From: an uncultured Comamonadaceae bacterium
GTDB lineage: Bacteria; Pseudomonadota; Gammaproteobacteria; Burkholderiales; Burkholderiaceae_C
Direction of reading: 5' to 3'
Assembly: GCA_937868695.1 (NCBI GenBank)
Contig: CALMMY010000464.1
Coordinates: 1 to 19,757, forward strand
Length of the DNA stretch: 19,757 nt
In this document: piece after piece, positions 1-19,757 of the stretch
How the letters are laid out: the number at the start of each line of letters is the position of its first letter
Numbering within the stretch: the stretch's first letter is position 1
Position numbers and translations under genes: made by a program
The notes under the pieces: model-generated
Databases searched by the model: none
The model's input: only the letters and a program-made list of their open reading frames with translations
What the model was told of the DNA's origin: nothing

Positions 1-79
1 CAAACAGGTCGAACATGGAACGTGCCGCCAGCTCCAGAATGCTCTGGGCATCGGTCGGCAGGGGGTGGGTAGTGGGCAT
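1..79 (-). CDS. Hypothetical protein, 5-prime end only (N-terminus MPTTHPLPTDAQSILELAARSMFDLF...). It runs off the window edge and I cannot assign a family.
   Basis: ATG at 79-77 (plus-strand cat at 77-79) lies one nucleotide downstream of the HAD hydrolase stop (TAA at 83-81; TAAcATG). The open frame continues to position 1. Too short to classify. Confidence 0.3.
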   Translation of the reverse strand, partial: MPTTHPLPTDAQSILELAARSMFDLF

Positions 80-80
80 G

Positions 81-692
81 TTAAAAGTGTGCCAACGCCG
101 CACGCACCTGCTGCGCAGACTCGAAGCGGATGCCCTGCCAGCCGTGAGGGCGGGCTGCGTCGATGTTGTGCTGCACATCGTCGATGAACACAGTGGGTAC
201 GCCAGCGGTGGCGAACTGGCGCACGGCGGTCTCGAAAATGTCGGCGTTGGGTTTGATCTGACCGACCCGCGCCGAAAAAATGCCGTCCACAAACCAGTCA
301 AAAAAGTGGTGACTGCGCTCCAGCTCATCGGCATAGCCTGCGGGCATGTTGGAGAGGTAGTAGATCTGGTGCCCCTGCCCTCGCAGCTCGTCCATCAGGG
401 CCACGGTGCCTGCATCGGGCACCAGGTGGGGCGGAATGGCCTCAATCACCGTGCGCACCTCGTCGGGGCTCAAGCCAGTGCGGGTCGCAATGCGGTGGGC
501 CAGGGCTTCGGGCTCGATGCCGCCCTGGTCGAACAACGCCCAGTCACTGGTCGGGTGAAAGCCCTGGAAGATGGCGGCCGCACAGTCGCGTGCGCTGGCT
601 TCGTCCACGGCACGGTGGGGCAGCACCTGCTGGAGCAGCACCAGGGGCTTCCAGTTGAAAACCACACCACCAAAATCAAACACAAATTTCAT
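81..692 (-). CDS. HAD-superfamily (haloacid dehalogenase-like, subfamily IA-type) hydrolase, 203 aa.
   Basis: It is the C-terminal part of the 81..1349 minus ORF. The N-terminus MKFVFDFGGVVFNW matches HAD motif I, and a downstream ...VFIDDVQHNIDAA... matches the motif-IV region. ATG at 692 is preceded by AAGGA. Stop TAA at 83-81. The 5-prime 657 nt of the ORF-track frame are Arg/Gly/His-rich antisense of soxB and cross a terminator, so I excluded them. Confidence 0.75.
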   Translation of the reverse strand: MKFVFDFGGVVFNWKPLVLLQQVLPHRAVDEASARDCAAAIFQGFHPTSDWALFDQGGIEPEALAHRIATRTGLSPDEVRTVIEAIPPHLVPDAGTVALMDELRGQGHQIYYLSNMPAGYADELERSHHFFDWFVDGIFSARVGQIKPNADIFETAVRQFATAGVPTVFIDDVQHNIDAARPHGWQGIRFESAQQVRAALAHF

Positions 693-776
693 CGGCCATT
701 CCTTTTGAAGCACGGGGCTGTACGCGAATGACTGGCAATGTACCGGGTTCGGGATGGTTCGCCTTGCACTGCACAA

Positions 777-805
777 ACAGAAAAAGCGCCAGAGGCGCTT
801 TTTCC
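777..805. terminator. Bidirectional rho-independent terminator: A-tract, GCGCC-aga-GGCGC hairpin, T-tract. It lies between the soxB stop and the HAD gene start.
   Basis: Seen as aaaaaGCGCCagaGGCGCttttt at 781-803. It starts 22 nt downstream of the soxB stop on the minus strand. A/T runs on both sides make it symmetric. Confidence 0.55.
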
Positions 806-826
806 TTGTCAGAAGCAGGCAAACAA

Positions 827-2551
827 TCAGAGCGCGATGCCTGGGTTGCCTTCCATGCCCACCAGCTTGGGGGTGTTGATTTTGCGGGGGCTGATGGTTT
901 TGTGGTTTTTGAAATAAGCCTCCATCACGTCCCAGATTGGCTCGCCCTTGGCCCCTTCGGCCACGGGTGCCCAGCCGGCCACCTTGTAGGTTTTGCTGGC
1001 TTCCACGGGTTTGCCGTTCAGCATCATGTTGTTGATGCGCTTGCCCGCTGCGGCCTTGGGGTCGCAGGTGTAGGCCATGCCGCCCACGCGCACCATGTCG
1101 CCGCCCTGCTGATAGTAGGGATCGGGATTGAAAAGGTTGTCGCACACATCTTCCATGATGGTTTTGATGGTGTCGCCGGTCATCTCGGTCAGCGTGCTGG
1201 TGGGGTAGGTGATGGCCACCTGATCCATCATCAGTTCGCGGGTGATGGCCTGGCCGGGCAGGATGGTGGTGCCCCAGCGGAAGCCGGGCGAGAAGGCCAT
1301 GTCGGCACCCTTCACTTCCATCAGCGCATCGACGATGAGCTGGTCCCACGATCCGTTGAAGTTGCCACGGCGGTACAGCAGGCCTTCCGACACGGCCAGC
1401 TTTTCGTCCAACTTGGCCTTGTAGGGCGCGCGCATCTTGTCGATGTAGGCTTGCATTTCCGCATCAGCGGGCAACAGGTTGGCAAACACAGGCAGCAGCT
1501 TGTAGCGGAAGTCTTGCACCTTGCCGCCGCGCACGTCGAAGTCGAGCACGCCCAGAAACTTGCTGTTGGAGCCTGCGTTGGTCACCAGCGTCTGGCCTTT
1601 GGCGTTTTTGACCACCAGCGGCGCGGGCATGCCGTCGTGGGTGTGGCCACCCAGAATCGCGTCGATGCCGGTCACGCGCGAGGCCATCTTGATGTCCACG
1701 TCCATGCCGTTGTGGCTGATGACCACCACGGCCTGTGCGCCCTTGGCCCGGACTTCGTCCACCATCTTCTGCATGTTGTCGTCCTGGATACCGAAGGTCC
1801 AGTTGGGCACCATGTAGCTGGGGTTGGCAATGGGGGTGTAGGGAAAGGCCTGACCGATGACGGCCACGGGCACGCCGTTCATCTCTTTGATGACATAGGG
1901 CTTGAAGACCTGGTCGCCGAAGTCGTTGGTCTTGACGTTCTGGGCCAGGAAGTCGAGCTTGCCGCCGAAGTCTTTTTCAACAATCTCCTGCACCCGCTTT
2001 TCACCCAGAGTGAATTCCCAGTGCGGGCACATGGCGTTGACACCCAGCAGTTTGCAGGCATCGACCATGTCCTGGCCGTTGGTCCACAGCGCCGTGGCGC
2101 TGCCCTGCCAGGTGTCGCCACCGTCAAGCAGCATGGCGTGCGGGCGGCTGGCCTTGAGCATTTTGACCAGCGTGGCCAGATGGGCGAACCCACCCACCTT
2201 GCCGTAGGTTTTGCTGGCCTTCTCGAAGTTGAGGTAGGTGAAGGCGTGGGCTTCGGGCGTGCCGGGGCGGATGTTGAAGTGCTTGAGCAGCCCTTCGCCC
2301 ACGATGTGGGGTGGGCGGCCATAGGCTTCGGACACGCCCAGGTTGACGTTGGGCTCACGGAAGTAGATGGGCATCAACTGCGCATGGCAGTCGGTGAAGT
2401 GCAGAAAGCTGACGTTGCCGAACTTGGGCAGGTCGTACAACCGATTGCCCGCACCGGGCTTGGCAGCCAGCACGTCTTTGTGGTCCAGGGCCATGCCACC
2501 GGCGCTGGCCACGGCCAGCACCTGCATGAATTCGCGGCGTGAGAAGCTCAT
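827..2551 (-). CDS. soxB: SoxB, thiosulfohydrolase (dimanganese 5-prime-nucleotidase/metallophosphoesterase family), 574 aa.
   Basis: True start is MSFSRREFMQVLAVASAGG (Tat motif SRREFM) at ATG 2551, found inside the longer ORF-track frame. Metallophosphoesterase motifs are present (LHFTDCHAQL, LLDGGDTWQGS, GHTHDG) plus a C-terminal 5-prime-nucleotidase-like domain. Stop TGA at 829-827. The start is 2 nt after the soxX stop. Confidence 0.93.
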   Translation of the reverse strand: MSFSRREFMQVLAVASAGGMALDHKDVLAAKPGAGNRLYDLPKFGNVSFLHFTDCHAQLMPIYFREPNVNLGVSEAYGRPPHIVGEGLLKHFNIRPGTPEAHAFTYLNFEKASKTYGKVGGFAHLATLVKMLKASRPHAMLLDGGDTWQGSATALWTNGQDMVDACKLLGVNAMCPHWEFTLGEKRVQEIVEKDFGGKLDFLAQNVKTNDFGDQVFKPYVIKEMNGVPVAVIGQAFPYTPIANPSYMVPNWTFGIQDDNMQKMVDEVRAKGAQAVVVISHNGMDVDIKMASRVTGIDAILGGHTHDGMPAPLVVKNAKGQTLVTNAGSNSKFLGVLDFDVRGGKVQDFRYKLLPVFANLLPADAEMQAYIDKMRAPYKAKLDEKLAVSEGLLYRRGNFNGSWDQLIVDALMEVKGADMAFSPGFRWGTTILPGQAITRELMMDQVAITYPTSTLTEMTGDTIKTIMEDVCDNLFNPDPYYQQGGDMVRVGGMAYTCDPKAAAGKRINNMMLNGKPVEASKTYKVAGWAPVAEGAKGEPIWDVMEAYFKNHKTISPRKINTPKLVGMEGNPGIAL

Positions 2552-2553
2552 GA

Positions 2554-3204
2554 TTACTCGTTCACAGGTGATTTGGGGTCGAGCAGCAAGGCCATGATGT
2601 CCTTGAGCTGTGCTTCGCTCAGAATGCCTTTGTGGCCGGCGCGTGGCATGTGCGAGCAGGCGTTGTAGGCCTGCGAGTTCCACAGCTTGCCCCAGGTGTA
2701 TTCCACAATGGCCTTGGAAGCTTCAGCAGTGGGGTCGCTCACACCGCGCAGCTTGCCGTAGTTGTAGAGGCTGGGGCCGATGGTGCCGTAAGAGATTTCT
2801 TTTTTGTCAATCTGGTGGCAGTTGTAGCAGTTGCCGCCGTTGACCACCTTGGCATCGTCGCTCCAGGTGGAACCACGGCCACTCTGGGCCACGGCTTCGC
2901 CTTTTTTCCAGTCACCCAGGAACTTGCCATCGGCAGGCCACTTGATGGTTTTCATGGCGGCATCTTCGATGGCCTTGGTGGTTTTTTCGTCCAGCGGCTT
3001 GCCAGCCACTTCGGCGGCGCTGCACAGGGCCATGTTCTCGTCCTGGATCAGGCGATCGACCTTGACCAGGTTTTTGTCCTGGAACGAGGCTTTGGTCACT
3101 TCGGCAGCCAGCTTGTCGTAATCGGCGCTGCTCATGCCTGTGGAACACCCGGCCAGCACAATGGCAGCGGCAATGGGGGCAGCCAGCATCAATGGTTTGA
3201 TCAT
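2554..3204 (-). CDS. soxX: SoxX, monoheme c-type cytochrome subunit of SoxAX; the N-terminus looks like a lipoprotein signal.
   Basis: Single heme motif CYNCH. Its position between soxA and soxB is the canonical order. N-terminus MIKPLMLAAPIAAAIVLAGCSTG contains lipobox LAGC. GGAG RBS before ATG 3204. Stop TAA at 2556-2554. Confidence 0.85.
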   Translation of the reverse strand: MIKPLMLAAPIAAAIVLAGCSTGMSSADYDKLAAEVTKASFQDKNLVKVDRLIQDENMALCSAAEVAGKPLDEKTTKAIEDAAMKTIKWPADGKFLGDWKKGEAVAQSGRGSTWSDDAKVVNGGNCYNCHQIDKKEISYGTIGPSLYNYGKLRGVSDPTAEASKAIVEYTWGKLWNSQAYNACSHMPRAGHKGILSEAQLKDIMALLLDPKSPVNE

Positions 3205-3216
3205 GTGGAGGTCTCC

Positions 3217-4017
3217 TCAGCGCTTGAGAGCGGGAACAATGGACTCGGAACCGTTGCCATTCACACCCATGTAGACGCTGAGTGCAATGGTGGCATCGCT
3301 GCCGAATTTGGGCTCGGGGAAACGCTGCTGGCGGTAGCAGTCGTTCAGGCGCAGTTGCATGCTCCACATCTGACCGTTGGAAATGCGGTAGGCGGGCCAG
3401 GCGGCAAAGCCCACGCCGTCACCCGGATTTTTCGTCAGGTTGGGCAGGTCTTGCAGACGGATGCGCTTGCCATCCTGGCCGTGGCAGGTGGCGCAGGAAA
3501 AGTCGTGCGAGCTGCCACGCGCAAAGAACAGGCGCTTGCCCACTTCGTACATGGTGCGCTCTGACTCGTGGGCCTGGGAGATGTTGAAGCGCATGCCCTT
3601 GGACTCGGCACCGATCCAGGTGGCCAGGGCCGTGAGGTTGGCCATTTCGCCCTTGCCCCACGGGGTTTTCATGATTTCGGCGGCGTTGAATCCCTGCAAG
3701 GTTTCCATGCAGGTGATCAGACGCATTTCAAGATCCTGCACACGTTTGGTGTCGGCAAAATACTTGGGCAACTGGACGAATGCCCCCTTGACCACACCTG
3801 GCCCCAAGCCGAGATCGCATTGCTCCAGCGATGCTTTCTTGGGCCCGCGTTTTTCGGTCCAAAGTGCTTCGCCTTTTGCTTCATACAGTTCGGCCGGATT
3901 GCCGTCGGCCAGCATTTCGCGAAATTTTGCAATGCCGGCGGCGGCATCGTCCTGGGCATGTACACCAGAGCCTGCTGCAGCCAACAGCATGGCACTCATC
4001 ACCAAACGTGCTTTCAT
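3217..4017 (-). CDS. soxA: SoxA, monoheme type (one CxxCH), 266 aa.
   Basis: Sec signal MKARLVMSAMLLAAAGSGVHA. Single heme motif CATCH. No second CxxCH is present. A conserved C-terminal Cys lies in NDCYRQQRFPEPKFG and is the likely active-site persulfide/heme-ligand Cys. AGGAGA RBS sits 7 nt before ATG 4017. Stop TGA at 3219-3217. Confidence 0.88.
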   Translation of the reverse strand: MKARLVMSAMLLAAAGSGVHAQDDAAAGIAKFREMLADGNPAELYEAKGEALWTEKRGPKKASLEQCDLGLGPGVVKGAFVQLPKYFADTKRVQDLEMRLITCMETLQGFNAAEIMKTPWGKGEMANLTALATWIGAESKGMRFNISQAHESERTMYEVGKRLFFARGSSHDFSCATCHGQDGKRIRLQDLPNLTKNPGDGVGFAAWPAYRISNGQMWSMQLRLNDCYRQQRFPEPKFGSDATIALSVYMGVNGNGSESIVPALKR

Positions 4018-4040
4018 CAGGAAATCTCCTTGTCGTTATC

Positions 4041-4079
4041 AAAAACAAAGGCGGCTCACTGACAACGCAGTGATCCGCC
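4041..4079 (-). terminator. Intra-operon terminator/attenuator-like hairpin between soxZ and soxA. The stem is GGCGGaTCACTG, the loop is cgttgt, the closing arm is CAGTGAgCCGCC, and it is followed by TTTGTTTTT (read on the minus strand).
   Basis: Plus-strand 4050-4079 is ggcggctcactgacaacgcagtgatccgcc, an inverted repeat of about 12 bp with a 6-nt loop. Plus 4041-4049 is aaaaacaaa, which is the U-tract on the transcribed strand. It sits 15 nt after the soxZ stop and just before the soxA RBS. Confidence 0.45.
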
Positions 4080-4094
4080 TCCGGGGGTCAGGCA

Positions 4095-4406
4095 TCAGGC
4101 GATGGTGGCTTTGTCGGTGCGGGTATCACCCTTGCTGTCCACCCATTTCACGGTGACTTCTTCACCCTTGGCTCCGCCCTTGAACTTGAAGGACAGGAAA
4201 GGGTTTTGCGACACGGCACCGCTGAACATGGCCTGCAACACCACTTTGCCGTTGTGGGTGGCTTCCAGGTCTTTGATGTAGTGGGCGGGGATGGTGGCAC
4301 CGGCGGCATCTTTGCGGGCACCGGATTCCATCACATGGGACATGAGGACGCGAACTTCGGTCACGCCGTCTTTGTTGTTTGCACGAATGCGCATTGGATC
4401 TGCCAT
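4095..4406 (-). CDS. soxZ: SoxZ, sulfur-compound chelating subunit of SoxYZ, 103 aa.
   Basis: Small cytoplasmic-type protein with no signal peptide, as expected for SoxZ. Immediately downstream of soxY. AGGAG RBS before ATG 4406. Stop TGA at 4097-4095. Confidence 0.9.
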   Translation of the reverse strand: MADPMRIRANNKDGVTEVRVLMSHVMESGARKDAAGATIPAHYIKDLEATHNGKVVLQAMFSGAVSQNPFLSFKFKGGAKGEEVTVKWVDSKGDTRTDKATIA

Positions 4407-4470
4407 GACTGGACTCCTGAATCAATGAATATGGAATGAGAATGAAAGCGATCAGCGTGGTGCCTGGCGC

Positions 4471-4926
4471 TCAGCCGCCGCAGCCACCCAGGGTCACTTT
4501 GGTTTCTTTGGTGGCAGAAAACAGCTTGCCATCGGCCTTGACCACGGCCACCACGTTGGTGGACTGGCCCATCTTCAGGCGGGTCTGCACCGAGGCTTCG
4601 GTACCGGCGGGAACGATGAAACCGGCGGCCAGGGGCGTGGGGTTTTTCTCGACCAGCAGGTAGATTTCGGTGGTATTGGGCAGGTTGCTGGTGGCACCGA
4701 CGGGCACCACAGCGCCGTTTTCGGCGATGTCGGGCGACACCACGGAAACCTGGTCGCTGGTGGCGACGGTGCCACCGATGGCCTTGATGGCATCGGCCAG
4801 GCTCTTGACTTCAAAAGCGGCACGATCCACAGCGGCATGGGCCTGCTGGGTGGTGATCAGGCCCAGGGCCACGAGTGTGCCGAGTGCGCTGGTCGTCTTG
4901 ATGACGGTACGGCGGGTGTTGTTCAT
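4471..4926 (-). CDS. soxY: SoxY, sulfur carrier protein, 151 aa, with C-terminal GGCGG swinging-arm motif.
   Basis: True start MNNTRRTVIKTTSALGTLVALG (Tat motif TRRTVIK) at ATG 4926 with AAGGAG RBS. C-terminus ...KVTLGGCGG. The ORF-track frame 4471..5160 extends upstream into antisense of soxD and I trimmed it. Stop TGA at 4473-4471. Confidence 0.9.
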   Translation of the reverse strand: MNNTRRTVIKTTSALGTLVALGLITTQQAHAAVDRAAFEVKSLADAIKAIGGTVATSDQVSVVSPDIAENGAVVPVGATSNLPNTTEIYLLVEKNPTPLAAGFIVPAGTEASVQTRLKMGQSTNVVAVVKADGKLFSATKETKVTLGGCGG

Positions 4927-4973
4927 GCTGACTCCTTGGTGAATGTAGGAAATGGGACGGGTGGGGTGGGTGA

Positions 4974-5750
4974 TCACTTGGCAGCTGCGGGCTTGCTGGT
5001 ATCCAGGCCGCGCACAGGACCGATGGTGCGGTTCTGTTCGGCCGTGTTGCCCTGGGCATTCTTGGCGTAATCGGGCAAGCTGGAAGCGATCTTCACTTCG
5101 GTTTCGCAGTTCTTCATGCAGGCCACGTTCTTGACATCGCCCTTGCCGCTGGCTTTCCACATGGGTTCGTAGAACACCATGCCGTTGCGGTTGGGCATGC
5201 GGGCCTGGGCCTGGGCAATGTTGCGGTCAGACAGCTCATGGTCAGGCGGCACCACATCAGCCAAGCTGAGCAGGTAGGCCACCACGCTGTACACCTCGTC
5301 GGTGCTCAGCGATTTGGGGGCTGTCCAGGGCATGGCGCGGTTGATGTAGTCCCACAGGGTGGAAACCGTGGCCACCTTCATCATGGTGGTTTTCTGTGGT
5401 GCCGTTGATTTGGCACCCTCGACCAGACCCGCCACGCGGCCATTTTTGATGTCTTCCTTGGTGGTGCCACCAATGATGGGGGTGAACACCTCATTGGACT
5501 CGCCAAAACCACCGTGGCAGGAAGCGCACTTCTCTTCCCAAACGGCTTCGCCCTTGGCGACAGTGCCCGCACCTTTGGGCAAACCCTTGAAGTCGGGACG
5601 CACGTCGATGTCCCAGGCCTTCACTTCAGCGGGGGTGGCATCGCGGCCCACGGCCATCAGAGCGGCCTTGGTATCGGCCACGGCATTGCCTGCAAAGGCC
5701 GCACCCAGCACCAGGGTGGCCACAGAAAGTTTGAATGTCAGTTTCATCAT
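4974..5750 (-). CDS. soxD: SoxD-like monoheme cytochrome c, partner of SoxC, 258 aa.
   Basis: Sec signal MMKLTFKLSVATLVLGAAFAGNAVA. Single CASCH heme motif. The start overlaps the soxC stop (TGATG), which suggests translational coupling. The short one-heme form is typical of betaproteobacterial SoxD; that is established knowledge. Confidence 0.75.
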   Translation of the reverse strand: MMKLTFKLSVATLVLGAAFAGNAVADTKAALMAVGRDATPAEVKAWDIDVRPDFKGLPKGAGTVAKGEAVWEEKCASCHGGFGESNEVFTPIIGGTTKEDIKNGRVAGLVEGAKSTAPQKTTMMKVATVSTLWDYINRAMPWTAPKSLSTDEVYSVVAYLLSLADVVPPDHELSDRNIAQAQARMPNRNGMVFYEPMWKASGKGDVKNVACMKNCETEVKIASSLPDYAKNAQGNTAEQNRTIGPVRGLDTSKPAAAK

Positions 5751-7090
5751 CAGAACACCTGCACGTTGGAGACTTCACCGTTTTCAGCCACTTTCCAGGA
5801 ATGGATGGCATTCTGGTGATAGACGGACTTGGTGCCGCGCACAGCACGCAGCTGGTTCATCTTGGGCTGCACATAGCCGGTGCTGTCGATGGCACGGCTT
5901 TGCAGGATGGCGGGCTTGCCGTCCCACACCCAGTCGATGTTGAAGCGGGTCAGTGCCTTGGGCAGCACGGGGCCTTCCAGGCGGGCGGTGCGCCAGTTGC
6001 GGCCACCGTCCACGCTCACGTCCACGCGCTTGATGGTGCCGCGCCCTGACCAGGCCAGGCCGCTGATGTTGTAGAAGCCTTTGTCCAGCAAAGTCTGGCT
6101 GCCAGAAGGCGTGGTGATCACGCTCTTGCATTCCTGGATGCCGGTGTACTGGCGGTGCGTGCCATCGGGCATGTGGTCGATGTAATGCACGGCTTCGTCT
6201 TTGGCAGCGTACTTCTGGTCACCCACTTCGATGCGGCGCAGGTACTTGACCCAGCTCACGCCCTGGATGCCTGGCACCACCAGGCGCAGCGGGTAGCCGT
6301 TTTCGGGGCGCAGCATCTCGCCGTTCATGGCCCAGGCCACGATCACGTCGTCCATTGCACGCTCGATGTCGATGGTGCGGGTCATGGACGATCCGTCGGC
6401 ACCCTCGGCCAGAACCACTTTGGCATTCTTTTTGTCGTAGCCGCACATTTCCAGCAGGGTAGACAGCAGCACGCCTGTGAACTCGGAGCAGCTCAGCATG
6501 CCGTGCGAGTACTGCACCGACGACACCGCCACGTTGCCCCACTCGGTGGCGGAATTGGCACCGCACTCGATGAAGTGGATGCGCGACACGCTCGGCAAAC
6601 GCATCAGGTCGTCCATGGTGAACACGCGCTGGCGCTTGACCATGCCGTTGATCATCAGGCGGTGCTTGGATGGGTCGATGTCCCACCAGCCCTGGTGGTG
6701 GCGCTCGAAGTGCAAGCCACTGGGTGTGATGATGCCGAACAGGCCTTGCAGTGGCGTGAAGCTGACCGATGCCTGGGGCACGCGGGTCAGGCCAGGGCTT
6801 TCGCGGCGCTGCAACGCGGCTTCCCACTTACTGGGCACGCCGTAGGGGTTCATGGCCACAGGCAGACCCAGACCACCCGTGTGCTCGGGCATTTTCAAAA
6901 TGACATCTTCGCCCTCTGCCGCCGCAGCCACACCGGCTTTGGCAGCTGCCGCCACACCCGCCCCCATCGCCAGGGCCTTGCCCATGAAACTGCGGCGCGC
7001 CTTGCGGGCCACTTCAAGCTTTTCAGGGCTCAGGTTGTTTTCAGGCGCGGGAAGAATGCGCCCGATGACTTCACTCAGGTCTTTAGACAC
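5750..7090 (-). CDS. soxC: SoxC, sulfane dehydrogenase molybdopterin subunit (sulfite-oxidase family).
   Basis: Tat signal ARRSFMGKALAMGAGVAAAA. Moco-binding sulfite-oxidase-fold motifs (HFIECGANS..., DVIVAWAMNGE..., YPLRLVVPG...). I chose the GTG start at 7090 (VSKDLSEV...) because it is preceded by a strong AGAAGGAAA RBS. The ORF-track ATG at 7138 has no SD and is the alternative. Stop TGA at 5752-5750. Confidence 0.88.
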   Translation of the reverse strand: MSKDLSEVIGRILPAPENNLSPEKLEVARKARRSFMGKALAMGAGVAAAAKAGVAAAAEGEDVILKMPEHTGGLGLPVAMNPYGVPSKWEAALQRRESPGLTRVPQASVSFTPLQGLFGIITPSGLHFERHHQGWWDIDPSKHRLMINGMVKRQRVFTMDDLMRLPSVSRIHFIECGANSATEWGNVAVSSVQYSHGMLSCSEFTGVLLSTLLEMCGYDKKNAKVVLAEGADGSSMTRTIDIERAMDDVIVAWAMNGEMLRPENGYPLRLVVPGIQGVSWVKYLRRIEVGDQKYAAKDEAVHYIDHMPDGTHRQYTGIQECKSVITTPSGSQTLLDKGFYNISGLAWSGRGTIKRVDVSVDGGRNWRTARLEGPVLPKALTRFNIDWVWDGKPAILQSRAIDSTGYVQPKMNQLRAVRGTKSVYHQNAIHSWKVAENGEVSNVQVF

Positions 7091-7505
7091 TTGTGGTTTC
7101 CTTCTCTCTGGAGGGGTTTGCAAATAAATCGGTGGCATTCAGCGCCACAGGTGGTGAGTCGGGCGTGCCAAAGTAATCGGCAGAGCCGGTGTCTTGTCCG
7201 AGTCGGCGGTCAATGTGCGTGGAAACGATCCGGCACAGATCAACAAACATCTGGTCGGCAACTTTGTAAAAAACCTGGTTGCCCTGCCTGCGGCGCGACA
7301 ACATGCCAACCTGGTACATCAAACCCAGGTGGCGCGACACATTTGCCTGCGCCAGTCCTGTGATGGCAATGATGCTGTTCACGCTGCGCTCTTCGCTGCA
7401 AATGGAGTGCAGGATCTTTAATCTTGCAGGCTCAGACAGAACGCTGAAGTAGCGTGCTGCGCCCTCAAAAACGTGCTGCATATTGGTTGAAGAGTCTGTA
7501 TTCAT
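7083..7505 (-). CDS. soxR: ArsR/SmtB-family winged-helix transcriptional regulator (SoxR-type), about 140 aa.
   Basis: HTH region ...LSEPARLKILHSICSEERSVNSIIAITGLAQANVSRHLGLMYQVGMLSRRRQGNQVFYKV... is characteristic of the ArsR family. It is first in the sox operon and overlaps the soxC start by 8 nt. I chose ATG 7505 (MNTDSSTNMQHV...); there is no clear SD, and Met at 7481 is an alternative. The upstream part of the ORF-track frame crosses the promoter region and I discarded it. Confidence 0.72.
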   Translation of the reverse strand: MNTDSSTNMQHVFEGAARYFSVLSEPARLKILHSICSEERSVNSIIAITGLAQANVSRHLGLMYQVGMLSRRRQGNQVFYKVADQMFVDLCRIVSTHIDRRLGQDTGSADYFGTPDSPPVALNATDLFANPSREKETTSV

Positions 7506-7518
7506 GGTGATAGGCTGT

Positions 7519-7560
7519 CTCAAACTATATGAGTGTTTGAGAATATAGTGATGAGTGTAA
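7519..7560. promoter_or_regulatory. Putative SoxR operator: overlapping inverted repeats CTCAAAC-N9-GTTTGAG and ACTATAT-N12-ATATAGT, plus a direct repeat ATGAGTGT spaced 22 bp apart.
   Basis: Seen directly at 7519-7541, 7524-7549, and at 7529-7536 and 7551-7558. This is the AT-richest stretch of the window. It lies 14 bp upstream of the soxR ATG, inside the soxR / cytochrome c divergent region. Confidence 0.4.
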
Positions 7561-7705
7561 ACCCTGAAAATCGCGACAAACTGACAGATTCGCCGTCGTT
7601 TGACCCGCTCAGCAAGGCATGCGTGAGCACGAGAATGCAGCACATCCATGAGATGAACATCAGGGTTAACACGACTTGTCCACCGATGTTGGATCGCTAA
7701 CATCC

Positions 7706-7734
7706 TTCACAATATCAGCATCCGCTTATATTTA
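7706..7734 (+). promoter_or_regulatory. Candidate sigma70-like promoter for the cytochrome c / fccB / c4 unit: TTCACA, 17-nt spacer, TATTTA.
   Basis: Hexamers at 7706-7711 and 7729-7734, about 40 nt upstream of ATG 7775. Pattern match only. Confidence 0.25.
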
Positions 7735-7774
7735 CCGCCTCCCACATTTCCCCATCACAGGAAGCGTTTCCACC

Positions 7775-8083
7775 ATGAAAACAATGAACCGAATACTGAT
7801 GAGCGGTCTTCTGGCACTGGCAGCCAGCGCGGCCCAGGCCGAAGTGGCCCAAGTCAAAGTGTGGGCTGCGGCCTGTGCCAACTGCCACGGCACCAATGGA
7901 TATGCCCAGCCAGGCCACGAATCCCTGGCAGGCAAAGACAAGGCCGACATCGCACAAAAAATGCTCGACTTCAAGGCAGGCCGCAAACCAGCCACGCTGA
8001 TGCACCAGATTTCCAAGGGATACAGCGACGAGCAAATCCAGGAAATTGCAGCCTACTTCGCTGCACAACCCAAAAAACAATGA
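7775..8083 (+). CDS. Class I monoheme cytochrome c, 102 aa. Probable cytochrome partner/acceptor of the adjacent flavoprotein (FccA/SoxE-like role).
   Basis: Signal peptide MKTMNRILMSGLLALAASAAQA. CANCHG heme motif. AGGAAG upstream of ATG 7775. The ORF-track frame began at a TTG 99 nt upstream, which I rejected. Stop TGA at 8081-8083, followed by a GGAG RBS for the next gene. Confidence 0.8.
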   Translation: MKTMNRILMSGLLALAASAAQAEVAQVKVWAAACANCHGTNGYAQPGHESLAGKDKADIAQKMLDFKAGRKPATLMHQISKGYSDEQIQEIAAYFAAQPKKQ

Positions 8084-8095
8084 GGAGCTGACCGC

Positions 8096-9382
8096 ATGAA
8101 ACGTCGTCAATTTGTACAAACGCTGGGTGCGGGTTCTGCACTGGGCGCTGCGGGCCTCATGAGCGGCTGTGCCACCACGGGTGGCGGAGCCAGCATTGGC
8201 AAAGTGGTGGTCATTGGCGGGGGCTACGGTGGAGCCACGGCGGCCAAATACCTGCGCCTGTTCTCCGAAGGCACCGTGGATGTGACCCTGGTCGAGCCGA
8301 ATGCCGCCTTTGTGTCCTGCCCCATTTCCAACCTGGTGGTGGGCGGCTACAAAACCATGGCCGACATCACCACGCCTTATGACAACCTGAGCAAACGCCA
8401 CGGCGTGAAGCTGGTCAAAGACATGGTCACCGCCATCGACCCCGACAAAAAAGTGGTCAAGCTGGCCAGCGGCGGCGAGTTGCCCTTTGACCGCGTGATC
8501 GTGTCGCCCGGCGTGGACTTCATGTACGACACCCTGCCCGGCCTGGCCTCTGCCGCAGCCAAAGACAAGGTGCTGCACGCCTGGAAAGCCGGCGCACAGA
8601 CGGTGGCCTTGCGCAAGCAGCTCGAAGCCATGCCCGATGGCGGTGTGTACGCACTGTCCATTCCCCGTGCGCCCTACCGCTGCCCACCCGGCCCCTACGA
8701 GCGTGCCTGCCTGGTCGCCAACTACTTCAAGGCCGCCAAGCCCAAGAGCAAAGTGGTGATTTTTGATGCCAACGACGACATCCAGTCCAAAAAAGGGCTG
8801 TTCATGAAGGCCTGGGCCGATCACTACAAAGGCATCATCGAATACCGCCCCAAGCACAACGTGGTGGATGTGGATGCCGCCACCAACACGCTGAAGTTCG
8901 AGTTCAACGACGACTTCAAAGCCAGCGTGGCCAACGTCATCCCCGACATGCGTGCGGGCGACATCGCTGTGAAAACCGGCCTGGCCACCGCCAACAAACG
9001 CTGGTGCGAAGTGGACTTCCTCAGTTTCGAGTCCATCGCGGTCAAAAACGTGCATGTGCTGGGCGACTCCATCCAGATCGCGCCCGGCATGCCCAAGTCA
9101 GGCCACATGGCCAACCAGCATGGCAAGGTGTGTGCTGCTGCGGTGGTCAATCTGCTGCAAGGCAAAGCCCCACCATCGTTGCCCATCTACGCCAACACCT
9201 GCTACAGCTTCGTGACCGATGAAGACGTGGTGCATGTGGCCAGCGTTCACCGCTACGACGCAGAAAAGAAAACCATGCTGACCGTTCCCGGTTCAGGTGG
9301 CGTGTCTGTGGCGGCCAGCGAGCTGGAAGGCCGCTACGCCCACGCCTGGGCGCGCAACATCTGGGCCGATTCACTGGCATAA
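8096..9382 (+). CDS. fccB: Flavocytochrome c sulfide dehydrogenase flavoprotein subunit (FccB/SoxF-like, FAD-dependent pyridine nucleotide-disulfide oxidoreductase fold), 428 aa.
   Basis: Tat signal MKRRQFVQTLGAGSALGAAGLMSG. Rossmann FAD motif VVVIGGGYGGATAAKYL. Conserved Cys in AFVSCPISN, the position of covalent FAD attachment in FccB. Redox-active Cys pair region RCPPGPYERAC. Confidence 0.88.
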   Translation: MKRRQFVQTLGAGSALGAAGLMSGCATTGGGASIGKVVVIGGGYGGATAAKYLRLFSEGTVDVTLVEPNAAFVSCPISNLVVGGYKTMADITTPYDNLSKRHGVKLVKDMVTAIDPDKKVVKLASGGELPFDRVIVSPGVDFMYDTLPGLASAAAKDKVLHAWKAGAQTVALRKQLEAMPDGGVYALSIPRAPYRCPPGPYERACLVANYFKAAKPKSKVVIFDANDDIQSKKGLFMKAWADHYKGIIEYRPKHNVVDVDAATNTLKFEFNDDFKASVANVIPDMRAGDIAVKTGLATANKRWCEVDFLSFESIAVKNVHVLGDSIQIAPGMPKSGHMANQHGKVCAAAVVNLLQGKAPPSLPIYANTCYSFVTDEDVVHVASVHRYDAEKKTMLTVPGSGGVSVAASELEGRYAHAWARNIWADSLA

Positions 9383-9442
9383 GCAGGCTGGCCCAGTTCA
9401 CACGCATTCCATCAGCATCCAGTTTCAGTCAAAGGCCAGGAA

Positions 9443-10066
9443 GTGAGTCATTCAAGTTTTATCAGCCGCACGGTCATCGTCGGTTTGACATCGTTGGTTG
9501 CCTTGGGTTGGAGCGCCAGCTCCTGGGCACAGGCCGATGAGGCACGCGCCAAAAAAATTGCCGGTGGTTCATGCTTTCTGTGCCACGGCGCACAGGGCGA
9601 ATCCACCAGCGAAATTTTTCCCCGCCTGGCGGGCCAGAATGCCGCCTACGTGGCCAAGCAGCTGCTGGCGTTTCAGACAGGTGCCCGCAAAAGCACGGCC
9701 ATGGCCGACATGACCGCCAAGCTGACACCCGATGAAATGATGGCACTGGGTCGTTACTACCAGAAGATGGAACTGCCGCGCGAAGAGCCGAAAGAACCCC
9801 AACTGGCGGCAATGGGCCACTACATCTACCACAACGGCAACAAGTTCAGCGGTGTGCCCGCTTGCGCGGCCTGCCACGGCGTGACCGCAGAAGGGGCCGA
9901 CAACCTGCCCCGCCTGGGCAGGCAAATTGCGGGCTATCTGGAGAACCAGCTCAAGCTGTTCAACAAGCGCGACCGCACCAACGACAACGCGGTGATGCAC
10001 ATGGTGGCCGAAAAAATGACCCCGCTTGAAATGCACGCTGTGGCGGAATACCTCAGCGGCAAATAA
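9443..10066 (+). CDS. Diheme cytochrome c4-type protein, 207 aa.
   Basis: Two CxxCH motifs (CFLCHG, CAACHG), one in each half. Signal peptide ...LVALGWSASSWAQA. GTG start at 9443 with AAAGG/AGGAA upstream. Stop TAA at 10064-10066. Confidence 0.78.
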   Translation: MSHSSFISRTVIVGLTSLVALGWSASSWAQADEARAKKIAGGSCFLCHGAQGESTSEIFPRLAGQNAAYVAKQLLAFQTGARKSTAMADMTAKLTPDEMMALGRYYQKMELPREEPKEPQLAAMGHYIYHNGNKFSGVPACAACHGVTAEGADNLPRLGRQIAGYLENQLKLFNKRDRTNDNAVMHMVAEKMTPLEMHAVAEYLSGK

Positions 10067-10100
10067 CGCGATCTGAACTTCAAAACTGTGTGAAGCCTTC

Positions 10101-10132
10101 GGGGCCATGCCAACGCGGCATGGCCCTTTTTT
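10101..10132 (+). terminator. Rho-independent terminator: stem GGGGCCATGCC, loop aacgc, closing arm GGCATGGCCC, then TTTTTT.
   Basis: Perfect 10-11 bp GC-rich stem followed by a 6-T run at 10127-10132, 35 nt after the c4 stop. It lies in the 73-bp convergent gap before the pgk stop at 10140. Confidence 0.65.
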
Positions 10133-10139
10133 CATGGCA

Positions 10140-11333
10140 TCAGCCTGCGCGGCGGGCCAGCACTTCGAAGGCGGGCAGGGTCTTGCCTTCCAGCACTTCC
10201 AGGAAGGCACCGCCGCCGGTGCTGATGTAGCCCACTTGCTTTTCAATGCCGTACTTGGCAATGGCCGCCAGCGTGTCGCCACCACCGGCGATGCTGAAGC
10301 CCGCGCTGTCGGCAATGGCCTGGGCTATTCCCCTGGTGCCGTTTTCGAACTTGGCGAACTCGAACACGCCCACGGGGCCGTTCCAGACGATGGTGCCGGC
10401 CTTCATCAGCTGCGCGGCCAGCTTGGCAGCGGTTTCGGGGCCGATGTCCAGAATCAGGTCGTCATCGGCCACATCGGTGGCGGCCTTGACGGTGGCTTCA
10501 GCGTCGGGGCTGAAGGCTTTGGCGCACACCACGTCGGTGGGAATCGGCACCTCTGCACCACGTGCTTTCATGGCCTCGATCACGGCCTTGGCTTCACCCA
10601 CCAGGTCGGGTTCGGCCAGGCTCTTGCCGATGCTCAGGCCCGCAGCCAGCATGAAGGTGTTGGCGATGCCGCCGCCGACGATCAGGCCATCAACCTTGCT
10701 GGAGAGGGCTTGCAGGATGGTGAGCTTGGTGCTGACTTTGCTGCCCGCCACGATGGCGATCAGTGGGCGCTGTGGGTTGGCCAGGGCTTTGCCGATGGCA
10801 TCCATTTCAGCGGCCAGCAGTGGGCCTGCGCAGGCGATGGGTGCGGTTTCGGCGATGCCGTAGGTGGTGCCTTCTGCGCGGTGGGCGGTGCCAAAGGCAT
10901 CGTGGACGAAGATGTCGCACAGCTTGCCCAGCTTTTCGGCCAGTTCGGGTTTGTTTTTCTTCTCGCCTTTGTTCAGGCGGCAGTTTTCGAGCATGACGAC
11001 TTCGCCGGGGGCGACGCTGAAGTTGCCGTCCACCCAGTCGGCCACCAGGCGCACGGGTGCGCCCAGCAGTTCGCTCATGCGGGCGGCCACGGGGGCCAGG
11101 CTGTCTTCGGGCTTGAACTCGCCTTCGGTGGGGCGGCCCAGGTGGCTGGTCACCATGACGGCGGCACCGGCTTCCAGTGCCATCTTCACGGCGGGAATGC
11201 TGGCGCGGATGCGGGTGTCTTCGGTGATCTCACCGGCATCGTTCTGCGGTACGTTCAGGTCGGCGCGGATGAACACGCGCTTGCCCGCAGCCTGACCGCT
11301 GGCGATGACATCGGAAAAACGGATGAATTTCAT
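10140..11333 (-). CDS. pgk: Phosphoglycerate kinase, copy 1, 397 aa.
   Basis: N-terminus [29 protein letters not shown] is the classic PGK N-terminal substrate-binding motif. Full-length PGK fold motifs are present (e.g. GGGDT... region, GGGAFLE). AAGGAG RBS 7 nt before ATG 11333. Stop TGA at 10142-10140. Confidence 0.93.
10140..11333 (-). repeat. Direct repeat copy A, the whole pgk CDS. It differs from copy B at 9 positions, all within the terminal 132 nt and 84 nt.
   Basis: By-eye alignment with 18479-19672 finds mismatches only at 10146, 10176, 10178 and three more sites up to 10271, then at 11250, 11295 and 11304. Positions 10272-11249 are identical. The flanking sequence outside the CDS is unrelated. 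Confidence 0.85.
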
Positions 11334-11366
11334 GGTTTAGCTCCTTGGTGTTGTGAAAAACGATCA

Positions 11367-11395
11367 AACAATGATTGGAATACCCCGATTGTCAA
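11367..11395 (-). promoter_or_regulatory. Candidate promoter for pgk copy 1: perfect -35 TTGACA (11395-11390), 17-nt spacer, weak -10 ATTGTT (11372-11367).
   Basis: Read on the minus strand within the 83-bp gap between the HK stop and the pgk ATG. The -10 is poor, so this is tentative. Confidence 0.25.
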
Positions 11396-11416
11396 CCCTC
11401 AGCCTGACGACAGCAC

Positions 11417-13498
11417 TCAGCCCAGCACGGGCAGGCACAGGCTGAAGCTGACTCCATCGGCCTGGTTGCTGGCGGTGATGGTGCCGCCCATCTTGGCCAT
11501 GTAGGTTTTGGCCACAAACAAGCCCTGCCCCCGGCTGCCTGCCGCTGCCGCATCGGGCTGGTCTGACACGCCGTACTCGAAGATTTTTTCCAGCATATCG
11601 GCGGGAATGAGTGGCCCGTGGTTGTGGATGGTGACGGTGGCATGGTGCCCGTCGGTGGCCAGGCGCAGCGTGATGGCAGTGCCGGGGCTGCGGTGGCGCT
11701 CGGCATTGGCCAGCAGGTGGCCGAACACATCTTCCAGCGGGTATTCGTCGGCCCGCACCCAGACGGGCTGGTTGCAGCCACTGCACACCACATCGGCAAT
11801 GCCCGCGTTCTCGGCCACGTTGCGCACAAACCTGGCCAGATCCACGGCGGCCACCTCGAACTGGCTGCGCTCAAACGCTTCGCTGGGGCTGGCGCTGCCG
11901 TAGAGCACGCGCACCGCCTGCTGCATGCGGCTGATGTAGCGGTGGCTGGGATCATCGGCCTGGCCGTGCAGGGCCAGCAGGCTTTGCAGCGGCGACATGA
12001 TTTCGTGGCCCACGGCGTGCCACATGTCTTTTTCCTGCCCGGCGCGGATTTTTTCGCGCCCGGCATCCTCGCGCACCCGGCGCAGCAGCTCGTTGAGCGC
12101 GGTGGCCAGCAAGCCCAGCTCGTCATGGCCGCGCAGGTCGGCCAGCTGGTAGCGCTCCAGCCCGCCCTCGGTCTGCACCGATTGCGACAGCCCCCGCGTG
12201 CGCCGCGTCAGGCGGGCAATGCGGTGGATCAGCCCCACCTCGATCACCAGCCAGGCCAGCGCGATGGCCCCCAGCATGGCCCCCACAAACCACGACAGGC
12301 GCGTGGCCACCACCGACAGCGTCTGGTTGACGCTGCGGGCATCGCCGCGCAGTTGCAGCTCGTAACTGCCCAGCGGCGTGCTGATGACCTCGTTCAGCGC
12401 CACCTCCGGGGTGTCGATCTGCTGGACCGGCAGCTTCAGGATGAGGCGGGTGAGCAGGGGCGACGAGGTTTCGTGCGCCTCGTCACGCCCGGCAATGCGG
12501 GCAATCTCCTGTGCTGCGCCCGGTGTGCCGCCGTGACGGCGGATCACCAGACTTTCACCGGGTAGCAGCAGACCGGCCAGCTGGTCCAGCGCAAAGGGAG
12601 CCAGGCCATCGGTGCGCTGGCTGTCGAACAGCGCTGGCCCGTCGCCGGGCGGCAGCGCCTCGATGCGCACCTCGAACTGATCCAGATCGGGCGGCGGCCA
12701 CACCGGCCTGGCCTGCTGGAACAGGGCCTCGCGCAGCGCCTCAACGGGCAGGCGCAGCGAGAAAAAGGCTTTTTTCGGGCAGCTGTCGCGGTCGGTAGCC
12801 TCAGCGTCTGCGCACGCCCCGCTCTGCCACACCCAGCCACGGAACTCGCGCACCGGGCGGGTACCGGTGTAGTCGCGGCCAGGCAACTCGGCATAGCCGG
12901 TGAAGCGGCCACGCAAGCCCTCGTTGCGGGCATTGGCCGCTGCGGGCAAGGCCTCGAACGGGGCCAGCCACTGCCAGCTCTGCCCGCGCAGGCTGACGCG
13001 CACACGCAGGCGGTGGGCCGTGTCCAGAAACTCGTCGCCGATGCGGTGGGCTTGCAGCGGCCCGCTGGCAAAGGTACCGGCGGCGTAGATGAAACCACCA
13101 GCCCAGGGGTTGTTGCCAATAGCCACGCACAGACTGGCATCGCCGGGGTAATGCACCAGGCAACCCGACATTTCAATGGCGCTGCGCACCTTGCTCTGGT
13201 CATCGAAATCGAGGGCCGCGTACGGCAGCACCACCGGGCGGCCACGCGCTGCCGCCGCCAGGTTCCAGCCGGGGTTGAGCAGCGCCAGCTGGCCCGCCGG
13301 GTGGTGCAGCCGGGCCAGAATCTGCTCGCGGGTTTTGTCCAGGCTGTGGCGGTAGTTGTCGTAGCTGCGCTGCTTTTCTTCCTGCAACACCGTCACCGTC
13401 ATGGCCAGCACCGTCAGCGCCAGCAGCAGAAACGCCGTGCGTAGCAGGATGCGCAGCCGGAACGAGGCCAGCCAGGCCAGCAGCGCCCTGGCCGTCAT
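11417..13498 (-). CDS. Sensor histidine kinase, 693 aa. It has two TM helices flanking a periplasmic domain of about 360 aa with no family I can recognise, then HAMP-like, HisKA and HATPase_c domains.
   Basis: TM1 LLRTAFLLLALTVLAMTVTVL. TM2 LSWFVGAMLGAIALAWLVIEVGLI. H-box MWHAVGHEIMSPLQSL. ATPase G-box ...GQGLFVAKTYMAKMGGTI. The ATG overlaps the RR stop (ATGA). Confidence 0.85.
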   Translation of the reverse strand: MTARALLAWLASFRLRILLRTAFLLLALTVLAMTVTVLQEEKQRSYDNYRHSLDKTREQILARLHHPAGQLALLNPGWNLAAAARGRPVVLPYAALDFDDQSKVRSAIEMSGCLVHYPGDASLCVAIGNNPWAGGFIYAAGTFASGPLQAHRIGDEFLDTAHRLRVRVSLRGQSWQWLAPFEALPAAANARNEGLRGRFTGYAELPGRDYTGTRPVREFRGWVWQSGACADAEATDRDSCPKKAFFSLRLPVEALREALFQQARPVWPPPDLDQFEVRIEALPPGDGPALFDSQRTDGLAPFALDQLAGLLLPGESLVIRRHGGTPGAAQEIARIAGRDEAHETSSPLLTRLILKLPVQQIDTPEVALNEVISTPLGSYELQLRGDARSVNQTLSVVATRLSWFVGAMLGAIALAWLVIEVGLIHRIARLTRRTRGLSQSVQTEGGLERYQLADLRGHDELGLLATALNELLRRVREDAGREKIRAGQEKDMWHAVGHEIMSPLQSLLALHGQADDPSHRYISRMQQAVRVLYGSASPSEAFERSQFEVAAVDLARFVRNVAENAGIADVVCSGCNQPVWVRADEYPLEDVFGHLLANAERHRSPGTAITLRLATDGHHATVTIHNHGPLIPADMLEKIFEYGVSDQPDAAAAGSRGQGLFVAKTYMAKMGGTITASNQADGVSFSLCLPVLG

Positions 13499-14199
13499 CG
13501 ACCGCTGCCCTCCACCCAGCGGAAACCGCGCATGGGCACGTTTTCGATGCGGTCAAAGTGTTCGTCCAGCTCGCGGAAAGCCTCGCGGATGGTGCTGATG
13601 TGCTTGCGGATGTTGTCGCGGTTGCGCCCGCTTTTGACCACGGCAAACAGCTCGTCGTAAGACACCACCTCGCCCCGGCGCTGGTACAGGGTGGACAGGA
13701 TGCGCTGCGCCGTCAGCGGCAGGTTGACCCGCTTGCCGCACCACAGCGGCGTGCTCTGGCGCAGGGGGTCAAGGGCCAGCTCGTGGGCGGCGGGCTCGGG
13801 GTGGCGGGGGGGGCTGCGCTCGCGCCCGGCACGCAGGATTTCGAGGAATGTCTCGATGAAGTCGGCCTCCTCGAAGGCGGTTTTTTGCAGGTAATCCCAG
13901 GCATCCAGCGCTTTCATGATGCTGCGGTAGATGGCCGCCGGCATGGCCGACACCACCAGCACCGGCGTGCCGCGCCCGGTCTTGTTGATGGCGTTGATGA
14001 TGGCCACGCCCGCGTGGCGCTCGCGCCCCAGCTCGATGTCCAGCGTCACCAGCGCGTAATCCTCACGGCCAATGGCGGCCTCGGCATCGTCGCGGTTGAA
14101 CCACTGATCCACCACGATGCCGGGCCGGGCGGACTCGATCCAGTGCTTCAGCTGGTTGCTGGTGGGAATGTCGTCCTCGATGACGGCAACTCGGGTCAT
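13495..14199 (-). CDS. OmpR/PhoB-family response regulator (REC plus winged-helix Trans_reg_C), 234 aa.
   Basis: True start MTRVAVIEDD at ATG 14199 with AAGGAG RBS. Phospho-acceptor context VTLDIEL. Conserved K in MKALDAWDYLQK. C-terminal wHTH LTAQRILSTLYQRRGEVVSYDELFAVV...IENVPMRGFRWV. The ORF-track frame extended 28 codons upstream, which I rejected. Confidence 0.85.
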   Translation of the reverse strand: MTRVAVIEDDIPTSNQLKHWIESARPGIVVDQWFNRDDAEAAIGREDYALVTLDIELGRERHAGVAIINAINKTGRGTPVLVVSAMPAAIYRSIMKALDAWDYLQKTAFEEADFIETFLEILRAGRERSPPRHPEPAAHELALDPLRQSTPLWCGKRVNLPLTAQRILSTLYQRRGEVVSYDELFAVVKSGRNRDNIRKHISTIREAFRELDEHFDRIENVPMRGFRWVEGSGR

Positions 14200-14489
14200 G
14201 GGCAGCTCCTTGAGGGCATCTCGGGGGCCTCTCGTGCAGGCGAGACGGCGGGTCGGTCGGCAAAGTATCCCGGTTTTTGCCACCCGGCAGCGGTGGCCGG
14301 TGTGAGTGTTTCTTCACGCCCGTGAAGCGTCTGGCAGTGCGGCGAACCAAAGTCGCCTCGCGGCGGCATGGCTTGCTCCGGCCCTCCCGTCGCACCATGA
14401 CAGCCATGCCAACGCACTGGTTGCCACCGTCTTCCGACCAGCGCCCAGACGATGCCAACCAACCGAAGACACCTCAACCGGAGAACACC

Positions 14490-15773
14490 ATGAGCGAACG
14501 TTTTGAACACATCCTGAACACCCTGGGCCACGGGCTCAGCCGCAGCGGCCAGGCCCTTGGCAGCGGAGCCATCACCGTTGGCCGAACCATCCACGGCGCA
14601 CGCCGCAGCCTGATTGCCATCGCCGTGGTGGGCCTGTGCGGCTATGCCGCCTACCGGCACCCGCCCATGCAGGGTGTGGAGCGCGGCGAGGTGGCTGTGC
14701 GCATCAACCAGCTCACTGGCAACAGCGCCGAAATGCGCGAAGGCGCGGTGCTGGTCATCCCCGGCCTGCACGAGCTGCGCCGCTTCAGCCTGCGCGACCA
14801 GGTGTACCGCCCCGAGGCAGGCCAGGAAGCCCCGTTCCAGAGCATCGAAGGCCTGTCGCTGGGCGTGGACGTGACGGTGCGCTACGCACTGGACCCGGCC
14901 CGCATTGCCGCCGTGGCCCGCAACCTGCCCGACGACATCGGCCACCAGGTGGTGGAGCCCGCCGTGCAGGGCGTGCTGTACAAAACCTTCTCGCGCTACA
15001 CGGTGCGCGAGATTTTTTCAGCCAAGCGCCAGGAAATCCGCGACAGCATCGAAGCCGAAGTGCGCACCGCCCTCGACCGGGACGGCATCCGGCTCCAGGC
15101 CGTGCTGATTGGGCGGGTCGATCTGCCTGACGACTACCGCGCCGGCATGGACAGGATGCTGGCCGAAGAACTGTCGAGCGAAAAGATGCGCTACACGCTG
15201 GATCTGAAAGAAAAGCAAGTCAAGCAAAGCGATCTGGAAGGCGAAGCCGACAAGGTGCGCCGCGAAAAGGCCGCAGAAGCCGCAGGCCAGGAACAGATCA
15301 TTGCCGCCAAGGCCCAGGCCGAGGCCATGAAGCACATCCTGCCCTTCAAGCAAAAGCAGATCGAGCAGCGCGGCCTGGAGGCCGAGGCAGAAAAGGTGGC
15401 CCGCATCAAGAGCGCCGAAGCCAATGCCCAGGCCCGCCAGATCGAGGCCGTGGGCGAGGCCGAATCGCGCCGCAAGCTGGCCGATGCCGAAGCCTACCGC
15501 CAGGAACGCCTGGGCAAGATTGCCAGCGAGCAGCTGGCCCGCGATGGCGCACTTATCCAGCACAACCCGCTGCTGATCCAGAAGGCCATGGCCGACAAGC
15601 TGTCGGACAAGATCTCCGTGATCATCGCACCCACCCCCACCGATGGCGGCTTCATCGGTGCGGCCCTGCTGGGTACCAAGGCCACACCGCCCACACCGAC
15701 CGCCCAGCCACAGATGCCCATGCAGCCCCTGCTGCCCGCAGATGGCACCGACAACGGCCAGACCGAGCAGTGA
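14490..15773 (+). CDS. SPFH/band-7 (prohibitin/flotillin-like) membrane protein, 427 aa.
   Basis: GGAGAA RBS before ATG 14490 (MSERFEHIL...). N-terminal TM SLIAIAVVGLCGYAAY. SPFH core. A long Glu/Ala-rich coiled coil carries two tandem 36-aa repeats (DLEGEADKVRREKAAEAAGQEQIIAAKAQAEAMKHI and GLEAEAEKVARIKSAEANAQARQIEAVGEAESRRKL). Pro/Thr-rich tail. The ORF-track frame began 71 codons upstream with no SD. Confidence 0.85.
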   Translation: MSERFEHILNTLGHGLSRSGQALGSGAITVGRTIHGARRSLIAIAVVGLCGYAAYRHPPMQGVERGEVAVRINQLTGNSAEMREGAVLVIPGLHELRRFSLRDQVYRPEAGQEAPFQSIEGLSLGVDVTVRYALDPARIAAVARNLPDDIGHQVVEPAVQGVLYKTFSRYTVREIFSAKRQEIRDSIEAEVRTALDRDGIRLQAVLIGRVDLPDDYRAGMDRMLAEELSSEKMRYTLDLKEKQVKQSDLEGEADKVRREKAAEAAGQEQIIAAKAQAEAMKHILPFKQKQIEQRGLEAEAEKVARIKSAEANAQARQIEAVGEAESRRKLADAEAYRQERLGKIASEQLARDGALIQHNPLLIQKAMADKLSDKISVIIAPTPTDGGFIGAALLGTKATPPTPTAQPQMPMQPLLPADGTDNGQTEQ

Positions 15774-15816
15774 GCCTGCACACCCGTACCGCACCCGACT
15801 GCTGAAAGGACACACC

Positions 15817-17268
15817 ATGCTGGTCACCGCACTCGCCGCCATTGCCATCGTCACCCAGGACCAGAGTGCCCTGCGTGCTGCCCCCAGGGACTCCGCCGCA
15901 CAGCAGGCCATGTTCTGGCAGGGCGACACGCTGGAAATCCGGGGCGAAAAAGGCGACTTTCTCCAGGTGTACGACCACCGCCGCGAGCGCGGCGGCTATG
16001 TGCGCGCCAGCCAGGTGCGGGTGCAGCCGCTCACCCCCGAGGCAGCCCCCGACCTGTTGGGCACCGTGCGCTTTCTGAAAGACATGCCCGGCACCGAAGC
16101 CCTGGGCATGGCCTACGCCGCCGCCTACCTGCGGGCCGCACCGGCACCGGCCATCCACAGCGATGTGTTCGATGCACTCAGCGCCATGTCGGAGCGCCTG
16201 GCCAACCGCGCCACCGCAGGCCGCCCTGGCAAAGCCGGTGAAGCCCTGTCCGCCCACCTGGAAGTGGCGGCCAGCCACGGCGTGACCATGACCAGCTTCG
16301 AGCGCGACGGCCAGATTCAGCTGTGCCCGAATGGCGATGCGGCCCGGCGCGTGCTGGCCCTGCCCGCCACCGATTTGCAAAAAGCCCAGGCCGCCCTGTC
16401 GCTGACCCGGCACGAATGCGTGTCGCCCGCCCTCACGCCCACCGAACGCTTTGCCCTGGACAACTGGCGTGCCGAGGTGCTGGACAGGGTGCAGACCGCC
16501 CGCCTGCCCCCGGTGTGGCAAAACCGCCTGCACCTGCGCAAGGCGGGCGTGTGGGCCAGCCTGACCTACCAGCGGGCACGGCGCAGCGAGCCCGGCGCAC
16601 CCGCCGTTGCCGAAGCCGCCCACCGCGCCATTGACGCGCTGGCCGCCGCCAACCCCCAGGAGCTGATGGAAAGCGATGCCGCTGCCCGCAACGACGCGGC
16701 CATCCGCGTGGGGGCATCGCGCTGGGGTGCCGTGCCCGCCATCACACCCACAGCAACCCCACCCGCCCCCGGCAAGGACGGCAGACCCACCATCGTGCTG
16801 ACCGCCGGGGAACCGGGCGAAACCTGCGTCAACCTGGTCGATGCCACCCACGATGCCCGCCAGCCCCTGCTGCGGCGCTGCACCTGGGGCATCGTCTGGC
16901 AGGCATCGCTGGCCGTGTCACCCCAGGGCGATGCGCTGGCGCTGGCCGTGCAGCCGCTGGACCAGTGGCGCGAGATGTGGGTGTTCCGCCAGACAGGCAG
17001 CGGCAATGGCTGGCAGGTGGATGCCGTGCCACCGGGCACCGAGGCGGGTGCGCCGGGTTACATCGAATTTGCGGGCTGGGTGCCCAACACCCGGCTGATG
17101 CTGGCCGCCCGCGAGGTGCAGACCGGCGGCCGCCACCGCACCACCTTTGAAACCCTGCACCTGGCCACCCTGGCAACCGAAAAGCAGGCCGACCAGCCCT
17201 CCAGCCTGAGCGCCTTCTACCGCTGGCAGAACCCGCTGTGGAAGGCTGGCACCGTCAGTTTGCGCTGA
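15817..17268 (+). CDS. Hypothetical secreted protein, 483 aa, with N-terminal signal peptide and an SH3b-like domain. The remainder is unassigned.
   Basis: AAAGGA RBS 6 nt before ATG 15817. Signal-like MLVTALAAIAIVTQDQSALRAAP. SH3b-like region WQGDTLEIRGEKGDFLQVYDHRRERGGYVRASQVRV. Starts 43 bp downstream of the SPFH gene, so probably co-transcribed. Stop TGA at 17266-17268. Confidence 0.7.
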   Translation: MLVTALAAIAIVTQDQSALRAAPRDSAAQQAMFWQGDTLEIRGEKGDFLQVYDHRRERGGYVRASQVRVQPLTPEAAPDLLGTVRFLKDMPGTEALGMAYAAAYLRAAPAPAIHSDVFDALSAMSERLANRATAGRPGKAGEALSAHLEVAASHGVTMTSFERDGQIQLCPNGDAARRVLALPATDLQKAQAALSLTRHECVSPALTPTERFALDNWRAEVLDRVQTARLPPVWQNRLHLRKAGVWASLTYQRARRSEPGAPAVAEAAHRAIDALAAANPQELMESDAAARNDAAIRVGASRWGAVPAITPTATPPAPGKDGRPTIVLTAGEPGETCVNLVDATHDARQPLLRRCTWGIVWQASLAVSPQGDALALAVQPLDQWREMWVFRQTGSGNGWQVDAVPPGTEAGAPGYIEFAGWVPNTRLMLAAREVQTGGRHRTTFETLHLATLATEKQADQPSSLSAFYRWQNPLWKAGTVSLR

Positions 17269-17278
17269 GGGCTGCGGT

Positions 17279-18346
17279 TCAGGCCACACGCGGAGCCAGT
17301 TCGCCCTTGTCATAACGGCGCTGCATGGTCTCCAGGCTGTACACCTGTGTGATGCGGCTGGCCATGCCTGCGCTGCCGAAGGCTTCGTAGCGGGCGGCGC
17401 AGATGCCTTTCATGGCCTTGGTGGCTTCCTTGTAGAACTTGCGGGGATCGAAGTTCTTGCGATCCTGCGCCAGGTGCTGGCGAATGGCGCCGGTGCTGGC
17501 CATGCGCAGGTCGGTGTCGATGTTGACTTTGCGCACGCCGTTCTTGATACCTTCGACGATTTCCTCCACCGGCACGCCGTAGGTCTGGCCCATGTCGCCG
17601 CCGTAACTGTTGATGATGGCCAGCCAGTCTTCGGGCACGCTGGAGCTGCCGTGCATCACCAGATGCACATCGGGAATGCGGGCGTGGATTTCCTTTACGC
17701 GGTCAATCCGCAGCACCTTGCCGGTGGGCTTGCTGGTGAATTTGTAGGCACCGTGGCTGGTGCCGATGGCGATGGCCAGCGCGTCCACCTGGGTTTTGGC
17801 CACAAAGTCGACGGCCTCGTCGGGGTCGGTCAGCAGCGCGGAGTGATCCAGCACGCCTTCGGCCCCGTGGCCGTCTTCTTCACCGGCCTTGCCGGTTTCC
17901 AGGCTGCCCAGGCAGCCCAGCTCGCCTTCCACCGACACGCCGCAGGCATGGGCCAGGTCGGCCACATGGCGGGTGACGCGCACGTTGTAGTCGTAACTGG
18001 CGGGGGTTTTGCCGTCTTCCAGCAGGCTGCCGTCCATCATCACCGACGAAAACCCCGACTGGATGGAGCGGAAACACACGCCGGGCGACGCGCCGTGATC
18101 CTGGTGCATGCACACGGGGATGTGGGGGTACATCTCGATGGCGGCCAGAATCAGGTGGCGCAAAAACGGCTCGCCCGCATACGAACGCGCCCCGGCCGAG
18201 CCTTGCAGGATGACGGGCGAGTTGACGGCATCGGCCGCCTGCATGATGGCCTGCACCTGCTCCATGTTGTTGACGTTGAAAGCAGGCAGGCCGTAGCCGT
18301 TTTCAGCTGCGTGGTCCAGCAGTTGACGAAGAGAAATCAGGGCCAT
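17279..18346 (-). CDS. fba: Fructose-1,6-bisphosphate aldolase, class II (Fba/CbbA type), 355 aa.
   Basis: Class II aldolase signatures: N-terminal ...[14 protein letters not shown], metal/His motifs HQDHG and HGSSSV, and ...[19 protein letters not shown] before ATG 18346. Stop TGA at 17281-17279. Confidence 0.92.
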
Positions 18347-18437
18347 GGTGGCTCTCCGGAAAAATTACAAGACAAAAAGGGCCTCAACGCCTGACTGGCA
18401 AGCGATATAAGCTACAGAAATAAATGCTGGTATGTTC

Positions 18438-18464
18438 GTTCAGCCAGGCCCAGCCCGGCTGAAC
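18438..18464 (-). terminator. Hairpin downstream of the pgk copy 2 stop (GTTCAGCC, 11-nt loop, GGCTGAAC). Possible weak terminator or processing site in the pgk-fba spacer.
   Basis: 8-bp perfect inverted repeat at 18438-18445 and 18457-18464, with a flanking ATGTTC/GAACAT extension. There is no clean U-tract, only a moderately T-rich stretch on the minus strand. Confidence 0.25.
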
Positions 18465-18478
18465 ATGCCGGGCGGCAC

Positions 18479-19672
18479 TCAGCCAGCGCGGCGGGCCAGC
18501 ACTTCGAAGGCGGGTAAGGTCTTGCCTTCCAGCACTTCCAGGAAAGCACCGCCGCCGGTGCTGATGTAGCCCACCTGCTTTTCAATGCCGTACTTGGCAA
18601 TGGCCGCCAACGTGTCGCCACCACCGGCGATGCTGAAGCCCGCGCTGTCGGCAATGGCCTGGGCTATTCCCCTGGTGCCGTTTTCGAACTTGGCGAACTC
18701 GAACACGCCCACGGGGCCGTTCCAGACGATGGTGCCGGCCTTCATCAGCTGCGCGGCCAGCTTGGCAGCGGTTTCGGGGCCGATGTCCAGAATCAGGTCG
18801 TCATCGGCCACATCGGTGGCGGCCTTGACGGTGGCTTCAGCGTCGGGGCTGAAGGCTTTGGCGCACACCACGTCGGTGGGAATCGGCACCTCTGCACCAC
18901 GTGCTTTCATGGCCTCGATCACGGCCTTGGCTTCACCCACCAGGTCGGGTTCGGCCAGGCTCTTGCCGATGCTCAGGCCCGCAGCCAGCATGAAGGTGTT
19001 GGCGATGCCGCCGCCGACGATCAGGCCATCAACCTTGCTGGAGAGGGCTTGCAGGATGGTGAGCTTGGTGCTGACTTTGCTGCCCGCCACGATGGCGATC
19101 AGTGGGCGCTGTGGGTTGGCCAGGGCTTTGCCGATGGCATCCATTTCAGCGGCCAGCAGTGGGCCTGCGCAGGCGATGGGTGCGGTTTCGGCGATGCCGT
19201 AGGTGGTGCCTTCTGCGCGGTGGGCGGTGCCAAAGGCATCGTGGACGAAGATGTCGCACAGCTTGCCCAGCTTTTCGGCCAGTTCGGGTTTGTTTTTCTT
19301 CTCGCCTTTGTTCAGGCGGCAGTTTTCGAGCATGACGACTTCGCCGGGGGCGACGCTGAAGTTGCCGTCCACCCAGTCGGCCACCAGGCGCACGGGTGCG
19401 CCCAGCAGTTCGCTCATGCGGGCGGCCACGGGGGCCAGGCTGTCTTCGGGCTTGAACTCGCCTTCGGTGGGGCGGCCCAGGTGGCTGGTCACCATGACGG
19501 CGGCACCGGCTTCCAGTGCCATCTTCACGGCGGGAATGCTGGCGCGGATGCGGGTGTCTTCGGTGATCTCACCGGCATCGTTCTGCGGCACGTTCAGGTC
19601 GGCGCGGATGAACACGCGCTTGCCCGCAGCCTGGCCGCTGGCAATGACATCGGAAAAACGGATGAATTTCAT
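18479..19672 (-). repeat. Direct repeat copy B, the pgk CDS within the gap-pgk-fba context.
   Basis: See copy A. Same orientation, 8339 bp centre-to-centre. Confidence 0.85.
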
Positions 19673-19678
19673 GACCAT
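18479..19678 (-). CDS. pgk: Phosphoglycerate kinase, copy 2. The protein is identical to copy 1 over the 397 shared residues.
   Basis: Same PGK sequence as copy 1. I prefer the start at ATG 19678 (MVMKFIRF...) because GGAG sits 8 nt upstream. ATG 19672 (MKFIRF) is the alternative. The ORF-track frame extends further into the gap 3-prime end, which I rejected. Stop TGA at 18481-18479. Confidence 0.9.
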
Positions 19679-19692
19679 GGTGCGTACTCCGT

Positions 19693-19757
19693 TCAACCGG
19701 CCACCACGCGAGCCATCTCCAGGCACTTGTTGGAGTAGCCCCACTCGTTGTCGTACC
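19693..19757 (-). CDS. gap: Glyceraldehyde-3-phosphate dehydrogenase, 3-prime end only (C-terminus ...[20 protein letters not shown]).
   Basis: Translating the minus strand gives the conserved GAPDH C-terminal signature YDNEWGYS. Stop TGA at 19695-19693, 14-20 nt upstream of the pgk start. This is the classic gap-pgk linkage. Confidence 0.7.

Follow-up and report, generated by a model that had tools for sequence, protein, structure and literature searches.

Two near-identical pgk genes at the end of a Calvin-cycle operon in a Comamonadaceae bacterium: a probable case of gene conversion

How do two copies of a central-metabolism gene, lying a few kilobases apart in one locus, come to be identical throughout their middle and different at their edges? 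This question is raised by the two phosphoglycerate kinase (pgk) genes in the window, as we call the whole stretch of 19,757 nt analyzed here. A Calvin-cycle (cbb) operon, of which the window shows the 3' end, here adjoins sox genes in a member of the Comamonadaceae close to Hydrogenophaga; the source organism is a sulfur-oxidizing, CO2-fixing betaproteobacterium. Contigs and loci used for comparison carry L numbers. The features are as follows:

9443-10066, plus strand: dihaem cytochrome c gene (cytc), convergent with pgk copy 1 and, by synteny, the first gene of the fccAB/sox side
10101-10127, plus strand: G+C-rich hairpin with a T-run, between the cytochrome c gene and copy 1
10140-11333, minus strand: pgk copy 1 (397 aa; Pfam PGK, 6.3e-137), with the histidine kinase gene on one side and, convergent with it, cytc on the other
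10272-11249, minus strand: 978-bp core of copy 1, exactly equal to 18611-19588
11334-11416, minus strand: upstream spacer of copy 1, containing an AAGGAG (11341-11346) and a TTGACA (11390-11395)
11417-17268, mixed strands: strain-variable 5.9-kb island between copy 1 and fba, absent from L166 and L167
11417-13498, minus strand: island, histidine kinase (HK)
13495-14283, minus strand: island, OmpR-type response regulator
14277-15773, plus strand: island, SPFH/Band 7 protein
15643-17268, plus strand: island, protein of unrecognized family
17279-18346, minus strand: fba, class II fructose-bisphosphate aldolase of the Calvin-cycle (cbbA) type (Pfam F_bP_aldolase, 4.3e-93)
18479-19672, minus strand: pgk copy 2, between gap and fba (397 aa when translated from the ATG at 19672, 399 aa from that at 19678)
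18611-19588, minus strand: 978-bp core of copy 2, exactly equal to 10272-11249
19693-19757, minus strand: 3' end of gap (cbbG-type GAPDH); the window stops inside this gene

With regard to the criteria for a cbb operon, the gap-pgk-fba end comprises gap, pgk and a Calvin-type aldolase (643 bits against NCBIfam TIGR01521, cut-off 496) downstream of rpe, FBPase, PRK and tkt. The full order is provided by L166, a contig of the same species with a 98% identical PGK, in which a divergent LysR gene (CbbR) is followed by HAD-rpe-FBPase-PRK-tkt-HAD-gap-fba-pgk; RuBisCO genes were not found within the stretches read. A complete gap gene precedes pgk in L176 and fba in L166. The placement of copy 2 in a gap-pgk-fba context, proposed from the sequence alone, is borne out by the recurrence of gap-pgk-fba junctions in L176 and of the pgk-fba junction in L084. 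A related arrangement occurs in Cupriavidus necator H16, which has duplicated cbb operons on chromosome 2 and on the megaplasmid pHG1, each with cbbG-cbbK-cbbA. This organism is likewise a facultative autotroph of the Burkholderiales with Calvin-cycle gap, pgk and fba beside housekeeping genes; however, whole operons are doubled there on two replicons, whereas in the window only pgk is repeated, at one operon end.

Both pgk copies are 1194 nt long and run on the minus strand, a detail to be added to the sequence-only reading, which had otherwise located the repeats correctly; they are direct repeats 8339 bases apart. Exact alignment confirmed its claim of nine synonymous differences near the gene ends around an identical 978-bp core: the copies mismatch at 9 of 1194 nt (CDS positions 30, 39, 84, 1063, 1098, 1128, 1156, 1158 and 1188), and all nine mismatches are synonymous. 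Outside the CDS the flanks are indeed unrelated, with 24-41% identity when 40-200 nt are compared on each side, so that the outermost bases common to both copies are the ATG and the stop codon. The proteins are identical on condition that translation of copy 2 begins with the ATG at 19672; a second in-frame ATG, at 19678 and with a GGAG 8 nt upstream, gives an MV-extended 399-aa form, and this is the form reported by gene callers in other assemblies.

A mismatch-free run of 978 nt has a probability of about 2e-6 if nine sites are placed at random. Moreover, at 100 consecutive sites out of the 116 that vary within the species, the two copies agree (P<1e-6, Sawyer-type tract test). As the core is no less variable than the ends within the species (0.102 versus 0.074 variable sites per nt), these P values mean that the clustering of mismatches is not due to chance. 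Nor is it explained by constraint at the protein level, since the similarity extends to synonymous sites: the 100 agreeing polymorphic core sites are nearly all synonymous.

The comparison with other strains sets this similarity into proportion. While the copies in the window differ at nine sites, none of them in the core, pgk genes at the same positions in other strains differ from those of the window at 17-54 sites, 11-47 of them in the core. For copy 1, the counts at the pgk-cytc position are 17, 20, 22, 34 and 54 for L002, L001, L003, L165 and L166, respectively; for copy 2, L176, which has gap-pgk-fba with identical spacers, shows 42 differences, 36 of them in the core. Zero core differences have a Poisson probability of 2e-5 to 4e-21 under independent evolution since the strain splits and are consequently incompatible with it. 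The paralogues of the window are thus closer to each other than to their same-position counterparts elsewhere, and because each other strain offers one sequence per position, this concerted evolution is shown for the window strain only. These numbers support the proposal of the sequence-only reading that gene conversion homogenized the core of paralogues older than a fresh duplication.

That the paralogues are indeed older is suggested by synteny. Both positions are occupied, with unchanged flanks, in divergent strains (copy 2 in L176; copy 1 in L003, L165, L166 and others), which suggests that both predate the divergence of the sampled strains. The reading that we consider probable is that the two pgk positions are older than this divergence and that their occupants have been kept near-identical by intragenomic homologous recombination, presumably gene conversion of the RecA type. 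Exchange between the positions is supported by the nine differing sites, all of which are polymorphic elsewhere in the species and are shuffled between flank types; only site 1188 tracks the flank. Alternatively, the CDS might have been duplicated very recently without conversion, the end differences being later mutations or imports through recombination anchored in the unique flanks. In line with this, identity reaches at least 95% over the entire CDS and the N-terminus is common to both copies, whereas in relatives the cbb and housekeeping members of a pair are 30% diverged over their first 70-80 nt; moreover, all nine differing sites segregate within the species. However, the identical spacers around position 2 in L176, despite its 36 core differences, together with the same pgk-cytc junction in all strains sampled at position 1, exclude an independent recent duplication. 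Furthermore, it is not obvious by what mechanism a duplication could have its limits precisely at the start and stop codons, and overwriting an already occupied position with the sequence of the other copy is gene conversion by definition. We therefore regard a recent duplication as highly improbable.

A more serious concern is the assembly itself. Both copies may exist, while a de Bruijn graph merged their shared core into one edge that was walked twice (gap-R-unique-R-cytc, R being the repeat); the 978 bp of perfect identity would then follow from the way the contig was built, variants having been kept apart only where a unique flank was within reach. Several observations fit such a collapse: each of the nine differences lies at most 45 nt from the next one or from a unique flank; the window stops inside gap, 85 nt upstream of copy 2, and L168 (82 nt) and L043 (80 nt) stop within a few bases of that point; the contigs L001 and L002 are broken at the 5' end of pgk; L084 begins exactly 30 nt before the paralogue-specific site 1156, as expected from a break in a k=31 graph; and short-read contigs of a related species (L170, L173 and L174) swap pgk flanks, showing that such joins can be artefacts. 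The perfect identity of the core may in part be a product of assembly, a risk that the sequence-only reading had itself pointed out. Yet a collapse could hide true differences only at sites more than one k-mer apart, that is, at most about 7-17 in 978 bp, which is still far below the 36 core differences between copy 2 and L176; the mosaic and its interpretation as conversion survive. Overall, we consider a collapse possible, though rather unlikely. Should the window be a short-read contig whose core was assembled once and used twice, as it may be, "perfectly" would have to be read as "nearly identical" and conversion would still be supported.

The pattern is, moreover, found where the copies are well separated. 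The same mosaic between distant cbb-linked and housekeeping pgk genes is seen in three related genomes, among them an isolate and a single contig of 4.55 Mb. On the 4.55-Mb contig CAWKRC010000004.1 the copies lie 3.8 Mb apart and differ at 25 sites, of which 24 fall within the first 81 nt, and an identical stretch of 1085 nt at this distance argues against collapse. In the isolate NFH-34, 23 of 71 differences are located in the first 69 nt; here the copies lie inside contigs of 222,679 and 238,571 bases, which likewise speaks against collapse as the source of divergent edges. The third case is the MAG JAYSGB01. In a PGK distance tree, the loci do not group by genomic context. These Hydrogenophaga-like pairs resemble the window in gene, clade and an identical or near-identical body with divergent edges; they differ in occupying distant loci and in having paralogue-specific N-termini (GFAR versus GQA/GKA type), the first 70-80 nt being diverged by about 30%, whereas the copies in the window share one N-terminus and one locus. 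Identical copies this close had been called unusual, a view that we do not share, since pairs of near-identical pgk genes are nothing out of the ordinary for this clade.

Four gene orders emerge when the window is set beside same-species contigs from other samples: gap-fba-pgk-cytc; gap-fba-island-pgk-cytc; gap-pgk-fba-island-pgk-cytc, which is that of the window; and gap-pgk-cytc, the product expected from recombination between the pgk repeats. A metagenome scan of the JGI collection returned no contig of the species, the top PGK match being 92%. The pgk-cytc junction recurs in L001-L003, L165-L168, L177 and L178, and the site of copy 1 is occupied by pgk in every same-species contig that reaches it. 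The gap-pgk junction is independently present in L168, L176, L177 and L178, and the HK-pgk-cytc junction in L003 and L165. Copy 2 is missing in some strains; its site is the one at which related species keep their only cbb-linked pgk. A comparison of loci had been proposed to tell which copy is ancestral: copy 1, not copy 2, is present in all strains sampled at its site, and copy 2 occupies the place where pgk lies in related species.

The coexistence of single-pgk strains with different gene orders would also allow the window to be a chimera, in which a gap-pgk-fba strain is joined through the shared fba to a gap-fba-island-pgk-cytc strain and no genome carries both copies. In addition, conservation between the window and L165 or L166 is lowest in fba (95.6-95.7% versus 97.5-97.8% elsewhere). 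Against this, L084, a Logan assembly of a public sequencing run, runs unbroken from the pgk 3' end through fba and the island to the kinase gene at 99.2% identity to the window; pgk-cytc follows the kinase gene 3' end wherever this part is assembled (window, L003, L165); and no strain with fba directly followed by cytc was found in the species. A chimeric origin is accordingly improbable.

Turning back to the reading of conversion between old paralogues, reciprocal recombination between the same 1.2-kb direct repeats would remove fba and the island and yield gap-pgk-cytc. Deletion between the repeats had been put forward as a possibility, and the predicted recombinant, pgk between the gap flank and the cytc flank, was observed in L168, L177 and L178, contigs from three other metagenomes; the intervening segment is thus variably present, as anticipated. 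L177 and L178 are the same in sequence but come from two separate studies. These contigs represent the predicted deletion recombinant, present in the population, although in principle they could be misjoins. A bolder proposal treats the pgk repeats as recombination handles by which the population reversibly, and at appreciable frequency, gains and loses the Calvin-type aldolase and the sensory island through excision, re-integration or tandem amplification, with conversion favored because it keeps the handles functional and with the four orders as states of one locus; we find this very doubtful.

The island has a G+C content of 0.68 compared with 0.60-0.65 around it, at similar third-position G+C. 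As proof of foreign origin composition is a weak signal, for which the absence of the island from L166 and L167 is the better evidence. In a search for known defence systems, PADLOC and NCBIfam gave the island proteins only generic two-component matches and one sub-threshold match, and none was recognized. Among 160 related loci from genomes and metagenomes, the kinase/regulator/SPFH module adjoins pgk nowhere outside the species, and no other known locus therefore passed on the kinase-pgk adjacency as one block. A putative promoter ascribed to copy 1 did not withstand a consensus scan, which found no full sigma-70 promoter-like site in 9900-19757; what is left as its basis is the TTGACA conserved between strains, which is present as well between fba and pgk where the island is lacking. 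As to the origin of the copy 1 leader, its 32 nt were compared with the sequences that precede every other pgk locus, and nothing significant emerged (shuffle P=0.065 for the gap-pgk spacer of L004, top scores to assorted loci). On the other side of copy 1, towards cytc, the sequence directly after the pgk stop codon is homologous to that directly after the fba stop codon in the relative L005. Copy 2 would be co-transcribed with the cbb operon and copy 1 transcribed separately.

The repeat anatomy, the four gene orders and the closer similarity within the genome than between same-position copies are direct results of the comparison; how the copies recombine, in which direction, and how they divide their functions are inferred. 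Conversion tracts would stop where homology ends; sites near the start and stop codons would be converted least and the middle homogenized, and since tracts cannot pass the end of homology, differences would survive near both codons. In tufA/tufB of Salmonella, conversion cannot pass the homology limits and, in model and measurement alike, falls near the gene ends (PMC5485169). The tuf pair (Salmonella enterica and E. coli; RecA-dependent conversion) resembles the pgk pair in gene length (about 1.2 kb), in identity confined to the CDS with unrelated flanks and in the small number of differences (PMC5485169). In contrast, the tuf copies are inverted and 762 kb apart, whereas the pgk copies are direct repeats 8.3 kb apart, so that crossing-over deletes or amplifies the intervening segment; the tuf duplication is ancient and fixed, whereas pgk copy 2 occurs in some strains only; and conversion was measured experimentally for tuf but is deduced for pgk in the window. 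Long-lasting concerted evolution of prokaryotic paralogues has been described for 26 genes, for example amoCAB, haoA and psbD (Wang and Chen 2018, PMC6053082), on the same basis as used here, namely that same-genome paralogues are more alike than syntenic orthologues, synonymous sites included. Those genes mostly code for subunits of complexes; PGK, in contrast, is a monomeric enzyme of central metabolism, and the main text of the study makes no mention of pgk (PMC6053082).

Conversion between paralogues is a well-known process, as exemplified by tuf; what is added is pgk as a gene in which it had previously not been noted, so that a central-metabolism gene joins the short list of bacterial genes evolving in concert. 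In practical terms, 1.2-kb pgk repeats break or misjoin short-read assemblies, and contigs that end at pgk or swap flanks across it are common in public data. The locus also offers a compact natural example of conversion, repeat-repeat deletion, microhomology deletion and island insertion among the strains of one species. Finally, the related pairs indicate that concerted evolution of pgk recurs between the Calvin-cycle and housekeeping copies of Hydrogenophaga-like autotrophs; pgk trees in this clade consequently mirror genomes rather than paralogue history and are unsafe for naively tracing the origin of the cbb operon.

Exact comparison of the two pgk genes confirmed the central description of the sequence-only reading: Copy 1, which adjoins a dihaem cytochrome c gene (cytc), and copy 2, which lies between gap and fba, are spaced 8339 bases apart and differ at nine positions (CDS 30, 39, 84, 1063, 1098, 1128, 1156, 1158, and 1188), all nine synonymous, and 10272-11249 equals 18611-19588, a core of 978 bp without mismatch. 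The likeness is confined to the stretch from the ATG through the stop codon; the flanks of the two copies show 24-41% identity over 40-200 nt on each side, which is the random level. Both products match Pfam PGK (6.3e-137). The claim that the proteins are identical holds for translation from the ATG at 19672 and fails if copy 2 starts at a further in-frame ATG at 19678, 6 bases 5'. A GGAG at 19687-19690 lies 8 nt upstream of the latter and 14 nt upstream of the former, and the 399-aa form of the copy 2 type is gene-caller output in other assemblies. As read from the sequence, the copy 2 product may have 399 residues (MVMKF...), two more than that of copy 1, so that protein identity hinges on the start codon.

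Features of the window
10140-11333, minus strand: pgk copy 1, 1194-nt open reading frame
14277-15773, plus strand: SPFH/Band 7 protein gene
15643-17268, plus strand: gene of a 483-541-aa protein, following the SPFH/Band 7 gene
between island and copy 2: fba, Calvin-type class II aldolase (TIGR01521)
18479-19672, minus strand: pgk copy 2, 1194-nt open reading frame
19693-19757: 3' end of gap; the window stops within the gene

In minus-strand order, copy 2, fba, a strain-variable island, and copy 1 follow the 3' end of gap. The island comprises the 483-541-aa protein and the SPFH protein (both plus strand), a response regulator, and a histidine kinase. Beyond copy 1, in convergent orientation, lie the dihaem cytochrome c, flavocytochrome c sulfide dehydrogenase, ArsR, and soxCDYZAXB. 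In L166, a contig of the same species, gap is preceded by LysR and HAD-rpe-FBPase-PRK-tkt-HAD, which identifies the window locus as the end of a cbb operon abutting sox genes. The nearest genomes are Hydrogenophaga-like Comamonadaceae (PGK identity 94-95% in two MAGs, 84-89% in Hydrogenophaga); pgk is enriched in Calvin-cycle-positive genomes (PMC7895386).

Other species of the clade carry gap-pgk-fba, then convergent cytc (loci L004, L005, L006, L008, L043, L089, L096, L169, and L180). Within the window's species (pgk DNA identity 95-99%), four orders occur in public contigs.

Gene orders within the species
gap-fba-pgk-cytc: L166, L167; the start of L001 matches the same fba-pgk spacer
gap-fba-island-pgk-cytc, without pgk between gap and fba: L165
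gap-pgk-fba-island-pgk-cytc: window
gap-pgk-cytc: L168, L177, L178

All junctions of the window's order recur in other contigs: gap-pgk-fba in L176, kinase-pgk-cytc in L003 and L165, and the 3' end of pgk, fba, and the island up to the kinase in L084, which is 99.2% identical to the window. A pgk is found at the cytc side in each same-species contig reaching that site. The copy 2 position is the pgk site of related species, and some strains of the window's species have no copy there. The sequence directly 3' of the copy 1 stop is homologous to that directly 3' of the fba stop in L005, which places copy 1 and the island in the former fba-cytc spacer.

Since both pgk positions, each with its own spacers, are common to the compared divergent strains, copies evolving independently would be expected to differ at no fewer than 11-47 core sites. 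No core difference was found, for which the Poisson probability is 2e-5 to 4e-21.

Differences between pgk genes (total; in the 978-bp core)
copy 1 and copy 2 of the window: 9; 0
copy 2 and L176: 42; 36
copy 1 and L002: 17; 11
copy 1 and L001: 20; 13
copy 1 and L003: 22; 16
copy 1 and L165: 34; 28
copy 1 and L166: 54; 47

The core is not merely constrained: Within the species it holds 0.102 polymorphic sites per nucleotide, the ends 0.074. A Sawyer-type permutation limited to the 116 sites polymorphic in the species gave P<1e-6 for the 100 concordant sites in a row. Each of the nine copy-differing sites also varies among other members of the species, and their states are mixed across flank types, with the sole exception of site 1188, 6 bases from the stop, which strictly tracks the flank. 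Such shuffling is what recurrent exchange between the positions would produce, with the edges exchanged least. The tuf genes, in which conversion is confined to the homology and rarer near gene ends (PMC5485169), offer a mechanistic precedent for these edge-biased differences. With same-position copies elsewhere differing at 17-54 sites versus nine within the window, the earlier proposal that gene conversion between two older paralogues homogenised the core is supported on sharper evidence, though corrected in some details.

The window stops 85 nt upstream of copy 2, within gap, nearly like L168 (82 nt) and L043 (80 nt), which suggests an entire contig of short reads halted at another repeat. 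Its core may have been collapsed and written twice: The arrangement gap-R-unique-R-cytc forms a simple loop, through which some assemblers pass a single time and output the collapsed edge R at both places; each of the nine differences is connected to unique flanks in steps of at most 45 nt, as a collapsed graph would preserve; L084 starts exactly 30 nt before site 1156, matching a k=31 graph break; and in a related species the short-read contigs L170, L173, and L174 swap cbb and housekeeping pgk flanks. The perfect zero in the core is therefore not secure. Collapse, however, demands that the real copies differ only at sites more than one k-mer apart, at most ~7-17 sites, which is far below same-position divergence, so homogenisation of the core remains the conclusion. 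That the window is chimeric as a whole is improbable: L084 joins pgk, fba, and island without a break, and pgk-cytc invariably comes next after the kinase gene.

The flank-swapped contigs (L170 3075-4268, L173 1579-2772, L174 740-1933) belong to the species of the 4.55-Mb contig CAWKRC010000004.1 and combine the cbb 5' flank with the housekeeping 3' flank (LysR gene), or the housekeeping 5' flank with the cbb 3' flank (fba); either the assembler created these joins across the identical core, or the contigs are true reciprocal recombinants. Five independent contigs stop within the 3' portion of gap, shortly before pgk (stretches within gap: window 19693-19757, L168 1-82, L043 1-80, L004 1-241, L005 1-520), three of them 80-85 nt before the pgk start. 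These clustered ends suggest a second gap gene identical to this gap (cbbG) over a long stretch, so that gap may be a second concertedly evolving pair.

As for the single-copy orders, gap ends in GCTGGCTGA in contigs without copy 2, matching the final nine bases of copy 2 exactly, and in GCCGGTTGA in contigs with it. The gap-fba spacer of strains without copy 2 aligns with the spacer 3' of copy 2 (shuffle P 0.01-0.03); no alignment to the spacer preceding copy 2 was found. Gap ends and spacer alignment together suggest a two-copy ancestor, from which single-copy orders would have arisen by loss of the sequence between the 'Ala-Gly-stop' ends of gap and pgk, which are similar. The order gap-pgk-cytc is what would be expected to remain if the two pgk repeats recombined homologously, and strain-level structural variation at the locus fits such recombination.

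The fba-cytc spacer looks like an insertion hot spot, its cargo differing among other species: ORFs of 379 and 231 aa (L004 2787-4933) or 237 and 453 aa (L043 2382-4495), none assigned an identity, an MFS transporter (L169 8362-9609), or a 600-nt non-coding stretch (L096 12291-12899). The four island genes move as one strain-variable unit, in which an OmpR-type two-component system, its kinase with ~580 unassigned N-terminal residues, adjoins the SPFH gene pair; searches of Pfam, NCBIfam, and PADLOC returned zero matches for the protein at 15643-17268. The left island junction differs between L165 and the window (L165 2100-2492 versus window 17269-17320): In L165, which has the island and no copy 2, fba is called with 347 aa, not 355, carries 31 differences from the window in its last 100 nt, and is separated from the island by a 340-nt A+T-rich stretch. 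Over positions 1-160, L003 departs from the window's kinase gene (12582-12741), and the product called there has a weak Cons_hypoth698 match, the remainder of the contig being 98.6% identical; the kinase sensor part may be strain-variable, or this contig end chimeric.

In three related genomes, cbb-linked and housekeeping pgk genes at unrelated loci form mosaics like the window's. The copies in CAWKRC010000004.1, 3.8 Mb apart, share 1085 identical nt; of their 25 differences, 24 fall within the first 81 nt. The isolate Hydrogenophaga sp. NFH-34 has 71 differences between its copies, with 23 in the initial 69 nt, and the copies of MAG JAYSGB01 are identical over 85-634 and 912-1147, with strongly divergent ends. 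A PGK distance tree did not group loci by genomic context. The stable paralogue-specific part comprises the first ~18 residues only: cbb-linked PGKs begin MKFLRFSDVC.SGFAR (L005, L006, L008, L021, L043, L089, L096, L169, L180), housekeeping PGKs M(K/Q)F(I/L)RFSDLC..G(Q/K)A (L010, L020, L026, L085, L171, L179), and the window's species and L004 have a GQA-type N-terminus at the cbb position. Unlike the cbb/housekeeping pairs of its relatives, the window's copies have one common N-terminal type, which marks them as a younger, intra-locus pair. A published survey that lists 26 prokaryotic genes evolving in concert does not name pgk in its main text (PMC6053082). The process is classical concerted evolution, of which pgk and the Hydrogenophaga-like clade are new examples.

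What the first reader, a model, noticed from the sequence alone, without database searches (positions are those of the whole stretch)
11417..17268. Uncharacterised signalling/envelope module: periplasmic-sensing HK plus OmpR-type RR, divergent from an SPFH (flotillin-like) protein plus a secreted SH3b-domain protein
Two operons share a 290-bp divergent control region (14200-14489). On the minus strand the response regulator and histidine kinase are translationally coupled (ATGA). The kinase has a periplasmic domain of about 360 aa with no motif I can assign to Cache, PBP, PAS or NIT families. On the plus strand the SPFH/band-7 protein has a tandem-repeat Glu/Ala coiled coil. It is followed 43 bp later by a 483-aa signal-peptide protein whose only recognisable part is an N-terminal SH3b-like fold. 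SPFH proteins usually pair with NfeD-type partners; here the partner is a secreted protein of unknown function. The whole module lies between the sox/c-type cytochrome genes and the Calvin/glycolytic fba-pgk-gap genes, inside the pgk direct repeats. It may sense a periplasmic cue such as a sulfur species or envelope state and control the neighbouring membrane-organising pair or the flanking sox/cbb-like genes. It is the best candidate in this window for a system without a described function.
Basis: partly seen in the sequence, partly recalled or inferred. Interest (0 to 1): 0.62.

Follow-up and report, generated by a model that had tools for sequence, protein, structure and literature searches.

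The report
Envelope sensor controlling an SPFH gene pair
A conserved but unstudied four-gene unit of Betaproteobacteria, in which a two-component sensor that resembles a known cell-wall-damage sensor appears to switch on a membrane-scaffold (SPFH) protein and its cell-wall-binding partner.

Summary
The four genes are real and sit at the stated coordinates. They form a conserved module. The SPFH gene lies directly upstream of the 483-aa gene (X) in 69 of 69 informative species loci. The response-regulator/kinase operon lies divergently next to them in 48 of 57, mostly Betaproteobacteria. A 16-bp element, GTGARNNTTYNTTCAC (window 14302-14317), occurs once per locus. Where the module is split it is duplicated in front of both operons. 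It is absent from gammaproteobacterial loci that lack the kinase. It is therefore the likely operator of the regulator.

Neither unknown domain matches any sequence family, but both gave confident models. The kinase sensor is a CBM9/DOMON-like beta-sandwich in a PDC-like module. This is the design reported for PghK, the Shewanella peptidoglycan-damage sensor. X is SH3b + TPR-like repeats + a beta-domain, with no solved whole-protein counterpart. The SPFH protein is prohibitin/HflK-like and probably faces the periplasm. It is not flotillin-like.

The sulfur/sox/Calvin-cycle link is not supported, because flanking genes differ between genomes. X has no canonical signal peptide here, although its gammaproteobacterial orthologues do.

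Best reading: an autoregulated envelope or cell-wall stress circuit. It is a new variant of a known kind. Interest is moderate.

The parts
11417..13498 (-). Sensor histidine kinase, 693 aa. Layout: TM1 at about 13-41, a periplasmic sensor at about 39-408, TM2 at about 396-428, a weak HAMP, H-box His498, then HATPase_c.
   Evidence: Orthologues of 52-81% identity occur in many genera.
12275..13384 (-). Periplasmic sensor domain of the HK (residues 39-408). It has an N-terminal long helix, a beta-sandwich (about residues 115-250) and a membrane-proximal alpha/beta module. There are four invariant Cys: 113, 124, 229 and 240.
13495..14202 (-). OmpR/PhoB-type response regulator, 235 aa, with Asp54. 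Its stop codon overlaps the HK start as ATGA.
   Evidence: The recognition-helix region VVKSGRNRDNIRKH(I/V)STIR is almost invariant across orthologues.
14203..14489 (.). Divergent control region, 287 bp.
   Evidence: No sigma-70 consensus promoter and no Rfam family were found.
14302..14317 (+). Conserved 16-bp element GTGAGTGTTTCTTCAC (family consensus GTGARNNTTYNTTCAC). It is the candidate operator of the RR.
   Evidence: One match in the window against 0.01 expected. It occurs once per locus, always in the same orientation. A PWM scan shows two copies in the split loci L016, L017, L018 and L045, one in front of each operon. A copy is retained upstream of SPFH in L021, L031, L036 and L067. 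None occurs in gammaproteobacterial loci without the TCS.
14490..15773 (+). SPFH/Band-7 protein, 427 aa. It has a basic N-tail (5 K/R), one short hydrophobic anchor (residues 40-55), the SPFH domain (63-228), an A/E/K/Q-rich coiled coil (about 226-345) and a conserved C-terminal block PLLIQK..DKLSDKISVIIAP.
   Evidence: Profile against the PDB: prohibitin-1/2 at E about 2e-6, stomatin only weakly. hflK model scored 18.6 bits against a 159-bit cutoff.
15817..17268 (+). Protein X, 483 aa. It has SH3b (residues 8-71), a TPR-like helical domain (74-305) and an all-beta domain plus C-terminal helices (325-483). Cys170, 201, 337 and 355 are invariant among close homologues and at least 90% conserved across 50 diverse homologues.

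Best explanation
The four genes form one autoregulated envelope-stress circuit.

- The kinase reads a periplasmic cue through a large sensor built like that of PghK, the Shewanella peptidoglycan-damage sensor. This sensor is a CBM9/DOMON-like beta-sandwich inserted in a PDC-like module. The cue is most likely a cell-wall or other envelope glycan signal.
- The kinase phosphorylates the OmpR-type regulator.
- The regulator binds the 16-bp element GTGARNNTTYNTTCAC in the shared control region. From there it controls both its own operon and the divergent SPFH-X operon.
- The SPFH protein is anchored N-in, so its SPFH domain and coiled coil face the periplasm and form an HflK/prohibitin-type oligomeric assembly.
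- X is its dedicated periplasmic partner. It is proposed to bind peptidoglycan through SH3b and to bind proteins through its TPR-like and beta domains.

Shown here: gene content, the conserved linkage, the conserved cis-element and its behaviour in rearranged loci, and the predicted folds.

Inferred: that the regulator binds the element, the direction of regulation, the periplasmic location of SPFH and X in this organism, the nature of the cue, and any SPFH-X contact.
For: Linkage:
- SPFH lies directly upstream of X in 69 of 69 informative GTDB species loci.
- RR-HK lies divergently adjacent in 48 of 57 loci and displaced but present in 4 more.
- Flanking genes are not conserved.

Cis-element:
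- It is unique in the window (1 found, 0.01 expected).
- It occurs once per locus with fixed orientation.
- In the four split loci, one copy lies 61-64 nt upstream of the RR start and a second 192-214 nt upstream of the SPFH start.
- It persists upstream of SPFH where the TCS is not adjacent (L021, L031, L036, L067).
- No site above 12 bits occurs in Dokdonella, Tahibacter or Rudaea loci, which lack the TCS.
- The RR recognition helix is nearly invariant, in parallel with the invariant operator core.

Sensor:
- The model is confident.
- PghK has a 393-aa sensor with the same two-subdomain plan. Its best modelling template (1i8a) is a CBM9 of Thermotoga maritima xylanase, like 1i82.
- PghKR is also divergently transcribed from an envelope-protein operon that it induces (bioRxiv 10.1101/2023.05.05.539549).
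- The PghKR family models TIGR03787 and TIGR03785 are the best NCBIfam hit of the RR and among the three best of the HK.

Compartment:
- Gammaproteobacterial and other distant X orthologues carry canonical Sec signal peptides.
- X and the sensor each hold four conserved Cys, at least 90% conserved in X.
- The SPFH N-tail is basic in all orthologues.
- The SH3b fold is supported.
Against: - No experiment exists for any member of the module.
- No sequence-level similarity links this sensor to PghK or TIGR03785. NCBIfam scores are far below the cutoffs. The kinship rests on fold and architecture alone.
- The element is a near-palindrome (GTGAA-N6-TTCAC). Well-studied OmpR/PhoB regulators bind direct repeats (own knowledge, not checked here).
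- No promoter could be placed.
- In this organism and its beta relatives, X has only an 11-15-residue uncharged hydrophobic N-terminus that runs into SH3b strand 1. Export is therefore not demonstrated.
- The SPFH anchor is only about 16 residues long.
- The SPFH-X pair exists without the TCS in Xanthomonadales-type genomes. The TCS is therefore an add-on to the pair.
Confidence: 0.5

Rival explanations
1. Same circuit, different cue. The DOMON/CBM9-like sandwich binds haem or another redox cofactor and reports periplasmic redox or respiratory state. The SPFH-X pair would then tune respiratory or other membrane complexes, as HflK-HflC does for aerobic respiration in E. coli.
Confidence: 0.15
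2. SPFH and X are cytoplasmic in Betaproteobacteria. The short hydrophobic segment of SPFH would be a monotopic anchor, as in stomatin or flotillin, and X would stay inside the cell. The pair would then organise the inner face of the membrane.
For: X here has no charged n-region, and only about 8 residues precede the folded SH3b. The SPFH hydrophobic stretch is about 16 residues.
Against: Orthologues of 55-60% identity in Dokdonella, Tahibacter and Rudaea, and more distant ones, have textbook signal peptides ahead of the same SH3b strand. X has four Cys that are at least 90% conserved across 50 diverse homologues. SH3b domains are typically extracytoplasmic wall-binding modules (established knowledge). 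The basic N-tail of SPFH favours an N-in topology.
Confidence: 0.15
3. First reader's version. The kinase senses a sulfur species and regulates the flanking sox or Calvin/glycolytic genes.
For: In this window the module lies between soxBXAZY/soxC/FCSD and fba-pgk. One pgk copy follows the HK on the same strand after 83 bp, with no terminator-like site.
Against: The flanks are unrelated in other genomes, including non-sulfur-oxidisers. The conserved element occurs only inside the module. The module has higher G+C (0.65-0.72) than its flanks (about 0.60).
Confidence: 0.03
4. The two operons are functionally unrelated neighbours. Alternatively, the unit is a mobile defence or conflict island that uses an SPFH protein.
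For: SPFH-X occurs without the TCS in some Gammaproteobacteria. The module's G+C is raised relative to its flanks.
Against: Adjacency is kept across orders and survives rearrangement, with the element duplicated. PADLOC gave no meaningful hit. There is no plasmid copy. No integrase, tRNA or other mobility mark was seen.
Confidence: 0.04

Closest known systems
PghKR (SO2192/SO2193) of Shewanella oneidensis, the two-component system of the 'proteobacterial dedicated sortase system' (TIGR03785/TIGR03787)
   Same: Both have an RR-HK operon transcribed divergently from an operon of envelope proteins across a 230-290-bp region. Both kinases have two TM segments and an unusually large sensor (393 aa against about 370 aa). 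Each sensor is an alpha/beta subdomain carrying a CBM9-like beta-sandwich. Both regulators are OmpR-type. These family models are the best (RR) and among the best (HK) NCBIfam hits.
   Different: No sequence similarity was detected in the sensor domain, and scores are far below the family cutoffs. The partner operon here is SPFH + X, not pdsO, the VWA/ITI protein and sortase. No beta-lactamase or relV gene is present in this window. The stimulus has not been tested.
HflK/HflC (with FtsH) and mitochondrial prohibitins
   Same: All are SPFH proteins with an N-terminal anchor, followed by the SPFH domain and a long coiled coil. A periplasm- or intermembrane-space-facing orientation is inferred here. 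Prohibitins are the best solved relatives by profile search (E about 2e-6).
   Different: There is one SPFH gene here, not a K/C pair. The hflK model scored 18.6 bits against a 159-bit cutoff. No ftsH or hflX lies nearby. The partner is an SH3b-TPR-beta protein with no known counterpart.
SPFH-NfeD pairs (QmcA-YbbJ, YqiK-YqiJ, FloT-NfeD2)
   Same: Both are two-gene operons of an SPFH protein with a dedicated partner.
   Different: No NfeD or YqiJ gene is present. There is no Flot domain, unlike the true flotillin found in L016. The orientation is probably opposite.
Envelope-stress systems with a periplasmic accessory protein: CpxAR with the divergent cpxP, and ExoS-ChvI with the TPR-like inhibitor ExoR
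   Same: In both, a two-component system lies next to or controls a periplasmic protein that could feed back on the sensor. The divergent layout resembles cpxP-cpxRA. X has TPR-like repeats, as ExoR does (own knowledge; ExoR paper seen).
   Different: There is no sequence or fold relation of X to CpxP. The X-SPFH pair also exists without the kinase, so feedback cannot be its primary role.

Membership tests
Classical two-component system (membrane HK + OmpR/PhoB-type RR) | HK with an H-box histidine and an HATPase_c catalytic domain; RR with a receiver Asp and a winged-helix Trans_reg_C domain | tested here: met
   HATPase_c 59.5 bits; GHEIMSPL with His498; Response_reg 41.7 bits with Asp54; Trans_reg_C 31 bits.
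PghKR / TIGR03785-TIGR03787 (dedicated-sortase-system TCS) | Scores above the NCBIfam equivalog cutoffs | tested here: not met
   HK 56.7 bits against 612.2, with only residues 407-690 aligned. RR 56.9 bits against 335.7. Ten sensor domains searched alone gave no hit.
PghKR / TIGR03785-TIGR03787 (dedicated-sortase-system TCS) | Large periplasmic sensor with a CBM9-like beta-sandwich inserted in an alpha/beta subdomain | tested here: met
PghKR / TIGR03785-TIGR03787 (dedicated-sortase-system TCS) | Divergent partner operon encoding PdsO, a VWA/ITI-family sortase target and the sortase | tested here: not met
   The partner operon is SPFH + X in the window and in the 48 loci where the RR-HK operon lies divergently adjacent.
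PghKR / TIGR03785-TIGR03787 (dedicated-sortase-system TCS) | Activation by peptidoglycan-targeting antibiotics or a PBP1a defect | not testable with these tools
   This needs reporter or RNA assays.
SPFH / Band 7 superfamily | Band_7 domain above the Pfam gathering score | tested here: met
   73.8 bits against 23.6, residues 63-228.
   No Flot hit. A real flotillin in L016 hits Flot at 138.7 bits with YqiJ next to it. No NfeD gene lies in the module.
HflK/HflC | Match to the hflK or hflC equivalog models, with paired K and C genes | tested here: not met
   hflK 18.6 bits against 159.4. There is a single SPFH gene.
Bacterial SH3 (SH3b) domain, in X | SH3_3 profile match or an SH3b fold | tested here: met
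Sec-exported periplasmic protein (X) | N-terminal signal peptide with a charged n-region, an h-region and an AXA-type cleavage site ahead of the mature fold | tested here: inconclusive
   Absent in canonical form here: MLVTALAA, then SH3b strand 1. Present in gamma and distant orthologues. No SignalP-type predictor was available.

The most novel reading that the evidence does not exclude
The SPFH protein and X would form a previously unrecognised class of periplasm-facing SPFH assembly. Its dedicated client or tether would be a peptidoglycan-binding SH3b-TPR-propeller-like protein. This would physically couple an inner-membrane SPFH microdomain to the cell wall. In Betaproteobacteria a PghK-like wall-damage sensor would induce it. 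X might also feed back on the sensor, as ExoR or CpxP do on theirs.
Probability: 0.25. Interest if true: 0.75.

Novelty: new variant of a known kind. Interest (0 to 1): 0.55.

Why it matters
The roles of bacterial SPFH proteins are still poorly understood, and their described partners are NfeD proteins or FtsH. This module offers a third kind of partner, a wall-binding SH3b-TPR protein. It also offers a built-in regulatory handle: a dedicated two-component system with a sharply defined candidate operator. This makes the function directly testable with reporters and knockouts in culturable carriers such as Azoarcus sp. KH32C, Azovibrio restrictus, Propionivibrio soli, Undibacterium and Chitinimonas.

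The module also extends the CBM9-type sensor design of PghK to a second kinase family unrelated in sequence. If confirmed, that would suggest glycan-type sensing of envelope state is more widespread than the sortase-linked system.

Tried and rejected
- Pfam, NCBIfam and PDB sequence or profile searches of the HK sensor, of X and of the X C-terminal domain found nothing beyond SH3b.
- From the FSPDG-like motif in distant homologues I suspected PD40/TolB-type propeller blades in the X C-terminal domain. No Pfam hit supports this. Foldseek gave only weak propeller matches (probability 0.35-0.6). The domain stays unassigned.
- PADLOC gave no defence-system hit. No plasmid copy exists. No Rfam family or tRNA was found.
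- The sigma-70 promoter scan found none. I also read the conserved GGCATGGCTTGC block in the control region by eye against sigma-54 spacing. It does not fit: GG-N8-GC, not N10.
- A pspA-yqiJ-flotillin insert between the RR and SPFH in L016 looked like a functional clue. It occurs in that one genome only, so it is reported only as an aside.
- RR-operator covariation gave no signal. The recognition helix is nearly invariant, even in the Chitinimonas/Formivibrio group, whose element ends in TTCCG.
- The AFDB search that could have compared the sensor model with PghK directly was not available.
- The exact HK product was not on record in the contig index.
- A 2026 survey of Pseudomonas aeruginosa SPFH proteins mentions no such partner or regulator.
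Full report
**1. What is in the window**

The ORF map and translations give four genes.
- A 693-aa histidine kinase at 11417-13498, minus strand.
- A 235-aa OmpR-type response regulator at 13495-14202, minus strand.
- A 427-aa SPFH/Band-7 protein at 14490-15773, plus strand.
- A 483-aa protein, here called X, at 15817-17268, plus strand.

Pfam assigns the following.
- HK: HATPase_c (59.5 bits) and a sub-threshold HAMP.
- RR: Response_reg and Trans_reg_C.
- SPFH protein: Band_7 (73.8 bits).
- X: only a sub-threshold SH3_3 match (19.9 bits against a cutoff of 27).

The RR stop and the HK start overlap as ATGA. The divergent intergenic region is 287 bp. X starts 43 bp after the SPFH stop, with AAAGGA 6 nt upstream of its ATG.

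The catalytic residues are present: His498 in GHEIMSPL and Asp54 in the receiver. Hydropathy gives two transmembrane spans in the HK, with about 370 residues between them.

The flanks are:
- soxB, soxX, soxA, soxZ, soxY, a cytochrome c, a soxC-type molybdoenzyme, an ArsR regulator, a flavocytochrome-c sulfide dehydrogenase, another cytochrome c and pgk on the left;
- fba and a second pgk on the right.

**2. Corrections to the observation**

*Signal peptide.* X does not have a canonical signal peptide in this organism. Only MLVTALAA, with no charged residue, precedes the first SH3b strand of the confident model. The in-frame upstream sequence offers no better start. Orthologues in Dokdonella, Tahibacter and Rudaea, and more distant homologues, do carry textbook signal peptides plus a linker before the same strand. 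Four Cys are at least 90% conserved across 50 diverse homologues. I therefore infer a periplasmic location, but the window sequence does not show it.

*SPFH subtype.* The SPFH protein is not flotillin-like.
- It lacks the Flot domain, whereas a true flotillin in locus L016 matches that domain strongly.
- A profile of 30 orthologues finds prohibitin-1/2 as the best solved relatives (E about 2e-6), and stomatin only weakly.
- Its N-terminal tail is variable but consistently basic. A roughly 16-residue hydrophobic anchor follows.
- This argues for an N-in topology with the SPFH domain outside, as in HflK/HflC.

*Coiled coil.* The Glu/Ala 'tandem repeat' is an A/E/K/Q-rich coiled-coil region with two similar segments visible by eye in the protein. 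Tandem Repeats Finder sees no real DNA repeat.

**3. Is the module real?**

X and the HK each have very many close homologues, mostly in Rhodocyclales. Sources name the X homologues 'hypothetical protein' and the HK homologues histidine kinase. Many X and HK homologues list the same longest-contig length, which suggests shared contigs.

In Azoarcus sp. KH32C the same four genes lie in the same arrangement between unrelated neighbours.

A scan of one genome per GTDB species found 339 genomes that encode X. I retrieved 80 loci.
- SPFH lies directly upstream of X in 69 of 69 loci with enough sequence.
- RR-HK lies divergently adjacent in 48 of 57 loci, and is displaced but present in 4 more (L016, L017, L018, L045).
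- It is not seen within the flank in 5 loci. Two of these are Gammaproteobacteria (Dokdonella L070 and Tahibacter L079) with unrelated housekeeping neighbours.

The core is therefore the SPFH-X pair. In Betaproteobacteria (Rhodocyclales, Rhodoferax, Undibacterium, Duganella, Chitinimonas, Formivibrio and others) a dedicated two-component system is attached to it. An all-against-all profile search counts 569 clusters of X relatives at 50% identity.

**4. A shared cis-element**

K-mer counting on 54 non-redundant RR-SPFH intergenic regions revealed GTGAGTGTTT[C/G]TTCAC. The information profile shows invariant GTGA, TT, TTC and AC positions.

In the window it lies at 14302-14317. It is the only match to GTGARNNTTYNTTCAC with up to one mismatch, against 0.01 expected. 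Across the fetched loci it occurs once per locus and always in the same orientation relative to SPFH.

A PWM scan of all loci gives three natural experiments.
- In the four loci where the operons have been separated or inverted, there are two copies. One lies 61-64 nt upstream of the RR start and one 192-214 nt upstream of the SPFH start.
- In beta loci where the TCS is not adjacent (L021, L031, L036, L067), the SPFH-side copy is retained.
- In the gammaproteobacterial loci without the TCS, nothing scores above 12 bits.

The RR recognition-helix region is almost invariant across all orthologues, matching the invariant core of the element.

This is strong comparative evidence that the element serves both operons and belongs with this regulator. 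Binding itself is inferred. The element is a near-palindrome (GTGAA-N6-TTCAC). Well-studied OmpR-type regulators bind direct repeats (own knowledge, not checked here). No promoter could be placed. No Rfam family or tRNA is present.

**5. The two unknown domains**

Sequence methods see none of this.

*Protein X.* X gave a model with pLDDT 90.2 and pTM 0.88. It has SH3b (8-71), a helical repeat domain (74-305) and an all-beta domain with terminal helices (325-483).
- Foldseek against the PDB finds nothing at E<=0.001. It returns SH3b proteins plus a few weak beta-propeller matches.
- No family model exists for the protein.

**6. Comparison with what is known**

A literature search on DOMON-type kinase sensors led to PghKR of Shewanella oneidensis (bioRxiv 10.1101/2023.05.05.539549). 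The paper describes it as follows.
- PghK (SO2192) has two transmembrane segments and a 393-aa sensor.
- The sensor is made of an alpha/beta subdomain and a CBM9-like beta-sandwich. Its best modelling template was a CBM9 of Thermotoga maritima xylanase (1i8a), like my top hit 1i82.
- pghRK is divergently transcribed, across 232 bp, from the 'marine sortase' operon, which it induces.
- The system responds specifically to peptidoglycan-targeting antibiotics and to loss of PBP1a.

PghKR is the TIGR03785/TIGR03787 family. TIGR03787 is the best NCBIfam hit of my RR over its full length. TIGR03785 is among the three best hits of my HK. Both score far below the family cutoffs.

The window system therefore works like PghKR in architecture and layout, but it is not a member of that family. 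The cutoffs are not met, the sensor shows no sequence similarity, and the partner operon differs.

On the output side the closest analogues are HflK/HflC-FtsH and the prohibitins. The hflK model is not met and the partner is new. PADLOC gives no defence-system signal, and no plasmid carries the module.

**7. Most likely mechanism**

I propose an autoregulated envelope-stress circuit.
- The kinase senses a periplasmic cue, most plausibly derived from the cell wall or another glycan, through its CBM9-like sensor.
- The regulator acts at the 16-bp element on both promoters.
- The induced SPFH protein assembles on the periplasmic face of the inner membrane together with X. X's SH3b domain can hold peptidoglycan, and its TPR-like and beta domains can hold proteins.

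My confidence in each step is:
- about 0.8 that the TCS controls SPFH-X and itself through this element;
- about 0.7 that SPFH and X act in the periplasm;
- about 0.4 that the cue is wall damage;
- about 0.5 overall.

The main rivals are a haem or redox cue (0.15) and a cytoplasmic location for the pair in Betaproteobacteria (0.15).

**8. Novelty and score**

I found no description of this module, of the X family or of this SPFH subfamily in the searchable literature. Every database name I saw is generic.

The logic itself, a two-component system divergent from an envelope operon, is familiar. I therefore rate the module a new variant of a known kind. The new points are:
- a new class of SPFH partner;
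- a second kinase family, unrelated in sequence, with the PghK sensor design;
- a clean candidate operator.

Interest is 0.55. The module is a well-defined, testable handle on bacterial SPFH function and on cell-wall sensing. It is not a categorically new mechanism.

Noticed in passing
window 10140-11334 and 18479-19673: Two pgk copies match exactly from start codon to stop codon and diverge immediately outside. All 9 mismatches lie within about 130 nt of the ends, and the central 978 bp are identical. This looks like gene conversion between paralogues. Independent assemblies cover both junctions (HK-pgk-cytochrome c in L092; X-fba-pgk in L004), so it is not an artefact of this contig.
   Followed up: partly
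window 11334-11416: The left pgk copy follows the HK on the same strand after 83 bp, with no terminator-like site. It could be co-transcribed with the RR-HK operon in this organism only.
   Followed up: no
window 11500-17500 against the flanks: G+C is 0.65-0.72 across the module and about 0.60 in the sox region (0.62-0.65 in fba/pgk). This is compatible with lateral acquisition of the module or with codon-usage differences.
   Followed up: no
window 14312-14327: The 3' half of the conserved element (CTTCAC) forms a perfect inverted repeat with GTGAAG 4 bp downstream (CTTCAC-GCCC-GTGAAG). Many other loci have a weaker GTGAR/GGAAG element at the same place, possibly a third half-site.
   Followed up: partly
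window 14368-14400: A 10-codon upstream ORF (MACSGPPVAP) lies in the SPFH leader, inside a block (GGCGGCATGGCTTGCTC) shared by about 10 loci. Rhodoferax loci have ATT in place of the ATG, so it is probably not a conserved leader peptide.
   Followed up: partly
L016 2861-6412 (Azonexus sp. R2A61): A PspA/IM30 gene, a YqiJ (NfeD-like) gene and a true flotillin gene are inserted between the RR and SPFH. These membrane-stress genes sit inside the module. The insert was seen in this one genome only.
   Followed up: partly
L045 (Candidatus Accumulibacter meliphilus) and L067 (Ca. Accumulibacter phosphatis): In L045 the RR-HK operon lies downstream of X and convergent with it, and each operon keeps its own copy of the element. 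L067 keeps the SPFH-side copy and a partial HK match downstream of X before the contig ends. This suggests an inversion that preserved the regulatory sites.
   Followed up: partly
L028 and L063: Contigs that carry this proteobacterial module are labelled 'Actinomycetota bacterium' (L028) and 'uncultured Enterobacteriaceae' (L063). In L028, HK identity to the window is 72%. Both are probably mis-binned MAG contigs.
   Followed up: no
P0330 (983 aa): This looks like an SPFH-X fusion, but large parts are low-complexity Arg/Ala-rich sequence. It is most likely a frameshifted gene call and not a true fusion.
   Followed up: no
window 7083-7703 and 8096-10066: An ArsR-type regulator lies next to soxC, followed by a flavocytochrome-c sulfide dehydrogenase and a dihaem-type cytochrome c. 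This is an ordinary sulfur-oxidation context with its own candidate regulator.
   Followed up: no
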